Below are positions 1 to 64,000 of a stretch of DNA of 64,000 bases, piece by piece. The stretch lies in sequence record MZ475892.1. One strand, given 5' to 3'. The stretch's first letter is position 1, and every line of letters begins with the position of its first letter. A model generated the notes under the pieces. That model saw nothing but the letters and a program-made list of their open reading frames with translations. It had not been told where the DNA came from and did not search any database. The position numbers and the translations under genes were made by a program.

Positions 1-1500
1 ATGGAAATGTTTTCGCTTGGCCTTGAGATCAGGGCCATCCGAACTATAACTAATCCGAATATCAAAGAAGCGTACAGGACGGCCATGATGGGCCGTCTTG
101 GCGTTTCCCATTTCAGTTCGGAGATCACTCGCAAAGCATTCCGCCGCATCACCAAGCTGGTGGAAGTTAAAAGCGAAATAATTGAATGGGACGACTTGCT
201 GGAAGACCCGAACTTGGCAGAAGAGTTCAGGGATAGTCTGCGTGAAGCAGATGAGAAGCCAGCAAAGAGCATGAAGGGATTCGACCGCGTCTACGACAAT
301 CTGGAGAAGTATCGTCAGCGCCGTGACATTATGAACATCGGTAAGATGATTGCGAAAGATTTCGGTGAAGCGGATGCCGAAGAGTTCAACGAGCAAGAGT
401 ATATGCAGGGTCTGGCTGATAAGCTAGGTCAAGCGCAACGCGGCACTCGTTCGACCGAGAAAGTGCATACGTTCGGTGGTAAGAAAAGCAACGCTATCAA
501 ACTGGCGAAGCAAGTTATCCTGAATCCGAAAGAGGTGATGTACAAGACAGGCTTCAAGAACTACGACAAACGAAATGGCGGTTGGCCTACAACGGGTGTC
601 GTACTCTTAGCAGGTTCTACCTCTGGCGGTAAGTCTGTAATCTCGATGAACATCGCCGATGCAATGGCAAAGATTAATGGCATCCACTGTTTGAAGGTCA
701 CCCTTGAGATGACTGCCGAGCAGGAGATGAAGCGTATGCTGTCCATGATCAGCGGCATCGAGTTCAACAAGATCAAGCAGGGCAAGTTATCGAAGCGTGA
801 GCAGAAGCAGTTGATTGAAGCTGCGAAGCAATACGACAAGATCATGACCAAGTCTAAGGGACGTAACTCATTCACGTCTCCTGAGCGCGGCATGTCTATT
901 GATGACGTCCTATATATGTCTATCCCGTACGGCGTTCACGTAACCTTCATCGACTACGTTGGTCTGTTAGAAGGTGTGGACAATGACAACCAGTGGCGTG
1001 AACTATCCACGATTGTTCGTAAAGCGAAAGTACACGCGAACGCAACAGGCCAGCTTGTTGTTATCCTGTGTCAGCTTGATGACCAGTCTGGTCGTATTCG
1101 TTACTCTGGTGGTATGCGTGAGCACGCCGACGTTGTATGGTCATGGAACTACTCTGACCCTGAGATTCGTGAAGGTCACGTTATCCCGATGCAGGTAATG
1201 AAAGCGCGTGATGGTGAGCTGTTTGAAATGGCAATCGCCGAAGCGTTCCACCTGATGCGTGTGTCTGACGCAGAAGAAGGTGCTGAGATTCCTCAACGTG
1301 CTACAACGTCAGATGATGTTGGTGGATCTCCTGCAAAAGGTAATTTCAAGAAGAAAGGTAAGGGTAAAGACAAGATCGAAATCAAGAAGTCTCGACGTGC
1401 AGCAGCAGCGTTCCTATCAAGCGGCAGCGACGACGATGACGACGATGAAGATCTGCCGAAGAAGAAAAAGAAACGCAAGCAATATGACGTTGCTGCGTAA
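1..1500 (+). CDS. dnaB: DnaB-like replicative helicase (may be 5'-truncated by the window edge)
   Basis: Walker A GSTSGGKS, VTLEM, Walker B FIDYVGLL, LCQL, REHADVV; long Lys- and Asp-rich C-terminal tail. Confidence 0.9.
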   Translation: MEMFSLGLEIRAIRTITNPNIKEAYRTAMMGRLGVSHFSSEITRKAFRRITKLVEVKSEIIEWDDLLEDPNLAEEFRDSLREADEKPAKSMKGFDRVYDNLEKYRQRRDIMNIGKMIAKDFGEADAEEFNEQEYMQGLADKLGQAQRGTRSTEKVHTFGGKKSNAIKLAKQVILNPKEVMYKTGFKNYDKRNGGWPTTGVVLLAGSTSGGKSVISMNIADAMAKINGIHCLKVTLEMTAEQEMKRMLSMISGIEFNKIKQGKLSKREQKQLIEAAKQYDKIMTKSKGRNSFTSPERGMSIDDVLYMSIPYGVHVTFIDYVGLLEGVDNDNQWRELSTIVRKAKVHANATGQLVVILCQLDDQSGRIRYSGGMREHADVVWSWNYSDPEIREGHVIPMQVMKARDGELFEMAIAEAFHLMRVSDAEEGAEIPQRATTSDDVGGSPAKGNFKKKGKGKDKIEIKKSRRAAAAFLSSGSDDDDDDEDLPKKKKKRKQYDVAA

Positions 1501-1511
1501 AGGAACTGACC

Positions 1512-1760
1512 ATGAGTGATATTCAGCTACAGGAATTCACGCAAGAAATTCGTGATGACCTGTCGAAAGACTTTGTGTATCACATCCGTACCAAGGACGG
1601 TACGGAGCACACTGGTATGTGGCCCAACTATGCAGGCTTTCATTGTCTCAATCCAAATGAAGGCAAGCGCATTAGTATGGATGATGTTACGCACATCAGT
1701 GAGCAAATGACCTTCGACGATCACTCGGACAAATACGTCTTCAATCGTGAAAAAGTTTGA
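1512..1760 (+). CDS. hypothetical protein
   Basis: 82 aa ORF, AGGA RBS at 1501, fills gap between genes. Confidence 0.7.
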   Translation: MSDIQLQEFTQEIRDDLSKDFVYHIRTKDGTEHTGMWPNYAGFHCLNPNEGKRISMDDVTHISEQMTFDDHSDKYVFNREKV

Positions 1761-2544
1761 GGGTCCATACGGGCTAGTTGAGTCCGATAACCTTGTCCCA
1801 CGTTGGACGTACCCTATTGTGCATGGTAGAGTTCGTCAGGTAGAAGCGTGGGAACTTGATACGCTACCAAACGTTTCCACAGAAGTGCGCATGGTAAACG
1901 ATATTCATGCAATTCACAGCACCCCCGTAGAGGATTATGATGACACAATCGACCTCGAAGCAGAAGCCGAAACGTATTCAAAAACTGAATCCCGACTTCT
2001 TATCAAACCTAAGCTCAATGAAATCAGAGCCCGTAAAAACCAAAGTAACACTGGTCCAGAGAACGTCTTCTCTGTAGCTCCTGAAGTTCTTGACCGTACG
2101 CTGGACAGCATTGATCAGCACAGCGAATCCTTCCGTGATTATCTGTTGCATCAAGTGTTCAGCCCAATCTTAGGCTTTGATATAGCGGCGGGTGAAGTCG
2201 AAGCAATTGCGCGTGATTGTCTCAAGACCCCTCTTGAGATCGATAGTGAACTCGTTCCCTATCTCGAACGAATCGGACTTGCTAATATCATAGGAGTGAT
2301 GTTGGGCAAATCTGAGTCTGTACCAGAAATCGTGCGTGCAGACGTACTCAAAGACTGGCTGATTAAGTCATTCGATGATATTCGTTTAGACAATAAAACG
2401 AAAGCTAACGGTACGAAGCTGCGTGATCAAATACGCCGCCTGATGCACGGTAACGACGAGCTAGTTGCTCAAGGTGCTGGCATTGGTTCTACCCGAGGCT
2501 ATTCGGAAGCGAGGAAGCAACAGAAAGAAAATGGCAAAGCCTAA
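1747..2544 (+). CDS. hypothetical protein, positional candidate for terminase small subunit
   Basis: 265 aa, GTG start, overlaps start of terL; function inferred from position only. Confidence 0.6.
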   Translation: MKKFEGPYGLVESDNLVPRWTYPIVHGRVRQVEAWELDTLPNVSTEVRMVNDIHAIHSTPVEDYDDTIDLEAEAETYSKTESRLLIKPKLNEIRARKNQSNTGPENVFSVAPEVLDRTLDSIDQHSESFRDYLLHQVFSPILGFDIAAGEVEAIARDCLKTPLEIDSELVPYLERIGLANIIGVMLGKSESVPEIVRADVLKDWLIKSFDDIRLDNKTKANGTKLRDQIRRLMHGNDELVAQGAGIGSTRGYSEARKQQKENGKA

Positions 2545-5365
2545 GAAGGGTCCAGCCTTCCAACTTCGTCCCAAGCGCATAGCTGCATTCGATGCACTGC
2601 TTGGTGATGATTTTGAGGAGGCTTCATCTGAGGCGGAAGGGTTAGACTTCCTCTCAGAAAATAGCGCTAATGCCATAGACTTCCTTGAGAAAGGGGAAGT
2701 GAACGTAGTTGACTTGGTGGAGAGTGCGCTAGAGCAGCGTACCCTCGTACCACGCGACTTGAAGTTCGATGATAGCTCAATGCCGAAAGCAAAGAACTTC
2801 TTGGACTGGTGTACTAATCCAAAGTTCCTTAAAGCTGAGCCGTATCTTGAGCAGGCCATGATCGGTCTGCGTTTGTTTGGTGAGATCTGCGTAAGATGTT
2901 CGCCTAACCTACAATGGATGTATACAGAGAATCATGAGCCGCAGGAGGGTACTGCCGCTATCGGGAAGCATTTGCATCTTCTCCATAACGGTGTGTGTCC
3001 TCACTGCGGCGCTCGTCGTTCTGATATGATTCGTAACAAGGAGATTAACTTCTACAACGAGCTGGCAGTGAATGCCGGTCAGCGTTGTGTGATTGCGTCT
3101 ACGCCTGTAGCGACGAACAACGGCATCATGCCTATCGGTCACATGATGATCGGTCATGACACGCCTGGCTTCCACAAACCTCGTCGCAATTTCAGTGCGC
3201 ACAACGGACGTGAGATCAAAAAGGTTAGTCAGGTCTATGTGTCAAGCGAGAGTCCTACCAAGGTCATTACACTCGCTAACGGCATCTGGATTGAAGCAAC
3301 ACACGATCACCCTATCCGTACAGAGACGGGCTTTAAGAAGACCGATAAACTCGTGCGTGGTGAACGTGTTGAAGTAGCTGTCGGCACGAACACGTGGGGC
3401 AAGATACAGCGTCCTACGACTATCTACGAAGCTGGATTGTCTACGCGTGAAGATGCGTTGCGATACATTGCAGACAGATCGATTCCGTTCGGCGAAAGCA
3501 AGCTACAGTACGTCTCAGAGGACGTTGACGCGATTCAGATGGTATGGTCTATTCTGCTTAACGCGGGATTTGTGCCGAGCGTGCTGCATGGTGGCGAGGG
3601 TTATAGCGTTCTCTACTCTCTGACCGATGAGCCTCAGCGTTGTTCTAAGCACATCGAGATCATGTTCGTTGAAGAGGGCACGCCGCAGATAACATACGAC
3701 TTGCAGATGGAAGGTCTGCCTCAGTTCGTAGCGTCCGGCCTCGTACACCACAACAGCGGTAAGTCAGTTGTTGTTGCAATGATCTCTACCTATCTGACGC
3801 ACAGACTGCTTATGTCGCAGTCGCCTACTGGCATCTTGAGCATCGACAGCACAACCGTACTGCACGGTACGTTCGTTGCTCTTACCCAGAAGCAAGCGGC
3901 AGATACACTTTGGACTCCCTACTTCAACTACATCATGGGCAGTCCCTGGTTCCAAGCATACCATGACCTGATTCGTAAACACGAACGGCGCTATGGTATC
4001 GAAGTAATGAAGATTCGTGACACGTTCATATTGTACGGTCACCGTAGCTTTGTTATTTATCCTGCAGGTCCTGATGGACGTATTCTTCGTGGTCGAACCC
4101 GTGTACTAGCGGTAATCGATGAAGTGGCGTATTTCGACAACGACGCCCAATCGAAGAAGATCAAAGTCAGTGCTAATGCCGTGTACGGCGCTCTCGACCG
4201 CTCGCTCGCCACTGTGCGTGCTAAGGAGAAGCGGCAAGTCGAAGCCGGATATGATGAGGCGTTTACGGGTTACTTCTGCAACATTAGTAGCCCGGTACAT
4301 GCACGCGATAAGATCAATGAACTGATGCGCATGGCAGTTGACTCGAAAACGTTGCTGGGCATTCATGCTCCTACGTGGAAGATGAACCCAGACATGCCGC
4401 GTGACTCAGAGTTCTTGCTCGAAGCGTTCCGTCGTGACCCTGTTGGTGCGGCGCGTGACTACGGTGCAGAAGCTCCGTTGTCTGCTAACCCGTTCATCAC
4501 TCAGCCTATCTTTATCGAACAGGCGATACGTGATAAGGGTCGTTCGCTGTGCAGCTACACGCATCATATTCTACGTCACAAAGATGGCCAGAGACAGCGT
4601 TATGGTAGTCTCGTTAAAGCAGTTGAGACAAACAAGAACAGCATCCTCGCAATCGATGCGGGCTATTCAAACAACAGCTTCTCGCTGGTGACTGGTAGCC
4701 GTGACGAAGCAGGGATCATCTCGGTAGACTGCGTTGTGGAGATTATTCCTAAGCCAGGCATACCTCTCAACTACACGATGATATTCGATGAACTGCTTGT
4801 GCCTCTGTGTCGCCTGCGTAACGTTCGCGTAATGCTTGCCGACCAATGGCAGTCCCTCAAGCTGCTGCAGGATGCGAAGATCAAATGTCCTTCAATCGAA
4901 GCTGCCGACAAGTACAGTCTCAAGTATGAGGACATGTGGACAGTTAAGACGATGTTTGAATCTCAGCCGTCGCGTATCAGTCTGCCTCGTATGGGCTTTG
5001 CGAAGACCATTCAGGAGACGTTGCAGTATAACGGTGACGAGTACCCACACTGCTTTGAGAATAAGCCTACAGAGCACTTGGTGATGCAGCTACAGACTGT
5101 GCAAGACACAGGCCGTGGCGTTATCAAGAACACAGGTGCAACAGATGACTTGTGGCGTGCTATGGCTCTCATGGTATACGGCTTTGAGTGTGGTGAATAT
5201 GAGGAGTTCTTGTCCACCCCTGCGAAAATCAGCGTTAACCGTGACCCGAATCGTCTGGGTCGTGTTGCTGGTCGTCTTAACAAAGGCGTTGCAGGGTCTA
5301 GTGGTAAGACAGCTCCTACTCGCGTTCTTGGTAGCGCTGCGACTCGTATGATTGGTCGCAAATAA
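2531..5365 (+). CDS. terL: terminase large subunit with intein
   Basis: ATG at 2531 preferred to TTG 2465; Walker A GQR|SGKS split by intein; Walker B AVIDEVAYF; nuclease domain LAIDAG, DQWQS, DDLWRA. Confidence 0.88.
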   Translation: MAKPKKGPAFQLRPKRIAAFDALLGDDFEEASSEAEGLDFLSENSANAIDFLEKGEVNVVDLVESALEQRTLVPRDLKFDDSSMPKAKNFLDWCTNPKFLKAEPYLEQAMIGLRLFGEICVRCSPNLQWMYTENHEPQEGTAAIGKHLHLLHNGVCPHCGARRSDMIRNKEINFYNELAVNAGQRCVIASTPVATNNGIMPIGHMMIGHDTPGFHKPRRNFSAHNGREIKKVSQVYVSSESPTKVITLANGIWIEATHDHPIRTETGFKKTDKLVRGERVEVAVGTNTWGKIQRPTTIYEAGLSTREDALRYIADRSIPFGESKLQYVSEDVDAIQMVWSILLNAGFVPSVLHGGEGYSVLYSLTDEPQRCSKHIEIMFVEEGTPQITYDLQMEGLPQFVASGLVHHNSGKSVVVAMISTYLTHRLLMSQSPTGILSIDSTTVLHGTFVALTQKQAADTLWTPYFNYIMGSPWFQAYHDLIRKHERRYGIEVMKIRDTFILYGHRSFVIYPAGPDGRILRGRTRVLAVIDEVAYFDNDAQSKKIKVSANAVYGALDRSLATVRAKEKRQVEAGYDEAFTGYFCNISSPVHARDKINELMRMAVDSKTLLGIHAPTWKMNPDMPRDSEFLLEAFRRDPVGAARDYGAEAPLSANPFITQPIFIEQAIRDKGRSLCSYTHHILRHKDGQRQRYGSLVKAVETNKNSILAIDAGYSNNSFSLVTGSRDEAGIISVDCVVEIIPKPGIPLNYTMIFDELLVPLCRLRNVRVMLADQWQSLKLLQDAKIKCPSIEAADKYSLKYEDMWTVKTMFESQPSRISLPRMGFAKTIQETLQYNGDEYPHCFENKPTEHLVMQLQTVQDTGRGVIKNTGATDDLWRAMALMVYGFECGEYEEFLSTPAKISVNRDPNRLGRVAGRLNKGVAGSSGKTAPTRVLGSAATRMIGRK
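3086..3754 (+). mobile_element. intein (223 aa, endonuclease largely lost) in terL Walker A
   Basis: Starts Cys (CVIASTPV), block B ATHDHPI, ends VHHN followed by Ser +1; removal restores GQRSGKS. Confidence 0.92.
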
Positions 5366-5367
5366 GC

Positions 5368-5373
5368 TAATTT
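5368..5373 (+). promoter_or_regulatory. TAATTT candidate late promoter element
   Basis: Intergenic, about 30 nt before ATG 5403; recurs at similar spacing. Confidence 0.5.
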
Positions 5374-5402
5374 AACCAAGAAAGCCACTTGAGGAAAAGA
5401 TC

Positions 5403-5621
5403 ATGGAAAACAAGTTTTACAACCCACTGACATCCGCCGAGACTGTAAAGTCACAGTCAAGCACGGATAAGGCAGAAAGTACGAGCGGTGCGTTTCAAGT
5501 TGAAAACCCGAACGTCTGTCCTAAGTGCGCATCGTCTACTGTCCCCACTCAGTTACTTGACGGGGAACAGGTGATGTTCTGCACATCCTGCCGTGTGAGT
5601 CTCGCCATTCCATTGAAGTGA
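5403..5621 (+). CDS. small zinc-ribbon protein
   Basis: CPKC...FCTSC, GAGGA RBS. Confidence 0.75.
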   Translation: MENKFYNPLTSAETVKSQSSTDKAESTSGAFQVENPNVCPKCASSTVPTQLLDGEQVMFCTSCRVSLAIPLK

Positions 5622-5628
5622 GGTTATA

Positions 5629-7554
5629 ATGGGCATTCGTGTCGGACGCCAGTATGCTGGCTCTCCTCCGGAGGAGGCCAAGAAAAAGAAACAGTCTACT
5701 CTTGGCTCCGCATCCCTCCCCCGAGCAGTAGGCGAAGCTATCCGCAGTGAGAGTTCGAAACGTCACACAGAGTTTCTTTCTCAGTCTGCTGGTGGTGCAG
5801 GAATGGCTGCTGGTAATATGCAGATTGGTACCGTACCGCTAGACATTGACTTAGAGCCAATGATGGAAGGTATGGACTATGATGCTGATGACCGACAGCT
5901 ATTCAACGTCTACCGCGATATGTATCACTTCGACCCAATCTGCGGCTCTTACGTGGACTTGTTCTCAACGCTGCCGTTCTCTGATGTGAGTTTCAGTGGC
6001 GCGAAGGACAGTGTGCTTGAGCCGTATTACGAAGTGAACGAACGTCTGTCACTAACGTCCAGTATGCCGAACATCTGTACCGACATTCAGGTTACTGGCG
6101 CGTTCATTGGCAGCATGATCTACAACAAAGACCGTAAGAAATTCATCGACCTGATGACGCACCGTTACGACAATATCGACGTGACACCGCTTCCGTTTAT
6201 CAGTCAGGACCCGATGTTTGACTTGCGTATTCCTCAGTACGTGAAGCAAGCCTTCAACAAAGAAGGTAAGCGAATCGATGCGCTCAAGAAAGAGCTGGGG
6301 CCTGGCTTTGTTGAAAAGCTGATGAACGATCAAACGATGGAGCTTGACCCTATTGGGACAATCTATATCCCTCGCAAGACGTTCACTTTCGGTGAAGGTA
6401 TCTCTGTATTCCGTCGTGTGTTGCCTATCTGGCTAATTGAGAAGAACCTGTATCGCGGTACGTTGATTGAATCTGGTCGTCGTCAACGCGGTATTCTTCA
6501 TGCTCAGTTGGGTGATGGCGATCAGTGGGAACCTTCGCAGGAAGAAATGGATTTCATGACAGACCTGTTGCTGTCTGCTGATAGTGACCCTATCGGTAGT
6601 ATCATCACAACTCGTCTGGGCGTCAACATTAGTGAGTTCCGCCAAGGCGGTGACTTCTGGAAGATTACCGATATCTGGGACCAGACTGCTACGTTTAAGA
6701 TGCGTGCAATGGGTATCAGTGAGGCATTCCTGAGTGGTGAAGCCAACTATGATTCCGGTGCTGCTGGCCTGACTATCTTTGTCGAGGCGATGCGTGCTTT
6801 CCGTGATCATCTGACGCGTAAGGTCTACTATGAGAAAGTCTTCCCGCTTATCAGTATGATGAATGGCCTTGCTGTTCAGCGTAACGGTAAGATCGTTAAG
6901 AAGAACAATCTCATGGACGGCGGTCTGACCGAAGTTATGCACAGACTGAATGACGGCTCTAAGCTGTTTATCCCGAACGTGCATTGGTCTAAGCAGCTTC
7001 GTCCTGATGTTGACCAAGCGATGATGGAAAACTTGCGTGCTATGACTGAGCTGGGTGTTCCAGTTCCGTTACGTGCAATCGCATCTGCTGGTGGCTACAA
7101 CTTCGACCAGATTCTGATGGACCAAGATGAAGACCTCGCTATGCGCCGTAAGCTGATGGCTTATAAGAAGCGTATGGCAGAAGTTGATTCTGAGTTCAAA
7201 GCACCAGAAGAAGGCGCGGAAGGTGGCGATAGCTTTAGTTCTGTTTCTAACGATCTCAAGCGCCGTCGTCGTCACATTGCAGGTATCGGTTTGTCCTCAG
7301 CTGTGCTTGGCGGTGAACGCCGTAAAGGCCTGCTGGGCCGTGATTTCGGTGAGCAGTCAGAAGTCTTCGAGTTCACCAAAACCGGCAAGAAGAAACACAT
7401 CATCGGTCAGGCGCGTGCTAACCATAAAGCGAACGATGCTATTTGGAAAGCAGCACGCAACTATGAAGCCAACAAAACGATGCCTCTTGATAACGGTAAA
7501 GTGTCCTTTGAGCCTACCGCGCAAGAGCTTCGCGCTATGTCGAGACTTCGCTAA
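5629..7554 (+). CDS. probable portal protein
   Basis: 641 aa just downstream of terL; YRDMYHFDP and GDFWKITDI segments reminiscent of large-myovirus portals; GAGG RBS. Confidence 0.7.
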   Translation: MGIRVGRQYAGSPPEEAKKKKQSTLGSASLPRAVGEAIRSESSKRHTEFLSQSAGGAGMAAGNMQIGTVPLDIDLEPMMEGMDYDADDRQLFNVYRDMYHFDPICGSYVDLFSTLPFSDVSFSGAKDSVLEPYYEVNERLSLTSSMPNICTDIQVTGAFIGSMIYNKDRKKFIDLMTHRYDNIDVTPLPFISQDPMFDLRIPQYVKQAFNKEGKRIDALKKELGPGFVEKLMNDQTMELDPIGTIYIPRKTFTFGEGISVFRRVLPIWLIEKNLYRGTLIESGRRQRGILHAQLGDGDQWEPSQEEMDFMTDLLLSADSDPIGSIITTRLGVNISEFRQGGDFWKITDIWDQTATFKMRAMGISEAFLSGEANYDSGAAGLTIFVEAMRAFRDHLTRKVYYEKVFPLISMMNGLAVQRNGKIVKKNNLMDGGLTEVMHRLNDGSKLFIPNVHWSKQLRPDVDQAMMENLRAMTELGVPVPLRAIASAGGYNFDQILMDQDEDLAMRRKLMAYKKRMAEVDSEFKAPEEGAEGGDSFSSVSNDLKRRRRHIAGIGLSSAVLGGERRKGLLGRDFGEQSEVFEFTKTGKKKHIIGQARANHKANDAIWKAARNYEANKTMPLDNGKVSFEPTAQELRAMSRLR

Positions 7555-7880
7555 TGTATCGCTTCCAGACTTGTCCCATTGAAGGTACGAAGGAGCTGGT
7601 GGTATATCGCCACCCTTCGTTCTCCAACTACGGTCTGGCCTTAAAGGTAAATCGCACTGGTGAGCAAAACGCTGTTCAGTGCGATATTGTCTCAGGCAAT
7701 ATTGATGGCGTCTCTCGTCTGGATGCCATTACAGACCATACTGCCCCACTTGATGTACAGCTATGGGCTTTTACCTGTATGCACATCTTGCGGGAATCTG
7801 TAAATATCGAGAGCATTAATCTTGATACGCTGTTTAGCAATAATGGCGGTATCGTATACTATGGTACTTCAGGAGAATAA
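7554..7880 (+). CDS. hypothetical protein
   Basis: 108 aa, TAATG coupling to upstream gene. Confidence 0.7.
   Translation: MYRFQTCPIEGTKELVVYRHPSFSNYGLALKVNRTGEQNAVQCDIVSGNIDGVSRLDAITDHTAPLDVQLWAFTCMHILRESVNIESINLDTLFSNNGGIVYYGTSGE
7798..7805 (+). promoter_or_regulatory. CTGTAAAT candidate phage promoter
   Basis: Recurring motif, about 80 nt before GTG 7883. Confidence 0.55.
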
Positions 7881-7882
7881 TC

Positions 7883-8269
7883 GTGAGCGGAATGTTTCCT
7901 CATCATGTAATTGAACAAAAGAAAGGCTTCGTGTTTATCGTCACTCCGATTGAGGACGATCCAGACAGTCTCGAAGCTGCGGAAGAAGTGCGTGCAGTAC
8001 TCGAAGAGTCGTGGCCTACTGCACCTTCTGAGTTGACCGTGGACGACGTTCGCGATCCTGAAGAAGCTGAGTTAATCTTGGCTGACATTCTGGAGGTTCT
8101 GGGCGAAGCAGAATCTGAGTACGCGAACAAAGTCCTGATCAACAGCGTGATTGTTGTCGGCGCTCTGGCCATCGTTAACGTCCTGCTGCTGGACGAAGAA
8201 GTCAATTCCGAAGAAGAGGAAGAAGACGATGACGCTGATCAGTCTGCGGACGAAGAAGAGTTCGAATAA
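7883..8269 (+). CDS. highly acidic hypothetical protein
   Basis: 128 aa, AGGAG RBS, Asp/Glu-rich throughout with acidic tail. Confidence 0.75.
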   Translation: MSGMFPHHVIEQKKGFVFIVTPIEDDPDSLEAAEEVRAVLEESWPTAPSELTVDDVRDPEEAELILADILEVLGEAESEYANKVLINSVIVVGALAIVNVLLLDEEVNSEEEEEDDDADQSADEEEFE

Positions 8270-8279
8270 CGTAGACCGT

Positions 8280-8297
8280 GAGGACCTTCGGGTCCTC
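8280..8297 (+). promoter_or_regulatory. cUUCGg tetraloop hairpin abutting a start codon
   Basis: GAGGACC-TTCG-GGTCCTC perfect 7-bp stem, no U tract, ATG at 8298. Confidence 0.7.
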
Positions 8298-8432
8298 ATG
8301 AATCTAACAGACAAGCATCCCGTACTTGCCGCCAAGTATCTCACTAATCAGACCCCTGTGTATGCGCGTGCGTTACTTGATGAACTCAACAACGAGGAAG
8401 TATCTGACCTCTACTATCAAATGGTAGCATGA
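8298..8432 (+). CDS. small hypothetical protein (44 aa)
   Basis: ATG 8298 in frame of track ORF 8151..8432; stop overlaps next start. Confidence 0.5.
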   Translation: MNLTDKHPVLAAKYLTNQTPVYARALLDELNNEEVSDLYYQMVA

Positions 8433-8911
8433 TGGACAAAACAGAGAGCGCAAGCTCCAATAGCGAAAGGCACCGAATCTATTTCAGGCAGCCGCAACGA
8501 GTACCTCCCTTCGATACAGCTTTTGTTCGTGCGTCAGACACCACGAGCCTCAAGCTGCTTCTCTCGGCTGCTCCTGAACATTGTCAGATCATATTGTTTA
8601 CGGACGGCACCGGCACTGCTTATGCCATGAAACGCCTCTTTAAGCGCAAATTCCTTTTGAACTCTCAAGCCCTACAACTCGATCTGCCTACGATAACACT
8701 CACGGGTCAGGTCGTTTATCAGTTCGTTCGCGGCGGCTCTGTGCGCGACAAACTGAGTCGTTACTTCTGTGCGGGACCAAGCTATCTGCATGAGCTGGCA
8801 CAAACGTCCGTTGAATCAGACGTTCTCGATATGTTCTGTTTGGGCTTAGACTTCCATACGGTATTGCGTGCGAGGGAGCGTGGCCGTTCTATTGTCTTTA
8901 CGGAGGAATAA
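8429..8911 (+). CDS. hypothetical protein
   Basis: 160 aa, coupled to both neighbours. Confidence 0.7.
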   Translation: MMDKTESASSNSERHRIYFRQPQRVPPFDTAFVRASDTTSLKLLLSAAPEHCQIILFTDGTGTAYAMKRLFKRKFLLNSQALQLDLPTITLTGQVVYQFVRGGSVRDKLSRYFCAGPSYLHELAQTSVESDVLDMFCLGLDFHTVLRARERGRSIVFTEE

Positions 8912-9939
8912 TGGGAAGAACGTTTGCGTCGGTGACTCGCCACTCACCTGTCGCTCAAATACCTAAGATGGAAATCAAATACGGTAAGAGGCCTATGCTT
9001 CACGTAGTTGATGCATCTAACTGGATGTGTCGTGCTTACTTTGCCACACGCGATAAGCCTGTGTACGCATCAGACGGTACGCCCATCTACGGCCTGCGCC
9101 AGTTTCTGTACATGGTTCAGGACCTGATTGACATAGCAGCCAAAGACCCTAACGGTTGCTACATTGCTTTCTGCTTCGACCCAAGCTCAAACGAAACGTG
9201 GCGTTATCGTGCTCTGCAAAACTGGGCAGCAACCAAGAAGAAGAAATTCATCAGAGGTGTGTTCAAGAAAAGCAGCGACTATAAAGGCAACCGAGACCGC
9301 TCTCAAACAGCCGAGCTTGGTGTGCAGATGATTTTAGCGCGGCAGATTCTTGAACTTGCAGGCTTCTATGTTGGCCTGAAAAAGCCATACGAGTGCGACG
9401 ACCTTGTAGGAACTATCTGCCATAGATTCAAGCGCAAGTATCTGATCAAACTCTACTCACGCGATAAGGACTATGTACAGCTTGTTGATCACAAGAACGT
9501 TGAACTCATTATGCAGGCGCAGTCTAACGCAAAAGAACGCCGCTTCGATTTCAAAACAGCGAAAGGCTTCTTCGGTGTTCCTGCTGACCGTGTTATCGAT
9601 ATGCTCGCGCTGTGCGGTGATGGTGTCGATAACGTTCCAGGCATTCCTGGTATTGGCGAGAAGACTGCTATTGAACATATTCATCGCCACGGTGGTGCTA
9701 TTGAACTTCGTGACGCTCTGCTTAATGGCAAAGTGAAATCGAATGCAGGCTGGGCTAAAGCATTGCGCTCAGAGATTCCTTCGATGGACCTTGAACTCCA
9801 GATGGAGCTTGTCACTATCTGCCGCAACGTGCCGGGCATGCCTCGCACTATTGATGCGTTTGCTAATCGCACGCCTGATGTTAAAGCGCTCAAAGCAGTT
9901 AAGAAGCGTCTGGGCCTGACTAAACTATTACACGTATAG
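8911..9939 (+). CDS. 5'-3' exonuclease / flap endonuclease (PolI N-terminal, T5 D15/T4 RNase H type)
   Basis: VVDASNWMCRAYF, ECDDLVGT, SRDKDYVQL, LCGDGVDNVPGIPGIGEKTA (H3TH). Confidence 0.93.
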   Translation: MGRTFASVTRHSPVAQIPKMEIKYGKRPMLHVVDASNWMCRAYFATRDKPVYASDGTPIYGLRQFLYMVQDLIDIAAKDPNGCYIAFCFDPSSNETWRYRALQNWAATKKKKFIRGVFKKSSDYKGNRDRSQTAELGVQMILARQILELAGFYVGLKKPYECDDLVGTICHRFKRKYLIKLYSRDKDYVQLVDHKNVELIMQAQSNAKERRFDFKTAKGFFGVPADRVIDMLALCGDGVDNVPGIPGIGEKTAIEHIHRHGGAIELRDALLNGKVKSNAGWAKALRSEIPSMDLELQMELVTICRNVPGMPRTIDAFANRTPDVKALKAVKKRLGLTKLLHV

Positions 9940-9946
9940 GAATGAT

Positions 9947-10492
9947 ATGAAACATCCTCAGCGCGTTGCTCATTTAGAGCATTGGTTGGAGGCGGGTCGT
10001 GCCGCTTTCACCATGGGTGTGCGTACACCAAATAAAGATGGCGTGGAGCTGCTTGCTATTTTCCGTGCTGTGTCTCGTGGTACAAAAGACCAGTGCGCTG
10101 CATCAATCAAAAAGCAAACGGCAGAACTGATTGAAGACATTGAACGCGATGTGCCTGCCTTCAAAGTCATTCGTCGTCGCTTCCGCAAAGAGTTTTATCC
10201 AGACTACAACATACCTGCAGAAGTCGAGCTGTATGTTGCGCTTCTGGCAGAGACGTTCGGTGACATTGTGCAGACCATGACGTACCTGCATCTTCGTCGC
10301 TGTGTCGATACTAAGGACCTGTTGCTTAACTGGCTGCCAAATGGGTATCCAGCTAAAGACGCTATGGGTCTCCTGTGGAACTTACAGAAAGTGCCTACCG
10401 AGAACGAGTTCATGTTCACCGGAAATGCGGTAGATTGCATACAATCTGTAAATGACCTATACAACAAAATGTATAAGACAGGAGACAAGTAA
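9947..10492 (+). CDS. hypothetical protein
   Basis: 181 aa, AGGA RBS. Confidence 0.75.
   Translation: MKHPQRVAHLEHWLEAGRAAFTMGVRTPNKDGVELLAIFRAVSRGTKDQCAASIKKQTAELIEDIERDVPAFKVIRRRFRKEFYPDYNIPAEVELYVALLAETFGDIVQTMTYLHLRRCVDTKDLLLNWLPNGYPAKDAMGLLWNLQKVPTENEFMFTGNAVDCIQSVNDLYNKMYKTGDK
10446..10453 (+). promoter_or_regulatory. CTGTAAAT candidate phage promoter
   Basis: About 40 nt before ATG 10492. Confidence 0.6.
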
Positions 10493-11079
10493 TGGATTTA
10501 TCTTCTATCGGCTATGCAAACAAACCATTTCGCGTTATCCCTGTTACTTCTGGTAATATCGTAACTGATTTCATTGCCGGAAAGTTTCAGGTGATTGGCG
10601 TTGAGTGTAATGCTCGTGGCGCGTACGGCTCGCCGATTCAACAAAGCATTGCACGCCGCTTCCCTGACGTGTTGCAGAAGATGAACGCGCTCGACTACGA
10701 CCACCAGAACTTCATGGGCAGCACGTTGATGCATCCTGTGCAGACTCAGCATCGTCGTCGTTTGTTTGTCGCTAACATGTTCCTTGCACGCGGCTTTGGG
10801 TTAGGCCAGAATCGCACTCAAAGTGAAGGTCCGATTAATCGTTTCAGTGAGCGACACTTGACGCAAGCCTTCGACAGTCTTGTTGATAGCTGTGCATCAC
10901 TCAACATTAGTCTGGACCGCCAGATTGCTGTGCAGCGTTTCTACGGCGGTCTTGGTGGGGTATCTTGGGAAGAAGTATGTGAAGTGCTGGACGCTATTTG
11001 CGCCAAGCATAAATTCAACATGCTGGCTTATCTGCCTAAGAACTATAACTCTAACTTTGTGCGGGGTTCTGCGCAATAA
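10492..11079 (+). CDS. macrodomain protein (Poa1p/DarG-like)
   Basis: GNIV...CNARGAYGSPIQQSIARRFP and YGGLGGVSWEEV match the macrodomain GD/N-x-G-x-M-G and G-x-G-x-GG-x-x-W signatures. Confidence 0.7.
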   Translation: MDLSSIGYANKPFRVIPVTSGNIVTDFIAGKFQVIGVECNARGAYGSPIQQSIARRFPDVLQKMNALDYDHQNFMGSTLMHPVQTQHRRRLFVANMFLARGFGLGQNRTQSEGPINRFSERHLTQAFDSLVDSCASLNISLDRQIAVQRFYGGLGGVSWEEVCEVLDAICAKHKFNMLAYLPKNYNSNFVRGSAQ

Positions 11080-11094
11080 CTCTGGGGTGTATTG

Positions 11095-11427
11095 ATGAAT
11101 ACAATACGCGGTTTTGATTGGCTTTTTTATGAGGATGGCACCGACAGTGGCCAACACTCTGTTTTAAATATCGTCTGTGAACCACAGACTAAATCAATGC
11201 AGGTAGAAGTTCGAAAGGGATGCGCCGCACCTGTAATTCAAGCAATTCAGGAAAATGAAATCCTGTATGCTCAGACTGATGAAGGACTTTATCGAGTTCG
11301 TTATCGTTGTTCGTTTAAGCATCTTGCAGCGAACGCATTTCCTCCAGAGATGACAGTGATCAAGTTGAAGTTGCTTGCACTCGACTTTCTTCCGGGCGTT
11401 ACTACGCACGATAAACCTTTGGACTAA
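11095..11427 (+). CDS. hypothetical protein
   Basis: 110 aa, GGGGTG RBS. Confidence 0.65.
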   Translation: MNTIRGFDWLFYEDGTDSGQHSVLNIVCEPQTKSMQVEVRKGCAAPVIQAIQENEILYAQTDEGLYRVRYRCSFKHLAANAFPPEMTVIKLKLLALDFLPGVTTHDKPLD

Positions 11428-11432
11428 CCGCC

Positions 11433-12155
11433 ATGATTACAGCGAAACACATTGAAAGCCGTTTAAGAACAATAGACTATACCAAGCCTAATCCTGATCG
11501 GGAAATGCTTGTGGCGCTTGTGTCTGATGGACGTTCTCGTATTTTGAAGACAGCACAGATCGATGGTCTGTGTCCGCTGTCTGATAAGTATTTTGAGTTC
11601 TGTCTCAGCCAGGTCGGCTCTTTCTGCACGGCAGGTTACAACGCTGTGGAGATTGCAATGTCTATCGGTGTTCAGCCTATCTATGTCGCAGCGCACATCC
11701 ATCTGCATGGCTGCGATTGGGCACACAGACTTTTAGGCCTGAAACGATTTGCTGCGCTTGCCCGTGGTCCGCACACTGTGTGGTCATCAGGTGAAGCGTG
11801 GTTCGCTTTGGGTGAATGCCAGCGTCGCTCTAAGCTGCACTATGGCACTTCAAGCGGGCAGGAAGCACTGCGCAAAGCAATCCAAAAAGCAGAGATGCCT
11901 TATGTGCTTGCTGCCGCTATCACACATCCCCACCGTCTCATGAGCATTCTCCGTCCGCGTGATGGTCTGTTGTATCGTGACCCACGCATCGAGAAGACGC
12001 TGAAACAACGTGAGAAAGCCGCTGCTGATGCAAAGGCGGAAGGCCGTTCTGTGCTAACGACTGAGAAGCGTAGCGAGTACGGTGACATGGGCAAGTTGTT
12101 TAACGGTCATCTGTCTCGCGCTGATAAGACAGGTAACCCTCGCGTAACTGAATAA
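11433..12155 (+). CDS. hypothetical protein
   Basis: 240 aa in operon context. Confidence 0.7.
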   Translation: MITAKHIESRLRTIDYTKPNPDREMLVALVSDGRSRILKTAQIDGLCPLSDKYFEFCLSQVGSFCTAGYNAVEIAMSIGVQPIYVAAHIHLHGCDWAHRLLGLKRFAALARGPHTVWSSGEAWFALGECQRRSKLHYGTSSGQEALRKAIQKAEMPYVLAAAITHPHRLMSILRPRDGLLYRDPRIEKTLKQREKAAADAKAEGRSVLTTEKRSEYGDMGKLFNGHLSRADKTGNPRVTE

Positions 12156-12166
12156 GGAAACTTATC

Positions 12167-12547
12167 GTGGACAAGAATGAAATCACGCTGTTGATTGATA
12201 GCCTGAACGGAAATCGCAATTTCCCAATCGATCCGGAAGCTGCAATAGGCATGACCCTTGAGCAGTTCATCAAAACCAATGGGAACTTTGTGTTTCTCAT
12301 GAATGATGCTCTCGTCCGTGACATGGTAAGCAAGCAGCATGAGTACGATCCAAACTTCGTACCGGCTACTACTCTCGACGAGATCAACAACGGTCTTATG
12401 GGAACTTTCCACGGTGTCAATGTGTACAGCACTTGGGTGTATCGTGCTCCTGGTGATCTGCCTGCGGACGCGAAGCCTCGTTTCGGTATGTACCGCGCAG
12501 ACCTAAAACAAATCTTCCCGTTGACTAAACATTTCATCGTAAAATAA
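12167..12547 (+). CDS. hypothetical protein
   Basis: 126 aa, AAGGA RBS, GTG start. Confidence 0.7.
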   Translation: MDKNEITLLIDSLNGNRNFPIDPEAAIGMTLEQFIKTNGNFVFLMNDALVRDMVSKQHEYDPNFVPATTLDEINNGLMGTFHGVNVYSTWVYRAPGDLPADAKPRFGMYRADLKQIFPLTKHFIVK

Positions 12548-12558
12548 ACTGTTTACGG

Positions 12559-12564
12559 TAATTT
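12559..12564 (+). promoter_or_regulatory. TAATTT candidate late promoter element
   Basis: Intergenic, about 34 nt before cmoA-like ATG. Confidence 0.5.
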
Positions 12565-12597
12565 CTGAAGGTCAATCAGAATAACGGAATCCTCATC

Positions 12598-13368
12598 ATG
12601 AGCAATATCGATACCACAATGCCTGAAGGCAAATGGGAGTTCAACGAGTCGGTTGCTTGCGTGTTTGATAACATGCTGCAAAACTCCATCCCATCTTATG
12701 GCCGTATGCGTGACCTGACGTACCGTCTGGGTCGTCGCTTCGTAACTCCCGGTTCAGCTATCGTTGATCTCGGTGCTTCACTTGGCCGAGCTATCGAACC
12801 GTTTGCAAAAGAGTTCGGCAAGTATGACTACCATCATGCTGCTGACGCTCCTGGCGAAGACTACGAAACAGGTAATCACTATAGCCTGTATGAAGTAGCT
12901 CCTGCTATGCGTGAACGTCTGGTGCAGAATGAAGTGCTTCTCTCAGTGAATGCCAAACTGGAAAGTGAATCGCTGGTCGATGCAGACAGCTTCCTGTTTG
13001 ATGGCCAAGTGCATTGCTCGTTGATTCTGAGTGTGCTAACTCTCCAGTTCACGCCAATTGAACATCGTCAACACATTCTGGAAAACGTGTACAACTCACT
13101 GCAACCAGGCGGCGCATTCATCCTCGTTGAGAAGGTGTTAGGCGATAACAACTATCTCGACAAAATGCTGGTGGACACCTACTACCAGATGAAAGGCGGT
13201 AACGGTTACAGCGCCGAGTCGATTGCGACTAAACGTAAGTCATTGGAAGGCGTACTCGTTCCTGTTAAAGCAGCGTGGAACGAAGAACTGTTGCGTAAAG
13301 CAGGCTTCGGTCAGGTGGAGAGTTTCTACCGCGACCTGAACTTCGCAGGATGGATTGCTATTAAGTAA
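12598..13368 (+). CDS. cmoA: CmoA-like carboxy-S-adenosylmethionine synthase
   Basis: WEFNESVACVFDNMLQNSIPSY, DLGASLG, TLQF, LVEK, ATKRKSLEGV, NFAGWIAIK parallel CmoA motifs along the whole length. Confidence 0.85.
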   Translation: MSNIDTTMPEGKWEFNESVACVFDNMLQNSIPSYGRMRDLTYRLGRRFVTPGSAIVDLGASLGRAIEPFAKEFGKYDYHHAADAPGEDYETGNHYSLYEVAPAMRERLVQNEVLLSVNAKLESESLVDADSFLFDGQVHCSLILSVLTLQFTPIEHRQHILENVYNSLQPGGAFILVEKVLGDNNYLDKMLVDTYYQMKGGNGYSAESIATKRKSLEGVLVPVKAAWNEELLRKAGFGQVESFYRDLNFAGWIAIK

Positions 13369-13377
13369 GGAAATACT

Positions 13378-14640
13378 ATGAAAGTAAACGGGCGTATCTT
13401 AGCTATCGTCCCACACAAGACAATGCAAGACCGTACCAAGTCTGGTGTGGGTTCGTACATTGATGGGCTAGAGGCATACGGCTTCTGCGACTTTATCACG
13501 GACGGAGAGAACAGCTCCGTTACGAAAAGTCAGTGGTTCACTTACGGTGACACTACTCTCAGTGACGGTTATAAGATAGGGCATATCCAGAGCGAGTTGC
13601 TGATTGCACTTGAGCGCCTCCCATACCGTGCGATTATTTGCAGCACGTATGAGGCGATTGAAGCCTGTGTGTCTCTGGGACTGCCAAAGATTATGCCCGT
13701 TTACTATCGCACGCACAACAGCTTTTTGCTCACACAAGATCTCAAGGGTCTTGGTGCAGAGAAGATCCATCGTGCGTTGTTGCAAGCACGCGTCACAGGG
13801 CTGCGCATACTTGCTAACTGTGATTCGACTGCGATCAATCTTACTGAGCGCTATAAGACGCCAGCACACGTTGCCTACAACTCGTTCTCGGTGCCTGACT
13901 ACAACCCACCAGCTCGGCGTTCTCCGCAACTGTTGATTATCTGTCGCTATGAGAAGGTCAAGCGCACGCTGTTTGCTGCGCGTATTGCTGCTGCATCAGG
14001 ACTACCCGTTCGTGTTATGACAGGCAGTGATCGTCAAGCACGCAATTGGGAGAAAGAGCTGGCTGAGGCGGGCGTCAAAGAGTATACGGTCGTCAGTGGC
14101 CTTAGCGGCAAACAGAAACTCGAATTTATAGGCGCTTGCACCGTAGCCCTTTCTACTGCGAGCGTTGAATCATTTGCTAATGGTGTGCGTGAGTCTATCC
14201 CCTACTGTCCTACCTTTATCGTGCAAACATCCAAGTACGATTGGGCTAAGGACTATACGCGCTTCTGTACCGCCGACAAGCATGTTCATATCAGAACTGT
14301 TGATCGCGTATCGGACCAAGCCGTAGCTGAAATCGGAAGTGAGATAGCGCAAACAGCTACCACTCGTTATCTGACAGGACCTCAGCGTAAGCAGCTACTG
14401 ACTGCTTGGGCAAAGCAAGTTGATCGTGGTTGGTCCGACTTTGTCCAGAAGGCTGTTGTTGACGATGACGGCAAGCCGCTGCGCACCGAGCTGTATCAAG
14501 AACTGATCGACAAGTCAGAGATCGATTGGTCACAAACGCCCACGCTGATGCGTACTGTAAATGCGTTACATAAATGCCACGCTCGTTTGGGCCTGACATT
14601 TGATGGCACTAAAATCAAATATAAGAGGAAGCGCAAATGA
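13378..14640 (+). CDS. GT-B fold glycosyltransferase (GT4-like)
   Basis: 420 aa; ICRYEKVKR and STASVESFANGVRES resemble GT4 nucleotide-sugar-binding motifs. Confidence 0.65.
   Translation: MKVNGRILAIVPHKTMQDRTKSGVGSYIDGLEAYGFCDFITDGENSSVTKSQWFTYGDTTLSDGYKIGHIQSELLIALERLPYRAIICSTYEAIEACVSLGLPKIMPVYYRTHNSFLLTQDLKGLGAEKIHRALLQARVTGLRILANCDSTAINLTERYKTPAHVAYNSFSVPDYNPPARRSPQLLIICRYEKVKRTLFAARIAAASGLPVRVMTGSDRQARNWEKELAEAGVKEYTVVSGLSGKQKLEFIGACTVALSTASVESFANGVRESIPYCPTFIVQTSKYDWAKDYTRFCTADKHVHIRTVDRVSDQAVAEIGSEIAQTATTRYLTGPQRKQLLTAWAKQVDRGWSDFVQKAVVDDDGKPLRTELYQELIDKSEIDWSQTPTLMRTVNALHKCHARLGLTFDGTKIKYKRKRK
14555..14562 (+). promoter_or_regulatory. CTGTAAAT candidate phage promoter
   Basis: About 75 nt before ATG 14637. 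Confidence 0.5.
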
Positions 14641-15713
14641 GTGTTATCGGTGATATTTATAACATCCCACAACCTTTCGCAATGTATGTCGGGAATTGTG
14701 AGACGCGTGCTCAAGCCAAAGTTGCTGCGGGCACAATCGAGTGGGCGCCAGAGAAAGTGTGCTGCACCGTAGATGATGGTAACAACCTGTTCCCTAACGT
14801 ACCTTCAATCAACCCTGCTGACGTGCATAAGACAGATGCAGAAACTTTAGTGATTGGCTGTGCACCTTTCGGCGGCCGCATTGACGAGCACATGGACAAA
14901 GCTATTCGTAGCGCTATCTATCGTGGACGCAACATCGCTGCTGCTATGCATACGCGCCTGGCGGATAATCCTGAATACGTTGAGCTGGCTGATCGCTACA
15001 ACGTCAAGCTGTATGACTTCCGCCATCGTCCTGATGCGTACCCACTCGGTACTGGTGAGAAGCGTAGCGGTCTGCGTCTGTTAACTGTCGGTACTGATAG
15101 CTCATGCGGTAAGAAGTTTACCACGCTGTCTCTGTATCGTGAACTCAAAGCTATTCATGAAGCCACTACGTTCTGCTCTACTGGCCAGACGGGTTTCTTG
15201 ATTAGCGGTTGCGGTATCAACAACGACACGATTGTTGCCGACTTCCTTGCTGGTGCCGCTGAATCACTTTCGCCTGATGGTCCTGCTGATCATGTTTATC
15301 TGATTGAGGGTCAAGGCGCTATCACGCACCCAGCATACACAGGCGGCAGTATGAGTCTGATTGCTGGCTCGCAGCCTGATCATCTCATCCTGTGTCACGC
15401 ATGGAACCGTCAGAATCAGTTGGGCGTTAAGCGTAAGCCTGACCTTGATTTCGAGATGCGTGCTAACATTGAAGCGGCACGTATTCACGGTCTCAACCCG
15501 ACTTACATCGGTATCAGCATTAACTTCTCTGAGTGCGACCTCACCGCCGATGAGCAAGATAAAATCCTATACCAACTCGCATCAACGTATGAGATTCCCG
15601 TGTTCGACCCATCACAGGACACTTCTGTGTTGCGCGATCTCGCTCGTATGTTAGCAACTAAAGCCAAAGCAAGGAGCCTCGATGGCCAAGCATCAACTGC
15701 GCAAGCTGTTTGA
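14637..15713 (+). CDS. DUF1611 family P-loop protein (DgcN-like)
   Basis: LLTVGTDSSCGKKFTT, STGQTG, DFLAGAAE, IEGQGAITHPAY, GSQPDHLILCH. Confidence 0.88.
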   Translation: MSVIGDIYNIPQPFAMYVGNCETRAQAKVAAGTIEWAPEKVCCTVDDGNNLFPNVPSINPADVHKTDAETLVIGCAPFGGRIDEHMDKAIRSAIYRGRNIAAAMHTRLADNPEYVELADRYNVKLYDFRHRPDAYPLGTGEKRSGLRLLTVGTDSSCGKKFTTLSLYRELKAIHEATTFCSTGQTGFLISGCGINNDTIVADFLAGAAESLSPDGPADHVYLIEGQGAITHPAYTGGSMSLIAGSQPDHLILCHAWNRQNQLGVKRKPDLDFEMRANIEAARIHGLNPTYIGISINFSECDLTADEQDKILYQLASTYEIPVFDPSQDTSVLRDLARMLATKAKARSLDGQASTAQAV

Positions 15714-16557
15714 ACAGCATGTGAAAAAAGAAGTGAAAGCAGACAAGGTAGCTGTGCTGCTTTCATCTGGCCTCGATGGTTTGGTCAGTGCGTTAGCTGC
15801 ACACGACCTAGGCAAGAAGGTACATGCCTTCACATTCCAAATGGGTGACAACCCTAGCTTTGACAGTCGCCACGCACAGATCGTTGCACAGAAGATGGGA
15901 TGGGAGTTCACTCTCGTTAAAGTTCCCACCAGCGTGTCTGCTATCGCGTTAGCGTGGCGCGTGCTACACTCCAAGTATCGCTGCATCAAGAAGCGTGACT
16001 ATGAATGTGCGTACCCTATGGTCTATTGCTACAAGGCAATCAAAGACGCTGGGTATAAGTATGTGTTAAGCGGGCTGGTGGCCGATGGCTACTTCCTGTA
16101 TAACCGTAACACGCACATTCAGAAAATCAGCGGCCCGCACTCTGACGCTCAGAAGTATCATGAGTTCCGTACTCAATACTTTAGTCCGTGGCTTAAACAC
16201 GGTAAGAAGTCTCTGGGCGTTGACGGGTACAACCCGAGCGGTATGTTGCAGCATGAAATGTTGTGCGATAACTTCGGCCTGATTCACGTTAACCCGTGGA
16301 TGCAGAACAAGGTGTTTGACTACTTCATCAAATACACTTGGCAGGAGCTGAATCAGCCTAAGCAGAAGATGCCACTAACCGAAGCGTGGGCAGAACACAT
16401 TGCTCTTGTTGGTCATCGCCCACACAGGGGCTATCAGACAGAAGCCAAAGTGCCTGAATACTTTGAGCATCTGATCGATAACCCTGAGATTAACTTTAAC
16501 GGGCGCAAGCGCATCATGGACGTGGCACGCGACTGGTCCAAACGAGAGCCTGAATAA
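15682..16557 (+). CDS. asparagine-synthetase-like PP-loop ATP-dependent ligase lacking a glutaminase domain
   Basis: AVLLSSGLDG (SGGLDS variant), LSGLVADGYF, NPWMQNKV; 291 aa, no N-terminal Cys1 domain. Confidence 0.8.
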   Translation: MAKHQLRKLFEQHVKKEVKADKVAVLLSSGLDGLVSALAAHDLGKKVHAFTFQMGDNPSFDSRHAQIVAQKMGWEFTLVKVPTSVSAIALAWRVLHSKYRCIKKRDYECAYPMVYCYKAIKDAGYKYVLSGLVADGYFLYNRNTHIQKISGPHSDAQKYHEFRTQYFSPWLKHGKKSLGVDGYNPSGMLQHEMLCDNFGLIHVNPWMQNKVFDYFIKYTWQELNQPKQKMPLTEAWAEHIALVGHRPHRGYQTEAKVPEYFEHLIDNPEINFNGRKRIMDVARDWSKREPE

Positions 16558-16812
16558 ATGCATCCTGTTATCACAGACTTTCTTGGTCCTATCGTTAAGC
16601 GGCTGGGCTTATTCACTGCTATATTCGGTTTTGTCGGCGTGCTGCTGTCTGTGATCGCAGTGCTTGTGTGCCGCCCAGAAGTCCTTCAATACGAATACGA
16701 TACTGTAAATAGACTTCGTACTGAGGGTATTGTATTCTTGGGTAAAGGCGTTCTTGTTTACATCGTAGGCGAGATACTTGAAGGCACGTTCAAGTGGAGA
16801 AAAGATGATTAA
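16558..16812 (+). CDS. small membrane protein
   Basis: 84 aa with two hydrophobic stretches. Confidence 0.6.
   Translation: MHPVITDFLGPIVKRLGLFTAIFGFVGVLLSVIAVLVCRPEVLQYEYDTVNRLRTEGIVFLGKGVLVYIVGEILEGTFKWRKDD
16703..16710 (+). promoter_or_regulatory. CTGTAAAT candidate phage promoter
   Basis: About 95 nt before ATG 16805. Confidence 0.45.
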
Positions 16813-17068
16813 CAAATTCGTGATGAAGAAGACTCCGACCATTGAAGCCTGTCAGTGGAATGGAGAGAACAAGGAAGAGATTGAAGCCTTCCTTGGCGAT
16901 AGCGGATTCGTTGTTGGGCGTTACGTGCAGATTGGTGTTCTGGATAAATACCAGAAGCCAACTATTGCTAACGTAAGCGTAGGCAACTATGTGATCAAGC
17001 GCGATGATGGTAAGTTCTATGCCATTACTGCGCAAGATCTGTTTGAGAATTATGTATTAGCAGATTGA
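16805..17068 (+). CDS. conserved phage hypothetical protein
   Basis: IEACQWNGEN...VGNYVIKRDDGKFY pattern common in phage small proteins; GGAG RBS. Confidence 0.7.
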   Translation: MINKFVMKKTPTIEACQWNGENKEEIEAFLGDSGFVVGRYVQIGVLDKYQKPTIANVSVGNYVIKRDDGKFYAITAQDLFENYVLAD

Positions 17069-17075
17069 GGCCATA

Positions 17076-17528
17076 ATGAATCTGTTTTCTATTTTAAAAC
17101 AGCAAGTGAAGAAATCCCTGACGACCGAAGCAACGCTTGAGCCAGAAGTGCGCAAACACTTTGATTGGCGTTTCAGTGTTGACGTCAAAGGTCTGATGTA
17201 CATTGTAGGCAAGACGGGCGCTAACACCTGCTTCTATCTTGAGCCAGGTCACGTTGAGCCTACTGCCTGCTATCCTGATGAACTGCTTGCGAAGATTGAT
17301 CAGTGGGGCGCTGCTAAGTATGTGTCCTACGCTGTCTACTTCAAGAAGTTCAGTAGCCCTGTAGCTGAAAACATCAAGACGCTTGAGCAAGCCAAGACAG
17401 GCAAGCCTAAAGCGTTTAAGAAAGGCTACTTTATCTGTGGCGTAACACCGAAAGGTAAGCGCGTCAAACTGTGTCGTCTGCACAACAGCCTAAGCGGTAT
17501 GCAGTGGGTTGATGTAGACCAGAAGTAA
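17076..17528 (+). CDS. hypothetical protein
   Basis: 150 aa, GAGG RBS. Confidence 0.75.
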   Translation: MNLFSILKQQVKKSLTTEATLEPEVRKHFDWRFSVDVKGLMYIVGKTGANTCFYLEPGHVEPTACYPDELLAKIDQWGAAKYVSYAVYFKKFSSPVAENIKTLEQAKTGKPKAFKKGYFICGVTPKGKRVKLCRLHNSLSGMQWVDVDQK

Positions 17529-17542
17529 ACCAAGGAGCTTAT

Positions 17543-17863
17543 ATGATTAGCGACATTGACATTGGCCATTATTATAGTTCTGCGAGCGGTATACCGTTTC
17601 GCGTAAAAGAACGTGCAGCACACGGACAAGATTGTTCTCTGTCGATGATCGTATTTGAGAACGTGGAGGCAACTAAGGATTACCCTGTTGGTCAAACTTG
17701 GGTGCTTCCAGAATCTCTGTTCGTGAAACAGTATTCCGAATTTACGGAAGGAAAGTATCATGAACGAAACAACGCTCTTAGAGCATCTGAAAACAAGACA
17801 CTGGCAACCAGAGACGCATTTCGGGTGGCTTTCGCCGAAGACCCTGACAGTGCCACTGTATAG
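17543..17863 (+). CDS. DUF1653-like protein
   Basis: GHYYSSASGIPFRV...AAHG...IVF...WVLPESLF; AAGGAG RBS. Confidence 0.55.
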   Translation: MISDIDIGHYYSSASGIPFRVKERAAHGQDCSLSMIVFENVEATKDYPVGQTWVLPESLFVKQYSEFTEGKYHERNNALRASENKTLATRDAFRVAFAEDPDSATV

Positions 17864-18276
17864 CTTTGACCGACAGATGAGAGGCGTTCAAGTCTATACG
17901 CCTAGCGCACCGAAGAAAGACCCGAACCCCAAAGCGTGTCGTTACTTCACTCGCGTGTTCGGTGGCAAACAGTTGGTGTGGGGAACGGAAATTAGACCTA
18001 TACGGGCCGACCGTTTTCTTAACTGAGTCTGTGTTCAAAGCGTGTGCGCTACATCGTCTCGGTCTCAATGCGTGGTCTGTTTTAGGCTCGAACGTGAGTG
18101 ACTATTTATACCACCAGCTTAGTCTTCTTGACCTGCGTTTTGTTTGTCTAGGTGATGCGGATAAAGCTGGTGAGGAGTTCAGTCAGACGTTTGGTCGTGG
18201 TGCTGTTAGTGCCGACTTGGACGAGATGACTGATGAGCAGTTACTCGATTTAACTCTACCACTATTAAGGAAATAG
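17760..18276 (+). pseudogene. Toprim/primase-like gene interrupted by a frameshift
   Basis: ORF 17760..18026 (VPLYSFDRQMRGVQVY...VWGTE) continues in +1 frame as LDLYGPTVFLTESVFKA...GDADKAG; junction GAA-A-TTA at 17988-17994. Confidence 0.7.
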
Positions 18277-18277
18277 G

Positions 18278-18706
18278 ATGGAACATAAAGTTGTCGTGCG
18301 TATTCTCGGACCTGTTGGCAGCGGTAAGTCTTCTGTTTACGCCAAGCTCGTTAAAGGTCTGACTGATACTGGCGCTATCATCAAACACGCAGATGAGCAA
18401 GCGTGGAATATGCTGAATAACAGCGGTGAGGTAACTTCGGCCGACACGGTTCTCGATGAGTTTCGCACCGAAGTTACCTTCGAAGAAGTTGTGATTCGTG
18501 ACGACTACACCAAGTCTAAGAATCAGATCATGCAGTTCTTCGCGTACTCGCATCTGCCGCCTAACTTGCAAGCGATCAGTAAACCGATTGCGTTGCTCGC
18601 TCAGGAGATGGACCAGAATCTGCCTGATGGTGCTGAGAGAGTCGCTGGTCTGCGTAAGCTGCTTGAAGCGAAAGACTGTCTGGTTCGTGCGCTGGTAGCC
18701 AAGTAA
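18278..18706 (+). CDS. hypothetical protein: P-loop-like N-terminus plus conserved helical-hairpin C-terminal domain
   Basis: GPVGSGKS; QFFAYSHLPPNLQAISKP...ERVAGLRKLLEAKDCLVRA. Confidence 0.75.
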   Translation: MEHKVVVRILGPVGSGKSSVYAKLVKGLTDTGAIIKHADEQAWNMLNNSGEVTSADTVLDEFRTEVTFEEVVIRDDYTKSKNQIMQFFAYSHLPPNLQAISKPIALLAQEMDQNLPDGAERVAGLRKLLEAKDCLVRALVAK

Positions 18707-18720
18707 CTCGGAGAGCAAAC

Positions 18721-19110
18721 ATGCCTAATTTTATTCGCCCTCCTTCATTACTCAAGTCAGTGCCTACGTCGTCAACTGTAGAAGCAACTGACATTTTCGC
18801 ATCACTCGCACCTATCAACAACGTAATTAACCTAAGTGCCGCTCAAGCTCTGCGCCGTGAGCAAATCGGTGCTGGTCATGTTGAGCAGTTCTCTGAGGCT
18901 ATTGGTCTGCATCCAGAAGACCCTGCTCCTGAAAATGATCTTGTCAGCGTTCCAGCGATCACTTTCTCATTTGAAGGAGATGCATGTGAGACCTGGTATT
19001 TCTGCGGACCTGAACGTACTCTAGCTGAATGGGCTGTAGTGCGTGATGCCGTTGAACAATCTTTTGTTGATAATTCATACCATCATGATATGAACTTCGA
19101 AATCAACTAA
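18721..19110 (+). CDS. hypothetical protein
   Basis: 129 aa, GGAG RBS, followed by terminator. Confidence 0.7.
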   Translation: MPNFIRPPSLLKSVPTSSTVEATDIFASLAPINNVINLSAAQALRREQIGAGHVEQFSEAIGLHPEDPAPENDLVSVPAITFSFEGDACETWYFCGPERTLAEWAVVRDAVEQSFVDNSYHHDMNFEIN

Positions 19111-19116
19111 CAACAC

Positions 19117-19142
19117 AAAGGGTGGCTTCGGCTGCCCTTTTT
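19117..19142 (+). terminator. intrinsic terminator (copy 1 of repeated cassette)
   Basis: AAAGGGTGGC-TTCG-GCTGCCCTTTTT. Confidence 0.9.
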
Positions 19143-19146
19143 CGAT

Positions 19147-19154
19147 CTGTAAAT
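19147..19154 (+). promoter_or_regulatory. CTGTAAAT candidate phage promoter
   Basis: Intergenic, right after terminator, 30 nt before ATG 19185. Confidence 0.7.
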
Positions 19155-19184
19155 AACTCGTATAACATCTAACGAGAAGCTACC

Positions 19185-19586
19185 ATGAGACCTGAAAACA
19201 TTTCACGCACCTATCGCGTCGGTCAGTCTGACCTGGAGAAAGCACACAACGTCTGCGGAGAGAACAATGTAACACTCTCAGATGTGGTACGCAGATACAT
19301 CGAAAGAATCGTACTGACTGAGGGTGAGTTCCTTATGAGCGAGCGTAAGCACGTACCTGAGTCTCAACTGAATGTACGCCTGCCCTTTTACATTGCGCAC
19401 TCCTTTGCATCTGTGTGTAAGTCTCGTGATACGTTAGCCTCTAAAACCATTCTCAACTTTGTCAGGAATATTGCTCTTTCAGGTACTATCCCTGAGGAGT
19501 TAAAGTACGCCTCAGACACAGAGTTGCGTGCCTATATTACCTCCGAGCGCTCCCGCCTCGATGCACTGGAAGCAAAACTTAAATGA
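19185..19586 (+). CDS. tandem ribbon-helix-helix DNA-binding protein
   Basis: SRTYRV...TLSDVVRRYIERI and QLNVRLP...ASKTILNFVRNI. Confidence 0.55.
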   Translation: MRPENISRTYRVGQSDLEKAHNVCGENNVTLSDVVRRYIERIVLTEGEFLMSERKHVPESQLNVRLPFYIAHSFASVCKSRDTLASKTILNFVRNIALSGTIPEELKYASDTELRAYITSERSRLDALEAKLK

Positions 19587-20422
19587 TTCTAACTAGCCCC
19601 ATTCGCTATCAGGGCAACAAGCGCACTCTGATGCCTCTTATTCTTGAACATGCGCCTGTGAAGGATTGCGTTCGCATGATAGACGCATTCGGCGGTAGCG
19701 GTACTGTTGCGCTCAACATGCCTCACAAGTTTCGCATCTACAATGAATTGAGCACGCCTGTGTTTGAGATCGTCCAGTTGCTTGCGCATCAAGATCCGAA
19801 GAAAACGTTGGGTCAGATCAAGCGTATCGTCAAGCGTTTTTGTCTAACCAATAGCAGCCAAGACAACTACGACATGTTCCGCGCGTATGTGCAGAAGAAG
19901 CCTAGCCCTCTTCACCATTACATCGCACACAGGCATGCACGCTCTAACATGCTGCGCTTCAACCAGAAAGGCATCTACAACGTGCCGTTCGGCGAGCGGG
20001 GACTGATTGGCAAGTTCGATCAGCTCGAACAGGAGCTGGTGCAGTTCCACGAGCGTATGCAGAACACGCACATCACCAACATGCGCTACAACATGTTGCT
20101 CAAGTCTGTGTCAAAGCATATCGGACCTAACACGTTCATTTACTTTGACCCTCCGTATCTTGCTAGCGGTGCGATGCAATACGGTAAGTGGACTGAGCAC
20201 AACGAACGCAACCTGCTGTCCGTACTTGAGTATCTGAATCGTCAAGGCTGCCCGTGGATGTTGAGCAACGTTCTCCAACATCGGCATCACACGAACGACC
20301 TGCTCAAACGCTGGCTAAAGAAACACGCAACGACTGTCATCTATCCTGACAAGTCTTATTCAATGGCCAACTCTCATTCCGATAGTCACAGCACTATCGA
20401 GATCCTGGCAATGAACTACTGA
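19583..20422 (+). CDS. dam: DNA adenine methyltransferase (Dam/D12 class)
   Basis: PIRYQGNK, DAFGGSG, FNQKGIYNVPFG, YFDPPY. Confidence 0.92.
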   Translation: MILTSPIRYQGNKRTLMPLILEHAPVKDCVRMIDAFGGSGTVALNMPHKFRIYNELSTPVFEIVQLLAHQDPKKTLGQIKRIVKRFCLTNSSQDNYDMFRAYVQKKPSPLHHYIAHRHARSNMLRFNQKGIYNVPFGERGLIGKFDQLEQELVQFHERMQNTHITNMRYNMLLKSVSKHIGPNTFIYFDPPYLASGAMQYGKWTEHNERNLLSVLEYLNRQGCPWMLSNVLQHRHHTNDLLKRWLKKHATTVIYPDKSYSMANSHSDSHSTIEILAMNY

Positions 20423-20429
20423 GGTGCAT

Positions 20430-20894
20430 ATGAACAAGATTGAAGAACTGCGCAGCCGTCTTGCTGCTGCATTGGGCTTTCGTGTTAAGTCTTTAAACGG
20501 TGCTGACCACTACGTTGACGGCGATGATGTTCTCGGCCTAGTCGAGCAGTGGCTGCCAGATGAGCCTCAGCACATCCTTGCAGTTATTGAGCGCTATGGG
20601 CTGAAAGTCGAACGTATGGTCAAAGAAGGCACTCGCCCTCGGCCCGGTGAAGAGCCTGTGTTCGTTTTCTGTGTGAGATCAAAGACTCTGGTGTACCGCA
20701 GCCTATCTGAGAGTAATCTCGCACGTAGTAGTCTGCCTTACGTATCAGGCAACACCCTGACTGAGGCTGTTCTCCTGTGGGCTGTGTTACGTGCAGAGCG
20801 CATTGTTGAATATAAGGCCGACCCACTAATGTCTAGCGCCTACAACTTCGACCGACTGGAAGAGCTGGTATACATAACGCGGTTTGGAGAATAA
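20430..20894 (+). CDS. hypothetical protein
   Basis: 154 aa, GAGG RBS. Confidence 0.7.
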   Translation: MNKIEELRSRLAAALGFRVKSLNGADHYVDGDDVLGLVEQWLPDEPQHILAVIERYGLKVERMVKEGTRPRPGEEPVFVFCVRSKTLVYRSLSESNLARSSLPYVSGNTLTEAVLLWAVLRAERIVEYKADPLMSSAYNFDRLEELVYITRFGE

Positions 20895-20895
20895 A

Positions 20896-21198
20896 ATGGA
20901 GGCACCAGAAGGTACTAACTTAAAGCTGTGGTCTATTGCGAAGCGTATGGACAGAGTGCTTGAACATGTGGCAAGAGAAGCATGGTTCGTGTCCGGCGAT
21001 CCAAAAGACACCTGCGGCGCTGTTGCGTGGGCGGGCAACTTTGATGATGAGTCTTTGATCGCGCATATTGAAATGCGTGCTGCCCAGATTGAAGAACGCC
21101 GTCGATACACAACACGTATCAGACAGGGCTCTACTGCTTATACGGTAGCGTTAGAGAATCATGCAGACGCTATCTATGCTAAGTATGGTCGAACATGA
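20896..21198 (+). CDS. hypothetical protein
   Basis: GGAG RBS before ATG 20896. Confidence 0.7.
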   Translation: MEAPEGTNLKLWSIAKRMDRVLEHVAREAWFVSGDPKDTCGAVAWAGNFDDESLIAHIEMRAAQIEERRRYTTRIRQGSTAYTVALENHADAIYAKYGRT

Positions 21199-21503
21199 TG
21201 GACATACTGAACGTCCTTGATACACGCATCATTCAATACGAAGATCTTGTCTATGCGTTAGGCCGTAAGTATCGCACGTCTCAAGGTCAATGGGGTGCGC
21301 TTGCCCCTTTCTCTCATGCAGGTCAAGCCCGTAAGATATTCATTTCACGAACCCGTGCAGCCTATAGAAGTTTGCGTACATGGGCACAGGAGCCTATGAA
21401 CATTGAAGTGGCTTACTATGAGATTCGCATATTGCTCAAGCATCCTATCGCGCAAGAAATAGAGCATCTGTCTGAATCTGTAAAGAAACCTAAAGCCATC
21501 TAA
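21195..21503 (+). CDS. hypothetical protein
   Basis: 102 aa, ATGA overlap. Confidence 0.65.
   Translation: MMDILNVLDTRIIQYEDLVYALGRKYRTSQGQWGALAPFSHAGQARKIFISRTRAAYRSLRTWAQEPMNIEVAYYEIRILLKHPIAQEIEHLSESVKKPKAI
21478..21485 (+). promoter_or_regulatory. CTGTAAAG variant promoter motif
   Basis: 30 nt before ATG 21515. Confidence 0.45.
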
Positions 21504-21504
21504 T

Positions 21505-22250
21505 TGAGGTCAGTATGGAATACACCTTAGAAGAACAACTCAAAGCCTTGTCTCAAATTCGTATCGATCAGATTCAGGCCTTTGATCATATAGCTCGTCT
21601 GGTGCTGAGAAGCATGGACCCAGTAGCTCACACAGAACAATGGCGGTCTCATGTATGTGAAGCTATGGGTCTCGATTATTCATTGTGGCCATACTACAAT
21701 GAACTGTCCAACTTCATGGTGAGTGGTATGCCTCCGTGCTTGGTTATGTTGCAGATAGCATGTACAACGTTTGTGGGTGCTGACGTGCGGGAGACAATAG
21801 CTCGCTTCTCCTCAGTTGATGCAGAGACTGCGCTCAATGCCATGGAGTTTGGCAACAAGTGGCGTGCAGACAATCAGCGAATCATCTACACAATGAAAGC
21901 CATTGATGATCTGCTTGTTTTGTATTCGTCGCTTGTGTCAGATGAAGATGCAGAGGCGGACGAAAGTCGTTGTATAGGATATCCTGGTATGCCTAACATG
22001 CATCCGTATCTGAACATGATCTTCCAGTTGATTGAAGATCATAATATGGTAATTGATGGCCGTTGGCGCACACCTGCTGAGTGGTTCAATCAACCTAAGC
22101 GCGACTTTGCGCTGATGTACCCGCCGAATCTTTCTGAACAGCATAACGCTATCATTAAAACGGAAGTTGGCACTATCTATCTCACCAAAGCGCCAAAGCG
22201 CGGTGATACCAACTCTAACCATTTACGCTCCGTCTGAGGTCAGTATGGAA
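21505..22250 (+). repeat. 16-nt direct repeat TGAGGTCAGTATGGAA at 21505-21520 and 22235-22250
   Basis: Identical RBS, spacer and first two codons on two consecutive genes. Confidence 0.85.
21515..22237 (+). CDS. hypothetical protein
   Basis: 240 aa, GAGG RBS. Confidence 0.8.
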   Translation: MEYTLEEQLKALSQIRIDQIQAFDHIARLVLRSMDPVAHTEQWRSHVCEAMGLDYSLWPYYNELSNFMVSGMPPCLVMLQIACTTFVGADVRETIARFSSVDAETALNAMEFGNKWRADNQRIIYTMKAIDDLLVLYSSLVSDEDAEADESRCIGYPGMPNMHPYLNMIFQLIEDHNMVIDGRWRTPAEWFNQPKRDFALMYPPNLSEQHNAIIKTEVGTIYLTKAPKRGDTNSNHLRSV

Positions 22251-22988
22251 CACGAAGAAAACATTGCAGATCGTCCTGACGTTATCGTTAACGGTTTTCA
22301 GTTCAACGATGCTAACACGAAGCTGCTGGCGTATGCGCTTAATCTCCATCGTCTGGGTGCAAAGATTGGTCCTGAGTTTTGGGCACAACACATCATTAGT
22401 GATGTTGTAGAACAGTCCGATGACGGCTTCGACAAACTTGCAGGCGTAGACGAACCTACTCGCCCTATTACGTCTTCTGATTTGCTTATGCATCAACTGA
22501 CTGTTGTAGGTCCTGTTATCACTCGCCGTGACTTCTGCCTGTTCGACAGCCTTGAGAAGTGCCGGAAGGATGCTGCTATTGTTCTGGAAGCTCTAGGCAG
22601 AGGTCTGCTGCATGTGCATGGCTCAATGATTGAGATCTGGGCAATCACCTCAGGCAGTCCTGTTAAAGTGTTGACTGAAAAGCAGATGACAAGCCTTGGT
22701 CGTGCTACGCTGCGTTATCTCACCAGTAGCGCTAAGCTGGACGAACAGGACGAGCGGGTGTCTGTAGCTACGGTACATGCCGACTCTGAGCCTGTGCTGA
22801 TTCATGTGCCTACAACGCCAATCGATCAGTACGTGTTTAGCGGCAGTTGGACGCATGTGTCTCATCTCGGTCCTCGTGCTGATAAGCTGCGTCTGTGGTA
22901 TTACAACCACCAGCTCACGCGCTTCCGTATGCAGCAACTGCTGAACATCTTCCTCACGCTCGATTTCCCCGAAAAGTTTAAGGCTTGA
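22245..22988 (+). CDS. hypothetical protein
   Basis: ATG 22245 with GAGG RBS. Confidence 0.8.
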   Translation: MEHEENIADRPDVIVNGFQFNDANTKLLAYALNLHRLGAKIGPEFWAQHIISDVVEQSDDGFDKLAGVDEPTRPITSSDLLMHQLTVVGPVITRRDFCLFDSLEKCRKDAAIVLEALGRGLLHVHGSMIEIWAITSGSPVKVLTEKQMTSLGRATLRYLTSSAKLDEQDERVSVATVHADSEPVLIHVPTTPIDQYVFSGSWTHVSHLGPRADKLRLWYYNHQLTRFRMQQLLNIFLTLDFPEKFKA

Positions 22989-22990
22989 TT

Positions 22991-23335
22991 ATGTCCATTG
23001 CGCTCGTTGTAGAAATGAATCATGTGGAACAGATTGACACTGGTTACGAGAACAGTCCTATCTTTCGCATTCAGTACATCGCAGACAAATCGGTAGCTCC
23101 TGCTGATTATATCCGCGAAAAGCTCGTACCGAAAGCATTCCCGTTCGGTGTGGACAAAGCAGTAGTGCAAGGCCATGACTATATGGTGCTTACTGCTATC
23201 ATCGACGGTACTGAGCACGATGTTTGTCCTGGGGATCTGCTCGTCTATCACGTTGGTGGTCGTGTGACGTATATCGCAGGCGCCACCAAAGACTGTCTCG
23301 TAATCAACGGAGACGGAACAATTGTCATCAGTTAA
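22991..23335 (+). CDS. hypothetical protein
   Basis: 114 aa. Confidence 0.65.
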   Translation: MSIALVVEMNHVEQIDTGYENSPIFRIQYIADKSVAPADYIREKLVPKAFPFGVDKAVVQGHDYMVLTAIIDGTEHDVCPGDLLVYHVGGRVTYIAGATKDCLVINGDGTIVIS

Positions 23336-23720
23336 TCAGTTACGTGATCAATTGACCGAAGCTGAATACGCAGAACTTGAGCGCACGACAGCACGGTCAA
23401 TCATGGAACAAGTGTGGGCACTACGCGGCTGGACGGTTAAGCTCGACTGGTGCAACTATATGTGCGACGACGTTGATTGGTTATTCCATGGTAATGAACG
23501 TAAAGCACCGGTTGATCACGCTATGCCGAATTCTGGTGTTGGCACTAGCATTGAGCAGCATCGCCTTAATGTCGTGTTTACTCCTACTGAGGTTAGCGTT
23601 ACGAACTCACTGGTAGACAGCCCTGTCACGGGCACTGGTATGTCACTGCGCTGTGCTTACTGCGCGTGGCTTTTAGCAATCGAAAAACAAAAGGCTGCCA
23701 ATGCGCTGCAATCTGACTGA
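23322..23720 (+). CDS. hypothetical protein
   Basis: 132 aa, start uncertain. Confidence 0.6.
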   Translation: MSSVNQLRDQLTEAEYAELERTTARSIMEQVWALRGWTVKLDWCNYMCDDVDWLFHGNERKAPVDHAMPNSGVGTSIEQHRLNVVFTPTEVSVTNSLVDSPVTGTGMSLRCAYCAWLLAIEKQKAANALQSD

Positions 23721-24216
23721 ACTGCCTATCAAACTCGATCAGGCTGAAAACATTATGGGCAGCGTGTTTGCGCTTGCTGCTGGCTCTAAGTCCAAACGCC
23801 GTGCTACTGCTGCAATGCTCATCCATTTCCATGAAGGCTACCCTACGATCATCAGTAGTGGTGTCAATGGTACTGTGCCTGGTGAAAGCAACGTGTGTGA
23901 GAATGAAGACCTCACTCTGACGTTTGCTCACGTCACCCACGCAGAAGCTAACTGCCTCAATCGCATGGACGAATACAGTCTGTGGCCAGAAGAAGAGGAC
24001 ATCCTGTTTTGTACTGACAGCCCCTGTCCTGATTGTTTGCAGCAACTCGAATCTGCTGGTGTGCAGACCATCGTTTATGCGCGTGAATACAGACTCACAG
24101 AGCACCTGGATAAGTCTGCTATTCGCATGTATTGTCTCGATATTGAGAACGTGAGGGCGTCTTTGCTGAAATCTGTAAATCGTATAGACGAAGTGATTGC
24201 AACCACACCTACTTAA
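23701..24216 (+). CDS. dCMP deaminase
   Basis: SSGVNGT, HAEAN, TDSPCPDC Zn-binding motifs, IVYAREYR. Confidence 0.92.
   Translation: MRCNLTELPIKLDQAENIMGSVFALAAGSKSKRRATAAMLIHFHEGYPTIISSGVNGTVPGESNVCENEDLTLTFAHVTHAEANCLNRMDEYSLWPEEEDILFCTDSPCPDCLQQLESAGVQTIVYAREYRLTEHLDKSAIRMYCLDIENVRASLLKSVNRIDEVIATTPT
24173..24180 (+). promoter_or_regulatory. CTGTAAAT candidate phage promoter
   Basis: About 55 nt before ATG 24234. Confidence 0.55.
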
Positions 24217-24233
24217 ATACCATAAGGATTGTC

Positions 24234-24914
24234 ATGATGGACAAGAATCTGACTATTGAGTTTTTTGCGCCCCGCATTGAAGGAAAGACAGTGCATGTTG
24301 GACCTAAGCCTATCGATGCACCTTCCTGGGAAGAGCAAATGGCTACTGTGTCTGGTGAGCCTACTGCACAGATGCGCCAGCGTGCGTTTGACCGCATGGA
24401 TAAGGAATTCAAATTCACTATTCAAGACATTGCAGATTCTTTGGACTGTCGTGACAATTCTTCCAGTCCTACAGGTCGTATTCAAGACCCGTATCGCCCG
24501 CGTCTGCAAAACATCAATCTTCGTCCTGAACAGGCCGCAGTGCTACGTGAAGTAATGAGTCCTCCTCGCCACATGGGTGGCCTGCCTGTTGAGTTAATGC
24601 AGGGAACTGAGTCTTCTCTTAATGCCCGCGCTCTCTTTGAGCATACCAAAGAGCATTTTCGTAAGGAAGGACCTATCGTTACGATTGATAGTATCCCTGT
24701 TGAGTTCACACAGAAAGGTGATGACAGTATCGTCATTGCAGAAGATAAGATCGGTCAACAGGCGTGGGGGCGCACGCTTCGTATCGACTATGAATCACGT
24801 TCTGACTGGTCGATGAATCGCACCAACCGAGCCGCAACGCCTGCTAAAAGCCGCAGCAAACTTCGCGCAAAGGGTCGTGCTCAAAAGCAAGCACGCAAGC
24901 GCCAAAGAGGATAA
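24234..24914 (+). CDS. hypothetical protein with Arg/Lys-rich C-terminus
   Basis: 226 aa, AAGGA RBS. Confidence 0.75.
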   Translation: MMDKNLTIEFFAPRIEGKTVHVGPKPIDAPSWEEQMATVSGEPTAQMRQRAFDRMDKEFKFTIQDIADSLDCRDNSSSPTGRIQDPYRPRLQNINLRPEQAAVLREVMSPPRHMGGLPVELMQGTESSLNARALFEHTKEHFRKEGPIVTIDSIPVEFTQKGDDSIVIAEDKIGQQAWGRTLRIDYESRSDWSMNRTNRAATPAKSRSKLRAKGRAQKQARKRQRG

Positions 24915-24919
24915 CAACA

Positions 24920-25417
24920 ATGAGCGACATTAATCAATTACGCCGCAACTGGTTACAGTCTATGGACGTGCCTGAAGAGCTGGTGGACAAAGTATGCGGC
25001 ACTGACATTGAACAGCAAGATCTGTTTGAAAGTCTAAGCGCACAGCAACAACGCAAAGTAACGATCGGCCTTGCGCTGCTTCATCTGCAAGTGCCTGATG
25101 AAATTCGTTTCGATTTGCTCACCAATCATCTGGACGAGACTGAGCGTTTGGTCAAAGAGCAATTCGAAGAACTGGCAGCACGTCTCGTTAATCAAGTGAC
25201 GCAGACGGGTTCACCGGAGAAGCAATCAATGACAGGCGGTGTTCGTTTAGCAATGCTGATGAACATCCTTGGCTTTGATGATACTACGCTGCACGGTATC
25301 ATGTCAAACCCCAGCTTGATGCGTCAGGCGGGCCTTGTTGCTATGACTGGCCTTCAAGATATGGGACAGAAAATACAGCAACTTTACGACGGAAATAAAA
25401 GCAATGAGCCAAAATGA
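24920..25417 (+). CDS. hypothetical protein
   Basis: 165 aa, GAGGA RBS. Confidence 0.75.
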   Translation: MSDINQLRRNWLQSMDVPEELVDKVCGTDIEQQDLFESLSAQQQRKVTIGLALLHLQVPDEIRFDLLTNHLDETERLVKEQFEELAARLVNQVTQTGSPEKQSMTGGVRLAMLMNILGFDDTTLHGIMSNPSLMRQAGLVAMTGLQDMGQKIQQLYDGNKSNEPK

Positions 25418-25541
25418 ATTAGACGATTTCGACATTCCTGATCTGGACGAAGCCGAACAACGCGCAGAAGCTAAGCGTGATGGTGGTGGGGAAGTTGTCG
25501 AAGCATCTGATGAATGTGAAGGCGGCGCCTGCAAAATCTAA
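25404..25541 (+). CDS. 45-aa acidic peptide ending in RNR-alpha-like redox tail (CEGGACKI)
   Basis: Translated by hand: MSQNELDDFDIPDLDEAEQRAEAKRDGGGEVVEASDECEGGACKI; overlaps previous stop; absent from ORF track (under 60 aa). Confidence 0.75.
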   Translation: MSQNELDDFDIPDLDEAEQRAEAKRDGGGEVVEASDECEGGACKI

Positions 25542-25585
25542 TTCATGGGGCCTTGTGCCCCATTTCTGTTTCTCGGAGAGATGCT

Positions 25586-26038
25586 ATGTCTATTTTATAC
25601 TCCAACCTTACGCCTGCGGAGCGTGATAGTTTTCGTGCGCATATTCACCAGTGGTATCAGTTGAGCGCCCAGAAGTCTGCATATCTCGATCTGATGGACC
25701 GTGTTGATGAAATTCTCGGTAGTATTGTCAGGGAGTTTGCCAACATACAGGTTGCGGACACTACTCAGATTCGCATCGACCTTGCCTTAGAAGAGTGGGC
25801 TGCTAAATATCCTAGATGCATTGCGTTTCGTGACCGTTCTGCCTTCTGGGTGAAGGTCTCATTCAAAGAGTGGCTGAATAGCACAACCCTATATGTGGAG
25901 CGTTCTCATTCGCTGCGTGACCTGAGTGCAGGTACTTGTTATGGCGTTGATGCAGTAGACACTCACGATTGGACAGATACTGTTTTGGTAAAGGCCTACC
26001 AAGATGTAGAACAACATAAAATGCGACGAGGCGTCTGA
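25586..26038 (+). CDS. hypothetical protein
   Basis: 150 aa, GGAG RBS. Confidence 0.7.
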   Translation: MSILYSNLTPAERDSFRAHIHQWYQLSAQKSAYLDLMDRVDEILGSIVREFANIQVADTTQIRIDLALEEWAAKYPRCIAFRDRSAFWVKVSFKEWLNSTTLYVERSHSLRDLSAGTCYGVDAVDTHDWTDTVLVKAYQDVEQHKMRRGV

Positions 26039-26568
26039 TGGAGATCGGCTATCGCTGTGTCAACTGCCGTCACGTCTATCAAGACATTATCGGCAAGTGT
26101 GATTGCAACAACGACAAGTTCGTGTTCAAACGCGTTGCAATCATTGATGTGCCTGATGAGGAAGAAGAGATTCCTCAACTGAATGAGTTGCATCATTCAC
26201 GCGGTCCTCGTTTAGTTAACTACCGCAATGGCAGTTCGTGGAATGGCGTGTATGAGTATCAAGGCCTGCATGAGAACGGCCGACCTCGCGTAGGCATTCT
26301 CGGTAACATGGGCAGTAGCTATGACCACGTAGAGACTACCATTGATTTCAATAACCGTAACATGCAGGCTAACTGTGTTCTGACTGCCGCTAGCCCCGAG
26401 TTGTTGGAAGTTGCCTACATGTGCTACAACTATTTCAATACGAAACGCAAGGTGCAGGGCAACAGCCCTAAAACTGAAATGCGTATCAAACTAATCGCGC
26501 AGGCTATTCACGCTGCGACTGACCTTTCCGTATACAAGGAACCGCAAGATGCTCCAGTATCTAAGTGA
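26038..26568 (+). CDS. hypothetical protein with N-terminal Cys cluster
   Basis: CVNC...CDC, 176 aa. Confidence 0.7.
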   Translation: MEIGYRCVNCRHVYQDIIGKCDCNNDKFVFKRVAIIDVPDEEEEIPQLNELHHSRGPRLVNYRNGSSWNGVYEYQGLHENGRPRVGILGNMGSSYDHVETTIDFNNRNMQANCVLTAASPELLEVAYMCYNYFNTKRKVQGNSPKTEMRIKLIAQAIHAATDLSVYKEPQDAPVSK

Positions 26569-27190
26569 CCCGCATTTTATGACGCGCCTTCTGTGCGCAG
26601 TAATTCTGATTATCGTTGCTTATCTGATTTGGCAGAAATTGAAGATCAGACGCGCAGAGAGCATGAACAACTACCGCGCTTCGTTGGCGGTACGTGCCGG
26701 TGATTTCAATTTCGGGCGTTGCTGGCGTCATCGCAGTTCGGGCCGTGATTACGTTATACTGTGGATGACCAACCTTACTGCTAACAAGCAGGGCTGGGAA
26801 GTTATGGTAACGTACACAAACAACCATCGCGATCTGTACACGCGTCCTGTGTCGCAGTTCTACGCTAAGTTCCGTCGTATGCCTGACTCTGATAGTGTGA
26901 AAGACCTGTCGCTGTCTGAGCTGCTTACTCTGGCTACAGCTAACTGTAAGATGCGCGTACCACTTGCGGGTGAGACGTGGGTTCGTGAAACCTCGTTGAA
27001 TCTTAATGGCACGGAAGGTTCGTCCATCACAGAAGCCACAATCACTGACGTGTTGGCGCTTGACACGTCTCGTCCTGTTGTCACGTATACTGTAAATGGT
27101 AAACACACAGCAATGCTGATGTATGTTTTCCTCGCTGATTTCAAACTAAAGGAAGTGCAACGTGAGCAACAACCAAAAGTTACCGCCTAA
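26549..27190 (+). CDS. membrane-anchored protein with DUF1653-like domain
   Basis: N-terminal TM (LLCAVILIIVAYLIW); WRHRSSGRDY...VMVTY...YTRPVSQF. Confidence 0.6.
   Translation: MLQYLSDPHFMTRLLCAVILIIVAYLIWQKLKIRRAESMNNYRASLAVRAGDFNFGRCWRHRSSGRDYVILWMTNLTANKQGWEVMVTYTNNHRDLYTRPVSQFYAKFRRMPDSDSVKDLSLSELLTLATANCKMRVPLAGETWVRETSLNLNGTEGSSITEATITDVLALDTSRPVVTYTVNGKHTAMLMYVFLADFKLKEVQREQQPKVTA
27090..27097 (+). promoter_or_regulatory. CTGTAAAT candidate phage promoter
   Basis: About 65 nt before GTG 27162. Confidence 0.5.
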
Positions 27191-27518
27191 CGTTTTCAAA
27201 TACGTGATGTTCTTGCTGGTCAAAGACGAGCGCACGAACAAAGATCGCACGCATATCCCTATAATCTTCCCACGTCATATCATGCACAGTGATATGGGCG
27301 ATGAGATGCGCGGCTATGCGATACATAACGGTTACGTGGAGAATCGTTACCACCAGACAATGGAACCTGTTAGCGCAGGCTTTGTTGATCTCAACACACT
27401 GTCGTGCTTTGGTGAGTCTGAGTCTATGGAACTCAAGTCTCGTCCAGAAGAAGACAGCCTAATCCTTCGTGAGTATTTCAAAGATGATGGAAAACTTCCT
27501 GAAGTACCTGTGGAGTGA
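27162..27518 (+). CDS. hypothetical protein
   Basis: 118 aa, AAGGA RBS, GTG start. Confidence 0.7.
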   Translation: MSNNQKLPPNVFKYVMFLLVKDERTNKDRTHIPIIFPRHIMHSDMGDEMRGYAIHNGYVENRYHQTMEPVSAGFVDLNTLSCFGESESMELKSRPEEDSLILREYFKDDGKLPEVPVE

Positions 27519-27822
27519 TGCGTTCTGGTCCTCTCCTGCTTCTGCGTTCGCACCCACTGTTGTAATCATCTCATGGTTTGTGTTCTGTGAGATTCGTGAA
27601 CGCCGTGCATTACGTGCAGCACAGCGCGTTGTAGCAAGCGGCTGGGAGCCTGTTGAACATGCCACGTATCAACACAAATGGCTGCCGTGGGTGAAGTGCT
27701 ATGTCATGTTCTATACTGTCAGTCTGAACGATAAGTTCATGCCTGCTGTGTACGTGCTAAGAGGCAAGCATAGCTCTGAAATCCCCATGCACAAATTCCA
27801 TTCTCGTTGGAGTTTAGTATGA
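27484..27822 (+). CDS. putative membrane protein
   Basis: Hydrophobic segment AFAPTVVIISWFVFC. Confidence 0.55.
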   Translation: MMENFLKYLWSDAFWSSPASAFAPTVVIISWFVFCEIRERRALRAAQRVVASGWEPVEHATYQHKWLPWVKCYVMFYTVSLNDKFMPAVYVLRGKHSSEIPMHKFHSRWSLV

Positions 27823-28136
27823 CACCCCTTATTATGTTTGACGCACGAACCATTCGCGTACTCAAGCAAAGTTTCGGTCAGGACAAACCTTTCGTTGTTG
27901 CTGGGCTGAACCCAATCGTTGGCAACAAAGGTGATCGTGTTACTCTCGCTAATGCCTGTAGCGTAGTCGCCATCCCTCGTGTGATGGGACTTGAAGTAGG
28001 TCAAGTGCTTTACGTAGGAACGGATGATGAAGTCTACGCATGGCCTTCTGATATGGTGATGGAATTTGCTTCTGTCTCTGATAACCAAACTCGGACCATT
28101 GCTTATGCATTGCGTCCAATACTCTCGGATGATTAA
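27819..28136 (+). CDS. hypothetical protein
   Basis: GGAG RBS before ATG 27819. Confidence 0.65.
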   Translation: MTPLIMFDARTIRVLKQSFGQDKPFVVAGLNPIVGNKGDRVTLANACSVVAIPRVMGLEVGQVLYVGTDDEVYAWPSDMVMEFASVSDNQTRTIAYALRPILSDD

Positions 28137-28138
28137 AA

Positions 28139-29239
28139 ATGACAGGTCCTCTCGATCTCACTAACCCACAGCACTTCGAACTGTACTCGCTGCACAGCGT
28201 TGATGCACAGTATATCAATCTGTGTGACGCACTCCTCACTCAGGGTACGCACGAATCTGACCCAGAGCGCACTACTGATACGTGGCATACGCTGATCGGT
28301 ATTGGCTTCCAGTTGTCTAACACCAACATCGCTTTCCCTGCGCTGCTGTCTAAGCGTGTCAACGTCCGTGCAGCTATCGATGAATCATGCTGGTTCGCAC
28401 GCGGTGAAACGAACATCGCAACTCTCGGTTCTAAAATCTGGAACGAGTGGGCAGACGAAGAAGGTGAGAACGGTCCTATCTACGGCTTCCAGTATCGAAA
28501 CTGGCCTGACATTAAAGTGTTCAACACTGTCGAAGGTATGATTGAGCAGCACATCCCACCAGCAATGATTGAGCGCATCTCGAAAGAGATCAACCGCATG
28601 AAGGCGCAGGGCTATATCGAAACTGCGTTGCCTGATGGTCGCGTGCTGTATGAAGGCTATATCGATCAGTACGCTGATGCACTACGTCAAATCATGGCGC
28701 GTAGTCGTAGCCGCCGCATTCGTGTGCAAGCGTTCAACCCTGGTTACGTTGGTATGCAGAGCCTGCCTCCGTGTCACACTGAGTTTGAGTTCAACGTGAC
28801 CAAAGCTACTGCGTATGAAATTGCGCAGATGGAAGCACGCTCAATGCGCCCTGACGCTGACTCACTGCATATCGTGGTGACCATGCGCTCAAACGACGCG
28901 CTCTTGGGCAGGCCATTCAACATCGTTGGCTACAGCGCCATGCACCAGTTGTTTGCGAAGTGGGCGGGTCTGAACGTTGGTTCGTTTACTCTGAATGTGA
29001 CCAATATGCACATGTACGATCACCACCGCGAAGCGTATGCACAACAGCGTGAGCAGTGGCTGGAACTACAGACGCAGATGCAGACGACAGGCAAACCTGT
29101 TGTTTACCCTACCCTCGAAATCACTGACGACATTCTGGGCCTGACGCCAGAAGAGCTGCTGGATAACGTCAACGTCGATTGGTTCGAGCTGGTGGACTAC
29201 TCTCCTAAACCTGCTGTTAAAGGACGCGTAACCAAATGA
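28139..29239 (+). CDS. thyA: thymidylate synthase
   Basis: GPIYGFQYRNW, SRR, LPPCH, MRSNDALLGRPFN (Asn, dUMP-type), HMYDHH. Confidence 0.93.
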   Translation: MTGPLDLTNPQHFELYSLHSVDAQYINLCDALLTQGTHESDPERTTDTWHTLIGIGFQLSNTNIAFPALLSKRVNVRAAIDESCWFARGETNIATLGSKIWNEWADEEGENGPIYGFQYRNWPDIKVFNTVEGMIEQHIPPAMIERISKEINRMKAQGYIETALPDGRVLYEGYIDQYADALRQIMARSRSRRIRVQAFNPGYVGMQSLPPCHTEFEFNVTKATAYEIAQMEARSMRPDADSLHIVVTMRSNDALLGRPFNIVGYSAMHQLFAKWAGLNVGSFTLNVTNMHMYDHHREAYAQQREQWLELQTQMQTTGKPVVYPTLEITDDILGLTPEELLDNVNVDWFELVDYSPKPAVKGRVTK

Positions 29240-29898
29240 TGCTAATCAGCCGCATTGCTGCATTCCTGTATGTTGGGTATGCAGAGTCAGTGGAAGACAT
29301 TCCACGTTTGCTCGTCGAAAAAGTTAAGGTGCGCATCGAAGATCCCGATTGGGACCCGTTTGATGACGTTACCGTCGAAGATGCACCGCCTATTCTCGAA
29401 ATGACAGGCAAGGTCATCTATCATCTGCCTCTTAACTGCTTCCTGATCGACGGTCGCATGGAGCAGGACGAATCGTCCGAAGATACTCTCAAGATGCAGA
29501 AGCATTGTCAGACCAACTTCTTCAAGCACAAGCAGACGCGTAATGGCCGTGTAGGCATTGCCGTGGACAGCATGATCAGAGAACTGTCTTATGCAGAGGC
29601 ACAGCACCCTAACTGGCCTACTGAGCCTCTGCACGCTGGTGCTATCCTTGCAGAAGAAGCTGGTGAGTGTCTGCGTGATTGCGTGTCATACGATGAAACA
29701 GGGCGTGAAGATCTGCTTGCATCTATGGCAGAAGAAGCGGTGCAGACAGGCGCTATGGCGATTCGTTTTCTGATCAATGCGCATCGCTCTAAAGAGCGCA
29801 CGCTGCCTCGCTCTACAGTCCGTGACCTGCTGTCAGACACATCCATTCCTCTGGCTGAGCGTGTTGCTAAACTTCTTGATGTGGTGGACGCTAAATGA
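29236..29898 (+). CDS. protein with C-terminal MazG-like nucleotide pyrophosphohydrolase domain
   Basis: ILAEEAGEC...EEAVQTGAMAIRFL (EExxE / ExxQ pattern). Confidence 0.65.
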   Translation: MMLISRIAAFLYVGYAESVEDIPRLLVEKVKVRIEDPDWDPFDDVTVEDAPPILEMTGKVIYHLPLNCFLIDGRMEQDESSEDTLKMQKHCQTNFFKHKQTRNGRVGIAVDSMIRELSYAEAQHPNWPTEPLHAGAILAEEAGECLRDCVSYDETGREDLLASMAEEAVQTGAMAIRFLINAHRSKERTLPRSTVRDLLSDTSIPLAERVAKLLDVVDAK

Positions 29899-30806
29899 AA
29901 CTACTTGCACTTATTCCAGCTGCTACCACCAATGTTTTCCGCACGCTGCATTGTGTAGGCACGGCAGAAGAGTTCCCTGTAGGCGAGCATCCTAAGTGGT
30001 CTGGCTTTGGTTTGAATATGACTAACGTCAAAATCATTCCTGACCTGGCTAAAGACGCCGTGCCTGATTCGTTCTATGTTACTATCGATAGCCACCTCGA
30101 CTGGTCTGTTGATCTTGACCGTATCGATACGTTCAGCGCTGATTATCTCATCTGGTGCGGTAAGCATACGCCTTCAATTGAAGCTGTGCTCGAAGCCCAC
30201 ATGATTAAAGGCCAGCTGCCGAATCTGGTGCAGGACTTCGATGCTTTTGTCGCTGATCTGCAAGAGCGTCTGGACAACATGACCAGCCTAGCCAAAGATC
30301 GTATGACCATCTCAGGCAGCACGCTGATCGATAGCGACACCACAGCCAAATACAACTTGTGGGCTATCTATCGTCACTGTCTGATGTTAGACAACAAGAT
30401 GGTCCTGCTGTACGGTAAAGACAATCACATCCATGTGTCCGACACGCACGTATCTGAAAAGGGTATCGGCTGGTGGTTGACCGAGCACAACAAACACATG
30501 ATGAGCATTGCACAGCAAAACGATCTGCTGGCCGCTTACATTACGTTTGAGCGCGATAGCTCTGGCTATACGTTTGTTGGTGCTGACGGTACTCAGGTTA
30601 AACGTCCTGTCGAGAGCAGCGAGTTCATGCACATGGCGCATCACGGCCTGTTCCCTAAAGTGGTAGTGCGTGAAGACGCAGACGGCCGTAACTTTGAACT
30701 GTCGTTTGATTACGCCGAATACTTCCCGCAAGCGTATCACGATTTCGTCAATCATGCGTGGGCCGGCCGTTCTGATCGTTCACGCGATTTGGTTCGCTTC
30801 GTCTGA
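29895..30806 (+). CDS. hypothetical protein
   Basis: 303 aa, ATGA overlap. Confidence 0.8.
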   Translation: MKLLALIPAATTNVFRTLHCVGTAEEFPVGEHPKWSGFGLNMTNVKIIPDLAKDAVPDSFYVTIDSHLDWSVDLDRIDTFSADYLIWCGKHTPSIEAVLEAHMIKGQLPNLVQDFDAFVADLQERLDNMTSLAKDRMTISGSTLIDSDTTAKYNLWAIYRHCLMLDNKMVLLYGKDNHIHVSDTHVSEKGIGWWLTEHNKHMMSIAQQNDLLAAYITFERDSSGYTFVGADGTQVKRPVESSEFMHMAHHGLFPKVVVREDADGRNFELSFDYAEYFPQAYHDFVNHAWAGRSDRSRDLVRFV

Positions 30807-30828
30807 TCGTTGCGCTGTCTGCTGTCAG

Positions 30829-30834
30829 TAATTT
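30829..30834 (+). promoter_or_regulatory. TAATTT candidate late promoter element
   Basis: Intergenic, about 24 nt before ATG 30858. Confidence 0.5.
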
Positions 30835-30857
30835 GAAGCTACTATAGGAGACAGCGC

Positions 30858-31196
30858 ATGAAATATGATAAGACCAAAGACTACCAACCGTTCAAGTATC
30901 TTGAGCCGGACCCAAAGGCTCCAAGAGTAGGCTTCTACGGTTCGACTGGCCACACTGTCACAAAGGACGTTCTGATAGGGCAGGACGTATGCGAGTTTGA
31001 GTTCAAGCCTGAAGAGTTGAACAATATGAATCGCGGTACGCTGCTCTTCCGTGCTAAAGATAGTGGCGGAACTATTGTCGTAAAGAAATGCTCTGTGCTT
31101 GGATTGAAAATGGTAATTACGCTAGAGAGAAGGGTGATTCAGTTCGGCAAGGTTCAAGCTGAATGGATGACCACATCCCGACTGTATAACTACTAA
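30858..31196 (+). CDS. hypothetical protein
   Basis: 112 aa, AGGAG RBS. Confidence 0.75.
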   Translation: MKYDKTKDYQPFKYLEPDPKAPRVGFYGSTGHTVTKDVLIGQDVCEFEFKPEELNNMNRGTLLFRAKDSGGTIVVKKCSVLGLKMVITLERRVIQFGKVQAEWMTTSRLYNY

Positions 31197-31204
31197 CTGT
31201 AAAT
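31197..31204 (+). promoter_or_regulatory. CTGTAAAT candidate phage promoter
   Basis: Intergenic, about 35 nt before ATG 31239. Confidence 0.65.
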
Positions 31205-31238
31205 ACATTGTACAGAAGCAACTACAAGAGAAAAGAGA

Positions 31239-31937
31239 ATGGCAAAAATTGCTAAAGCAAAGGAAGGGAAAAAGAAAAGCAACCCTATGTTGATTGACCT
31301 GAAAAAGTTCAAGTCAGTTAAACAGCTTAAGGGTGCGAAGTACAACCCTCGTTTCATTACAGACAGCCGACTGAGAGCGCTCGAAGGTTCTTTGGGCAGC
31401 TTCGGTGATTTGTCTGGCGTGGTGTTCAACAACAGCGTAGACAGTGGCGTATTGATCTCAGGCCACCAGCGTCTCAAGTCGATTGAGAAGTGGGACTCGC
31501 GCATTGAGATTCAACAAACGTCTGACAAGTACGGCACGGTAGCGTTGGGTTATATCCATGCTACCAGCGCCAAAGGTAAAACGATCAGCATCCCACTGCG
31601 TATCGTTAACTGGTCAGATAAGAAAGTGGAGTTTGCTGCTAACATTGCTGCGAATGCCCACGGCGGTGAGTTCGATAACAAAAAGCTCGCGTCTCTTGTT
31701 GAGAAGCTGGACCTGACTACAATCAAGCCAGCTCTTATCGGGCTTGACCCGTTAGAGATTCGCGGCCTGCAACAGACGCTGAGCAAACAAGCTATCGTCG
31801 AGCAGGAAAAGCGTGTTGGTAAAACAACAGGCAAAATGAACGGCAGTACTGGCGAGTTCAAAGAGTACACGACTGATGAAGTTGGTACTGCGCTGACCTG
31901 CACCTGCCCACGTTGTGGCTTTAAGTTCGAGGGATAA
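31239..31937 (+). CDS. ParB/Srx-like nuclease domain protein with C-terminal Zn ribbon
   Basis: YNPRFI...GSFG...LISGHQRL; CPRCG at C-terminus. Confidence 0.8.
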   Translation: MAKIAKAKEGKKKSNPMLIDLKKFKSVKQLKGAKYNPRFITDSRLRALEGSLGSFGDLSGVVFNNSVDSGVLISGHQRLKSIEKWDSRIEIQQTSDKYGTVALGYIHATSAKGKTISIPLRIVNWSDKKVEFAANIAANAHGGEFDNKKLASLVEKLDLTTIKPALIGLDPLEIRGLQQTLSKQAIVEQEKRVGKTTGKMNGSTGEFKEYTTDEVGTALTCTCPRCGFKFEG

Positions 31938-31938
31938 C

Positions 31939-34074
31939 ATGATCATCAAGCCGCCTACAATGAAAGAGATTAATAAGCTGCCCAAGCCTTGGTCAGGTAT
32001 GAGTTTCTTTGCAGGTTGCGGTGGTTCATCTACCGGTCACAAGATGGCCGGTATTAACATCCTACTGAGCAACGAGTTCGTGGACGCGGCTCGTGAATCG
32101 TATGAAGCGAACCATCCAACAACCAAAGTGTTGCCCCACGATATTCGTCGTCTTGACCCGAAAAAGCTGCTTAGCTATTGCGGCCTGAGTCAGGGCGAAC
32201 TGGACTTGCTCGACGGCAGTCCTCCGTGCTTCACCGAAGACACGTTCATTCATACCGACACTGGTATGAAGTTCATCACTGATATGCGCATCGGTGACTT
32301 CGCTATGACCTCTGTTGGTAAGTATCATCCAGTGTATGACACGATGGTACGTCCGTATGACGGTCAGATGCACAGAATTGAAACGCTGCTTGGTCAGAAC
32401 AATGCAACGCCTGAACATCCGTTCTTTGTTCGTCGTCAGAATGAAGAAACTGGCGGGTACAGTGAGCCGTTCTGGTGTGACGCTAAAGATGTGCAGGAAG
32501 GTGACCTGTTAGGTACGCCTCGTGTTACGCCTGATATGGGCGAAGCACACACGCATGAGATTATCTCGTCGTTGACTGCGCAGCTTGTGCGTTGGATTGC
32601 ATTGCCTGAGTTCTGGTGGCTGATTGGTCACTGGTGCAATCGCGGTGCAATCGATAAGATTCGTGGTGTCGATGTTATTCAATTCACCTCGATGACAGCG
32701 ATGGAAAACTCGCTGGTGGAACAAGCGTTCGACGTGCTCAAGTTAAGCAGCATCAACAGCGCTTCGTCCGACATGGGCGTTCATCGTAAGACCGTTCGTG
32801 TTGTTATGGACACAGACCTGTTGCTGTTCTTGCGTATGTTTATCGCGCAGGGCAAGAAGTCTATGTCCCGCCGTCTGCCTGGCATGATCTTCCATCTGGC
32901 TAAAGAGCTGAAACAGCAATTCATTCTCGGCTATCTGGGTCGTGATTACGTCACAGCAATGGGCGTTGGTCATGCGTTAGAGGCTGACTCAAAGCGCTTC
33001 CTAGTTGAGATGAATTACCTGTGCTGCTCTGCGTTCAACAGACCGCTGTTCGATGCAATGTTGTTCACTGACTTGCATTACGGTAGTCCGATGTTACCAC
33101 CGAGTCGCTTCATTACCAAAGAGCACATCGGCTTCCTGTTCTTGCAAGAAGAGGTTAATTTCTTCTTTGAGTTCGAGCCGGAAGACCCGCATCTGTGGGT
33201 TGAAGTGATTGAGAACTTTACGCATCATGAAACGTGCAACGTCTATAACTTCTCAGTCAGTGTTGATGAGACGTATGTTGCTAACGGCATGGTCGTGCAT
33301 AACTGCAAAGGGTTCTCGACTGCTGGCGTGAAAGAAGACGGCTGGGGCAAAGAGGTTAAGTACAGCGGCAACAAGTATCAGCAAGTCGATGACCTGTTCG
33401 ATCAGTATTGCCGTATGCTCAAGCACATGCAGCCTAAAACGTTCACTGCGGAAAACGTTAGTGGCCTCGTTAAAGGTGCGTCGAAGGGTTACTTCATTGA
33501 AATCATGAAGACCTTTGATCAGCTGGGCTACTATGTGCGAGCGCCGTTGCTTAATGCTGCGTGGCTTGGTGTGCCTCAGTCTCGTGAGCGTATCATCTTT
33601 ATGGGTGTGCGCAAAGACGTGGCGAAAGCACTCGGCTATAAAACTGCGTTGACTGCTGTGCCTGATGTAACACCTCAATCAAGCATGGCGTTCCTTGCAG
33701 ATGCATTGCCGAACATTCGTCGTTATAAAGGTACGGAGCGTGACATTATCAAGTATCTGCCTGCTGTTAACGGCCCGATGCCTACGATTACCGCTGCTGA
33801 TGCTATCGCATACGAAACAGCACGCTTCTCCTCTGCTGGCTTCATTGAAGACGACAAAGGGCACAGACGCAAGCTGACGATTGACGAACTCAAAGTTGTG
33901 TCAGGCATGCCTAGTGATTACGTGCTCACAGGTAAGTTTGAAGAACAATGGGAACGTCTCGGTCGTGTGTGCGTACCTGCAATGACGTGTGCTGCGGCAA
34001 GCGCGTTGATACGCCATGTGCTTGAGCCTTACGCGAAGCTGCGTAAAAAGAAACCTGGGGATCGTTTTCGTTAA
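31939..34074 (+). CDS. C5-cytosine methyltransferase family enzyme with intein; probable carboxymethyltransferase
   Basis: FFAGCGG (I), DIRRL, GSPP|C (IV), ENVSG (VI), QSRER (VIII), RKLTIDE (IX), ERLGRVCVP (X with Arg for Asn); GAGGGA RBS. Confidence 0.9.
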   Translation: MIIKPPTMKEINKLPKPWSGMSFFAGCGGSSTGHKMAGINILLSNEFVDAARESYEANHPTTKVLPHDIRRLDPKKLLSYCGLSQGELDLLDGSPPCFTEDTFIHTDTGMKFITDMRIGDFAMTSVGKYHPVYDTMVRPYDGQMHRIETLLGQNNATPEHPFFVRRQNEETGGYSEPFWCDAKDVQEGDLLGTPRVTPDMGEAHTHEIISSLTAQLVRWIALPEFWWLIGHWCNRGAIDKIRGVDVIQFTSMTAMENSLVEQAFDVLKLSSINSASSDMGVHRKTVRVVMDTDLLLFLRMFIAQGKKSMSRRLPGMIFHLAKELKQQFILGYLGRDYVTAMGVGHALEADSKRFLVEMNYLCCSAFNRPLFDAMLFTDLHYGSPMLPPSRFITKEHIGFLFLQEEVNFFFEFEPEDPHLWVEVIENFTHHETCNVYNFSVSVDETYVANGMVVHNCKGFSTAGVKEDGWGKEVKYSGNKYQQVDDLFDQYCRMLKHMQPKTFTAENVSGLVKGASKGYFIEIMKTFDQLGYYVRAPLLNAAWLGVPQSRERIIFMGVRKDVAKALGYKTALTAVPDVTPQSSMAFLADALPNIRRYKGTERDIIKYLPAVNGPMPTITAADAIAYETARFSSAGFIEDDKGHRRKLTIDELKVVSGMPSDYVLTGKFEEQWERLGRVCVPAMTCAAASALIRHVLEPYAKLRKKKPGDRFR
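32227..33303 (+). mobile_element. intein (359 aa) with degenerate LAGLIDADG region
   Basis: CFTEDT start, ATPEHPF block B, VVHN end, Cys +1 is the catalytic Cys; LIGHWCNRG and FILGYLGRD remnants. Confidence 0.92.
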
Positions 34075-34083
34075 GGAGCAGTT

Positions 34084-34167
34084 ATGTTGTGGGTCGGGTT
34101 TATTTTAGGTTTTATGCTCGGCACACTGCTAACGTTGCTGCTGCCTATCCCTTACTTGTCATGGTGA
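34084..34167 (+). CDS. 27-aa hydrophobic peptide
   Basis: AAGGAG RBS; MLWVGFILGFMLGTLLTLLLPIPYLSW. Confidence 0.55.
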   Translation: MLWVGFILGFMLGTLLTLLLPIPYLSW

Positions 34168-34237
34168 CAATCTGTGTATTATCTCCGAAGCCTGTCACAT
34201 TTGAAGGTGGGCATGTCGTCCACTAGGAGATAGTATT

Positions 34238-34408
34238 ATGACAAACGTAAACACAAACGAAATCGAAACCCCTTGGTACGAAGCAGACGATGAGCAGCTA
34301 ACCGCAGAGCACATTGCAATCATTCAGCAAAAGGCTAATGCTGATGCGATAGCTCGCGGAAAGCCGTTGCCAGATGCGGATGACCCGAGCTGGATTCGTC
34401 TGTTCTAA
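34238..34408 (+). CDS. 56-aa hypothetical protein
   Basis: AGGAG RBS; MTNVNTNEIETPWYEADD...WIRLF. Confidence 0.65.
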   Translation: MTNVNTNEIETPWYEADDEQLTAEHIAIIQQKANADAIARGKPLPDADDPSWIRLF

Positions 34409-34445
34409 AATAAACTTGGGACAAGGATGTCCTTTGGAGAATGCC

Positions 34446-34580
34446 ATGAACGATCCCGTTGTTCTTTGGTCTATTATCGGTGTGCTGTTGTTTCTGCTTG
34501 CGTGCGGTGGTGCGTTCATCTATTTCTTGCTGCGCACTGTATCGGAGACAATCTTCCGGAGTCTCTGGGGTGGACACTAG
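34446..34580 (+). CDS. small single-TM protein
   Basis: GGAG RBS; MNDPVVLWSIIGVLLFLLACGGAFIYFLL. Confidence 0.55.
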   Translation: MNDPVVLWSIIGVLLFLLACGGAFIYFLLRTVSETIFRSLWGGH

Positions 34581-34745
34581 ACTTCGTGTGGGTCTAGCCT
34601 TCATCATTACAGGGGCACTCACATTCATGTCCTGTAGATCACTGGATATGTTATTTGATGATGCCTTACCAATATCTTTAGTGTTCGGCACTCTTGTCGC
34701 ACTGCATGAGTTTCATTATCTCATGTCAATGAGGGATTTTGAAAA

Positions 34746-34982
34746 TTGAAAATACCTAAAAAGTGGCGAACGGCTTCGAACTCGTTGGCGCACACTGTTG
34801 AGATTATTAACGATAATGCGCAACTCGTTGTCGTGTATAAAGTGTGGTACGCTAGGCGCAAACGTTGGGAGTATTGTGCTGAGCCTATCGAAGTCGTCTT
34901 GTATATCATTAAGGACCTGCATTTTGGCGGGTCTCTTGCCGAACTCCGAGCAATTAAAGCCAGTCGAAAAAACAGCAACTGA
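34746..34982 (+). CDS. hypothetical protein
   Basis: 78 aa, TTG start, GAGGGA upstream. Confidence 0.5.
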   Translation: MKIPKKWRTASNSLAHTVEIINDNAQLVVVYKVWYARRKRWEYCAEPIEVVLYIIKDLHFGGSLAELRAIKASRKNSN

Positions 34983-35101
34983 AATACTACACAGGCAAAC
35001 CGAATGTGTCTTGGCCCGACCAAGACGAAACCGCCGAGTAATCGGCACTCATGGTGTGAGACACACAAGTGAACTCACCCTCTACCTAAAAGGTATGTAA
35101 T

Positions 35102-35968
35102 ATGACTAAGCAACACACTAACTACAGCTCCGCATTCGCTATCAATGAAATGGCCGTGCTGTCTTTTGATAGCTTCGGTTCGGATAAGCTGTACGGCGTT
35201 GTATCAGGCGTTATGTTCTACGGCCCACAACGTATGTATCGCGTCAGTATATTCGCCAACGACGGTCCTGAGTCGGCGCCTACTGCGTTCCTGCATGAAG
35301 GTCGTCCTATCGATGGATTCATTGCAGATGACCTGCTGCCTGTAACTGACCAGTACGTCCCTCATATCGGTCATGTTGGTCGCTACGAATCAACTGACCA
35401 CAAGACGTTTGGTGACTCACCATTCACTAGTGGTCAATTGGTTGAAATCAAGATCAAAGATATTGCCGACAGCTTTAACGTGCCTGTTCTCATCACAGGC
35501 GTCACTTACGTTGAAGGTAAGATCATGTACGATGTGAGCATCGAGCGCGCCTACTACAGTGATGGTCGTGTTAACGGTGGTCGTCTGGTGCGTGATACTC
35601 TTACCGGCATTGATGGTATCTTCATCAAACCTGTTGGTGGCTGGCCAGAAGAAGGCGATGACATTAGTGAGTATGCGCTGGAGATTGGCGTTGAAGACAG
35701 CGCTGTGCCTATCTCAAACGATATTTTTGACGCGGCGTATGATGCGCATCTCTTAGGCGTTCAGTGTGGTGAGCTGAATAAGCACGCTGCCCGCAATTTC
35801 TTAGGCGCTTACATCAACGCTGAGAATGCGCGTGTGGAAAAGTATCTCGGTGCACGTACGGGTCGCTGGGACACAAGCAAACTGAATGAAAGCTCCAAAC
35901 CTCGTTCAGTATCAGACATTGATACGTCGAAGATCTCCCAAGTTCAGCCTTGGCCAAAAGATGAATAA
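35102..35968 (+). CDS. hypothetical protein
   Basis: 288 aa followed by terminator. Confidence 0.8.
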   Translation: MTKQHTNYSSAFAINEMAVLSFDSFGSDKLYGVVSGVMFYGPQRMYRVSIFANDGPESAPTAFLHEGRPIDGFIADDLLPVTDQYVPHIGHVGRYESTDHKTFGDSPFTSGQLVEIKIKDIADSFNVPVLITGVTYVEGKIMYDVSIERAYYSDGRVNGGRLVRDTLTGIDGIFIKPVGGWPEEGDDISEYALEIGVEDSAVPISNDIFDAAYDAHLLGVQCGELNKHAARNFLGAYINAENARVEKYLGARTGRWDTSKLNESSKPRSVSDIDTSKISQVQPWPKDE

Positions 35969-35974
35969 ATAACT

Positions 35975-36000
35975 AAAGGGTGGCTTCGGCTGCCCTTTTT
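35975..36000 (+). terminator. intrinsic terminator (copy 2, identical to 19117-19142)
   Basis: AAAGGGTGGC-TTCG-GCTGCCCTTTTT. Confidence 0.9.
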
Positions 36001-36004
36001 AGAT

Positions 36005-36012
36005 CTGTAAAC
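36005..36012 (+). promoter_or_regulatory. CTGTAAAC variant promoter motif
   Basis: Intergenic after terminator, about 24 nt before ATG 36036. Confidence 0.65.
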
Positions 36013-36035
36013 AACTTATACAAGAGGAGCATACA

Positions 36036-36389
36036 ATGAAAGACTATGTTATGAAGCGCCTTGCGGAAGACAATATCGATCCTGAAAACAAGGATATGAT
36101 TATGAGCCGCATCCGCGATATTATGGGAGGTGTGTTGCGTGCGCAGCCTACCTTGCCTCATATGTTCGGGGCACTGGAACACTCACGCGTACCGTCACTG
36201 TTTGATGCAATGGTTGTCTGCGATCACACGAACAACTCTGAGGAGGATATTGCAAACAACATCCTTAACGTTTCTATTCTCCCTCGCACTCCAGTACAAC
36301 AAATTTATTTCAACATCGATCCTGGGAGCAAAGAAGATGCGTCTTTTATTTCAAAGACTGTTAAAGTTTCTAAGTCTGAGCAGCAATAA
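36036..36389 (+). CDS. hypothetical protein
   Basis: 117 aa, GAGGAG RBS. Confidence 0.75.
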   Translation: MKDYVMKRLAEDNIDPENKDMIMSRIRDIMGGVLRAQPTLPHMFGALEHSRVPSLFDAMVVCDHTNNSEEDIANNILNVSILPRTPVQQIYFNIDPGSKEDASFISKTVKVSKSEQQ

Positions 36390-36786
36390 ACCTAAGCAGG
36401 TTCATGATCGTGAGCTGCGCAAGTATTTGGAGCCTAAACGCGAGCCATTCAATCCCGCTAAAGGCCCTCGTATTCCGCCGGTAGTCGACCGTGACTTGGA
36501 GTATCGTCGTCGCGTTCTCGCTACGGGCGGTCAACCGCCTAAAGCTGACCCTTCTTTGCGCTCCAGTCTTCAACGCCGCAGAGACGATGTAGTTCCGTCA
36601 CGAGTTGTGATGATGGATGTTAGTACAGGCTTCGGTCCTAGTAAGAAGATCCCATCGCACAGCCAGCGTGATTCTGATTCTTACTGTTCACCACATCATA
36701 CGCACCACACACCGAGTCATACACCGTCTGATAACTATGATGGCGGCTCGAATGATGGTGGCGGTGGAGGAGGTTCTTGTGATTAA
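36337..36786 (+). CDS. hypothetical protein with His/Ser/Gly low-complexity tail
   Basis: MRLLFQRLLKF...HHTHHTPSHTPSDNYDGGSNDGGGGGGSCD. Confidence 0.6.
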   Translation: MRLLFQRLLKFLSLSSNKPKQVHDRELRKYLEPKREPFNPAKGPRIPPVVDRDLEYRRRVLATGGQPPKADPSLRSSLQRRRDDVVPSRVVMMDVSTGFGPSKKIPSHSQRDSDSYCSPHHTHHTPSHTPSDNYDGGSNDGGGGGGSCD

Positions 36787-37105
36787 AGTGTTATTGAACG
36801 CGATCGGTCTCCGCCTGATTACTAAAGCGAATCGCCGTAAGATAGAACAACACCACTACATGATGCAGGCCTGTACGGATGTGTATGACTGGTGTGGTGC
36901 CGAGTTCCCTCAAGCTGCTGAGGCTGTTGAGCATGTTCGCACACGCGCACTCGGCTATGAAGGACGCTCTGGCCACAATAGCAAAATCATGACCCCGTAC
37001 GAAGCACATACGGGCATCAGCAACTGGCGTGAACTTATGCGCAGTAAGTATAAGGATTGGCCGCCCGTTGATTTCCCTCTTGAGTACAAGAAAGACAATG
37101 AGTAA
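36779..37105 (+). CDS. hypothetical protein
   Basis: GTG start after GGAGG. Confidence 0.6.
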   Translation: MIKVLLNAIGLRLITKANRRKIEQHHYMMQACTDVYDWCGAEFPQAAEAVEHVRTRALGYEGRSGHNSKIMTPYEAHTGISNWRELMRSKYKDWPPVDFPLEYKKDNE

Positions 37106-37205
37106 AGAAGGCGATAAAGAAAAGCTGCAAGAGTTCCGAGACGAACTTGAGAGCGACTGCGACGGTGAAGAGGAAGAGGACTTCGATTTCACCGATCATC
37201 AATAA
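37098..37205 (+). CDS. 35-aa acidic peptide
   Basis: MSKEGDKEKLQEFRDELESDCDGEEEEDFDFTDHQ; overlaps previous stop. Confidence 0.5.
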   Translation: MSKEGDKEKLQEFRDELESDCDGEEEEDFDFTDHQ

Positions 37206-37233
37206 TCCGTTTCATCTATACCGAGAATAAAAT

Positions 37234-37455
37234 ATGACACACGAAACTCAAGGTATTATCTTACTGACCTGGCTGCTGGTCGGCATCTTTGTTTCACTTG
37301 CGAAGACCTTTCGTCTGCTTGGTGAATCAGACCGCAGCTACAAGAATGCACCCTTCTGGCTGTTCATCTTCAACATGTTCTTCTGTCTGATTGTATGGCC
37401 GTTCCCTGTTGTGTTTTGTTCAGCACACCAGCGACTCCTCAATCGCTTCTGGTAA
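37234..37455 (+). CDS. small membrane protein (2 TM)
   Basis: Two hydrophobic segments. Confidence 0.6.
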   Translation: MTHETQGIILLTWLLVGIFVSLAKTFRLLGESDRSYKNAPFWLFIFNMFFCLIVWPFPVVFCSAHQRLLNRFW

Positions 37456-37464
37456 GGGACTACT

Positions 37465-38004
37465 GTGGAAAAGAATTTAGACAAGAAAATCATCGTGCTG
37501 GACATAGACCGTTTCGCACAACTGTTAGCGCTTGCATCAGTCGGCGATCAGGAGCTTTGCGGCCAAACGAATCTGGAAGAGATTATACGCCATGTGCGTA
37601 AGTTCAATCCAGTGTTAAAAGCAGCGCAGGACGAAGAACAGAAGGAAGAACGCGAACGCCGTAAAGCTGCACATCGTGAGCGTGCAAAGGCCAATCGCAT
37701 TCTGACTAACAGAACGGTGCACAGTTGGCCTTATGAGTCTCGGGGCTGTGGTACGTTTGAGCAAGTACACAAGGAAGAGCCTCGTGTTTTCTATTACCTG
37801 TATGATCATGAAAAGCTGGCGTTCCCTGTTCATGTTCTCGGTCCGTCAAGCAATGCCATTGGCCTCCTCTGCGTCTCGTTCCTCACTAAAGATCATATTC
37901 ATCTCGCAGGCCAATACTTTATCCAGATTAATTGCCCTGCTCGAAGCATAGCAGAGAGACTAAAAGATATTCCTGAAGGCTACACGCTCATGGAGGTCGA
38001 ATGA
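37465..38004 (+). CDS. hypothetical protein
   Basis: 179 aa, AAGGGA RBS. Confidence 0.7.
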   Translation: MEKNLDKKIIVLDIDRFAQLLALASVGDQELCGQTNLEEIIRHVRKFNPVLKAAQDEEQKEERERRKAAHRERAKANRILTNRTVHSWPYESRGCGTFEQVHKEEPRVFYYLYDHEKLAFPVHVLGPSSNAIGLLCVSFLTKDHIHLAGQYFIQINCPARSIAERLKDIPEGYTLMEVE

Positions 38005-38246
38005 TCGGCAACATGATCGTCCTAATTTTGCTAGGCTCTTTCTTGTTTGCATTCTGTTCTTATATAGCCTACAAGTTGGAAAGTAGCCACAAAGAGAAAG
38101 CAGATCAAGGTATCTATGCATACCGCATAGTCTTCAATATGAAACGCTATCTGTTCGCGCGGCTGCTGTGGCGCATCTCTAGCGCAGTCTATTGCGTGCT
38201 CTTTGCGTTCGCGCTTTGCTATCTATATTTCACAGGACAACTATGA
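38001..38246 (+). CDS. small membrane protein (2 TM)
   Basis: Two hydrophobic segments, GGAGG RBS. Confidence 0.65.
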   Translation: MIGNMIVLILLGSFLFAFCSYIAYKLESSHKEKADQGIYAYRIVFNMKRYLFARLLWRISSAVYCVLFAFALCYLYFTGQL

Positions 38247-38641
38247 AAGCACTATCTATCAGGCAGCCTTGGGCATGGCTCATCGTTCAAGGCCACAAGA
38301 AAGTTGAGAACCGTACGTGGGATACAAAGAAGCGCGGACGTTTCCTCATTCACGCGAGTTCTAAGCGTCCGTCCGATGATGACATGGCTGCGGCTCAAGC
38401 TATCTGTGACAAGCTGAACGTAACGCTGCCACAAAAGTCTGAGTTCGTGCTCGGTTCCATTGTAGGCTATGCGACACTTATCGGCACAGTGACTGAATCG
38501 CGTGACCCGTTCTTCTTTGGTCCTGTGGGTCACTTGCTCAAAGACTGCCGCGCTGTCGAACCTGTGCAGTTTAAAGGAGCGCTCAGTTTCTTTAATACAC
38601 CGTTCTGTATTGTAGGCGGTAAGCTAGTTCGCTCACGATGA
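38243..38641 (+). CDS. ASCH domain protein
   Basis: MKALSIRQPWAWLIVQGHKKVENRTW...RGRFLIHAS. Confidence 0.92.
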   Translation: MKALSIRQPWAWLIVQGHKKVENRTWDTKKRGRFLIHASSKRPSDDDMAAAQAICDKLNVTLPQKSEFVLGSIVGYATLIGTVTESRDPFFFGPVGHLLKDCRAVEPVQFKGALSFFNTPFCIVGGKLVRSR

Positions 38642-38865
38642 GTAGGCCTATCTTGCTGCACGGTTCTGGTCACTGTGCTTTTGCTCGTCAGTCAGGCATT
38701 GACGGTAAGCTCGTATACTTTGTCCGTGACATAAGCATCAAAGGGCACTCAGCTCTGATGGTAGGGTCCACAACGGTAGATAACGTTATCTTCCTCTACC
38801 AGTACGTTCCTAACGCAGACGACGCAGAAGTAATCATAGCTTATAAAAACAAGGGTGGCCATTAG
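38638..38865 (+). CDS. hypothetical protein
   Basis: 75 aa, ATGA overlap. Confidence 0.6.
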   Translation: MSRPILLHGSGHCAFARQSGIDGKLVYFVRDISIKGHSALMVGSTTVDNVIFLYQYVPNADDAEVIIAYKNKGGH

Positions 38866-38876
38866 GCTGCCCTTTT
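38850..38876 (+). terminator. intrinsic terminator (same stem as cassette, different loop)
   Basis: AAGGGTGGCC-ATTA-GGCTGCCCTTTT. Confidence 0.8.
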
Positions 38877-38881
38877 CTGTT

Positions 38882-38887
38882 TAATTT
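38882..38887 (+). promoter_or_regulatory. TAATTT candidate late promoter element
   Basis: Directly after terminator, upstream of the structural-type gene at 38949. Confidence 0.45.
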
Positions 38888-38948
38888 GCCAGTGATGAGG
38901 GTCCTACACAAGTAGGAAATTTAACTAGCAACAGCTTAAGGAACTATC

Positions 38949-39953
38949 ATGCAACTAGCATTCCCCAGAAAGAGCGACGACCATGTAAGTCTAATGCGCC
39001 GTTCGTTGAGTCGTCTATATTTTTTCGATGATGCCGCACCTAAAGAAAGCATGAAAGCAGGCCACCTTAATTGGTTACAGAACCTGCCTATGTGCAAAGC
39101 TATGGGTGTCGGCAGAACTGATAATGTTGTGAGCACAGGTCAGCTACAGGGTCAAGGTGATAATAACCGCTGGTATGTTGCTACTGGTGGCTATGTAGGT
39201 ACGGCAGATGCCTACAACTTTATCAATATGACGTATGCTTCCTTTGGTCAAACAGATGTTGTGTCTGATACGACAACGCCTGTAAGTAATCCTACCACAC
39301 AAGCAGAAGTCATAGGTTCTACGCTGCTTCCTTCAAACAGACTGATGACAGCCTGCCAATATTCAGGCACGATCTATGTAGGCAACAATAGTGGCGGCAC
39401 TGTCGGTCTAACCGTGTCTGAGATAACGCGCTGGCCTAGTGGCGGCGTACACTACAATGACACATACACGCAAAAGTTGCGTTCGTACCGATTCTGGGTA
39501 GCGAACAACGCATTGACCTCAGTGTCTGGCGTTGATGGTACAGCCAGCTCCGTAGCTGCTAACGGTACGTATCAGGTATCTTCGTCCACCAGCGCTCCGT
39601 TCTTTGCGTTTGTGTCAGCGTACTACACTCTAGTGAGATTGTCGTATAACGCGAGTGGCGAAGCAAGCGGTGGTGGCGGCACGTTTGACTACAATGGCGT
39701 GTACTCGTCGTTCTCTCGCAACAGAACTGCGCAGCCTATCTATATGCCAAGAACTGCGGCTAAAGCTGCGGTTAATATTACGTGGGCTGGAATATTTGTA
39801 AAGTACCAACAAGCTGAATCTTATTTGCTTCTGGACTCTGCTGATATACTCAACGTCAGTACCACAGAGCCAGGGCAGTACGCCCAGATACAGATCGCAG
39901 ACATTGAACCGCTCTTAGCTCAATGGTCACCTGCTCGCCAAATCATGTTATAA
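38949..39953 (+). CDS. putative virion/fibre protein, displaced paralogue of 57419-61688 family
   Basis: RRSLSRLYFFDD and LPMCKAM resemble RAMSSLYLFDS and VPECRAM; rich in S/T/G/N/Y; AAGGA RBS. Confidence 0.65.
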   Translation: MQLAFPRKSDDHVSLMRRSLSRLYFFDDAAPKESMKAGHLNWLQNLPMCKAMGVGRTDNVVSTGQLQGQGDNNRWYVATGGYVGTADAYNFINMTYASFGQTDVVSDTTTPVSNPTTQAEVIGSTLLPSNRLMTACQYSGTIYVGNNSGGTVGLTVSEITRWPSGGVHYNDTYTQKLRSYRFWVANNALTSVSGVDGTASSVAANGTYQVSSSTSAPFFAFVSAYYTLVRLSYNASGEASGGGGTFDYNGVYSSFSRNRTAQPIYMPRTAAKAAVNITWAGIFVKYQQAESYLLLDSADILNVSTTEPGQYAQIQIADIEPLLAQWSPARQIML

Positions 39954-39962
39954 GGAGTCGTC

Positions 39963-40382
39963 ATGTTACCTTTTGCCCCTCGGACGTTAGTGGTTAGTAT
40001 GCGCAATGGCAACAAAGAGTTTGATGTACGCATCGACCGCGAATCTATGTGGGGCAATAAGTTCTACATGAAGAACGAAAGCAAGGAAGAACGTGCGCGA
40101 GTTATCTATGAGTATGGCGTGTGGCTGTGGACTAAGATCTACAACGGAGACATTACACTAAGTCAGCTAGACGCACTATATGGGAAGCGTCTGGGCTGCT
40201 GGTGCTCACCTAAGCCTTGTCATGGCGATGAGTTGAGAAAAGCCGTAGAATGGGCACACGCTACAATCTGTAAATGGGAACGTATATCACGCACATATGC
40301 AAGGAGAAAGAAACATGGGCACAGGCAGACCAAGAAAAGAAAAAGCGATGACAGCGGCCGAGCGTTCAAAAAAGCTGCGTAA
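39963..40382 (+). CDS. DUF4326 domain protein
   Basis: VRIDRESMWGNKF, LYGKRLGCWCSPKPCHGDEL. Confidence 0.88.
   Translation: MLPFAPRTLVVSMRNGNKEFDVRIDRESMWGNKFYMKNESKEERARVIYEYGVWLWTKIYNGDITLSQLDALYGKRLGCWCSPKPCHGDELRKAVEWAHATICKWERISRTYARRKKHGHRQTKKRKSDDSGRAFKKAA
40268..40275 (+). promoter_or_regulatory. CTGTAAAT candidate phage promoter
   Basis: About 40 nt before ATG 40315. Confidence 0.55.
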
Positions 40383-40596
40383 TCGTATGGCCCCTTTGGG
40401 CAAGCGAGTTGATATTTATATGGACGAGGAGACTCTTAAGGCGATTGACCGTGAAGTAGCTCAACGTCCTGCGCTGGTGGGCATTACGCCTGCTGTTGCA
40501 CGTAGCCAGTTGCTGCGTGAGATTCTTACAGGTCGTGAGTTCCTGGCTGACCTGACTGCATTCGAATACCACAGAGGTCAGACACGCGATGCGTAA
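40315..40596 (+). CDS. putative DNA-binding protein (RHH-like)
   Basis: GRPRK...AMTAAER...KRVDIYMDEETLKAID; AAGGAG RBS. Confidence 0.6.
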   Translation: MGTGRPRKEKAMTAAERSKKLRNRMAPLGKRVDIYMDEETLKAIDREVAQRPALVGITPAVARSQLLREILTGREFLADLTAFEYHRGQTRDA

Positions 40597-41140
40597 CAAA
40601 GAAAAAGTAAGACGCCGTTTCCTTTCTGCGGGTCGTTCGTTGGACGCTATCAGTTCTCAGGTGTTCACAAGCCCGTACTCGGGATTAGCATACGGCAGCT
40701 TTAGTCTAGCCGTGGGTTCGAGTTTTGTGCATATCCACGCGCTGGATGAGAGCACTGTCCCAGAGTCTGATGTTCTGTACCTGATGAAAGTCGATGCTGT
40801 CATTCGTCACCTCAAGGACTACATCGCGTTGTTGACTGATTGGGCTGATGGTCATGCGCGTATGTGGCTGAACCCTGAAGGCTCTGCTGCTACAGGCTGT
40901 GTCGCGTACCACCATGATGTATCGCATCCAGAGAAGCTCGCCTTCTTTGAGCTATCGTCCTGTAGTCAAACGTTCCGTTTGCAGATGATGACCTTCACGC
41001 ATAAGGAATACAAGAAGCACATCAACCTGCTGTCCAAAATTAAGGACCATCTTATTCGCCATCGCTTTGATATGGACGACTGGATGAAGGCTATTACTGC
41101 TGAGTCTGCACGACTCATGGATTCTGTAAATGAACAATAA
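40589..41140 (+). CDS. hypothetical protein
   Basis: 183 aa. Confidence 0.75.
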   Translation: MRNKEKVRRRFLSAGRSLDAISSQVFTSPYSGLAYGSFSLAVGSSFVHIHALDESTVPESDVLYLMKVDAVIRHLKDYIALLTDWADGHARMWLNPEGSAATGCVAYHHDVSHPEKLAFFELSSCSQTFRLQMMTFTHKEYKKHINLLSKIKDHLIRHRFDMDDWMKAITAESARLMDSVNEQ

Positions 41141-41249
41141 CAACGAGTGCTGCTGGTGTGCTTTCGGTATGGGTATAGTTCTCGGACTATTTATCGGCCT
41201 ATCGATTGCTGCCTTCGCTGTTAAATACGGCGTCTTCATAAAACTATAG
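41130..41249 (+). CDS. 39-aa single-TM peptide
   Basis: MNNNNECCWCAFGMGIVLGLFIGLSIAAFAVKYGVFIKL fills the gap before 41264. Confidence 0.45.
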   Translation: MNNNNECCWCAFGMGIVLGLFIGLSIAAFAVKYGVFIKL

Positions 41250-41263
41250 GACAAAAGTACCTC

Positions 41264-41932
41264 ATGCTTACTAACATTGCTCGACTTGCTGCTACTAACG
41301 CACACGCAAAACAAACTCGTCGCTTCACCGGCGAACCGTACATCAACCATCCACAAGCTGTCGTTAACTTCTTACAGCGCTTCAACGTGGGTGAACAGAT
41401 TCTCGCTGCTGCCTGGTGCCACGATGTGTTGGAAGATTGTGGTATCTGTTACGAAGCTCTGGAACTTTGCATCGGCACTACTGCAACCGATATCGTATTC
41501 GAAGTAACGAACAAAGAGTTCCCGGAAGGCACGCCACGCATTGAGAAATATTGGCATAACATCGAACGTCTGGTAATGGCTTCGCATCAGGCGCAGACGC
41601 TCAAGTGCGGTGACATTTACGATAACTGCAAAGATGTATATGAGCGTGACCAACACTACGGTGCTCGTTACATCGCAGAGAAGTATTTCCTGATTCGCAT
41701 GTTTGCGCGTGCTCAATCTGATGTACGTCAGACCGTTATGCAGATGCTGCATGATCGCTATCTGTCCATGACGCCGGATGATCGCATGTACTGCTTAGAG
41801 TATATGGCGCGTCTCGATAAAGAATGTCCAGCCGACCTGCGTTCTTTGTTTGACCAGGCCCGCAAAGAAGCTGGTGTTGAAAGCCTCTGCTGTGGAGAAC
41901 ATGATGGAGCTACCTGCATTCAAAACGCGTAA
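41264..41932 (+). CDS. HD-domain phosphohydrolase, SpoT/Mesh1-like
   Basis: AHAKQTRRFTGEPYINHP, AAAWCHDVLEDC, VFEVTN, LKCGDIYDN. Confidence 0.88.
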   Translation: MLTNIARLAATNAHAKQTRRFTGEPYINHPQAVVNFLQRFNVGEQILAAAWCHDVLEDCGICYEALELCIGTTATDIVFEVTNKEFPEGTPRIEKYWHNIERLVMASHQAQTLKCGDIYDNCKDVYERDQHYGARYIAEKYFLIRMFARAQSDVRQTVMQMLHDRYLSMTPDDRMYCLEYMARLDKECPADLRSLFDQARKEAGVESLCCGEHDGATCIQNA

Positions 41933-42278
41933 CGCTCTGGTTGAAAGCCTCACCATTCGTGATAAGCAAGCGTCTGCCTTAGTACGCGTGTACGAAACGA
42001 GCTGGTGGGGTTTCTGCAAACGTGACCTGTGCGTTGCTATCAACTGCCGTAAGATAACGCGCAAGGAACTCAAGTGGTCTAGCTATGTGCGGTGGTCTGA
42101 AGGTTATCAGATTCTGCCTGTATGCGAAGACAGCGAAGTCCTTCAGGTAGCAAACAGTGCGCTGAAAGATATGCGCCATCTTGGTTACACCAAGTATGAG
42201 CAGCTTCTGGCGTATCGTCTCCAAATTCACATGAGAAAGCACAATGCCAAAGAAAATTCTCACGCTCATTCACACTGA
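41901..42278 (+). CDS. hypothetical protein
   Basis: GGAG RBS before ATG 41901. Confidence 0.65.
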   Translation: MMELPAFKTRNALVESLTIRDKQASALVRVYETSWWGFCKRDLCVAINCRKITRKELKWSSYVRWSEGYQILPVCEDSEVLQVANSALKDMRHLGYTKYEQLLAYRLQIHMRKHNAKENSHAHSH

Positions 42279-42633
42279 TGTGGAAGACCAGAAGGCGTAT
42301 CTGGAAGACCGCTTTCATCGCAGCATTATGTTCATGCACACGACGACGAACCGCGACCCGTACAAACGTGAATCGAATCCGTGTACGTTCTGCATATATA
42401 AAGTGGAAGGCGCGAATGTGTATATCAACCTTCACGGCAACAATGAGATGCCAGAAGAGTTGGCGAGCACTCTCGGCTTGGTCAAAGTAAAAGAGTGGAC
42501 TCTTATCCGCCGTCAGTCGAACGTCTTCTTTGTAGGACGTAGCTCCGAAGCTATCATCGCAGAGAACGTTGTACCAATGGAAATTCGTGTTGAAGGAGCG
42601 CGTGATGCTGAACGATGCTGGTCCGGACATTGA
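42244..42633 (+). CDS. hypothetical protein
   Basis: 129 aa. Confidence 0.65.
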   Translation: MPKKILTLIHTDVEDQKAYLEDRFHRSIMFMHTTTNRDPYKRESNPCTFCIYKVEGANVYINLHGNNEMPEELASTLGLVKVKEWTLIRRQSNVFFVGRSSEAIIAENVVPMEIRVEGARDAERCWSGH

Positions 42634-43219
42634 GTTCGAAGCAATTGATATTGAGAAGTATTGGCAGGGTCGTATCTATCTCGAAGCTGGTCATCTGCAA
42701 GACGTAGAATCCAAGCTGGAGAATGTGGCGTATACCACCGATACGATTAAGCCCTACATCGAAGCCGCGACTAAGATCGTTGCATCGAAGCGTGAGCTGC
42801 ACGAGGAAGGCACTGACTTGCCTCAGGTGGAGTTGGGTGAAGGGCACACGATGAGTCCGTACTTTGTCATTGTGTTCTGTCTGATGTTCGAAGCGGAAGG
42901 CGTTATCAATGCGCAGACACGCAATGCCCTTAAGGGTTTGTCTCAGGCCGAGCGTGATAAAAAGATACGCATTGAGATTGCTGGGCATAGCAGCAAAATC
43001 GGTGTGAGTCTTCTCAAAGAGCTGGAAGCATCTATCTCTGATCGCTTTCATGACCGTCGCCCCGACTTCGCGTTTGCAGAGCTGTCCGAGCCTCGTGAGA
43101 AGAAGCCTACGTTTCGTGCTAATGCCCATCTCAAGCAAGGTCGTGTTGGCAGACACAGCGGCAATCAGCGATTCAATGCTAAGCCGCAGCGTCAGAACTT
43201 TAAAGGTCGTGGTAGATGA
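42605..43219 (+). CDS. hypothetical protein with basic C-terminus
   Basis: AAGGAG RBS before ATG 42605. Confidence 0.7.
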   Translation: MLNDAGPDIEFEAIDIEKYWQGRIYLEAGHLQDVESKLENVAYTTDTIKPYIEAATKIVASKRELHEEGTDLPQVELGEGHTMSPYFVIVFCLMFEAEGVINAQTRNALKGLSQAERDKKIRIEIAGHSSKIGVSLLKELEASISDRFHDRRPDFAFAELSEPREKKPTFRANAHLKQGRVGRHSGNQRFNAKPQRQNFKGRGR

Positions 43220-43584
43220 GCAAAATCTTCTATGCTACGGAGTATATTGATAATAAGCCTGTGGCAGTTCATCGCTTTCCTGCTGTTGAGCAAGGTCGAG
43301 CACTATCTGATTACCGTTCCTTGATCTCATTGGGTGCGTTCGATAAGCGTCAGACCGAGCAGTGTCTCAAAGACTGCATGGTGCGTCGATTCTACGTGAA
43401 GAACAAACGCGACTATGAGGCAGACAAGGAGATCTTGCAGAAGTCCTCTGCGCGTCTCAATCTACCTGAGGTAGGGCTAAGCACTGTCGAACACAAAGAC
43501 GTGTGGGCATTCTATAAAGCTGTCGGTTATGACTACCGTACTAAAACTCTGGGAGTGAAAGCAGATGACAAGCAACCTGTCTGA
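43216..43584 (+). CDS. hypothetical protein
   Basis: 122 aa, ATGA overlap. Confidence 0.7.
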   Translation: MSKIFYATEYIDNKPVAVHRFPAVEQGRALSDYRSLISLGAFDKRQTEQCLKDCMVRRFYVKNKRDYEADKEILQKSSARLNLPEVGLSTVEHKDVWAFYKAVGYDYRTKTLGVKADDKQPV

Positions 43585-44302
43585 CATTAAATTCGGTAGT
43601 CCATTGCCTGATATGGCGCAGAAGTTAGGCGAAGAAATCATCAAAGGCCGTATCGCAATCCCCAACACTCTGTGGGATTTGCATATTCAGTCTAATGTGC
43701 AGCTTCGTCCTATGACTGAGTTGGATATGGCTCTGACAAATACACTGAACGGCTCATGGACTTACGTGCCCAAATACTTGGGTCCAGCGCGAGCAATGCG
43801 TCAGGCATACAGCTTAGGCCGAACTGTGACAAGCGATGAGCCTCGTGCAGGCTATGAATTGCTGTTGAACCAAATGACCCGTCAGGCGGAGCAGCAATTC
43901 TTCTACAAGCCGCTGGGTGTGTTGCGCGATCATCTGCTCATTGACGGTAAAATCCGTATGCCTAAACGCTGGCATGTTGAGATTGGTCCGAAGTTTGCAC
44001 TGACTGTTGCCTCTTCCTCGTTTGAGTTGTTCCTCAATCAGGTAGATCACCAGGAAATGCTGCGTACCGTGTATGATATGCTATCGAGTGCGCTGGATAA
44101 TAACGATCCCGCGAATGCATCACACGTGGTGTGCTCTGATAGTTCTCGCGGTCCTACGGATGTGCATGTGCTGAACACGCAAGCAACTCCACCAGCAAGT
44201 TCTGTCAATATGACCAATATTTTCAGATTCCTGCTGCATCCAATCGGTCATGATCTGACGCAAGACAGACTTCAGGACTATTTGGAATCTGTAAATAACT
44301 GA
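43565..44302 (+). CDS. hypothetical protein
   Basis: 245 aa. Confidence 0.75.
   Translation: MTSNLSDIKFGSPLPDMAQKLGEEIIKGRIAIPNTLWDLHIQSNVQLRPMTELDMALTNTLNGSWTYVPKYLGPARAMRQAYSLGRTVTSDEPRAGYELLLNQMTRQAEQQFFYKPLGVLRDHLLIDGKIRMPKRWHVEIGPKFALTVASSSFELFLNQVDHQEMLRTVYDMLSSALDNNDPANASHVVCSDSSRGPTDVHVLNTQATPPASSVNMTNIFRFLLHPIGHDLTQDRLQDYLESVNN
44289..44296 (+). promoter_or_regulatory. CTGTAAAT candidate phage promoter
   Basis: About 50 nt before ATG 44348. Confidence 0.6.
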
Positions 44303-44347
44303 TGTAAGCAAGCGCCACTCTTTTAATCTAATGTTAAGGAATAAGTA

Positions 44348-45013
44348 ATGTCTGAGAAAACTAGCGGTATCGCTAAAGCACCTAAATCTCGCAACGGTGC
44401 AATGATCTCCCAAACGTATGCAGGCGCAGAAGTTGGTTCTGCCCGTGCTCCAGGTATCAGCACTGCTGGCTCTATCGTCAATCGCATCAACAATCTGTCC
44501 AATGAAGCGTATTCTTTACGCGACACTCTGCGTCAGATTGGTGTTATCGTAGAAGTGCCCGCTAAAGGTTCTGCGGGTGAAGCTAAAGCTGCCGCGCCTT
44601 CTATGCTGCTGGACGTTATCAAAACCGAACTGGGCGACGTTGTGCGTTTCACACAGAATGTGGTGAACGAAGCCGTCCATGGTGCTGATTGCGGTCACGA
44701 AGACAAAGACTGCGGTGAGGAAGAAGATAAAGAGAACGAAGGCTCTATCCTCTCTACCGAATATGGCCGCACTATCTTCTACGCCGTTGGTCGCACTACT
44801 GATCGTCTGAGCGATATTCGTCGTCAGGTGGAAACAATCGACCGCACGTTCTTTGGCGATAAGCCGAATGACAACGTTAGCCGTGTGCAGAACAGCTCCG
44901 AATCTGTTGTTGCTTCGGTTAGCGTCCTGATCGACAACCTCGATGACACCATCGTCGCTATCCAGCGTCTGAACGGTGATCTGCGTGCTAACATTCTGGG
45001 TGAGAACGTTTAA
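44348..45013 (+). CDS. hypothetical helical protein
   Basis: 221 aa, AAGGA RBS. Confidence 0.8.
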   Translation: MSEKTSGIAKAPKSRNGAMISQTYAGAEVGSARAPGISTAGSIVNRINNLSNEAYSLRDTLRQIGVIVEVPAKGSAGEAKAAAPSMLLDVIKTELGDVVRFTQNVVNEAVHGADCGHEDKDCGEEEDKENEGSILSTEYGRTIFYAVGRTTDRLSDIRRQVETIDRTFFGDKPNDNVSRVQNSSESVVASVSVLIDNLDDTIVAIQRLNGDLRANILGENV

Positions 45014-45015
45014 TT

Positions 45016-45933
45016 ATGATTGATTGGTCACAAGTAAACGTGAAGTGGGAAGAGGGCACTAACGGTGTTCACGTTCCCTATGTACTTGAGCGCGGCCCGA
45101 AAGGTCGTTTCGTAAAACGCTACCTGACTGACGCTGAGCAGAACGAATACAAACGTTCGCATCATAGTGCAAGCGTATCAGCCTCATCTGATCCAGTTAA
45201 TCTGAGCGCAGGTGAGGCTGGTCCTGTGGGTCCTGGTCCTTGTCCGCAGGGTCCTGCTAATGCATACGACCCAGCCCCTGAGCCTCTGTACGAAAGCGAT
45301 GTTGATCTGGGTGCTGCTACACGTCTGGCACGGCGTAGCACAACGCTGTTGCTGTCTGTGCAACGTCTATCTGCTGCGCTGTATGACTTCGGTCTGATCT
45401 ACGATAACTCGTTTGCAGAGATTATCAACCGCGCTAAATCGCTTAACCAAAATCAGGAAGCGGACTCAAGTTCGCCTACTCAGGCTGATTACAACGACAC
45501 TGATTCTAACTTCCTGCGTCTGGCTGGCTTGTTAAATCACTCGTGGTATATGGATCGCGGCGCTTCTCCTGCGCGTGTTATCGGTAACTATGCTGCACCA
45601 ACTCTGGTGACGTTGCAGTATCTGCTGGGTCTGGCGCTGCCTGATTCTGATTGCTGCATCCGTGCTTCTCACGACGAGCTGATGTTCCGCACCGATGCAC
45701 AGCAAGTGCCTGCGCTGGCTAACGATCTGCTGAACGAATACAACCACATTCAGTCATGCATCACTGCGCTGTGTCAGAACCTGGCGGGCCATGATATTCC
45801 ACAGTCTGGCGGCGACATGCAGTACCCACAGAATGCGTCTATCATCGAATACGTCAGCGGCGTTGATGATCTGATTAGCTATCTGGTTGAACGTGTTGAT
45901 GCCCTGTCTGAGATTATCGAAGGCACGATGTAA
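45016..45933 (+). CDS. hypothetical protein
   Basis: 305 aa, last gene of the + strand block. Confidence 0.8.
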   Translation: MIDWSQVNVKWEEGTNGVHVPYVLERGPKGRFVKRYLTDAEQNEYKRSHHSASVSASSDPVNLSAGEAGPVGPGPCPQGPANAYDPAPEPLYESDVDLGAATRLARRSTTLLLSVQRLSAALYDFGLIYDNSFAEIINRAKSLNQNQEADSSSPTQADYNDTDSNFLRLAGLLNHSWYMDRGASPARVIGNYAAPTLVTLQYLLGLALPDSDCCIRASHDELMFRTDAQQVPALANDLLNEYNHIQSCITALCQNLAGHDIPQSGGDMQYPQNASIIEYVSGVDDLISYLVERVDALSEIIEGTM

Positions 45934-45950
45934 CAACAGTTTGGACAAAT

Positions 45951-45988
45951 AAAAAGGGCGACTCTCAATCACGAGGGCCGCCCTTTTT
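45951..45988. terminator. bidirectional intrinsic terminator between convergent blocks
   Basis: AAAAAGGGCG...CGCCCTTTTT. Confidence 0.85.
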
Positions 45989-45991
45989 CGA

Positions 45992-46459
45992 TCACAACGC
46001 CAATCCAATCCCTATCGCTGCAACAATACGCGTAAACCAAATCTGCATGTTGGCCGACTTCTGGTCTTCTATACGCGCCTTCCTTTCTGCTGCTAAGTCT
46101 TCGGAATAACCGTTAGCACGCACCTCTTCGGCTTGTGCAAGTCTCAGCAACTTGTTGCGCTCATCAATCGTCAGGTTAAGAGTCTCAAGCAGCTTGTTAC
46201 GCTCCTCAGTTCTGTCCTTACCTGCCTTGTACAGATTTATTAGATCAACCATCCCTTTCTTGTCCAGAGTTGCCAGCTTCTGATCGTCAACTTGCTTGAG
46301 CACAATCTGAGGCTTGGCAGGAACCTTTTCTGCTTCCCACTGAACTTTGTTGATCTGCTGAACATCCTGCATGGTAGTCTTTTTCTGAGCATCAATGTTA
46401 CTCAGATTGGACGAACATCCGCACAGAATAAGGCACAACAGCACAATGATAGTTTTCAT
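45992..46459 (-). CDS. spanin-like lipoprotein with additional C-terminal hydrophobic helix
   Basis: MKTIIVLLCLILCGC lipobox; coiled-coil; C-terminal WFTRIVAAIGIGLAL. Confidence 0.65.
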   Translation of the reverse strand: MKTIIVLLCLILCGCSSNLSNIDAQKKTTMQDVQQINKVQWEAEKVPAKPQIVLKQVDDQKLATLDKKGMVDLINLYKAGKDRTEERNKLLETLNLTIDERNKLLRLAQAEEVRANGYSEDLAAERKARIEDQKSANMQIWFTRIVAAIGIGLAL

Positions 46460-46752
46460 AGCTTGTTGTATTTCTCCGCCAGATCATCCATAGAATCGTT
46501 TTCAGATGCGGGCTTAGGGTCAGTCTCAGGCTTCCGTTCGTTCAAGCCAGCCACAGCATCGTTGACAGTCTTGCTGTCTTGGACCTGATTGGCGATAGCT
46601 TGTTCTCGCGTATTCTCTGCGGCTTTCTCTTCACCTGACGCGGTTGATTCACTCGCTTTCGGACGTCGAAAGAAAAGTGCAGCAACAATCAACACGACTA
46701 CTGAGGCGAAAATCTTCCAGTACTTCTTAAAAATTTCAATAGCCTTCGACAT
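46456..46752 (-). CDS. putative i-spanin (Rz-like)
   Basis: N-terminal TM (WKIFASVVVLIVAALFFRR), hydrophilic helical tail, overlaps lipoprotein gene. Confidence 0.6.
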   Translation of the reverse strand: MSKAIEIFKKYWKIFASVVVLIVAALFFRRPKASESTASGEEKAAENTREQAIANQVQDSKTVNDAVAGLNERKPETDPKPASENDSMDDLAEKYNKL

Positions 46753-46761
46753 ACCAATCAC

Positions 46762-47082
46762 CTATTGGTTGTTATCGTTCTGATCAGTGTTCTGACCGTC
46801 AGCATCTTCTTTCTTTGACTTGGAGATTTGAGTGTTAATCAAGTTCTCTACCGTAAAAGCAAGAGAGAAATAGGTAAGATGATCTGTTTGGCCACTGCGA
46901 ATCAAACTAATCATCATGCCTGTAGAGACGCATAGTGCCGCGATACTTGCGACAGGATTGAGCGTCCAGTACTCTTTCCATCCCAAGTGTTCACGTCGCG
47001 TCTTAACGATATAGTTCATCAACACTCCGCCGATGTATGTGCAGGTGAAGGCGAAAATATCGGTATACGACAAATGCTCCAT
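46762..47082 (-). CDS. putative holin
   Basis: 106 aa with 2-3 hydrophobic segments and charged C-terminus, upstream of spanin-like pair. Confidence 0.5.
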   Translation of the reverse strand: MEHLSYTDIFAFTCTYIGGVLMNYIVKTRREHLGWKEYWTLNPVASIAALCVSTGMMISLIRSGQTDHLTYFSLAFTVENLINTQISKSKKEDADGQNTDQNDNNQ

Positions 47083-47103
47083 TGATCAATACTCCGTATC
47101 GAC

Positions 47104-47130
47104 AAAAGAAAAGGGAAGCCGAAGCCTCCC
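47104..47130 (-). terminator. intrinsic terminator
   Basis: Minus strand GGGAGGC-TTCG-GCTTCCC-TTTTCTTTT. Confidence 0.88.
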
Positions 47131-47137
47131 TCATGTA

Positions 47138-47377
47138 TCACAGCTGATCAGCGGTAATCTGACCTGCTTGATATAGTTCACGTTTGCGTTCTTTCCATGT
47201 AGATGATACTTCTGAGAAGAACTCTTTCAGACGGTCGTCATCTAGCTCGAACGGCTGATCAACGCCATACTTGGTACATAAGGCATTGAACGTGGATTGG
47301 TATTCAGATTGCAGTAAGGACTTACCAGCACTAACTGACGTATATTCCTTAGCTGCTAAAGCAACTCGAATTTGCAT
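47138..47377 (-). CDS. hypothetical protein
   Basis: 79 aa, GAGGAG RBS. Confidence 0.75.
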   Translation of the reverse strand: MQIRVALAAKEYTSVSAGKSLLQSEYQSTFNALCTKYGVDQPFELDDDRLKEFFSEVSSTWKERKRELYQAGQITADQL

Positions 47378-47404
47378 AACAGGCTCCTCGTATTAGACTC
47401 TAGT

Positions 47405-47410
47405 AAATTA
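47405..47410 (-). promoter_or_regulatory. TAATTT candidate late promoter element
   Basis: 28 nt before ATG 47377. Confidence 0.5.
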
Positions 47411-47412
47411 GC

Positions 47413-48018
47413 TTACTTGAAAGTAATAACGAGGTCGTTGATTACTGTGGCTTTCGACTGATCATTGCCTGTTGTAGCGTTGGCATAGACCTTACCACCA
47501 GCAATGCGAAGCTCTGCGCTGCTGTTCTCGTTACCCACTGAACCCACTGCAATGAAGTCGCAGTAGTATGAAGCGGTAGGCAAGCCTGTTGTCAGATTCA
47601 GCGCTAACGAACCACCAGCAACAAGCGCGAACCACGTAGGCGTTGCATCCTTAGTGATATAGCTGTTACGGGTGTCTGTGTTAGCAGCAACCAGTTTGGT
47701 GTTCATGGCGGCACCGAGAGTAATCGGTACGTTGCTTGCCATGAGAGTCATGTTAGGCTTTAAGCCACCAATACCACCAACGTAGTCTGCGTTGCGTGCG
47801 GTCAGGAACGAAGTCAGGTTCTGATAAGCTGCGTTCGAGCCTGCGTGCTGCGTAGCGCCGTTCAGGAAAGCATTCATCTCAGCTTTAGTTGGCTGAGTAC
47901 CTGTGAACAGCAACACTGCCACGTTCATTGAAGCATACGAGGTAGGCACAGAGCCAGACACATATGTTGAGATAGCGTTGCGCTGCATTGCGTTTGCTGT
48001 AGCTGGTAACATTCTCAT
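47413..48018 (-). CDS. putative virion protein, family A
   Basis: LFTGTQPT, ATPTWF, GSVGNENSSAELRIAGG. Confidence 0.8.
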   Translation of the reverse strand: MRMLPATANAMQRNAISTYVSGSVPTSYASMNVAVLLFTGTQPTKAEMNAFLNGATQHAGSNAAYQNLTSFLTARNADYVGGIGGLKPNMTLMASNVPITLGAAMNTKLVAANTDTRNSYITKDATPTWFALVAGGSLALNLTTGLPTASYYCDFIAVGSVGNENSSAELRIAGGKVYANATTGNDQSKATVINDLVITFK

Positions 48019-48920
48019 TACACACTCTCCAGGAAGTTATCAGCGATGCGGAACGACAGGTCAGGCACGGCTTGCTGTGTGAACTTACCGATGTTAGGCA
48101 CACCAAGCGTCATATCAGTAGGCACGTCAAGCACCAGACCGTAATAGTCGTCTGCAACGTTACCCAGATAGTTGTTCGCGCCAGAAGGCATAGCAAGCAG
48201 CAACGGAACCAACACAACGTGCGTGAGAGCAGCACTAACGTATTCACTGGACCGTTCTGCATATAGCGTGAATGACTGATAGGCTGTGGTTGCTGTCTTG
48301 CATGTGATGCGAATACGACGAGTAGTAATGTCCAAACCATCGTTCATGCCTTGAGCAAGCCCTGTGATTGACGTCCACACGTTGCTGCTGTCCAGATAGC
48401 TAATGTCAAACCAACCACTGCTTGGAAGCTGTGCAGAGTTAATCATCATACCACGTATATGCAACGAGCGACCGTAATCGTACTCAACCACATCGCCTAA
48501 CGCCCATGAAGGAGAAACAGGGCTGGTGAAGTCGAATGCGGCAGAGAGCTGTGCGCACACTTGCTGGGGCGTGTTGTTCGTACCAATAGCAGGCGTGAGG
48601 CGCGAATACTCAGGGTAAGTAGCAAACGTATCAACAGACGCACCAGCAATGAACTGAGTGCGTTTCTGGCCATAGCCGCCAATAGGAAGCATTGAACGAC
48701 CACGACTGAACTGACGAGTCAACAGACCATTAGCTTCTGTGCCTTGAGACTGGAACTTATATTCCACAGCACAACGTGAGCTTGCAATCAAGTCCATGAG
48801 TGTGCGTGGAATGGATGCGCTACTGCCGTTACGGAAGAAAGCAGCAAACCCGCTAGAGTTAGCGGCCGTGCCGACTGTCTGTAAGAACTGGTATAGCGCA
48901 ACTTTTTCAGAGACTAACAT
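48018..48920 (-). CDS. putative virion protein, family B (discoidin-like insert)
   Basis: VEYDYG, WTSI, RRIRIT. Confidence 0.78.
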   Translation of the reverse strand: MLVSEKVALYQFLQTVGTAANSSGFAAFFRNGSSASIPRTLMDLIASSRCAVEYKFQSQGTEANGLLTRQFSRGRSMLPIGGYGQKRTQFIAGASVDTFATYPEYSRLTPAIGTNNTPQQVCAQLSAAFDFTSPVSPSWALGDVVEYDYGRSLHIRGMMINSAQLPSSGWFDISYLDSSNVWTSITGLAQGMNDGLDITTRRIRITCKTATTAYQSFTLYAERSSEYVSAALTHVVLVPLLLAMPSGANNYLGNVADDYYGLVLDVPTDMTLGVPNIGKFTQQAVPDLSFRIADNFLESV

Positions 48921-48929
48921 CGTGCCTCC

Positions 48930-49460
48930 TTAGAGCTTGATGCGGATGTCAGATGGACGCACGGCAACGTTAGCTGTTACGGTACCGCCAACGATTTTAA
49001 GATCCGCTGTGGAGTTCTCATCGCCGACAGTTCCCCAGACCAACGCACTGCACGTAGTAGAGGCAGACCAGTTCGCAAACGCAGATCCTGCTGAGGCCGC
49101 TGCGCACAAACGCATCATGAACCAAGTAGGCGTACCTGACGTGGCAATCGCAAAGTTGTTAGCCTGTGAACTGAGAGGGATAACAAGCGACAGCGCATCT
49201 GGGTCGATAGTCGGTACGATAGACAGGCACGCTAGGTCACCGAGAAAGTTTGACGCTGTAGCGAAAGGTGCAACCGCAGCAGCCGTCCACGTAGGCAGCT
49301 GGCTGGAGCCCAACAGAGCAAGGATCTGATCGTCTGTAGGCATAGTTCCGTTGAACAGACCTACATGCAGCACGTTGTCCAACATAGTTGAGTTAGGAAC
49401 AAAACGCAGCAGCAGGTTGACCAAACTCTGGTTACTATTAAAAGAAGCAGATACACGCAT
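48930..49460 (-). CDS. putative virion protein, family A
   Basis: LFNGTMPT, GTPTWF, GTVGDENSTADLKIVGG; TAATG coupling. Confidence 0.8.
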   Translation of the reverse strand: MRVSASFNSNQSLVNLLLRFVPNSTMLDNVLHVGLFNGTMPTDDQILALLGSSQLPTWTAAAVAPFATASNFLGDLACLSIVPTIDPDALSLVIPLSSQANNFAIATSGTPTWFMMRLCAAASAGSAFANWSASTTCSALVWGTVGDENSTADLKIVGGTVTANVAVRPSDIRIKL

Positions 49461-50524
49461 TAGTAGTTCTCCAGAGTTACAGGACGCAGGTTGATAACAA
49501 GACTCGGGCACAGTTGTTCCTGTGCAGGAATCACAGTAGCGTCAGGCATAAGAATGTCGTTTGACGCAGAGACTTTCAGATCGTCTGTCACGCTAAGGCC
49601 AAAGTGGTTGAAGACGCGTCCGTAGTTATACCCAGACTGGTTCGACACCGCAGGGATAGCAGTGAATGACGTGGCAAAAGCAAACAAGCATCCCACCATG
49701 TGACCGATTTTACTCAGGGTACGCGGTGAAGTGCCTGAAACGTAGTCGCCATAGAAGTGCAGAGCAAACTGACCAAAGCCCGTAGACCACTGAGTCGCTA
49801 CGTTAGCAGCTTTAGTGACTAAACGGAAGCGACGGCCAGTAACAGTTGAAGGTAACTGGAAGTATTTCTCCGAGGCTGCGCTGGCGTTGAACAGGTTAGC
49901 TGTTACGCTAGTAACGTCAGTCCAGCTACTACCATTCTGCACCTGCAGGAAGACCATATACGGAGCAGATGAGACCAAGACGTTGTTGCTGCCTGTAGCG
50001 AACGTCAATGACGCCAGAGAGTTGATAGCAACATCAGCACCAAAATCGTACTCAGCAATCGTCCACGAACCATCTGTGTTCTGCACACGAGGTTGAGGTA
50101 GAGAAGCTGTAGCATTCGCTGGGAATGGCAGAAGGTTAGCGACGGTAGTTGATGCACAGCGGTGTGCCAGAATCGTGAAGAAGATTTGGTCTAACTGTAA
50201 GGCAACGTTGGTCAATGAGTTTTGCGACAGCACGTTCGCATAGTCTGTGCTATACGTAGGCAGATTCACTTTAGGCAACACGCGTTTGCCACGATAACCT
50301 TGAACAGTAGTCCACGCTGGTGCAGGAGATACCTGATATGCTGTCACTGTGTTCGGCGTAGCTGTGAACTGACCGCCACTTGGAGCCGCTGTAAAAGAAC
50401 GCGCAGACAGCATGTTGTTCAGCACTGTTTGTAGATCATAGTTCAAGGGGTCAGGCATAGCCCCCTCAAGGAATGCGCCGTAGATTTGCTGCGTGGTACT
50501 CGAATTAAATGGAGCGAGTTTCAT
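49460..50524 (-). CDS. putative virion protein, family B (discoidin-like insert)
   Basis: AEYDFG, WTDV, GRRFRLV. Confidence 0.78.
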   Translation of the reverse strand: MKLAPFNSSTTQQIYGAFLEGAMPDPLNYDLQTVLNNMLSARSFTAAPSGGQFTATPNTVTAYQVSPAPAWTTVQGYRGKRVLPKVNLPTYSTDYANVLSQNSLTNVALQLDQIFFTILAHRCASTTVANLLPFPANATASLPQPRVQNTDGSWTIAEYDFGADVAINSLASLTFATGSNNVLVSSAPYMVFLQVQNGSSWTDVTSVTANLFNASAASEKYFQLPSTVTGRRFRLVTKAANVATQWSTGFGQFALHFYGDYVSGTSPRTLSKIGHMVGCLFAFATSFTAIPAVSNQSGYNYGRVFNHFGLSVTDDLKVSASNDILMPDATVIPAQEQLCPSLVINLRPVTLENY

Positions 50525-50551
50525 ATTATGCCCTTGTGTTGAAGACACATC

Positions 50552-50557
50552 AAATTA
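50552..50557 (-). promoter_or_regulatory. TAATTT candidate late promoter element
   Basis: 28 nt before ATG 50524. Confidence 0.5.
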
Positions 50558-50590
50558 ATGTGTGCGGCACATATAGCACCGCACACAATC

Positions 50591-51121
50591 TTATACCTGG
50601 AACGACAGATCGAGGAAGCGATATGCCTGACTGGTCTTAATCGTGCCGCCGATGAACTGTAGTTCAGCATCAGAGCCTTCTGCACCAACAGTGCCGATAA
50701 TCACAGGCCCTGCAAGCAGCGTACCAGGAGAAGACGTTAGCATGAAGTTAGCCCACGAAGCCACAGCAGCCGCACCAGCAGCGGCAACGATACGAGCTAC
50801 GAAGTAGGTAGGTGTACCATCAGCCACGCCAACAAGTGTACGACTACTACCCGCAAGAGGCAGAGAGATTGTACGAGATGAAGGGTTGACAGAAGGTGTA
50901 AGGTTATCAATGGCGATAGAGCCAAGGAAGTTAGCCTGCGTCAAACCTAAACCTGTACCACCCAGCACGTTCCAACCCGAAGTCAGAGACATAGCCATGA
51001 GATTTTTCATCTGAGGCTTAGTGCCTTTAAACAGACCGATATGCAACGTATTTGCAGCAATTGCGGTAGCGGGAAACACTGAGTTCAGTTGAGCCAAAGA
51101 AAGGCCACGGTTACTAATCAT
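50591..51121 (-). CDS. putative virion protein, family A
   Basis: LFKGTKP, GTPTYF, GTVGAEGSDAELQFIGG. Confidence 0.8.
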   Translation of the reverse strand: MISNRGLSLAQLNSVFPATAIAANTLHIGLFKGTKPQMKNLMAMSLTSGWNVLGGTGLGLTQANFLGSIAIDNLTPSVNPSSRTISLPLAGSSRTLVGVADGTPTYFVARIVAAAGAAAVASWANFMLTSSPGTLLAGPVIIGTVGAEGSDAELQFIGGTIKTSQAYRFLDLSFQV

Positions 51122-52194
51122 ACGCCTCTCCCTACGATTGCGTCAGCACGAACTTTGAAAGCAGGTACAGGCACGTCCGTAAACTTATCCAGCGTGTAAG
51201 TTGCGTCACGCATGTAAATATCCGAAGTCGCGGCTTTCGTCAGGTCATCTGTGATAGTCACGTGGAACATCGCGCAGTAACGGCCAAGCACTGTAGTAAT
51301 AGCAGCAGGATAGTTGAAAGCCCACTCAGTGGTAGTAGTATAGCCCGCGGCAGGGATTACATGCAGCATAGTCATGTGCTTGTACTTGCCCAATGTACGT
51401 GGCTTGGTAGTGGTATAGTTGCCAAAGAAATGCAAACCAAACGGATAGTGACCAACAGTAGACCACGGGAAGGTCGGGTTCTTATTCACTACGCGGAACT
51501 TCTGCGCTTTAACAGAAGCAGGAAGAACGTAATGATTCGAACCGTAGTTAGTGGACACACGGGTAGCTGCGTATACGTCCACTGCATCTATCCACTGCCC
51601 GTCAACTTGAGCCTGCAAAATAGTTTGCTGGGTATTCGTTATCATGTACGTGCTGTTGGTAGAACCACATGTTGTGCCGAGGATGCTCTTGAGTTCAATC
51701 TCTGCACCGAAGTCGTACTCAGCACACAGCCACCAGCCTTCCGCAGTTGTGTTATAGATATTACTTAACACGCGGTTGCCTGATGTAGAGAAGGCAACAA
51801 TCGTATCAAAGTGATGCGCAATCATCGCAGCAGCTACAGCCTCGTTGTAATACTGAGCCTGAATAGAGAAACGCTGATCGATAGGTGCGAAACGAATTTT
51901 AGGCACGATACGCTTAGCACCAGCAGGCACGGCAATAGCTGAGTTACGTGCAACGGTTTCGATCCAAGAAGGAACAAAGTTGTTACCGCTAAACGTTGTA
52001 TTGCTAATGCTTGGCGTAAACTGAGAAGCGATTGGCGATCCAATACGCGCCATGTTAAACAGACGTATAGCAACAGCTTCATTGAATGCGCTGTGAATCC
52101 CTTTCTCACCATCGGCAGGAGCATCAGTATCATAGAGCAGACCAAAATACTGAGCGTTGCCTGACAGCAGAGGGTTGTACGGTAGAATCTCCAT
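51118..52194 (-). CDS. putative virion protein, family B (discoidin-like insert)
   Basis: AEYDFG, WIDA, AQKFRVV. Confidence 0.78.
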   Translation of the reverse strand: MEILPYNPLLSGNAQYFGLLYDTDAPADGEKGIHSAFNEAVAIRLFNMARIGSPIASQFTPSISNTTFSGNNFVPSWIETVARNSAIAVPAGAKRIVPKIRFAPIDQRFSIQAQYYNEAVAAAMIAHHFDTIVAFSTSGNRVLSNIYNTTAEGWWLCAEYDFGAEIELKSILGTTCGSTNSTYMITNTQQTILQAQVDGQWIDAVDVYAATRVSTNYGSNHYVLPASVKAQKFRVVNKNPTFPWSTVGHYPFGLHFFGNYTTTKPRTLGKYKHMTMLHVIPAAGYTTTTEWAFNYPAAITTVLGRYCAMFHVTITDDLTKAATSDIYMRDATYTLDKFTDVPVPAFKVRADAIVGRGV

Positions 52195-52201
52195 AATGTC
52201 C

Positions 52202-52783
52202 TCAGCTAAAAGTTATGTTATTGAGAACGATAGGACCGCTCAGTGTATAGGTACCATCACCGTTGTCAGTCAGAGTCGCACCCATCTGAGTCAGGTCAGC
52301 AGGCGTAAGCTCAACAACTGAGGGTATCGCAGTTGTTGTACCGATGGCGGCAACACCACTAAGGAACAAATACATGCGATTGAACGGTTGCGTGTATGTG
52401 ATGCGACCCAAGTTCTGAATCAGAATATCCAACATGCGAGTACCATCACCCTGATTGATGATACGCGCAGCGTTAGAACTGGAATTCACGACTGCGCTCA
52501 TCGTACAGTTAACGCCAGCAGCATTCAGCGCTGTGCTCAGAGCATTGATCGTGATGTTCGACGCATACAGCGTATTCCAAATAGAGTCTGGAATGGTATC
52601 GCCTGTAGAGAAAAGAATAGCTGCTCCTACTTCTGTACTGTAAGGAGCGCCGCCACCTTGCACAGCAACAGCATTATAGGGAGTCACTAGTGCTGGCACC
52701 CAAGGCGCATCCACTGGAGAACTTGAGTTGTTAGAACTCAGAGCATCACCACGCATGTTCATCATGGCTTTAGAAATATACAT
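52202..52783 (-). CDS. putative virion protein (divergent family A position)
   Basis: 193 aa, LFSTGDTIP, coupled to family B gene. Confidence 0.7.
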   Translation of the reverse strand: MYISKAMMNMRGDALSSNNSSSPVDAPWVPALVTPYNAVAVQGGGAPYSTEVGAAILFSTGDTIPDSIWNTLYASNITINALSTALNAAGVNCTMSAVVNSSSNAARIINQGDGTRMLDILIQNLGRITYTQPFNRMYLFLSGVAAIGTTTAIPSVVELTPADLTQMGATLTDNGDGTYTLSGPIVLNNITFS

Positions 52784-53685
52784 CAGCTACTCCTTGTGGT
52801 GAAGCGCAGCTTAGGACAATACATGATTGTCTTCTGGTTAGGAATAACGTCGCCCACGATCTTGAATGGACCTGACGTACCGCACGCACCAGCCGCAAAC
52901 ATAATGTCATCAGAGTAGTCAATGCTACCATGAGTGAACGTATTGCAGTGAGTGAAAGCAGCCCACGTAGGAGCAGTTGCAGCAGCGCTTGGTGCAGCAT
53001 CTACGGAACTCAACAGGATACGAGGCATGGACGCAGTGGTGCCTGAGTATTTGAAGCGATAGCGCTTAGCCGCACGTGGCGTAGACAGAGCGAGACAAGT
53101 AGCCTCACCAGCAACAGCCGTAGCACTACCTAACGCATATTCAGTCGCACCATCGTCAGACAACGCCACCAGCGTAAAGCCATCAGAAACAGTGCCGAGG
53201 AATTTGATGTGCGTTACAGTAACCGCAGTATCAAACTCAATGTCCGTATTGCTCGAAGCGAAACGTGAATACACGGACGCTACGGACCCAACGCCAAGAG
53301 GCAGCGTGATGTTTCTGTCAGTGAATCCGCTACGCGTAATGCGATTAGGCAGAAGCTGATTAACAGCGAGCGCAGCAGTACCCACAGTGCCGTAATACGA
53401 AACGCCTTTAGGTATGTACTGCGACTGTAGAGCAAGCGCAATAACGTTACCGTTTTCTGTTCCTGTCACAGGATTACGCACGATACCAATCGCTTGGTTG
53501 TACATGTCCGCAAGTGACTTCTGGTTGAAAGCCGCAGCGAAGCCCGCATCAGATGTAGGCAGCTTACCGCTAAATGCAAAGATATTCCAGCCGGCGCCTA
53601 CGTTCGGGTCATTCAGGACACCAGCTACGTTTGAGGCCGACCCAACAACTGCTTGAGCCATTTGGCGAGTATTGATGATTTTCAT
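52783..53685 (-). CDS. putative virion protein, family B
   Basis: FAFSGKLPT, IEFDTAV, AKRYRF, APTWAAF. Confidence 0.78.
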   Translation of the reverse strand: MKIINTRQMAQAVVGSASNVAGVLNDPNVGAGWNIFAFSGKLPTSDAGFAAAFNQKSLADMYNQAIGIVRNPVTGTENGNVIALALQSQYIPKGVSYYGTVGTAALAVNQLLPNRITRSGFTDRNITLPLGVGSVASVYSRFASSNTDIEFDTAVTVTHIKFLGTVSDGFTLVALSDDGATEYALGSATAVAGEATCLALSTPRAAKRYRFKYSGTTASMPRILLSSVDAAPSAAATAPTWAAFTHCNTFTHGSIDYSDDIMFAAGACGTSGPFKIVGDVIPNQKTIMYCPKLRFTTRSS

Positions 53686-54143
53686 TATCCCACCACCGGT
53701 GCAACAGGTTTGTTGGTAACTTTCGTGTCGGACAGATCGAGATTACCTGTCTGCACACGAAACACGATGTTATCAAACAGCACGTCCAGTGTTGCTGTTG
53801 TGACGAACTGGCCACACACCACAGGCGCGTACTGCACAGGCGCTGGTGGGTTTGAGTTGAACGACTCAGGCATAAACTTAGACTGAGACTGCGTAGCCAG
53901 CACAGGTTTAAGCGTCAGAGTATCAACAGCCGCAGTACGCTTGCGCTGAATGAGCGACCACACATTCGCACCCAGCGTTAACGAAATGGCGGTAGCGCTA
54001 GTACGCGTCAGACTAATAGCAGACTGGTTTTCGTTGTCGTACTTACGGTTAGGCTGAGAGGAGCTGCTAATCTCTTGCTGTGAAAGCACGAACGTAAAGT
54101 CCGCAAACATATCTGGGTCATATGTGACGACAGGAATAAACAT
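53685..54143 (-). CDS. putative virion protein
   Basis: MFIPVVTY N-terminus shared with 56208..56855. Confidence 0.7.
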   Translation of the reverse strand: MFIPVVTYDPDMFADFTFVLSQQEISSSSQPNRKYDNENQSAISLTRTSATAISLTLGANVWSLIQRKRTAAVDTLTLKPVLATQSQSKFMPESFNSNPPAPVQYAPVVCGQFVTTATLDVLFDNIVFRVQTGNLDLSDTKVTNKPVAPVVG

Positions 54144-54145
54144 CG

Positions 54146-55240
54146 TTACACTCCTTGGCGAATGCTGTATTTGTCAATGATAGGCGTGTAGGCCGCATTC
54201 GCACTTGAACCATAACCGCCTGTAACGATACTTCCAGTAACATTCGGCTTAACAATCGCATACGTGAAGCTATCCACAACAGTACCGTTGATGGAAATAG
54301 TATGGATGTTTGACAGTGCGTTATACACATACTTGATGTGGACGTTGCTAGTGGTTTTCATCGCGGCATACGCAGCAATAGGACGAACCACTTTAGCAGC
54401 AGCCGCACCGCCACCTGAGTTATTCCACAAAAGGAAGCCTTTCTCGTTCGAGCGGTCAAAGGATAGCGTCAGTCTGTCAGTTAACGTGGTGCCCATCTTG
54501 AGCAGCGTGAACTCAGAGTAGTCCGTAGTGCTTGACTGACGATAATCAAACTCAATGGTGAATGACTGACTCAGATCGATATTGGACGTGAGAGACATAA
54601 CGCCTGTCGTGCCTAAATCGATACCAGCAGCACCGTCAGCAGGAGCTTTAGCGTTACCACTTACGGTCGCCGTTGCGCCGAGATAGTCAGCAAAGCTGGT
54701 GGCTCCTGGCGTCCACAAGGAACTATCAAGCGCTACAACTTCGGAACCACCAAGCCATGTCGCTGTCGTGTTCTCTACCCACATGTTGGTCAGTGGAATA
54801 GTGAAGCTGTTGATCGTAATCTGCGTCTTATATCCCGCTGCATCGTACTTGATGTTCAGGTCAGGATAGAGCAGAGTAACGTCCGTTCCTACAGTCAGAC
54901 ACACAGGCAAGATGCCACCCAGAATAAGATGAGTAGGTACGCCTTCTGCAACTGCGGTCAACAGACAATCAGACACCGAAATCTTCTGACGGTCGATAGT
55001 GCGAACGCAGTTGGTGCCTTTAGCCAGCACAGTACAGATACCGCTAGACGCTGCTAGTGCTGCATCAAACGAGTAACCTGCACCAGTCTGTGTCTGATAG
55101 TTAAGGCACTTATTAATGTCTGTCTCAGTGAATCCGTTGTTGAGACGAACGAGATAACAGGACTTATCGTCGGCAGTAGCCTGAGCAAACAGACGAGTAA
55201 GCTGAGGTACGGCAGATGCTGCAAATAAACTGTATTTCAT
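54146..55240 (-). CDS. putative virion protein with C-terminal LamG/ConA-like domain
   Basis: ATG 55240 with GAGG RBS; SFTIEFDY...YVYN...ISINGTVV...IIDKYSI. Confidence 0.75.
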   Translation of the reverse strand: MKYSLFAASAVPQLTRLFAQATADDKSCYLVRLNNGFTETDINKCLNYQTQTGAGYSFDAALAASSGICTVLAKGTNCVRTIDRQKISVSDCLLTAVAEGVPTHLILGGILPVCLTVGTDVTLLYPDLNIKYDAAGYKTQITINSFTIPLTNMWVENTTATWLGGSEVVALDSSLWTPGATSFADYLGATATVSGNAKAPADGAAGIDLGTTGVMSLTSNIDLSQSFTIEFDYRQSSTTDYSEFTLLKMGTTLTDRLTLSFDRSNEKGFLLWNNSGGGAAAAKVVRPIAAYAAMKTTSNVHIKYVYNALSNIHTISINGTVVDSFTYAIVKPNVTGSIVTGGYGSSANAAYTPIIDKYSIRQGV

Positions 55241-55241
55241 G

Positions 55242-56198
55242 TTATACCTCAGTAGACAGGCGCATCTGAGCGATAGTAGCGAACTCACCCGGGCCCAATG
55301 CGGTAGCCTGTACTTCGATTGGCTTACCACTACCGATAGCTCCGACTTCGCAAGCGAAATAAGTTGGGATGTAGTTGCCATTTGCCAAAGCACCATAGTT
55401 GGTATCTTGAATCACGACGATAGCGCTTTGCACAGTCTTGTAACTCGCATTCACACCAACATCAGATGCAGTCACAGGAATAGCGCGGCGGTTAGCTACA
55501 GAGTGGACAAGTCTAAAGCGATTGCTTGCAGCAGGCACGGTGGCCAGCATGTTACCTTCCTGGTTGGCTGCAATAGACCACGCAACAGCAGTTCCAATAG
55601 AACCATCACTGTTGATAGGAGCAATCGTGCCGCTCGTAATCAGCGACTGATCGTTAACGTCAGACAGCATGGCATTAATCGTTACCACGTTGTCATACGT
55701 CAGGTCAGTAGTTGATAAGTGAATCCCAGGCTGCGCTGCATCGTGAGGGATACCCGCATAGTCCCAAGGACGATAGCCCGCTTGACCAATACCCCACAGT
55801 GCTTTGTTGCCTGCATCGATCGAGGTAGTGTACGCAGTTTGAATCGCAACGTTTGCAGCAGCCGAGTAGCCTACAGGAAATGCCTTAGAAGGATAGTGAA
55901 TCGTTGCCCCGTTCTTTGGTTCGTACACAGAACCCGAACGCGCTTTCCATCCCTCAGACAAATCAAGCAGTGGCAGCAGGCCTTCTGTTGTTGGACGCAA
56001 TACTACCTTCGTTGCAGCAACTGCGTTGTTGAACAGGTTGCGCATGTCAGTCAAATGCTGGCGGAAGTTGCCTTGATCTGCAATGGTGTTCTCAAAGAAG
56101 AACACGTTGGCGATAATACCATTGGACGCTGTATTCGCCCAGCCGGAGCCTTGCTGTAGCACAGACAGCGGCAGAATGTTATGTCCTAAGATACGCAT
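55242..56198 (-). CDS. putative virion protein, family B-like
   Basis: LTYDNVV, NRFRLV, EVGAIGSGK. Confidence 0.75.
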   Translation of the reverse strand: MRILGHNILPLSVLQQGSGWANTASNGIIANVFFFENTIADQGNFRQHLTDMRNLFNNAVAATKVVLRPTTEGLLPLLDLSEGWKARSGSVYEPKNGATIHYPSKAFPVGYSAAANVAIQTAYTTSIDAGNKALWGIGQAGYRPWDYAGIPHDAAQPGIHLSTTDLTYDNVVTINAMLSDVNDQSLITSGTIAPINSDGSIGTAVAWSIAANQEGNMLATVPAASNRFRLVHSVANRRAIPVTASDVGVNASYKTVQSAIVVIQDTNYGALANGNYIPTYFACEVGAIGSGKPIEVQATALGPGEFATIAQMRLSTEV

Positions 56199-56207
56199 CA
56201 GAACCTC

Positions 56208-56855
56208 TTAATCATATAAAAATACACCAGCACGCAGACGCACTCTATCAATAACTCCAAACGGTCCAGCGACATTTCCATATCTGCCTATAGCCCAAGG
56301 CGTATCGCTTACTTTCGGCATAGCCTGTACGACTTGAGCAACTTGTTGGCCATTGACAAAGATCGTGTGGGTCTTAGCTGTTGCGTCATAGACATACTTG
56401 AAAGGGACCATGCTCAAAGTCAACAGGCCGCCAAGAACACCAGACTGAGCAATTTGCTTTTCTGCCCATGAGCCGCCCGTGCTATACCAAACGCCTATGC
56501 GAATGTTAGAGCCATTCCATTGGTTCTGCATCAACAGCTCCACCTTGTCTGGGTTAGACTTTAGGTAGGACATGAATATGAACTGTGCTAACACATTCGT
56601 ATCAGTCTGTGCATAGAGCAAATCAAGCGTATATGAGGCAGTCGTATCAAACAGCAGATTACCTGCGGTCTTCACGTTACCACCACAGACAATACCTACA
56701 TCAGACAGAGACAATGAAGAAGCAGCAAACTGATTGCCTACATAATCAGTGAACCCGTCTGCGGAGAAGTTGTCACGGTCAAAGGCCACCAGCTCATCGC
56801 CTGTGAACCAAGGAGGCACGTCCGCTATTTCGTATGAAACGACAGGAATATGCAT
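56208..56855 (-). CDS. putative virion protein with LamG/ConA-like domain
   Basis: YTLDLLY...YVYD...IFVNGQQV...WAIG...GVIDRVRL. Confidence 0.75.
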   Translation of the reverse strand: MHIPVVSYEIADVPPWFTGDELVAFDRDNFSADGFTDYVGNQFAASSLSLSDVGIVCGGNVKTAGNLLFDTTASYTLDLLYAQTDTNVLAQFIFMSYLKSNPDKVELLMQNQWNGSNIRIGVWYSTGGSWAEKQIAQSGVLGGLLTLSMVPFKYVYDATAKTHTIFVNGQQVAQVVQAMPKVSDTPWAIGRYGNVAGPFGVIDRVRLRAGVFLYD

Positions 56856-56856
56856 G

Positions 56857-57354
56857 TTAGAACTCCTTAGAGTCTCTGCATACAGTCGCTAAGAACTTAC
56901 CGTTACGCAAGTTGTCTGAACTAAGAATCAGGTCAGCACCCGAACCCGCAGCACCGATAGTCAAGATCAAGAAGCCACCGTAAGGCGTGCTTGCAATGCT
57001 CTTGTTGAACACAATCACGTTGTACTGAGCAAGCAACTCGGTGATTGTTCCAGCAAACGTTCCCTGAAGTGTGGCAGCAAGTTTGAATTTATATTTATTG
57101 CCTGAACCGTGAATCCAGCGAACAGGATTGTTAGTCACAGACGTTAGGTCAAGCACAGCAGTTGCGCCAATCGCAGCCTGAACGGTAGTACCATCAGCAA
57201 CTACGATGTTCGCAGGGTCAGGCACTTTCGCAAAGCAGATTGTTTTCTGCATGTTTGAAAGGCCATACTTCAACGGCGGATCAGCAGCAGGACGTTTGCC
57301 TGCGTCTGGGATAACGATGCCGTTAGCGACCAGCGGGAAAGAAATGATTTCCAT
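56857..57354 (-). CDS. putative virion protein, family A-like
   Basis: TIGAAGSGADLIL; GGAG RBS. Confidence 0.75.
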   Translation of the reverse strand: MEIISFPLVANGIVIPDAGKRPAADPPLKYGLSNMQKTICFAKVPDPANIVVADGTTVQAAIGATAVLDLTSVTNNPVRWIHGSGNKYKFKLAATLQGTFAGTITELLAQYNVIVFNKSIASTPYGGFLILTIGAAGSGADLILSSDNLRNGKFLATVCRDSKEF

Positions 57355-57380
57355 TATAGTTCTCCAGTTGTTTCGCGTTT

Positions 57381-57386
57381 AAATTA
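57381..57386 (-). promoter_or_regulatory. TAATTT candidate late promoter element
   Basis: 27 nt before ATG 57354. Confidence 0.5.
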
Positions 57387-57418
57387 CTGACTGCATGTGG
57401 TAAGTGCGGAACACTATG

Positions 57419-58474
57419 CTACAGCGAAACGGTTTTTGTTAGCGCAACGTCTGTGATAGTTGCTACGGATATCTGAGGGATATCGCCAGGCAGCGTAGAT
57501 GTAGCGTGAGTGAAGTCCGTACCTTCGCGCAGCACTTGCACCATACACGGATGCTGTGGGTCAAACGCTATTGGAAGCATAGCCCACGTCAGTTTGGTTG
57601 CTGGCGTATCAGCACGCGTAACAAGAGGCACAGAATACAGACGATCTGTTTCAACAAAGTTCGTGGTGTTATTCAGCGCACCCTTTGAGTATGATGTGCT
57701 GTACGACCAACCACCTCCTGAGAAATAGCGCGTACCGTACACGTTAGTTCTCCACGAATACAGAACACGCAGGCTTCTAGCAGGCGCAGAACTCAACGTA
57801 GTCTGAGCATTGGCTATGAGCGCACTCTGACCTACAATACCAGACCGCACCGTTACGTTCGTTGCGTCAGAGTAGGTATAGGTATCCATATAGACGTTAG
57901 TGATAGAGCTGGAATCACTAGAAGACCAGTTACCTATTGTGCCTATGTTACCACTGTTAGAGTCAGACATGGGTACAGTCACACCTGTCTGCACTGCACA
58001 CTTAGGGCTTAGGTTAGCTTCTGTGATTGTACTGTCAAATACAGGCAACAACATAGAAGCAGATGAAGGAATGCGCTTACCATCAATGTTCGTATTGTCC
58101 AGTAAGCTGCCTTGCATTGTAACAACAGAACCTTCTGCAAACAAAGTACCGACGCTGTAGTAACGTCTGAATACTTCTTGAGGAGTCCAGACAACGGATT
58201 CGGCAGCTGTAGGCAACGTTGACCCGTACGTAGGATTATCTATCATTGTGTGATAGTATCGCATACTACGATAGCCTGCCATGCGCGTACATTGAAAGGT
58301 ATCGTTTGCTACATACTGAGAGAACGAACGCGCCAAGTTAATCGTGTTCATTGCAGAGGCTGCGGTAGACTGTGCTGTTGGAGGAACTGTGTCATCCGTG
58401 AACAGAAATACCCTTCTTCTAGCTAGTGCTAGTTTCTTCTCCAACAGCTTAGCCCCACTTGAGGCAAATAACAT
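57419..58474 (-). CDS. putative virion/fibre protein, family C
   Basis: MLFASSGA...ARRRVFLF; AAGGAG RBS. Confidence 0.8.
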   Translation of the reverse strand: MLFASSGAKLLEKKLALARRRVFLFTDDTVPPTAQSTAASAMNTINLARSFSQYVANDTFQCTRMAGYRSMRYYHTMIDNPTYGSTLPTAAESVVWTPQEVFRRYYSVGTLFAEGSVVTMQGSLLDNTNIDGKRIPSSASMLLPVFDSTITEANLSPKCAVQTGVTVPMSDSNSGNIGTIGNWSSSDSSSITNVYMDTYTYSDATNVTVRSGIVGQSALIANAQTTLSSAPARSLRVLYSWRTNVYGTRYFSGGGWSYSTSYSKGALNNTTNFVETDRLYSVPLVTRADTPATKLTWAMLPIAFDPQHPCMVQVLREGTDFTHATSTLPGDIPQISVATITDVALTKTVSL

Positions 58475-58483
58475 AAACTCTCC

Positions 58484-59518
58484 TTAGACAGAGATAACCG
58501 ATGCAACCCCGGGGACAGCGAGCGTTTGGAGAAATGATACATCGGGCTCAACGTTTGTCTGTTGCTGTACGTTGTTTTTGAAGTCAGTACCTTTGCGGAA
58601 GATCTCACAGCTAATCTTCTCGCCGTTCCATATAGGACAGCCCAGCCATTCAATGTCGAATGCAGGAGTGTCAGCAGGCGCAGTTGACGCAAAGCCGATC
58701 TTAACAACAGGCTTATGTTGAAGCGGAACGTCTACGTTACCTGGTCTGGAGTACGTCCAGGTATTCACGTTATTGCCTACAAGCGTGTTATAGATATAGT
58801 TCTGCACACCGTACACAGAGGCCATACCCGCAACAGGAGCGGAACCAAACAGTCGTATGATATTACCTATCGAGGAAGAACCAAAGCTGATGTTGCCTTG
58901 AGCATATGAGTTATCCTCAGTTCCGTACGAGGCTCTTGATGCAAAGTACGTGTAGCTCCAACTGTTGTTACTACCACTGCCAGACGAGTTGTATGTGCCA
59001 GTCCTATCAGGGAAGTGACCACCTACTCCGTAAAGAGACGCGTACTTCTTAGGAATCAGCACGGTCTTTATCGTGCCAACAACAGGCAGATGGCTAGGGT
59101 TATACGTGTCATAAGCAGAAGGTGCAGACAACGACACAGGACCTGCCAGTGGGTTAGCAAACGAATTGTCTGCATTTAGATAGCTCATCACACCGTGCTT
59201 GAGAGCGCGTTGTTGGGCAGTAAGCGTATCTGACATGCTGAATATCGGTGAGTTGTTCACAGTGCGCTCATAGGCATCATGATTCACCTCAGCAGGAAAG
59301 AAATACTGACTCGCAATGCCACTGCATGAACACCCGAGTAGTTTGTTGTCTGCTACACTATACCCGATAGAGCGAGCTTCTACCATATTCTTTACCCATG
59401 CCACAGGGTCAGTGAGTGCAGCTTCTGGTGTTATTGAACTGTCAAACATGAAGGCACGCTTACGCGCAACAGCCATAAGCGTCTTCTGGATGTTTCCACC
59501 TGACGATGCAAAAATCAT
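58484..59518 (-). CDS. putative virion/fibre protein, family C
   Basis: MIFASSGG...ARKRAFMFD; GAGG RBS. Confidence 0.8.
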   Translation of the reverse strand: MIFASSGGNIQKTLMAVARKRAFMFDSSITPEAALTDPVAWVKNMVEARSIGYSVADNKLLGCSCSGIASQYFFPAEVNHDAYERTVNNSPIFSMSDTLTAQQRALKHGVMSYLNADNSFANPLAGPVSLSAPSAYDTYNPSHLPVVGTIKTVLIPKKYASLYGVGGHFPDRTGTYNSSGSGSNNSWSYTYFASRASYGTEDNSYAQGNISFGSSSIGNIIRLFGSAPVAGMASVYGVQNYIYNTLVGNNVNTWTYSRPGNVDVPLQHKPVVKIGFASTAPADTPAFDIEWLGCPIWNGEKISCEIFRKGTDFKNNVQQQTNVEPDVSFLQTLAVPGVASVISV

Positions 59519-59527
59519 ATTATTGCC

Positions 59528-60625
59528 TCATAGCGTAATAGAGGACGGGGCATTGCACCAGTCTTTAACTGCTTGAGCAACTACCAAGTCAGCTTGTTGG
59601 GCTACTGTCGTCCCTGTCTGCTTAATATCGGCGGAATCGTCCTGTGCAATATCGAACATAGCGAGCCTGTACCCACCAACAGTCTCGTAAGCAATGGTAC
59701 CAACAGTCAGCACACACGCACCATCATCAGCCATGCCTGTTACAATGACAGAAGGAACATCGGGAATAGTCATTGCATTCTGATCTGCGTTCGGCGTTAG
59801 TCCTTCATTGAATGAGTTGTTAGTGGTGCCTCCACCTATAGGGTACGTGGTGAAGCGCCGCTCCTGCATAGTGATTACCATAGCGCCCGACACCGTGTTG
59901 AATGCCTGGGGATCGAATACATCTGCCCAATTGCCATTCCCGCCATAAGTCGTATCGTTCGGCAGCATAATATCAATATAGTTTTGCGCCTGATAAGTAT
60001 TAGGTATAGGGTAGAACACAGCAGACGAATAGAACTGGTCATAGTAATAGTTAACACCAGATTGACCTGAACTACGAAACGATATTGTCGCGTTATTGAG
60101 AAACTTAGGCTGGTACTGCGTCTTATTCTTCGTACTACGCATACTGGTGACGATGCGCTGCGGATAAAGATACAAGCGAGAGGCCAGCTTTGCTTTATCG
60201 TACTGCCCAACAAGAGTAGAGCCAAGAATGTTGCTCGTCTTGTCTCCGATAGTACCCCTGGGTGCGAGATACTTCACGGTGCAATAGCGGTCAGCTTGTT
60301 GGTCTGGCGTGTTGCCGTCTGAGGAAACGTTATACATGCCATTCCATGAAGCACTATTCGACGCGTTGTTCTGGTTGAATAGCTGAATGTTTGCGCTGTG
60401 TGCAGGGTAATAGCGATTGGACTTTACACCACTAAGCGCTGTTGATTTAAGAGCGTCTACGGTACCGCAAGTCATCGCACGACATTCAGGCACGGACTGT
60501 AATAGATACTGGCGTGCTTGTCTGATAGTGTCTTTACTGATTGTGCTGTCAAACAGATATAAGGAGGACATCGCACGAGTGCGCACAGCTTTATCTCGTA
60601 CTCCTCCTACGGAAGCGAATAGCAT
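59528..60625 (-). CDS. putative virion/fibre protein, family C
   Basis: MLFASVGG...AMSSLYLFD; GAGG RBS. Confidence 0.8.
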   Translation of the reverse strand: MLFASVGGVRDKAVRTRAMSSLYLFDSTISKDTIRQARQYLLQSVPECRAMTCGTVDALKSTALSGVKSNRYYPAHSANIQLFNQNNASNSASWNGMYNVSSDGNTPDQQADRYCTVKYLAPRGTIGDKTSNILGSTLVGQYDKAKLASRLYLYPQRIVTSMRSTKNKTQYQPKFLNNATISFRSSGQSGVNYYYDQFYSSAVFYPIPNTYQAQNYIDIMLPNDTTYGGNGNWADVFDPQAFNTVSGAMVITMQERRFTTYPIGGGTTNNSFNEGLTPNADQNAMTIPDVPSVIVTGMADDGACVLTVGTIAYETVGGYRLAMFDIAQDDSADIKQTGTTVAQQADLVVAQAVKDWCNAPSSITL

Positions 60626-60632
60626 AGCTACC

Positions 60633-61688
60633 TCATATTGTGTAGGACTTCGTTGTTACTAAGGCAGCTAACACAGCACTTGAACAAGTGAAGGCAGGCT
60701 GAGTGCCGACCGAAGTACCTGTCGTCAGTGTTAGGTCTGAGCCAATGTCCATTACCATAAGCTCGCTGGACTGTTCAGTGGCTACAGCGATAGCGCCAAA
60801 GCTCAGTGCTGCATCCGGGTCATCGGCCTGAGTAACATCAATGTATGGCAGTTCGACACATACCTCATTGGGTGTACCGTTTCGCCAGTTCTGACCACTA
60901 CCGTAGCTCGTATACCACGTGGCGTTAGCAAACCATGTACGCGTGTAGTTATATTGTGGGTTTATCATGTACAGACCGCCATACTCCGTACGCAGCGCAC
61001 CTAACGCAGTAGGCGTACTGTTTTCATAGTAACCAGCACCAACAGGGAAAGATACACCAGGCATCGTCCAGAATCGAGAAACACCAGAACCCAGAGAGAT
61101 GAATCCAGGAGTTATGCTCTGCGTATAATCAAAGTAGTCCGTGCTTGTACCTGTACGTCCTCCCATCGTGCTCTTTGGTCGGAGTTTAACGGACTTGCCG
61201 CCAAACAAAGAAAGCCGGGATGTAGGCAGCAGATACGTACGGCTCATGCTATCGAATGAAGTAACACCACCGTAACCAGATTGCGTACCGAGCATGTTGC
61301 CTGTAGCGACATCAAAAGCAGCTTTAGTTGCAGGCGAGGCTACCGTAACAAAACGCGCAGCATAGTTCTCAACAGTCTGACCGTCGCTTATGCCATTAGT
61401 CAGACGGAAGAACCAACCGTTGTTACTGGACACAGGACTGAACTGACCGATACGTCCTGTATGCGACAAATAAAACTTATTGTTCTTTATACCGCCTATA
61501 GCAGTAGCATCCAGAGTATTACCTGTCATTGTGTGCGTGCAGCTACGCGCTTCATGGCACACATTCAGCAAACCTACAGGAGTGCGAACATTCTGTTTGT
61601 CTACGGACGTGTCAAACAAAAATAGGTGCTGCATAGCGGACTTGCGAATGTTTTCCTGTATAACAGCTCCAGCAGAAACGAATAGCAT
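60633..61688 (-). CDS. putative virion/fibre protein, family C
   Basis: MLFVSAGA...AMQHLFLFD; AGGAG RBS before ATG 61688. Confidence 0.8.
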   Translation of the reverse strand: MLFVSAGAVIQENIRKSAMQHLFLFDTSVDKQNVRTPVGLLNVCHEARSCTHTMTGNTLDATAIGGIKNNKFYLSHTGRIGQFSPVSSNNGWFFRLTNGISDGQTVENYAARFVTVASPATKAAFDVATGNMLGTQSGYGGVTSFDSMSRTYLLPTSRLSLFGGKSVKLRPKSTMGGRTGTSTDYFDYTQSITPGFISLGSGVSRFWTMPGVSFPVGAGYYENSTPTALGALRTEYGGLYMINPQYNYTRTWFANATWYTSYGSGQNWRNGTPNEVCVELPYIDVTQADDPDAALSFGAIAVATEQSSELMVMDIGSDLTLTTGTSVGTQPAFTCSSAVLAALVTTKSYTI

Positions 61689-61741
61689 ACAAGCTCCTAA
61701 AACGAAAGAGGGCAGACACCTTTCGATGCCCACCCTTTAGA

Positions 61742-62323
61742 TCACACGAGCAGGCGTCCTGCGATAGTGATCGCCACACCGTTAAGCGTAGTATCAGCAG
61801 TATCAGGCGCAACGATGCGAAGCTGATCACCAGATACGAGAATGATTTCCTGATCTTGGTAAGCAGCAAGCGGAGCAAATACGCCAGATTTTGAACCAGC
61901 ACCGAATGAGACGGTACCAAGCTGGATAACAGCCGCAGTTGCAGAGTCATACGCGCTGATCTTAAAAGCAGAAGCAGCGGTAGCAGCAACGTCGGCAGTA
62001 GCCAGAGAACCTGCAAAGTTTTTAGTGATAGCTGTTGTGCGCACAGAGAGGAAACGAGAAATCTCCTGGCCACCAGCGTAACGCTTGAGCACGTTCATGC
62101 CCAAGTCGTATGGGTTGTATGATTGTAGTTGATTAACCCACTTTGCTCGCACTTGGCTATACACGTATAAGCCAGGCTGGTTAGCACCAGACACAGCAGT
62201 CAGGTTCCACACGCGGCCGTTAGTCGGGCTAGCAGGGAAAGTTGGGCCAGAAGAATTGGGATCACCTGGGGCGCGAACAATCTGAGAGTTCACACCTGCA
62301 AGCTGTAGACCGTAAGATAACAT
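61742..62323 (-). CDS. putative virion protein
   Basis: 193 aa; FPASPTNG...W...W segment typical of fibre-associated proteins; AAGGAG RBS. Confidence 0.75.
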   Translation of the reverse strand: MLSYGLQLAGVNSQIVRAPGDPNSSGPTFPASPTNGRVWNLTAVSGANQPGLYVYSQVRAKWVNQLQSYNPYDLGMNVLKRYAGGQEISRFLSVRTTAITKNFAGSLATADVAATAASAFKISAYDSATAAVIQLGTVSFGAGSKSGVFAPLAAYQDQEIILVSGDQLRIVAPDTADTTLNGVAITIAGRLLV

Positions 62324-62334
62324 CAGTATTCTCC

Positions 62335-62556
62335 TTAGGCGATTCGCACTTCACCAGTCACCGCGTACGGGAAGGTAATCTTAACAGTGTCCGAGTCAAC
62401 GATGACTACATCCAGCGGCAGCACTTGATGTAACTTACCATCAGGTTGCATAGTGCAAGTAGTCACGGCGACAGGACGCCCGAAGTTGTGCAGAATCGTC
62501 CATTCAGAAGCAGGCGTGTCTTGCTTGAAGCTACGCCCCATCGAATAGTTGAGCAT
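62335..62556 (-). CDS. small fibre-associated protein (one HN[LF]G-type module)
   Basis: WTILHNFG...VIVDSDTVKITF. Confidence 0.75.
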   Translation of the reverse strand: MLNYSMGRSFKQDTPASEWTILHNFGRPVAVTTCTMQPDGKLHQVLPLDVVIVDSDTVKITFPYAVTGEVRIA

Positions 62557-62577
62557 AAGAGCCTCGCGATTGTGGCG

Positions 62578-63174
62578 TTAGTACAGGATTACAGTGCCAG
62601 ACTCAGGATTGTCGAAGGTAATCGTCAACTGGCTGGTGCTGTCATGCACGATAGACTTAGGCTGTACTTCGTTCGCACCTTGATAGATACGCACCGCAGG
62701 GTTATAACCGAGATTATGCACAACAACCCACGTAGCCAGATTCTCATAAGATGCAGTGAATGCAACGGTAGGAGTAGGCAGACCTGACTCAACGCCAGAC
62801 AACAGTACAGCAGTACCGGCCACGGCAGAAGGGAAGAGGACAACGATGTTGTTAGCATCATCAGCGTGAATTGAAGATGGCTGCACCACGTCACCATTCT
62901 CATCGTAGCACTGTACGATAGGCGTAGCGGTATTCATCTTGTGGTTAATCTCCCAACGAGACGAGGCAGTAGGTTGCGAGTAGCGAACCATAGTCATCTG
63001 TTGAGTTAATGGAACCCAGACAGGAACATCTTCGATAGACACGCAGAACATCAGACGCTTGTCCATGAAGATAGCCATACCAGGCTTAGGGTTAAGAGGC
63101 CAGTCAGTCGCTACGTCAAACGCGAAGTTAGCAAGTGAGCCAAACTCTAAATCAAGAGTCCCTAGGACTTTCAT
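62578..63174 (-). CDS. fibre-associated protein (two HN[LM]G-type modules)
   Basis: WEINHKMN...DANNIVVLF and WVVVHNLG...STSQLTITF; AGGAG RBS. Confidence 0.8.
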   Translation of the reverse strand: MKVLGTLDLEFGSLANFAFDVATDWPLNPKPGMAIFMDKRLMFCVSIEDVPVWVPLTQQMTMVRYSQPTASSRWEINHKMNTATPIVQCYDENGDVVQPSSIHADDANNIVVLFPSAVAGTAVLLSGVESGLPTPTVAFTASYENLATWVVVHNLGYNPAVRIYQGANEVQPKSIVHDSTSQLTITFDNPESGTVILY

Positions 63175-63194
63175 AAATCTTTCTCCTGAGAGGT

Positions 63195-63224
63195 AAAAGG
63201 GGCAGGCAGAAGCCCACCCCTTTT
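63195..63224 (-). terminator. intrinsic terminator (possibly bidirectional)
   Basis: Minus strand AAAA-GGGGTGGGC-TTCT-GCCTGCCCC-TTTT. Confidence 0.8.
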
Positions 63225-63237
63225 GTTTGTGTCGTTA

Positions 63238-64000
63238 TTACTCAGCCGGAGTATAAGCGTTCGCACCAGTAACGAATGCGATTGCCACTTTCTTCTCGGT
63301 GGTCAGTTCAACACGCAGCGTGTTAGCGTCAACAAACACGACCTCATCAGGGATGATCTGATAGCCGGTATCATCAACGACGGTAACGGTACCGTATTTG
63401 ACGCCTGCATTGTGTGCGAAGGTGTGAGTGGTATTAGCCACGTCACCGCTTGCAGTTTTGTCGTACTGGTACAGCTTAGCAGCAGAACCGCTTGAGCCAG
63501 CAGCAATCGCATCGTCAACATATTTCTTGCTGACAACAGACTCATCAACCAGCGCTTCGGTGCCGGTCAGAGTAAGGGCTTCGACAGCGCCGCCTTCACC
63601 AGCGATGAAACCAGCGCTTTTTAAGGCGTCTTGGTCCACGATGATTTTGCTGTTGGTAGTGTCCTGTTTCAGGCCAGTACCCAGAGCAGCACCTGCGATC
63701 TGCGCATAACCAACGCCACCGTCAGTGATTGCCAGACCATCAGCAGTACGTGACAGAGTAGCGCCGTCCAGCTTAACGCGAGTAGCACCAGCGTTATCCT
63801 CCAGGCCACCAGCAGCGTCCAGCTTAGCAGTAACAGCGTTGCCTGTAATTTCGATACCAGCACCAGTAACCACGTTAACGACGTTAGCAGCTTTCTCCAA
63901 ACCGTTACCGGCGTTGAAGTCAGAAGCGCCGCCGAAGGTAGTCCACTGAGTAGCGTCGAAGCGACGGTATTCTTTGATGCTCTTAACCCACGTTACAGCA
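63238..64000 (-). CDS. tail-fibre-like structural protein, 5' end outside window
   Basis: Frame stays open to the window edge (AVTWVKSIKEYRRFDATQWTTFGGASDFNAGNGLEK...); G-x-G-[LI] repeats; C-terminal HNAG module. Confidence 0.8.
   Translation of the reverse strand, partial: AVTWVKSIKEYRRFDATQWTTFGGASDFNAGNGLEKAANVVNVVTGAGIEITGNAVTAKLDAAGGLEDNAGATRVKLDGATLSRTADGLAITDGGVGYAQIAGAALGTGLKQDTTNSKIIVDQDALKSAGFIAGEGGAVEALTLTGTEALVDESVVSKKYVDDAIAAGSSGSAAKLYQYDKTASGDVANTTHTFAHNAGVKYGTVTVVDDTGYQIIPDEVVFVDANTLRVELTTEKKVAIAFVTGANAYTPAE

Follow-up and report, generated by a model that had tools for sequence, protein, structure and literature searches.

A gene resembling the synthetase part of asparagine synthetase AsnB, with no glutaminase domain attached, raises the question of which carboxylate its product would activate and which amine it would couple to it. 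The gene lies in a window of 64,000 nucleotides taken from sequence record MZ475892.1. Bases 12000-17000 of this window were found to be Erwinia phage pEa_SNUABM_34 (MZ475892.1; 100% identity, identical coordinates), a jumbo phage with a genome of 264 kb, and they matched 8 sister Snuvirus genomes at 96-99%. A literature search for modified DNA in these Erwinia/Dickeya phages found no report. The gene, its ribosome-binding sequence and its nucleotide-binding motif are as follows.

15682..16557, + strand: ligase of 291 aa with an ATG start, a stand-alone AsnB-type synthetase domain, predicted to be a CmoY-family amide ligase of a DgcN-paired clade
15671..15676, + strand: Shine-Dalgarno sequence AAGGAG, 5 nt ahead of the ligase ATG, read directly
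15763..15780, + strand: PP-loop codons, S28-S-G-L-D-G33 (ligase aa 28-33)

The ligase reading frame and the DUF1611 gene upstream of it overlap by 32 nt, and every gene around the ligase lies on the + strand in a tightly packed array. A promoter and terminator scan of bases 12000-17200 returned nothing exceeding shuffled expectation, and the operon structure of the region is read from gene packing and overlaps only. Comparison with the orthologue in Dickeya phage AD1 gave a pN of 0.09 against a pS of 0.72, which indicates strong purifying selection on the ligase gene. The ligase is a real and well-conserved gene, far beyond chance.

The ligase matched the Pfam Asn_synthase profile with an E-value of 9.9e-14, at profile positions 1-132 of 354 only. 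Its scores with models of complete asparagine synthetases fell below their cut-offs, being 58.8 bits for TIGR01536 (cut-off 267.1) and 31.4 bits for PRK09431 (cut-off 499). Matches to Pfam QueC and NAD_synthase were likewise sub-threshold, and with both QueC models, PF06508 (21.4 bits, cut-off 22) and TIGR00364 (23.2 bits, cut-off 150), the PP-loop region alone was aligned. An Ntn/glutaminase domain with Cys1 was sought in the ligase and in the upstream gene and was absent from both; 27 residues precede the PP-loop, and the upstream gene encodes an unrelated DUF1611 protein. The preliminary description had called this protein a stand-alone synthetase, which these findings bear out, and had pointed to a PP-loop deviating from the SGGLDS of AsnB (residues 234-239), which does read SSGLDG at aa 28-33. 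In an alignment of 155 family sequences, S28, G30 and D32 were essentially invariant, and position 33 was Ser in 98% of the other family members. Within the clade of the ligase this position was Gly in about half of the sequences and Gly, Ser or Ala overall, and such variation identifies the PP-loop deviation as a genuine clade trait.

Residues in common with AsnB were S28/G30/D32, D61, G131, D135, R163, P205, K229 and Q252, and the likeness covers the PP-loop and the equivalents of AsnB D279, G347, D351, R375 and K429. The place of AsnB Glu348 (SGEGSDE motif) is taken by Leu132, in the sequence SGLVADG; the equivalent residue is Ile in SpCmoY, an active enzyme described below, and is not kept as Glu across the family alignment. 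The segment matching AsnB Lys449 (RxK motif), where the alignment is not confident, contains the clade-conserved R246-x-H248-R249. An AlphaFold2 model of the ligase, generated with an 18-sequence alignment, had a pLDDT of 94.8. When this model was searched against the PDB with Foldseek, its best structural matches were beta-lactam synthetase, carbapenam synthetase and the asparagine synthetases of E. coli (AsnB, PDB 1CT9) and human (ASNS), in each case over the synthetase domain (E about 1e-10 to 1e-8, TMq 0.65-0.69), with the other PP-loop enzymes TtuA, LarE and NadE far lower in the ranking. In AsnB-type chemistry a carboxylate is adenylated and then attacked by an amine, and the same is proposed for the ligase. 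It differs from AsnB in that its synthetase domain has about 60-100 aa fewer in the C-terminal part, in an overall identity of about 20%, in the missing Ntn glutaminase domain and in Leu for Glu348, and a DNA base takes the place of aspartate as its predicted substrate.

An enzyme of this type has been described by Yang et al. (Nat Commun 2025, published in December 2025; PMC12783734) in the cytosine-modification pathway of Synechococcus phage S-B43. In that pathway carboxy-SAM (Cx-SAM) is produced by CmoA; cytosine is carboxymethylated to 5-carboxymethylcytosine (5cxmC) by CmoX, which is homologous to C5-methyltransferases, contains an SPPC motif and has Arg350 where Asn is usual; and glycine is ligated onto 5cxmC in DNA, in an ATP-dependent manner, by SpCmoY (UniProt A0A514ABJ0), a stand-alone asparagine-synthetase homologue whose activity was demonstrated in vitro as well as in E. 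coli and was also seen in virion DNA (PMC12783734). The same authors consider that several ligase clusters probably take amines other than glycine, and their paper makes no mention of DUF1611, glycosyltransferases, inteins or Erwinia (PMC12783734).

Aligned pairwise over its full length, the ligase of pEa_SNUABM_34 showed 33% identity to SpCmoY over 275 aa (E 2e-50), and the S-B43 CmoY gene was its closest phage match beyond the Erwinia/Dickeya phages. Both proteins are stand-alone AsnB-type synthetase domains of about 270-290 aa with family-conserved residues in common, although the PP-loop reads SGGVDS in SpCmoY and SSGLDG here. When 1.84 billion representatives were searched with a profile, 1396 relatives were retrieved (517 with E <1e-10), nearly all of which were stand-alone proteins of 260-300 aa. 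Four carried a fused C5 DNA methylase domain, with both orders of the two domains represented, and compact CmoX-CmoA-(...)-ligase clusters were present in metagenomic contigs. The methylase fusions and the compact clusters independently support the predicted role of the ligase family in DNA modification.

Both ligases are encoded alongside an Arg-bearing CmoX and a CmoA, the latter being CmoA-like in pEa_SNUABM_34. In the window of pEa_SNUABM_34 these genes, and the intein that interrupts the second of them, were located as follows.

12598..13368, + strand: CmoA-like carboxy-SAM synthase, 256 aa (PHROG 4752, NCBIfam CmoA, SpCmoA)
31915..34074, + strand: CmoX-type DNA cytosine-C5 carboxymethyltransferase precursor, 719 aa, intein-interrupted (SpCmoX alignment, motifs)
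32227..33303, + strand: intein, CmoX aa 105-463, 359 aa (Intein_splicing, Hint_2, intein_Cterm)

The CmoA-like gene lies 2.3 kb upstream of the ligase in one gene array. Its product matched PHROG 4752 at 2.9e-78 and was 28% identical to the biochemically verified SpCmoA (E 4e-22), and CmoA models led its NCBIfam matches (TIGR00740, 1.5e-39, 136 bits against an equivalog cut-off of 193). A 420-aa protein encoded beside it was considered as the missing CmoX and rejected, as it has no SpCmoX similarity and a GT-B fold. The CmoX gene itself is 16 kb from the ligase gene. The N-terminal 104 residues of its product were 55% identical to SpCmoX residues 22-98, the C-terminal 256 residues aligned with SpCmoX residues 98-369, Arg684 corresponded to SpCmoX Arg350 by alignment, and the ENV and QSRER motifs were present. 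For one comparison the exteins were joined as the predicted spliced product, with which the piecewise alignment agrees. The intein is bounded by GSPP/CFTED...VVHN/CKGFS (C105...H462-N463, with Cys464 at +1), and its intein_Cterm match scored 17.2 bits, the cut-off being 15.6. It sits immediately ahead of the catalytic Cys of the SPPC motif and, as the precursor is encoded, the predicted catalytic SPPC of CmoX exists only once protein splicing has occurred.

Judged by homology and gene context, the ligase quite probably belongs to the CmoA/CmoX/CmoY pathway of DNA hypermodification and forms amides at the expense of ATP. Phage CmoA would produce carboxy-SAM, and intein-spliced CmoX would carboxymethylate the phage DNA at cytosine C5 to form 5cxmC. 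The ligase, with ATP held by its PP-loop, would then act on duplex phage DNA and adenylate the carboxylate of 5cxmC, after which attack of an amine on the acyl-adenylate would yield a 5cxmC amide. The preliminary description had proposed an amide ligase for carboxymethylated DNA, and the full-length homology to SpCmoY, the CmoA-like and Arg-bearing CmoX genes in the window and the methylase fusions all argue for it. Its further suggestion that asparagine is not the product agrees with the missing glutaminase domain, the low TIGR01536 score and the Leu at the Glu348 position. A pathway of this kind would resemble the hypermodification of 5hmC and 5hmU, where a reactive handle is put in and amino acids or sugars are then added, evading restriction; the difference is that the handle here would be a carboxylate, joined through an amide and derived from carboxy-SAM after replication.

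Several features of the locus were counted against the amide-ligase reading, namely the off-consensus SSGLDG, a CmoX gene that is 16 kb off and requires splicing, and Leu132 for Glu348.

In order to place the ligase within its family, a FastTree phylogeny was computed with the synthetase domain of E. coli AsnB as its root; it gives SH-like supports only, and its deep branches are poorly resolved. The clade that contains the ligase comprises about 24 representatives (support 99) and lies apart from the SpCmoY clade and also from a second ligase type of Erwinia phages, found for example in pEa_SNUABM_5 and Y3. E. coli AsnB formed a very long outgroup branch. The clade is marked by 11 signature positions and by two insertions (aa 150-153 and aa 169-183), the longer of which is the following.

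16186..16230, + strand: clade-specific insertion, ligase aa 169-183, PWLKHGKKSLGVDGY, absent in SpCmoY, other clades and AsnB

After this insertion comes Leu189, which is Arg in SpCmoY and R387 in AsnB. The ligase of pEa_SNUABM_34 thus differs from SpCmoY in its two insertions, its Leu189 and its separate clade, and also in having DgcN-like and GT-B genes beside it and a CmoX that is distal and contains an intein. What is new here is the ligase clade, the enzyme type having already been published. The two genes immediately upstream of the ligase are given below.

14637..15713, + strand: DgcN-like / DUF1611 protein, 358 aa (Pfam DUF1611_N and DUF1611)
13378..14640, + strand: GT-B fold glycosyltransferase-like protein, 420 aa (AF2, Foldseek), an accessory member of the cluster

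The DgcN-like protein matched NCBIfam DgcN (NF041892) at 2.2e-86 with 289.8 bits, which is under the equivalog cut-off of 480, and PDB 7xrj at 4e-53. DgcN proper is a D-glutamate N-acetyltransferase (EC 2.3.1.312), which N-acylates a D-amino acid (PMC11747546). The phage protein resembles it in having both DUF1611 domains and a full-length match, and differs in being phage-encoded and in lying beside a predicted DNA-modifying ligase, not beside the DgcA racemase. A DUF1611 protein was present in exactly 34 of 50,697 phage records, and these 34 Erwinia/Dickeya records are the same 34 that carry a ligase of this clade at an identity of at least 80%, while none of the 21 phage records with other-clade ligases had one. 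The DgcN-like gene was also present in all 6 distinct metagenomic contexts of the clade and absent in all 4 other-clade contexts (S-B43, pEa_SNUABM_5, L016 and L017). In every clade context read (AD1, pEa_SNUABM_3, L006/7, L008/9, L010/11, L013, L014 and L015), the DUF1611 gene was upstream of the ligase, either adjacent to it or with only a racemase-like gene between them. This alanine/serine-racemase-like gene occupies the intervening position in pEa_SNUABM_3-type phages, L008 and L010, and pEa_SNUABM_34 is without it. A compact CmoX-CmoA-DgcN-like-ligase order was seen in the metagenomic contigs L008, L014 and L015. Little was found in the literature on DgcN, DUF1611 or restriction resistance of these phages, and DUF1611 appears there only in the gene table of phage AD1.

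The 420-aa protein had no Pfam or NCBIfam match, and a PDB sequence search also gave no match. Its AF2 model had a pLDDT of 83 and was similar by Foldseek to GT4/GT-B enzymes (E about 1e-9, TM about 0.55). One of its homologues carries PF00534, and proteins of this type, 405-420 aa in length, were found in 21 Erwinia phage records, whereas AD1/Alexandra-type phages are natural variants without the GT gene.

As a DgcN-like gene constantly goes with the clade, a more elaborate DNA decoration is probable. From the DgcN-like pairing and the frequent racemase-like and GT-B genes, we think, speculatively, that the group added by the ligase is an amino acid, plausibly of D configuration, and not simply glycine. 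The adduct in pEa_SNUABM_34 is probably processed further by N-acylation and/or glycosylation. Because the racemase is absent from this phage, host D-Ala or D-Glu pools would be the source of the D-amino acid, and the DgcN-like and GT proteins would decorate the adduct, unless the DgcN-like protein shares in the acyl transfer. The full proposal, that ligases of this clade put a D-amino acid on 5cxmC and that it is N-acylated and/or glycosylated in pEa_SNUABM_34, is tentative, and we regard it as possible rather than probable. The lack of a racemase in pEa_SNUABM_34 and a DgcN-like score well under the equivalog cut-off were counted against the D-amino-acid idea.

SpCmoY is the closest characterised relative of the ligase, which might therefore be a plain orthologue that adds glycine and gives 5-glycylcarboxymethylcytosine, with the DgcN-like, GT and racemase proteins acting later or elsewhere. 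The two enzymes have the family-conserved core in common, and glycine-carboxylate-binding residues are retained in the largest ligase cluster and in several smaller ones (PMC12783734). However, the ligase belongs to a separate and well-supported clade, has both insertions (aa 150-153, aa 169-183) and Leu189 for the Arg of SpCmoY, and shows a strict DgcN-like linkage that is missing from the SpCmoY clade, and we consider glycine as the final answer rather unlikely. Another arrangement would divide the reaction between two proteins, the ligase only adenylating 5cxmC and the DgcN-like partner passing the cytosin-5-yl-acetyl group to a D-amino acid. It would fit the obligate pairing of genes that often overlap as well as the chemistry of DgcN, which is N-acylation of a D-amino acid (PMC11747546), and the two insertions specific to the clade could provide a surface for docking. 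That the reaction is split in this way is nevertheless improbable, because AsnB-superfamily enzymes including SpCmoY perform both half-reactions in one active site (PMC12783734). DgcN, moreover, takes acetyl-CoA and not an acyl-adenylate.

AsnB synthetase domains are able to use free NH3, and the ligase, being without a glutaminase domain, could be an NH3-dependent amidotransferase that has lost it and forms 5-carbamoylmethylcytosine. Ammonia has been proposed as the amine for a glutaminase-bearing ligase cluster (PMC12783734), but glycine is used by the closest characterised stand-alone member, and racemase, DgcN-like and GT neighbours would make little sense with a simple carboxamide, which leaves ammonia a very improbable amine. 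The substrate might also not be DNA at all, the ligase being instead an asparagine synthetase or an enzyme amidating small molecules, nucleotides or tRNA, as in QueC/NadE-like auxiliary metabolism. Such ligases are labelled 'putative asparagine synthase' in GenBank, and weak, sub-threshold QueC and NadE matches point in the same direction. A role away from DNA is scarcely credible, however, given the shortfall from the TIGR01536 (58.8 against 267 bits) and QueC (21.4 against 22) cut-offs, the very long branch of E. coli AsnB, the fusion of family members to DNA C5-methylases and the clustering of the ligase gene with CmoA and CmoX. An amide ligase acting on 5cxmC in phage DNA is the reading that we prefer.

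CmoY-type ligases convert a carboxymethyl handle on cytosine to amides, and the glycine enzyme is the only one characterised. The clade described here represents a concrete next system, available in culturable Erwinia and Dickeya jumbo phages, and its module of four to five genes (CmoA, GT, DgcN-like protein, ligase and, optionally, racemase) predicts a chemically richer modification. If the D-amino-acid reading is true, the product would be a cytosine hypermodification of the peptide or glyco-amino-acid type and the first DNA base to contain a D-amino acid. Knowing this modification would widen DNA base chemistry and would help to account for the way in which phages under consideration as fire-blight biocontrol agents evade restriction, and the ligase module could yield new enzymes for site-directed DNA functionalisation.

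The putative amide ligase gene is followed by an 84-aa hydrophobic protein (window 16558-16812), the first base of which lies directly after the ligase stop codon; it gave no family match and is probably a membrane protein. Upstream of the cluster, the gene of a macro-domain-like protein (window 10492-11079; PHROG 335, 'phosphatase'), annotated in AD1 and pEa_SNUABM_5 as O-acetyl-ADP-ribose deacetylase or Appr-1-p processing, was kept irrespective of the ligase type present.

In some relatives, the ligase is separated from the DgcN-like gene by a short alanine/serine-racemase-like gene (300-325 aa), which is absent from the window:

L004:4563-5498, racemase-like gene of pEa_SNUABM_3 (gp019)
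L008:7055-8032, racemase-like gene of a metagenomic contig
L010:7099-8001, racemase-like gene of a second metagenomic contig

Immediately 3′ of the L010 ligase, a 158-aa protein (L010:8943-9419) matched weakly to GmrSD_N, a type IV restriction-like domain. In one metagenomic jumbo-phage lineage, a 302-aa GNAT acetyltransferase (L006:9192-10100 and L007:9526-10434), which may be a further decorating enzyme, is encoded a few genes 3′ of the ligase. In the metagenomic proteins P0111, P0115, P0117 and P0157, a CmoY-like ligase domain is naturally fused to a C5 DNA methylase domain, and both domain orders occur.

Further genes of the window concern DNA or nucleotide modification:

31915-34074, CmoX-type cytosine carboxymethyltransferase, with an intein at 32227-33303
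28139-29239, homologue of thymidylate synthase that carries insertions (366 aa, where the profile has 264 positions)
23701-24216, dCMP deaminase
19583-20422, Dam-type N6-adenine methyltransferase

The intein, 359 aa in length, is sited exactly before the catalytic cysteine of the CmoX-type protein (GSPP|C...HN|CKGFS). Since the homologues of pEa_SNUABM_5, Yoloswag and Yersinia phage fHe-Yen9-02 matched the characterised Synechococcus phage enzyme SpCmoX in two pieces spanning ~2 kb, they probably bear inteins as well. The thymidylate-synthase homologue scored below the cut-off in two of three equivalog models. Together with the dCMP deaminase and the Dam-type methyltransferase, it indicates that the phage has nucleotide- and DNA-modification capacity beyond the 5cxmC pathway.

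What the first reader, a model, noticed from the sequence alone, without database searches (positions are those of the whole stretch)
25404..25541. Stand-alone 45-aa peptide ending in the ribonucleotide reductase redox tail
Seen: small ORF missed by the track, acidic, ending DECEGGACKI-stop. Established: E. coli NrdA ends in ...DGCESGACKI, and its two Cys shuttle electrons from thioredoxin/glutaredoxin to the active site. Inference: a free shuttle peptide acting in trans on host or phage RNR, a redoxin decoy or inhibitor, or a remnant of an nrdA gene. It lies between dCMP deaminase and thyA in a nucleotide-metabolism region.
Basis: partly seen in the sequence, partly recalled or inferred. Interest (0 to 1): 0.8.

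Follow-up and report, generated by a model that had tools for sequence, protein, structure and literature searches.

The report
Free-standing copy of the RNR redox tail
A giant Erwinia phage with no ribonucleotide reductase of its own encodes a 45-residue acidic peptide whose end copies the mobile cysteine tail of the bacterial enzyme, and the same undescribed mini-protein recurs in many jumbo phages and some bacteria, so it probably taps into the host's DNA-precursor supply.

Summary
Window 25404-25541 (+) is a 45-aa ORF with net charge about -11. Its last ~21 residues are homologous to the C-terminal redox tail of class Ia RNR alpha (NrdA). A family profile hits the exact C-terminus of E. 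coli NrdA at E 0.002-0.005.

It was not missed by annotation. GenBank lists it as a hypothetical CDS of Erwinia phage pEa_SNUABM_34.

It is not an nrdA remnant:
- It belongs to a family of 95 clusters (50% identity) among 1.84 billion proteins.
- Members occur in several jumbo-phage lineages and in chromosomes of Eikenella, Moraxella, Neisseria and Paenalcaligenes.
- Both cysteines are present in all 120 members examined.
- A second conserved acidic/hydrophobic motif lies at the N-terminus.
- The nucleotide differences seen are synonymous only.

No NrdA was found in three peptide-bearing phage lineages. Serratia phage PCH45 carries a host-like NrdB but no NrdA.

My best reading, which is inferred and not shown, is a trans-acting tail. 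Host thioredoxin or glutaredoxin would reduce it, and it would pass electrons to host NrdA. The main rival is a decoy or inhibitor.

I found no literature and no curated family for it. The phiR1-37 homologue is barely transcribed, which argues for caution.

The parts
25404..25541 (+). ORF for the 45-aa acidic peptide, stop codon included (GenBank CDS pEaSNUABM34_00040)
   Evidence: It is 100% identical in protein in 9 Snuvirus genomes. The 3 nucleotide differences from pEa_SNUABM_7 are all synonymous third positions.
25419..25448 (+). N-terminal acidic/hydrophobic motif (residues 6-15, LDDFDIPDLD), the second conserved element of the family
   Evidence: Column shares in the 79-member alignment A3: residue 7 is Asp in 84%; residue 9 is hydrophobic in 97% (Phe in 69%); residue 10 is acidic in 74%; residue 14 is hydrophobic in 80%. 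Its binding partner is unknown.
25443..25481 (+). Central predicted helix (residues 14-26); the rest of the peptide is predicted disordered
   Evidence: AlphaFold2 on A3: mean pLDDT 65, one helix at residues 14-26.
25476..25538 (+). Module homologous to the NrdA C-terminal tail (residues 25-45). The Cys pair is C38 (25515-25517) and C43 (25530-25532), spaced C-x4-C, and the peptide ends CKI.
   Evidence: C38 and C43 are present in 100% of A3 columns. All 120 listed members have two Cys in the last 12 residues.
25545..25573 (+). Terminator-like GC hairpin plus a T-rich run, starting three bases after the stop codon
   Evidence: -14.6 kcal/mol, z -2.5. Similar hairpins or annotated terminators follow the homologues in Miami, phiR1-37, L009, L018 and L021.
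24920..25417 (+). Upstream 165-aa ORF of unknown function that overlaps the peptide start by 14 nt, an arrangement compatible with translational coupling. It is lineage-specific and not a universal partner.
   Evidence: It is found only in 46 Snuvirus, Alexandravirus and Y3-like records. It has no detectable homology to the upstream genes in Miami, PCH45 or L017.
23701..24216 (+). dCMP deaminase (context)
   Evidence: Pfam PF00383, E 1.1e-9.
28139..29239 (+). Thymidylate-synthase homologue of 366 aa, which is long for the family (context)
   Evidence: Pfam PF00303, E 2.4e-56.

Best explanation
The ORF encodes a real, mostly disordered, strongly acidic mini-protein with two functional ends.

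Its last ~21 residues are a homologue of the flexible C-terminal tail of the class Ia ribonucleotide reductase alpha subunit (NrdA). In NrdA, the two tail cysteines re-reduce the active-site disulfide after each turnover. Thioredoxin or glutaredoxin then re-reduces the tail. The peptide's N-terminal acidic/hydrophobic motif is a second, separate docking element whose partner is unknown.

No RNR, thioredoxin or glutaredoxin was detected in this phage lineage, so the partners must be host proteins.

The mechanism I commit to is this. Host Trx/Grx keep the free peptide reduced. The peptide enters the active site of host NrdA in trans and hands over electrons. That adds to, or bypasses, the enzyme's own tail and so sustains host dNDP synthesis for a 264-kb genome.

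What is shown: the homology, the conservation, the two invariant Cys, the non-detection of phage NrdA, and the recurrent nucleotide-metabolism neighbourhood.

What is inferred: that the peptide is made, that redoxins reduce it, that it reaches NrdA, and that the net effect is stimulation.
For: 1. Tail homology is anchored at both C-termini. Profile A3 against the PDB gives E. coli NrdA 739-761 at E 0.002-0.005. It also hits the NrdA 25-mer that was solved bound to glutaredoxin, 1QFN_B. The likeness extends to RDG...EVVE.S.D.CEGGACKI in Morganellaceae NrdA.

2. All 120 listed members have two Cys in the last 12 residues. The spacing is C-x4-C in 114, C-x3-C in 5 and C-x2-C in 1. The pair is kept even where the spacing changes, which points to dithiol/disulfide chemistry more than to shape alone.

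3. Purifying selection. There are only synonymous changes against pEa_SNUABM_7. The last 21 residues are identical to Klebsiella phage Miami despite 6 synonymous differences.

4. No NrdA was found in three peptide-bearing lineages: Snuvirus (plus no RNR Pfam domain in 10 large unannotated ORFs), PCH45 and phiKp_32. No Trx/Grx was found either.

5. PCH45 encodes an NrdB 81% identical to Xenorhabdus NrdB, but no NrdA. That phage already supplies one partner of host NrdA, which fits a boosting role better than an inhibiting one.

6. In Moraxella bovoculi the homologue lies 70 nt upstream of a thioredoxin gene on the same strand.

7. Pyrimidine-dNTP genes recur nearby in different phage lineages: dCMP deaminase and ThyA (window; L043), ThyA at 1.3 kb (L044), and thymidine kinase (L017, L042).

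8. The AF2 model is a disordered peptide with one helix, as expected of a mobile tail.

The tail's role in RNR is established knowledge: see the abstracts of PMC4078304 and PMC5704485.
Against: - There is no functional or expression evidence for this phage.
- The phiR1-37 homologue g117 gave RNA-seq values of 3.9, 1.5 and 1.2, against hundreds to tens of thousands for most neighbouring genes (PMC4848604 supplementary table).
- Host NrdA already has its own tail in cis, so the benefit of a free tail is not obvious.
- The N-terminal motif has no identified partner. No NrdB-like or other hit was obtained for it.
- Bacterial copies sit in varied contexts that are not RNR-linked: between iscS and iscU in Eikenella, and next to LysR and an autotransporter in Paenalcaligenes.
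- About 12 relatives carry the whole module at the C-terminus of unrelated, unidentified domains. The module may therefore serve other enzymes.
- Peptide tails do not track the host's own variant. Klebsiella NrdA has CESGACKI while Klebsiella phages have CEGGACKI.
- The all-two-Cys count comes from hits seeded partly on the motif itself.
Confidence: 0.4

Rival explanations
1. Decoy or inhibitor. The free tail competes with NrdA's own tail for the active site or for Trx/Grx, and the N-terminal motif perhaps occupies another site on NrdA. It would thereby throttle or re-tune host RNR or the host thiol-redox system. Functionally it would be a bacterial and phage counterpart of the fungal Sml1-type small disordered RNR inhibitors.
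For: The homology evidence is the same as for the main explanation. The peptide is small, acidic and disordered. Bacteria whose relatives have a tailed NrdA also keep a free copy (Paenalcaligenes). A regulator would make more sense there than a redundant shuttle. The precedent is my own knowledge of Zhang et al. 2007 PNAS, listed as reference 16 of PMC4078304. That paper could not be read here. As I recall it, Sml1 competes with the R1 C-terminal tail.
Against: These phages depend on host NrdA, and PCH45 even adds an NrdB, so inhibiting the enzyme looks self-defeating. A pure competitor would not need both Cys in every member examined. The gene is adjacent to a thioredoxin gene on the same strand in Moraxella bovoculi, which suggests cooperation. 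There is no sequence relation to Sml1, and Pfam finds nothing.
Confidence: 0.25
2. Portable redox or recruitment module aimed at something other than NrdA. The tail, free or fused, would draw electrons from Trx/Grx for other enzymes, or would carry sulfur or a metal. The resemblance to NrdA would then reflect a shared redoxin partner only.
For: The whole module occurs at the exact C-terminus of at least three unrelated kinds of protein. These are two families of unknown fold, and one protein with a cpYpsA SLOG nucleotide-binding domain. The Eikenella copy lies between iscS and iscU. There are weak profile hits to the Cys loop of FeoC (E about 0.5).
Against: The last eight residues are kept almost letter for letter as in NrdA. 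In A3 the shares are Glu 85%, Gly 80%, Gly 100%, Ala 89%, Lys 87% and Ile 94%. That is more than redoxin recognition alone is known to need. No conserved neighbouring enzyme was found. The FeoC hits are at chance level.
Confidence: 0.15
3. Non-functional leftover of a captured nrdA 3' end, or a spurious or unexpressed ORF.
For: The phiR1-37 homologue has very low RNA-seq signal. The ORF is short, and no curated family exists for it.
Against: There are 95 clusters at 50% identity across phages and bacteria. Two separate motifs are conserved. Substitutions are synonymous only. No other nrdA fragment lies nearby. The start is conserved and a terminator-like hairpin follows the gene in several lineages.
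Confidence: 0.05
4. Precursor of a ribosomally made, post-translationally modified peptide: an acidic leader followed by a Cys-containing core.
For: The size, the acidic N-terminal half and the C-terminal Cys pair resemble many such precursors. This is inference only.
Against: No modifying enzyme is conserved next to it, and its neighbours differ in every lineage. The core is homologous to a known protein tail.
Confidence: 0.03

Closest known systems
C-terminal redox tail of class Ia ribonucleotide reductase alpha (E. coli NrdA residues ~737-761; Cys754/Cys759)
   Same: About 20 residues are homologous. Both end in C-E-(S/G)-G-A-C-K-I at the very C-terminus, preceded by an acidic, flexible stretch. 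Both are presumably substrates of Trx/Grx, as the 25-mer of entry 1QFN is.
   Different: The phage tail is not attached to any catalytic barrel, ATP cone or other NrdA sequence. It carries an extra conserved N-terminal motif that NrdA lacks.
Sml1, Spd1, Dif1 and Hug1: small disordered RNR regulators of fungi
   Same: They are small, disordered proteins that act on the large RNR subunit. From my own knowledge, Sml1 interferes with tail-mediated regeneration of the active site.
   Different: There is no sequence relation (no Pfam hit). Those proteins are not copies of the tail and do not carry its Cys pair. They are eukaryotic.
Phages that encode only one RNR subunit (NrdB-only, e.g. PCH45; the phiEcoM-GJ1 group has annotated NrdB)
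   Same: A phage contributes a single partner of host NrdA instead of a whole enzyme.
   Different: There the contribution is a complete, folded beta subunit. Here it is only a 45-aa tail. Whether the phiEcoM-GJ1 group lacks NrdA was not tested here.
Split nrdA genes of T4-like phages (Aeromonas phage Aeh1, split by a homing-endonuclease gene; my own knowledge)
   Same: A piece of NrdA is encoded as a separate ORF.
   Different: There both halves are present and reassemble into one enzyme. Here no other NrdA part was found in the genome.

Membership tests
Class Ia RNR alpha subunit (NrdA) | Ten-stranded catalytic barrel (Pfam PF02867) with the active-site cysteines | tested here: not met
   The peptide has no Pfam hit. 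It is only 45 aa. tblastn shows no further NrdA-like sequence in the window or in the sister genome.
Class Ia RNR alpha subunit (NrdA) | C-terminal flexible tail with a redox Cys pair ending the protein | tested here: met
   End-anchored profile match to E. coli NrdA 739-761, E 0.002-0.005. Alignment to Xenorhabdus and other NrdA tails.
Thioredoxin-fold redoxins (Trx, Grx, NrdH) | Thioredoxin fold with a CxxC active site | tested here: not met
   No Pfam or NCBIfam hit. The AF2 model is one helix plus disorder. The Cys spacing is C-x4-C.
Sml1-type RNR inhibitors | Sequence membership in the Sml1 family | tested here: not met
   No Pfam family of any kind matches the peptide or eight relatives.
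Sml1-type RNR inhibitors | Binds the large subunit and blocks tail-mediated regeneration | not testable with these tools
   This needs binding or structural data. Only single-chain prediction was available here.
nrdA pseudogene or remnant | Flanking degraded NrdA sequence and relaxed selection | tested here: not met
   The tail is the only NrdA hit. Differences are synonymous only. The family is wide and conserved.
RiPP precursor peptide | Conserved adjacent modifying enzyme(s) | tested here: not met
   The neighbours differ in every lineage examined.
PHROG families 10239, 14561, 38753 and 24014 (phage proteins of unknown function) | Profile match | tested here: met
   E 5e-5 to 0.013, each aligned to the C-terminal end of the profile. 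These families carry no functional annotation.

The most novel reading that the evidence does not exclude
This is a portable 'redox tail in trans'. Jumbo phages that lack an RNR alpha subunit, and some beta- and gamma-proteobacteria, would encode a free or fused copy of the NrdA electron-shuttle tail joined to a separate docking motif. With it they would plug extra reducing capacity into the host's class Ia RNR, or regulate that enzyme. That would be a way of controlling dNTP supply that has not been described.
Probability: 0.3. Interest if true: 0.85.

Novelty: new variant of a known kind. Interest (0 to 1): 0.7.

Why it matters
RNR sets the dNTP supply, and phages are known to bring whole RNRs, single subunits or redoxins. 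A free-standing copy of only the enzyme's electron-shuttle tail was not found in the literature searched. Nor is it in Pfam, NCBIfam or PADLOC.

If it acts on host NrdA, it would show that the tail step of RNR turnover is a control point that viruses and bacteria exploit with a 45-residue protein. It would also give RNR enzymology a natural trans-acting tail to study. Finally, it would assign a role to four function-unknown PHROG families and to about 95 protein clusters.

Tried and rejected
- **Single-sequence searches.** The peptide, or its last 24 aa, against PDB sequences found no NrdA. Only family profiles recovered it.
- **E. coli DNA search.** Distant DNA search of the tail-coding region against E. 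coli genomes gave no match. This is not a recent copy of an E. coli nrdA end.
- **Conserved partner gene.** The upstream ORFs of the different lineages are unrelated.
- **N-terminal motif as an NrdB-tail mimic.** No NrdB hit came from either profile. One weak tblastn hit of the NrdB C-terminus elsewhere in the sister genome (E 0.22) was not recovered on re-run. I dropped the idea as unsupported; it is not disproved.
- **RNA element as the reason for the 66-nt stretch that is 91% identical to Klebsiella phages.** Rfam finds nothing, and the differences are synonymous. Protein-level selection explains it.
- **Identity of the fused N-terminal domains.** Pfam, PHROGs and PDB sequence searches gave nothing. 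An AF2 model of family F2 (pLDDT 62) gave no fold match (best E 0.2, TM below 0.3).
- **Defence-system libraries.** No hit.
- **Match between phage tail variant and host NrdA tail variant.** No strict match was seen.
- **Zhang et al. 2007 paper.** It is not held in the library.

Full report
**Source and observation.** The window is positions 1-64000 of Erwinia phage pEa_SNUABM_34 (MZ475892.1). This is a 264-kb jumbo phage; its 95%-identical sister pEa_SNUABM_7 is classified in the genus Snuvirus. The ORF at 25404-25541 (+) exists as described. It has an ATG start and a TAA stop, and it encodes 45 aa ending SDECEGGACKI, with 15 acidic and 4 basic residues. A dCMP deaminase (23701-24216) and a 366-aa thymidylate-synthase homologue (28139-29239) flank the region. 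The ORF overlaps the end of an upstream 165-aa ORF by 14 nt. A terminator-like hairpin follows it at 25545-25563.

**Is the tail likeness real?** The single peptide found nothing in the PDB sequence set, but family profiles did.
- The 11-member profile aligned its last 11 positions to residues 751-761 of E. coli NrdA, which is that protein's end (E 0.3).
- The 79-member profile aligned positions 24-47 to NrdA 739-761 at E 0.002-0.005. It also hit two other class Ia alpha chains at their C-termini and the NrdA 25-mer of entry 1QFN.
- A scan of 185,579 bacterial genomes for the eight-residue end returned Xenorhabdus and Paenalcaligenes NrdA. Their tails match the peptide over 21-25 residues, starting at the RDG that ends the folded NrdA domain.
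- Among 120 enterobacterial NrdA tails, the Morganellaceae type is the closest. It contains EEVVES.DSDCEGGACKI.

The peptide's C-terminal half is therefore a homologue of the NrdA tail, not a chance motif.

**It is a gene family, not a remnant.**
- tblastn found the ORF in 89 phage records. They include Snuvirus, Alexandravirus, Miamivirus, Maaswegvirus (FBKp24), PCH45, phiR1-37 (g117) and others.
- A profile search of 5.8 billion proteins gave 164 clusters.
- A search of 1.84 billion representatives with no word seeding gave 95 clusters at E <= 0.001, most of them 42-64 aa.
- All 120 listed members have two Cys in the last 12 residues. The spacing is C-x4-C in 114, C-x3-C in 5 and C-x2-C in 1. 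In every case the second Cys is third from the end. Part of that set was seeded on the motif, which biases this count.
- In the 79-member alignment both Cys columns are 100%. The following Gly is 100% and the last Ile is 94%.
- A second element is conserved at the N-terminus. Residue 7 is Asp in 84%. Residue 9 is hydrophobic in 97%, and Phe in 69%. Acidic residues surround both.
- The three nucleotide differences from pEa_SNUABM_7 are synonymous. The last 21 residues are identical to Klebsiella phage Miami despite six synonymous changes. This explains the 91% nucleotide identity over 66 nt seen.
- Rfam finds no RNA family here.
- AF2 predicts one helix (residues 14-26) between disordered ends.

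**Bacterial and fused relatives.** Free-standing homologues also sit in bacterial chromosomes, outside prophages.
- Eikenella corrodens: between iscS and iscU.
- Moraxella bovoculi: 70 nt upstream of a thioredoxin gene, on the same strand.
- Also M. nasibovis, Paenalcaligenes and a Neisseria MAG.

Paenalcaligenes and Oligella NrdA keep their own tails, so at least in that family the free gene is not a split-off tail. About twelve relatives of 115-360 aa carry the whole module at their exact C-terminus. Their N-terminal domains form two families of unknown fold, plus one protein with a cpYpsA SLOG domain.

**Does the phage have an RNR?** Three NrdA proteins and one NrdB, searched by tblastn against the window and the full genome of pEa_SNUABM_7, hit only the peptide. 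Ten large unannotated ORFs have no RNR domain. No thioredoxin or glutaredoxin was found.

The same test was run on two other peptide-bearing lineages. Klebsiella phage phiKp_32, which is Miami-like, has neither NrdA nor NrdB in the 250,000 of 251,460 bp searched. Serratia phage PCH45 has an NrdB 81% identical to Xenorhabdus NrdB but no NrdA.

The idea of a tail for a tail-less phage NrdA is thus rejected, and the partners must be host proteins. Pyrimidine-dNTP genes recur near the gene in different lineages. No neighbouring gene is universally conserved.

**Mechanism.** It is established that the NrdA tail shuttles electrons from Trx/Grx to the active-site disulfide (abstracts of PMC4078304 and PMC5704485). 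From the anatomy, I infer that the peptide uses the same two partners in the host.

I favour a trans-acting shuttle that supports host NrdA turnover (confidence 0.4), for three reasons. The Cys pair is kept even where the spacing changes. PCH45 also donates an NrdB to a host NrdA. One bacterial copy lies next to a thioredoxin gene.

The main rival is a decoy or inhibitor analogous to fungal Sml1 (0.25). It would better explain the bacterial copies that sit beside a tailed NrdA. A module serving other enzymes (0.15) is suggested by the fusions and by the isc context.

Evidence against any strong claim:
- There are no functional data.
- The phiR1-37 homologue g117 is barely transcribed. Its values were 3.9, 1.5 and 1.2, against hundreds to tens of thousands for most neighbours.
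- The partner of the N-terminal motif is unknown.
- The tail variant does not track the host's own variant.

**Novelty.** Six literature searches and the jumbo-phage reviews I read mention nothing like it. Pfam, NCBIfam and PADLOC have no model. Four PHROG families of unknown function match. I rate it a new variant of a known kind. The known kinds are a phage or bacterial mini-protein that mimics part of a host enzyme, and small disordered RNR regulators.

**Limits.**
- Absence of NrdA was tested in three lineages only.
- For the Snuvirus, the genome beyond 64 kb was read from the sister phage pEa_SNUABM_7.
- For class II/III RNRs, the only test was a Pfam scan of ten large ORFs of the sister Snuvirus genome.
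- NrdA of Eikenella, Moraxella and Neisseria could not be fetched.
- No multi-chain structure prediction was available.

That negative result should be treated as weak. It is backed by tblastn with a thioredoxin fetched by a tool.

Noticed in passing
window 31915-34074 (+): A ~711-719-aa ORF is a C-5 cytosine DNA methylase interrupted by an intein (Intein_splicing and Hint domains between the methylase parts). This was seen in the sister-phage copy L004:31891-34023. A related metagenomic contig (L043) has the same arrangement.
   Followed up: partly
window 28139-29239 (+): The thymidylate-synthase homologue is 366 aa, against a 266-position Pfam profile. It therefore carries about 75-100 extra residues. 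It may be a variant enzyme, such as a pyrimidine hydroxymethylase. I did not examine it.
   Followed up: no
L048:24783-25886 (Serratia phage PCH45, NC_091964.1 124783-125889): PCH45 encodes a class Ia NrdB 81% identical to Xenorhabdus NrdB, but no NrdA was found anywhere in its 212.8-kb genome. It is a beta-only phage that must pair with host alpha.
   Followed up: yes
L017:2608-3102 (IMG/VR contig of 273 kb); proteins P0241, P0246, P0250, P0251 and P0242, P0244, P0248, P0285: The whole peptide module is fused to the C-terminus of two unrelated families of proteins of unknown fold. In one further protein (P0258) it is fused to a cpYpsA SLOG domain.
   Followed up: partly
L029:5001-5147 (Eikenella corrodens); L040:6001-6270 (Moraxella bovoculi): Chromosomal homologues lie between iscS and iscU in Eikenella, and directly upstream of a thioredoxin gene in Moraxella bovoculi.
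   Followed up: partly
window 25476-25541 versus Klebsiella phage Miami (L002:4001-4066): A 66-nt stretch is 91% identical between otherwise unalignable Erwinia and Klebsiella jumbo phages. It is explained by identical protein sequence with six synonymous differences.
   Followed up: yes
L008:2456-2611 (Yersinia phage phiR1-37, gene g117): The homologue has near-zero RNA-seq values in the published infection time course, while the next gene, g118, is among the highest.
   Followed up: partly
phage records listed (e.g. Escherichia phage phiEcoM-GJ1, about 52 kb): Many small coliphages carry a host-like NrdB (about 74% identical to that of PCH45) next to their endolysin gene. I did not check whether they lack NrdA.
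   Followed up: no

Follow-up and report, generated by a model that had tools for sequence, protein, structure and literature searches.

The window analyzed here is a 64,000-nucleotide stretch of sequence record MZ475892.1, from the 264-kb genome of Erwinia phage pEa_SNUABM_34. It contains an ORF at 31939..34074 whose product is labeled as a hypothetical protein in the deposited record; a GAGG lies 8-9 nt 5' of ATG 31939, and the ORF listing extends the reading frame upstream to GTG 31915. Pfam DNA_methylase (PF00145) matches the precursor at 6e-38 in two stretches, together with Intein_splicing and Hint_2. The features of this ORF and the genes considered with it are as follows.

12598..13368, + strand: CmoA homolog, 256 aa, predicted from homology to be a carboxy-SAM (Cx-SAM) synthase acting on SAM and prephenate
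13378..14640, + strand: putative GT-B-fold glycosyltransferase-like protein, 420 aa (AF2 model and Foldseek)
14637..15713, + strand: DUF1611/DgcN-like protein, 358 aa (PF07755, 2e-46; PF17396, 5.5e-18)
15682..16557, + strand: CmoY-like ATP-dependent amide ligase, 291 aa, with an Asn-synthetase PP-loop domain and without a glutaminase domain
31239..31937, + strand: ParB-like (ParB/Srx N-domain) protein (phrog_620, 'ParB-like partition protein', 2.3e-31)
31939..34074, + strand: predicted CmoX precursor, 711 aa from ATG 31939, a C5-MTase fold split by an intein
31939..32226, + strand: N-extein, 96 aa, with motif I (FAGCGGSSTG), F24, E46, F47, D68 and S94-P95-P96
32227..33303, + strand: intein, 359 aa, with Cys1, block B TPEH and block F/G VYNFSVSVDETYVANGMVVHN
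33304..34074, + strand: C-extein, 256 aa plus stop, with the catalytic Cys as its +1 residue and motifs VI-X
33304..33306, + strand: codon TGC, catalytic Cys of motif IV, equivalent to SpCmoX C98, which would double as the +1 nucleophile for splicing
33964..33966, + strand: codon CGT, motif X Arg (G-R for G-N), equivalent to SpCmoX R350 and HhaI N304

Motif IV opens with S94-P95-P96, the last three residues of the N-extein, so that SPPC is contiguous only once these are joined to the Cys that opens the C-extein. The intein had to be removed ahead of alignment, as the original prediction specified. The C-extein carries motifs VI (AENV) and VIII (QSRER), the target-recognition region, and motifs IX and X (ERLGR), and in the alignment of the spliced protein motifs I, IV, VI, VIII, IX and X are all present. 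The CGT codon is in frame with the ORF from either start and encodes Arg, which is Arg684 counted from GTG 31915, Arg676 from the annotated ATG 31939 and Arg317 in the mature spliced protein. The surrounding peptide reads ERLGRVCVP as first described, with a trivial offset in its coordinates: the full peptide spans 33952-33978, and the range 33955-33975 covers RLGRVCV.

The motif X arginine and membership in the CmoX family

The CmoX family of DNA cytosine C5-carboxymethyltransferases was described in December 2025, with SpCmoX of Synechococcus phage S-B43 solved as PDB 8YF3 (Yang et al., Nat Commun 2025, PMC12783734). Its authors retrieved 5,615 candidates by the SPPC motif (S95-C98 of SpCmoX) and an Arg at the R350 position (PMC12783734); the phage protein has both, SPPC being formed after splicing. 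In the SpCmoX/Cx-SAM crystal, Arg-350 replaces HhaI Asn-304 and directly contacts the carboxymethyl group, while SpCmoX accepts Cx-SAM only and its R350N mutant is inactive (PMC12783734). Replacement of the motif X Asn by Lys in M.MpeI (N374K) and M.MedI (N377K) likewise gives these enzymes carboxymethyl transfer, the Lys forming a salt bridge with the carboxylate (PMC12015181). The crystal structure and the engineered enzymes thus agree with the proposal that a basic residue at the motif X Asn site accommodates the Cx-SAM carboxylate.

Alignment of the spliced protein, as proposed at the outset, places the phage Arg on the column of SpCmoX R350 and M.HhaI N304, and not elsewhere. The evidence for this placement is alignment with the sequence of the crystallized protein, together with agreement at the level of the fold. 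The match to R350 has a high posterior in the HMMER alignment to 8YF3 and recurs in a MAFFT alignment with SpCmoX and the Pseudomonas phage PaBG protein; in HMMER alignments, '...erlgr' of the query pairs with '...kqfgn' of M.HhaI, ending at N304, in a weak, sub-threshold stretch, and M.HaeIII carries G-N at the same column. The Asn that is canonical for motif X of 5mC methyltransferases is absent from the phage protein. Among its 120 best homologs and the protein itself, the column holds Arg in 115 of 121 sequences, Asn in four and Met in two, while SPPC, ENV and QxRxR are invariant. Judged from this alignment, the Arg is a conserved state of the clade and not a chance substitution; the residues past it (VCVPAM) depart from the clade consensus AVPPxM. 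The four other Cx-SAM contacts of SpCmoX (F25, E47, F48 and D69) are identical in the phage protein (F24, E46, F47 and D68), in which Arg317 is predicted to bind the Cx-SAM carboxylate.

SpCmoX is the best match to the phage protein by sequence and by structure, with about 31% identity in the C-extein and 55% in the N-extein. In phmmer searches of the PDB, 8YF3 is the best match of the C-extein (5.8e-33, against 3.4e-12 for HaeIII and 2.5e-06 for HhaI) and of the N-extein (1.4e-19, against 1e-4 for HaeIII). Modeled by AF2 (pLDDT 92.6, pTM 0.92), the mature protein also has 8YF3 as its top PDB match in Foldseek (E 4e-27, TM 0.74/0.78), ahead of HaeIII and HhaI (methylase 8e-20). By sequence and predicted fold, the mature protein is therefore placed nearer to CmoX than to any methylase. 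M.HhaI and M.HaeIII share the fold, the catalytic Cys mechanism and the motif order, but they use SAM, have the motif X Asn and lie much further away (E 1e-12 to 1e-6; CmoX, 1e-33). SpCmoX differs from the phage protein in lacking an intein, and the target-recognition region of the phage enzyme is shorter than its counterpart and cannot be aligned with it; the GC target of SpCmoX was for this reason dropped as a candidate target of the phage enzyme.

Since every catalytic motif and the fold are those of C5-methylases, and relatives are annotated 'DNA-cytosine methyltransferase', the protein might be an ordinary SAM-dependent 5mC methyltransferase in which Arg is a tolerated, neutral swap for the motif X Asn. 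This is very unlikely: the residue at this motif X position touches the group being transferred, the methylases compared (HhaI, HaeIII and CL131) retain Asn, as do unmodified M.MpeI and M.MedI (PMC12015181), the nearest solved relative is a carboxymethyltransferase by some 20 orders of magnitude in E-value, and the Arg co-occurs with a phage CmoA and an amide ligase that would have no role in making 5mC.

The claim that the enzyme is not an ordinary methylase is thereby supported, but the Arg is not by itself proof against SAM use, because M.MedI-N377K, although efficient in carboxymethylation, still methylates fully with SAM (>99% of substrate) and M.MpeI-N374K keeps partial methylation activity (PMC12015181). 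These engineered enzymes resemble the phage protein in that a basic side chain at the motif X Asn enables 5-carboxymethylcytosine (5cxmC) formation (PMC12015181; cited in PMC12783734); they differ in having Lys instead of Arg, in deriving from CG-specific bacterial methylases, in retaining SAM activity and in having no associated CmoA or ligase. By their example, the phage enzyme could use both cofactors, combining Cx-SAM use with useful SAM methylation, so that the DNA would contain 5mC alongside 5cxmC or derivatives. We regard such dual use as unlikely, given that the natural relative SpCmoX took Cx-SAM only (PMC12783734), that all of its cofactor contacts are common to the phage protein, and that the phage invests in a CmoA of its own; Arg in 115 of 121 clade sequences also suggests a specialized pocket over a relaxed one. 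Because M.MedI-N377K methylates with SAM, it is from SpCmoX that we infer exclusive 5cxmC production by the phage enzyme.

The product of 31939..34074 is accordingly treated here as a member of the known CmoX family with variant features, for which we infer both activity and product. CmoX being already published, the idea of Cx-SAM use is not new, and the reading of Arg-for-Asn as its signal is confirmed by the present case, not discovered in it.

An intein at the catalytic cysteine

By comparison with the intein-free relatives PaBG and SpCmoX, from which its boundaries were set, the 359-aa intein is placed exactly at the catalytic Cys (GSPP|C). It matches Pfam Intein_splicing (PF14890) at 1.8e-08 and 34.8 bits, just under the gathering score of 35.8, and Hint_2 (PF13403) at 21.9 bits against a gathering score of 28.4; its PHROG match is phrog_36001 (8e-149). 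The residues of Class 1 inteins are present (Cys1, TPEH and VVHN|C), and Cys1, TPEH, the terminal HN and the +1 Cys are invariant among alleles that are just 37-66% identical overall. The splicing residues are the same in phages Y3 and Yoloswag and in the same-site inteins of metagenomic homologs. Class 1 inteins of phage replication and nucleotide-metabolism enzymes likewise have Cys1, TxxH, a terminal HN and a +1 Cys and interrupt their host protein at its most conserved active-site residue, but in those cases that protein is not a CmoX. No report of an intein in the CmoX family was found in the literature or in the supplements of the CmoX paper, and literature searches gave nothing relevant on inteins of cytosine methyltransferases.

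The center of the intein has a LAGLIDADG-like region with an apparently degenerate first motif, and no LAGLIDADG homing endonuclease was matched in the intein by Pfam. Compared by eye, a metagenomic allele reads FLGDGWV / YVSADG where the phage intein reads HWCNRGAI / YLGRDY, and the first acidic residue appears to be lost. The single insertion site is occupied by three forms of intein: full-length, degenerate (259 aa, without recognizable motifs) and mini (171 aa).

An inactive relic, with an intein that has lost splicing, SPP left apart from the catalytic Cys, no working enzyme made and an Arg of no consequence, would be consistent with the degenerate endonuclease motifs, with a Pfam score slightly under threshold and with the presence of the intein in every sequenced Erwinia or Dickeya relative, as a result of which the group offers no intein-free allele for comparison. 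The invariance of the splicing residues argues against it, as do the exteins, which have dN/dS of 0.09-0.17, values that are rough because dS is saturated; the CmoX frame is intact in three lineages at dS >1. These figures indicate that the CmoX gene is maintained and its exteins are under strong purifying selection, which is not expected of a dead gene. We consider a relic extremely unlikely, and the invariant splicing residues together with purifying selection on the exteins suggest that the intein is splicing-competent.

Pathway genes and the proposed mechanism

In the CmoX paper, the genomic context of CmoX comprises CmoA, an AMP-forming amide ligase and a ParBc protein (PMC12783734). All three partners are encoded within the window: the ParB-like gene adjoins CmoX, its stop lying 2 nt ahead of the CmoX start, while CmoA and the ligase are 15-19 kb away, and no further copies occur in the remaining 200 kb of the genome. 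The ParB-like ORF has no Pfam match and was recognized through PHROGs; it is 83% identical to its Y3 counterpart and 44% identical to the ParB-like protein of PaBG.

The CmoA homolog is only 28% identical to SpCmoA (tblastn, 4e-22). Its top NCBIfam match is TIGR00740 (1.5e-39; 136 bits, under the equivalog cut-off of 193), its best PDB matches are E. coli CmoA 4GEK (3.9e-28) and YecO 1IM8, and its PHROG is phrog_4752 (2.9e-78); its ortholog in Y3 bears the annotation carboxy-SAM synthase. The Arg aligned with residue 213 of the 4GEK chain, an Arg that presumably takes part in prephenate binding in CmoA, is conserved. The ligase has the trait of CmoY, being a PP-loop ligase (PF00733, 1e-13) that is homologous to SpCmoY (33% identity over 275 aa, 9e-45) and encoded with CmoA and CmoX. 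It is 87% identical to the ligase of phage AD1 and 60% identical to that of a metagenomic module, but only 28-29% identical to the Y3 and Yoloswag ligases, over about 130 aa.

S-B43 and pEa_SNUABM_34 thus both encode CmoA and an Asn-synthetase-type amide ligase; in S-B43 these are adjacent to SpCmoX, whereas pEa_SNUABM_34 has the split layout, the additional GT-B-like and DUF1611 genes and the ParB-like partner. The closest intein-free relative from a sequenced phage is gene 177 of the Pseudomonas jumbo phage PaBG (KF147891; 48% identity), which also has Arg at motif X and a ParB-like gene directly upstream. Its compact cluster of predicted genes runs in the order ParB, CmoX, CmoA, hypothetical and ligase (annotated Asn synthase); it differs in having no intein, a ligase only 24% identical to that of pEa_SNUABM_34 and neither the GT-like nor the DUF1611 gene.

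The enzyme and CmoA occur together in all 48 Erwinia records and both Dickeya records that have the enzyme, and Arg and CmoA occur together in PaBG, S-B43 and TurkishDelight. No CmoA match was found in the phage groups of the Asn-type CL131 and Met-type Fpv5 enzymes. The ParB-CmoX pair is kept in PaBG, TurkishDelight and metagenomic relatives, including the closest intein-free Arg-type homologs (P0002 and P0005), on whose contigs neither CmoA nor a ligase lies within 10 kb, an arrangement in line with the split layout of the phage that does not confirm co-occurrence. Two Asn-type revertants (P0051 and P0060) were considered as a natural control for CmoA absence and set aside as uninformative, their contigs being merely 5-6 kb long.

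From these genes and the predicted fold, we consider it highly probable that the ORF encodes the precursor of a CmoX-family DNA cytosine C5-carboxymethyltransferase acting in the following pathway. The intein would excise itself and join GSPP to CKGFSTAG, restoring motif IV with the +1 Cys as the catalytic nucleophile, and the phage CmoA homolog would convert SAM and prephenate into carboxy-SAM. The mature 352-aa enzyme would then flip out its target cytosine, Cys97 attacking C6, and C5 would receive the carboxymethyl group of Cx-SAM, whose carboxylate would be held by Arg317. The resulting 5-carboxymethylcytosine in phage DNA would be a substrate for the CmoY-like ligase, which would adenylate the carboxylate and amidate it with an amine, and the GT-B-like and DUF1611 proteins may further decorate the product. 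The modification would presumably shield the 264-kb genome from host restriction. Nothing relevant on modified DNA or resistance to restriction in Y3, AD1, Yoloswag, PaBG or the SNUABM phages came up in literature searches.

Accessory genes, module variation and implications

The GT-B-like and DUF1611 genes sit between CmoA and the ligase. The 420-aa product of the first has no Pfam, PHROG, NCBIfam or PDB sequence match (phmmer against the PDB gave none even at E <1), but the top Foldseek matches of its AF2 model (pLDDT 81.5) are the GT4-like SenB, GlgM, BshA and MshA (E 1e-9 to 1e-7), and a homolog (P0127) has a weak PF00534 match. The protein is thus a putative GT-B glycosyltransferase-like protein, and its gene was found in only 21 Erwinia phage records. 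The DUF1611 protein matches NF041892 (DgcN) at 2e-86, under the cut-off, and PDB 7XRJ at 4e-53; it is 76% identical to AD1_017 and 49% identical to a metagenomic module gene, and is possibly an acyl-CoA-dependent N-acyltransferase. Literature searches for DgcN/DUF1611 returned only unrelated acronyms.

The same genes recur elsewhere. The GT-like gene is colinear with CmoX, DUF1611, ligase and CmoA genes in L018/L019. All six genes are consecutive in an unrelated metagenomic contig (ParB, CmoX, GT-like, DUF1611, ligase and CmoA), its CmoX having an intein at the same site and Arg at motif X. The sister phages Y3 and Yoloswag instead encode a ligase that is not orthologous, together with a 2OG-Fe(II) oxygenase.

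The GT-B-like and DUF1611 genes, the intein at the catalytic Cys and the ligase and oxygenase of the sister phages are features absent from the CmoX paper, whose supplements contain no mention of Erwinia, Dickeya, SNUABM, intein, DUF1611 or glycosyltransferase (PMC12783734).

The extra module genes hint at further, undescribed base decoration. The product of the six-gene module would be a 5-carboxymethylcytosine amide that is additionally glycosylated and/or N-acylated, the cassette swap in Y3 and Yoloswag would lead to another base, and splicing at the catalytic Cys could gate the onset of enzyme activity. As a joint reading, an undescribed cytosine hypermodification from the module, a different base in the sister phages and splicing as a possible gate remain tentative, and we hold the combination to be plausible, if somewhat doubtful. 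If the module reading is true, the locus would be a hot spot of DNA-chemistry diversification in near-identical jumbo phages.

If the proposed pathway operates, carboxymethyl-derived cytosines would be present in the 264-kb genomes of a jumbo-phage group (48 Erwinia and two Dickeya records), some of whose members serve, or are being considered, as biocontrol agents against fire blight, and the restriction sensitivity, the sequencing and cloning behavior and the interpretation of host range of the group would be affected. The CmoX system would then span enterobacterial jumbo phages with tractable hosts as well as a cyanophage. The GT-like/DUF1611 and the swapped ligase/oxygenase cassettes suggest additional amide-linked modifications of DNA, of a kind that the CmoX authors foresaw without identifying any (PMC12783734). 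A DNA-modifying enzyme with an intein at its catalytic Cys would provide a compact natural case of an activity that exists only after splicing.

Motif X arginine and family placement

The 8 kb around the finding match Erwinia phage pEa_SNUABM_34 (MZ475892.1) at 100% identity and with unshifted coordinates; this is an Erwinia amylovora jumbo phage of 264,306 bp; every gene in the stretches fetched from this record is deposited as 'hypothetical protein'.

Gene and insert under study
31915/31939..34074, + strand: CmoX ORF; annotated start ATG 31939 with GAGG upstream, alternative start GTG 31915
32227-33303, + strand: intein, inserted immediately after the second Pro of motif IV and directly before its catalytic Cys

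As originally predicted, the codon CGT at 33964-33966, in frame with this ORF and inside EEQWERLGRVCVPAMT, encodes an Arg in C5-MTase motif X (Arg676 from ATG 31939, Arg684 from GTG 31915; Arg317 in the mature spliced protein). Pfam matches the ORF to a C-5 cytosine DNA methylase (6e-38) in two segments, between which lies an intein/Hint signal; for searches and fold prediction the two exteins were joined at the protein level, the expected natural splicing product. Among all PDB sequences (phmmer), the C-extein best matches 8YF3 (5.8e-33), followed by M.HaeIII (3.4e-12) and M.HhaI (2.5e-06), and the N-extein scores 1.4e-19 against 8YF3 versus 1e-4 against HaeIII. 8YF3 is SpCmoX, a cytosine C5-carboxymethyltransferase of Synechococcus phage S-B43 crystallized with carboxy-SAM (Cx-SAM; PMC12783734).

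The phmmer alignment of the C-extein sets QWERLGRVCVP opposite SpCmoX QTERVGRMVPP with the Arg on chain residue 350, which upholds its assignment to the position of the conserved motif X Asn; the weaker M.HhaI alignment terminates at KQFGN, residue 304. HhaI Asn-304 is replaced in SpCmoX by Arg-350, which directly touches the Cx-SAM carboxymethyl group; wild-type SpCmoX accepts Cx-SAM as its sole cofactor, and R350N is inactive (PMC12783734). In M.MpeI N374K and M.MedI N377K, a Lys here forms a salt bridge with the carboxylate and carboxymethyl transfer is gained (PMC12015181). Both papers thus bear out the claim that a basic residue at this position holds the Cx-SAM carboxylate. Because M.MedI-N377K still methylates (PMC12015181), an enzyme using both SAM and Cx-SAM is possible.

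The other cofactor contacts named for SpCmoX (F25, E47, F48 and D69) recur unchanged in the pEa_SNUABM_34 protein, as does the SPPC motif. AlphaFold2 models the mature protein with confidence (pLDDT 92.6, pTM 0.92), and in the PDB the model again matches 8YF3 best (E 4e-27, TM 0.74/0.78), with HaeIII and HhaI behind. The CmoX paper defines 5,615 candidates by SPPC and R350 (PMC12783734). Judged by sequence, the protein is a CmoX by every criterion of that paper, and the original reading that it is not an ordinary methylase appears right. This core claim is confirmatory, the family having been published in December 2025.

An intein at the catalytic cysteine

The 96-residue N-extein terminates in LDGSPP, followed by a 359-aa insert (CFTEDT...VVHN) and then CKGFSTAG. 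At this junction, the intein-free counterparts have GSPPCKSFSTSG in Pseudomonas phage PaBG and GSPPCSAFSVAG in SpCmoX, so the insert directly follows the second Pro and abuts the motif IV Cys; this catalytic Cys doubles as the +1 nucleophile needed for splicing. The insert carries the class 1 intein residues (Cys1, TPEH, VYNFSV..DETYVAN..VVHN). These are unchanged in the alleles of the sister phages Y3 and Yoloswag, where overall identity is only 66% and 40%, and in same-site inteins of metagenomic homologs, one of them a mini-intein of 171 aa. An intein occupies this position in each of the 48 Erwinia and 2 Dickeya phage records. 'Intein' is not mentioned in the CmoX paper or the supplements searched (PMC12783734).

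An interrupted gene could be dead and its product unspliced. However, three lineages with saturated synonymous sites all keep the gene open over its full length; comparison among them gives dN/dS, subject to that saturation, of 0.09-0.17 in the exteins and 0.15-0.24 in the intein. With purifying selection at work and the splicing residues intact, a dead gene is unlikely; the open frame and low dN/dS identify CmoX as a maintained gene, not a relic.

The intein centre (motifs at about 32800-33100) resembles a LAGLIDADG endonuclease. Its first motif reads HWCNRGAI versus FLGDGWV in a metagenomic allele, so that the acidic residue seems to have been lost, and dN/dS of the middle region is about 0.23-0.30. 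Two homologous proteins have shorter inteins at the same SPP/C site: P0004 (259 aa, no recognisable LAGLIDADG motifs) and P0017 (a 171-aa mini-intein). Together, the full-length, 259-aa and 171-aa forms follow the typical decay course of homing inteins. Distant homologs of the intein (24-28% identity) occur in cytosine methyltransferase genes of ~350-kb Escherichia jumbo phages (ON568341.1 (UE-S1) 50956-51627, OP557969.1 (ph0011) and ON286972.1 (A4)); thus, inteins may be more widespread in phage C5-MTase-fold genes.

Conservation and pathway partners

In an alignment of the mature protein with its 120 best homologs, SPPC, ENV and QxRxR are invariant in all 121 sequences, and the motif X column holds Arg in 115/121, Asn in 4/121 and Met in 2/121.

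Motif X residue and phage-encoded CmoA (Cx-SAM synthase)
Erwinia/Dickeya group: Arg; CmoA yes
PaBG: Arg; CmoA yes
S-B43 group: Arg; CmoA yes
TurkishDelight: Arg; CmoA yes
Moraxella phage Mcat8: Arg; CmoA none found
Aphanizomenon phage CL131: Asn; CmoA none found
Flavobacterium phage Fpv5: Met; CmoA none found

A piecewise tblastn search with S-B43 proteins, covering both the window and the 200 kb of the genome outside it, yielded one CmoA and one CmoY (amide ligase) homolog and no further copies of either.

Partner genes in the window
12598-13368, + strand: CmoA homolog (tblastn 4e-22)
15682-16557, + strand: CmoY homolog, ligase (tblastn 33% identity, 9e-45)
31239-31937, + strand: ParB-like ORF (phrog_620, 2e-31); stop 2 nt before the CmoX start

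The top NCBIfam model of the CmoA homolog is TIGR00740 CmoA (1.5e-39, under the equivalog cut-off), and among solved structures the homolog is closest to E. coli CmoA (4GEK) and H. influenzae YecO. The ligase has an asparagine-synthetase PP-loop domain without a glutaminase domain. These genes exactly match the three associations reported for the 5,615 CmoX candidates, namely CmoA, an AMP-forming ligase and a ParBc protein (PMC12783734). That the enzyme is an ordinary methylase whose Arg is neutral is unlikely, given the clade-wide conservation of the Arg, the CmoA/ligase association and the much closer kinship with CmoX.

The Mcat8 enzyme (1198-2268 of locus L011) is Arg-type (ERMGR), and no CmoA homolog was found in its phage group at E below 1e-8; its Cx-SAM may be host-supplied, as that of SpCmoX could be in E. 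coli. A CmoA-like gene occurs in 12 Pseudomonas phage records of ~90 kb, for example JQ067090.1 (PaMx31) and KU245542.1 (SM1), at 30% identity over 83% of the query; the CmoX C-extein has no match in those records. In Streptomyces phage TurkishDelight (L012, 1038-6066), two ParB-like genes form a compact cluster with genes for an Arg-type CmoX, for an Asn synthase bearing a glutamine-amidotransferase domain and for a CmoA-like methyltransferase. This arrangement is consistent with the second ligase cluster of the CmoX paper, for which ammonia use and a carboxamide product are predicted (PMC12783734).

An unusually long thymidylate-synthase homolog (28139-29239; 366 aa versus about 264) with insertions relative to ThyA profiles is encoded 2 kb upstream of ParB-CmoX; the arrangement recurs in a metagenomic relative (L020), where a Thymidylat_synt gene of 353 aa precedes the ParB-CmoX pair by 1.3 kb. 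Positional equivalents of 10492-11079 in Y3, AD1 and Yoloswag are annotated O-acetyl-ADP-ribose deacetylase/Appr-1-p processing (macro domain); Pfam gives no significant match for the copy in the window.

A variable cassette beside CmoA

Two further genes lie between CmoA and the ligase, encoding a 420-aa protein and a DUF1611/DgcN-like protein. The former has no family match and no PDB sequence match; its model (pLDDT 81.5) resembles the GT-B/GT4 glycosyltransferases SenB, GlgM, BshA and MshA. A metagenomic contig (L018/L019) encodes consecutively a ParB-like protein (44% identity), CmoX, the GT-like protein (37%), DUF1611 (49%), ligase (60%) and a CmoA-like methyltransferase (41%), its CmoX having a same-site intein and motif X ERIGR. 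Since they are colinear there with the module genes, the GT-like and DUF1611 genes are not bystanders.

Motifs, residue equivalences, gene content and conservation are evident from the sequence. In the proposed pathway, intein splicing would regenerate SPPC, the CmoA homolog would make Cx-SAM, and the carboxymethyl group would pass to cytosine C5, its carboxylate held by Arg317; the target-recognition region is not alignable with SpCmoX. The ligase would amidate the product, the GT-like and DUF1611 proteins might add a sugar or acyl group, and the modified DNA would resist host restriction.

The cassette beside CmoA varies while the sister phages are otherwise syntenic. Here (12598-16557) CmoA is followed by GT-like, DUF1611 and ligase A; AD1 (L016, 5001-7700) has CmoA, DUF1611 and the same ligase A at 87% identity; and Y3 (L015, 5001-7592) and Yoloswag (L017, 4998-7585) have CmoA (83% and 70% identical to the window copy), then ligase B and a 2OG-Fe(II) oxygenase with no counterpart in the window. 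Ligase B is non-orthologous to ligase A, being alignable over the N-terminal ~130 residues only (28-29%). Thus, closely related phages are predicted to carry different final bases. The CmoX paper mentions none of the glycosyltransferase, DUF1611 and oxygenase (PMC12783734). Beyond that paper, the sequence points to an intein at the catalytic Cys, a six-gene module that is split in two and includes GT-like and DUF1611 genes, and exchange of the ligase among sister phages.
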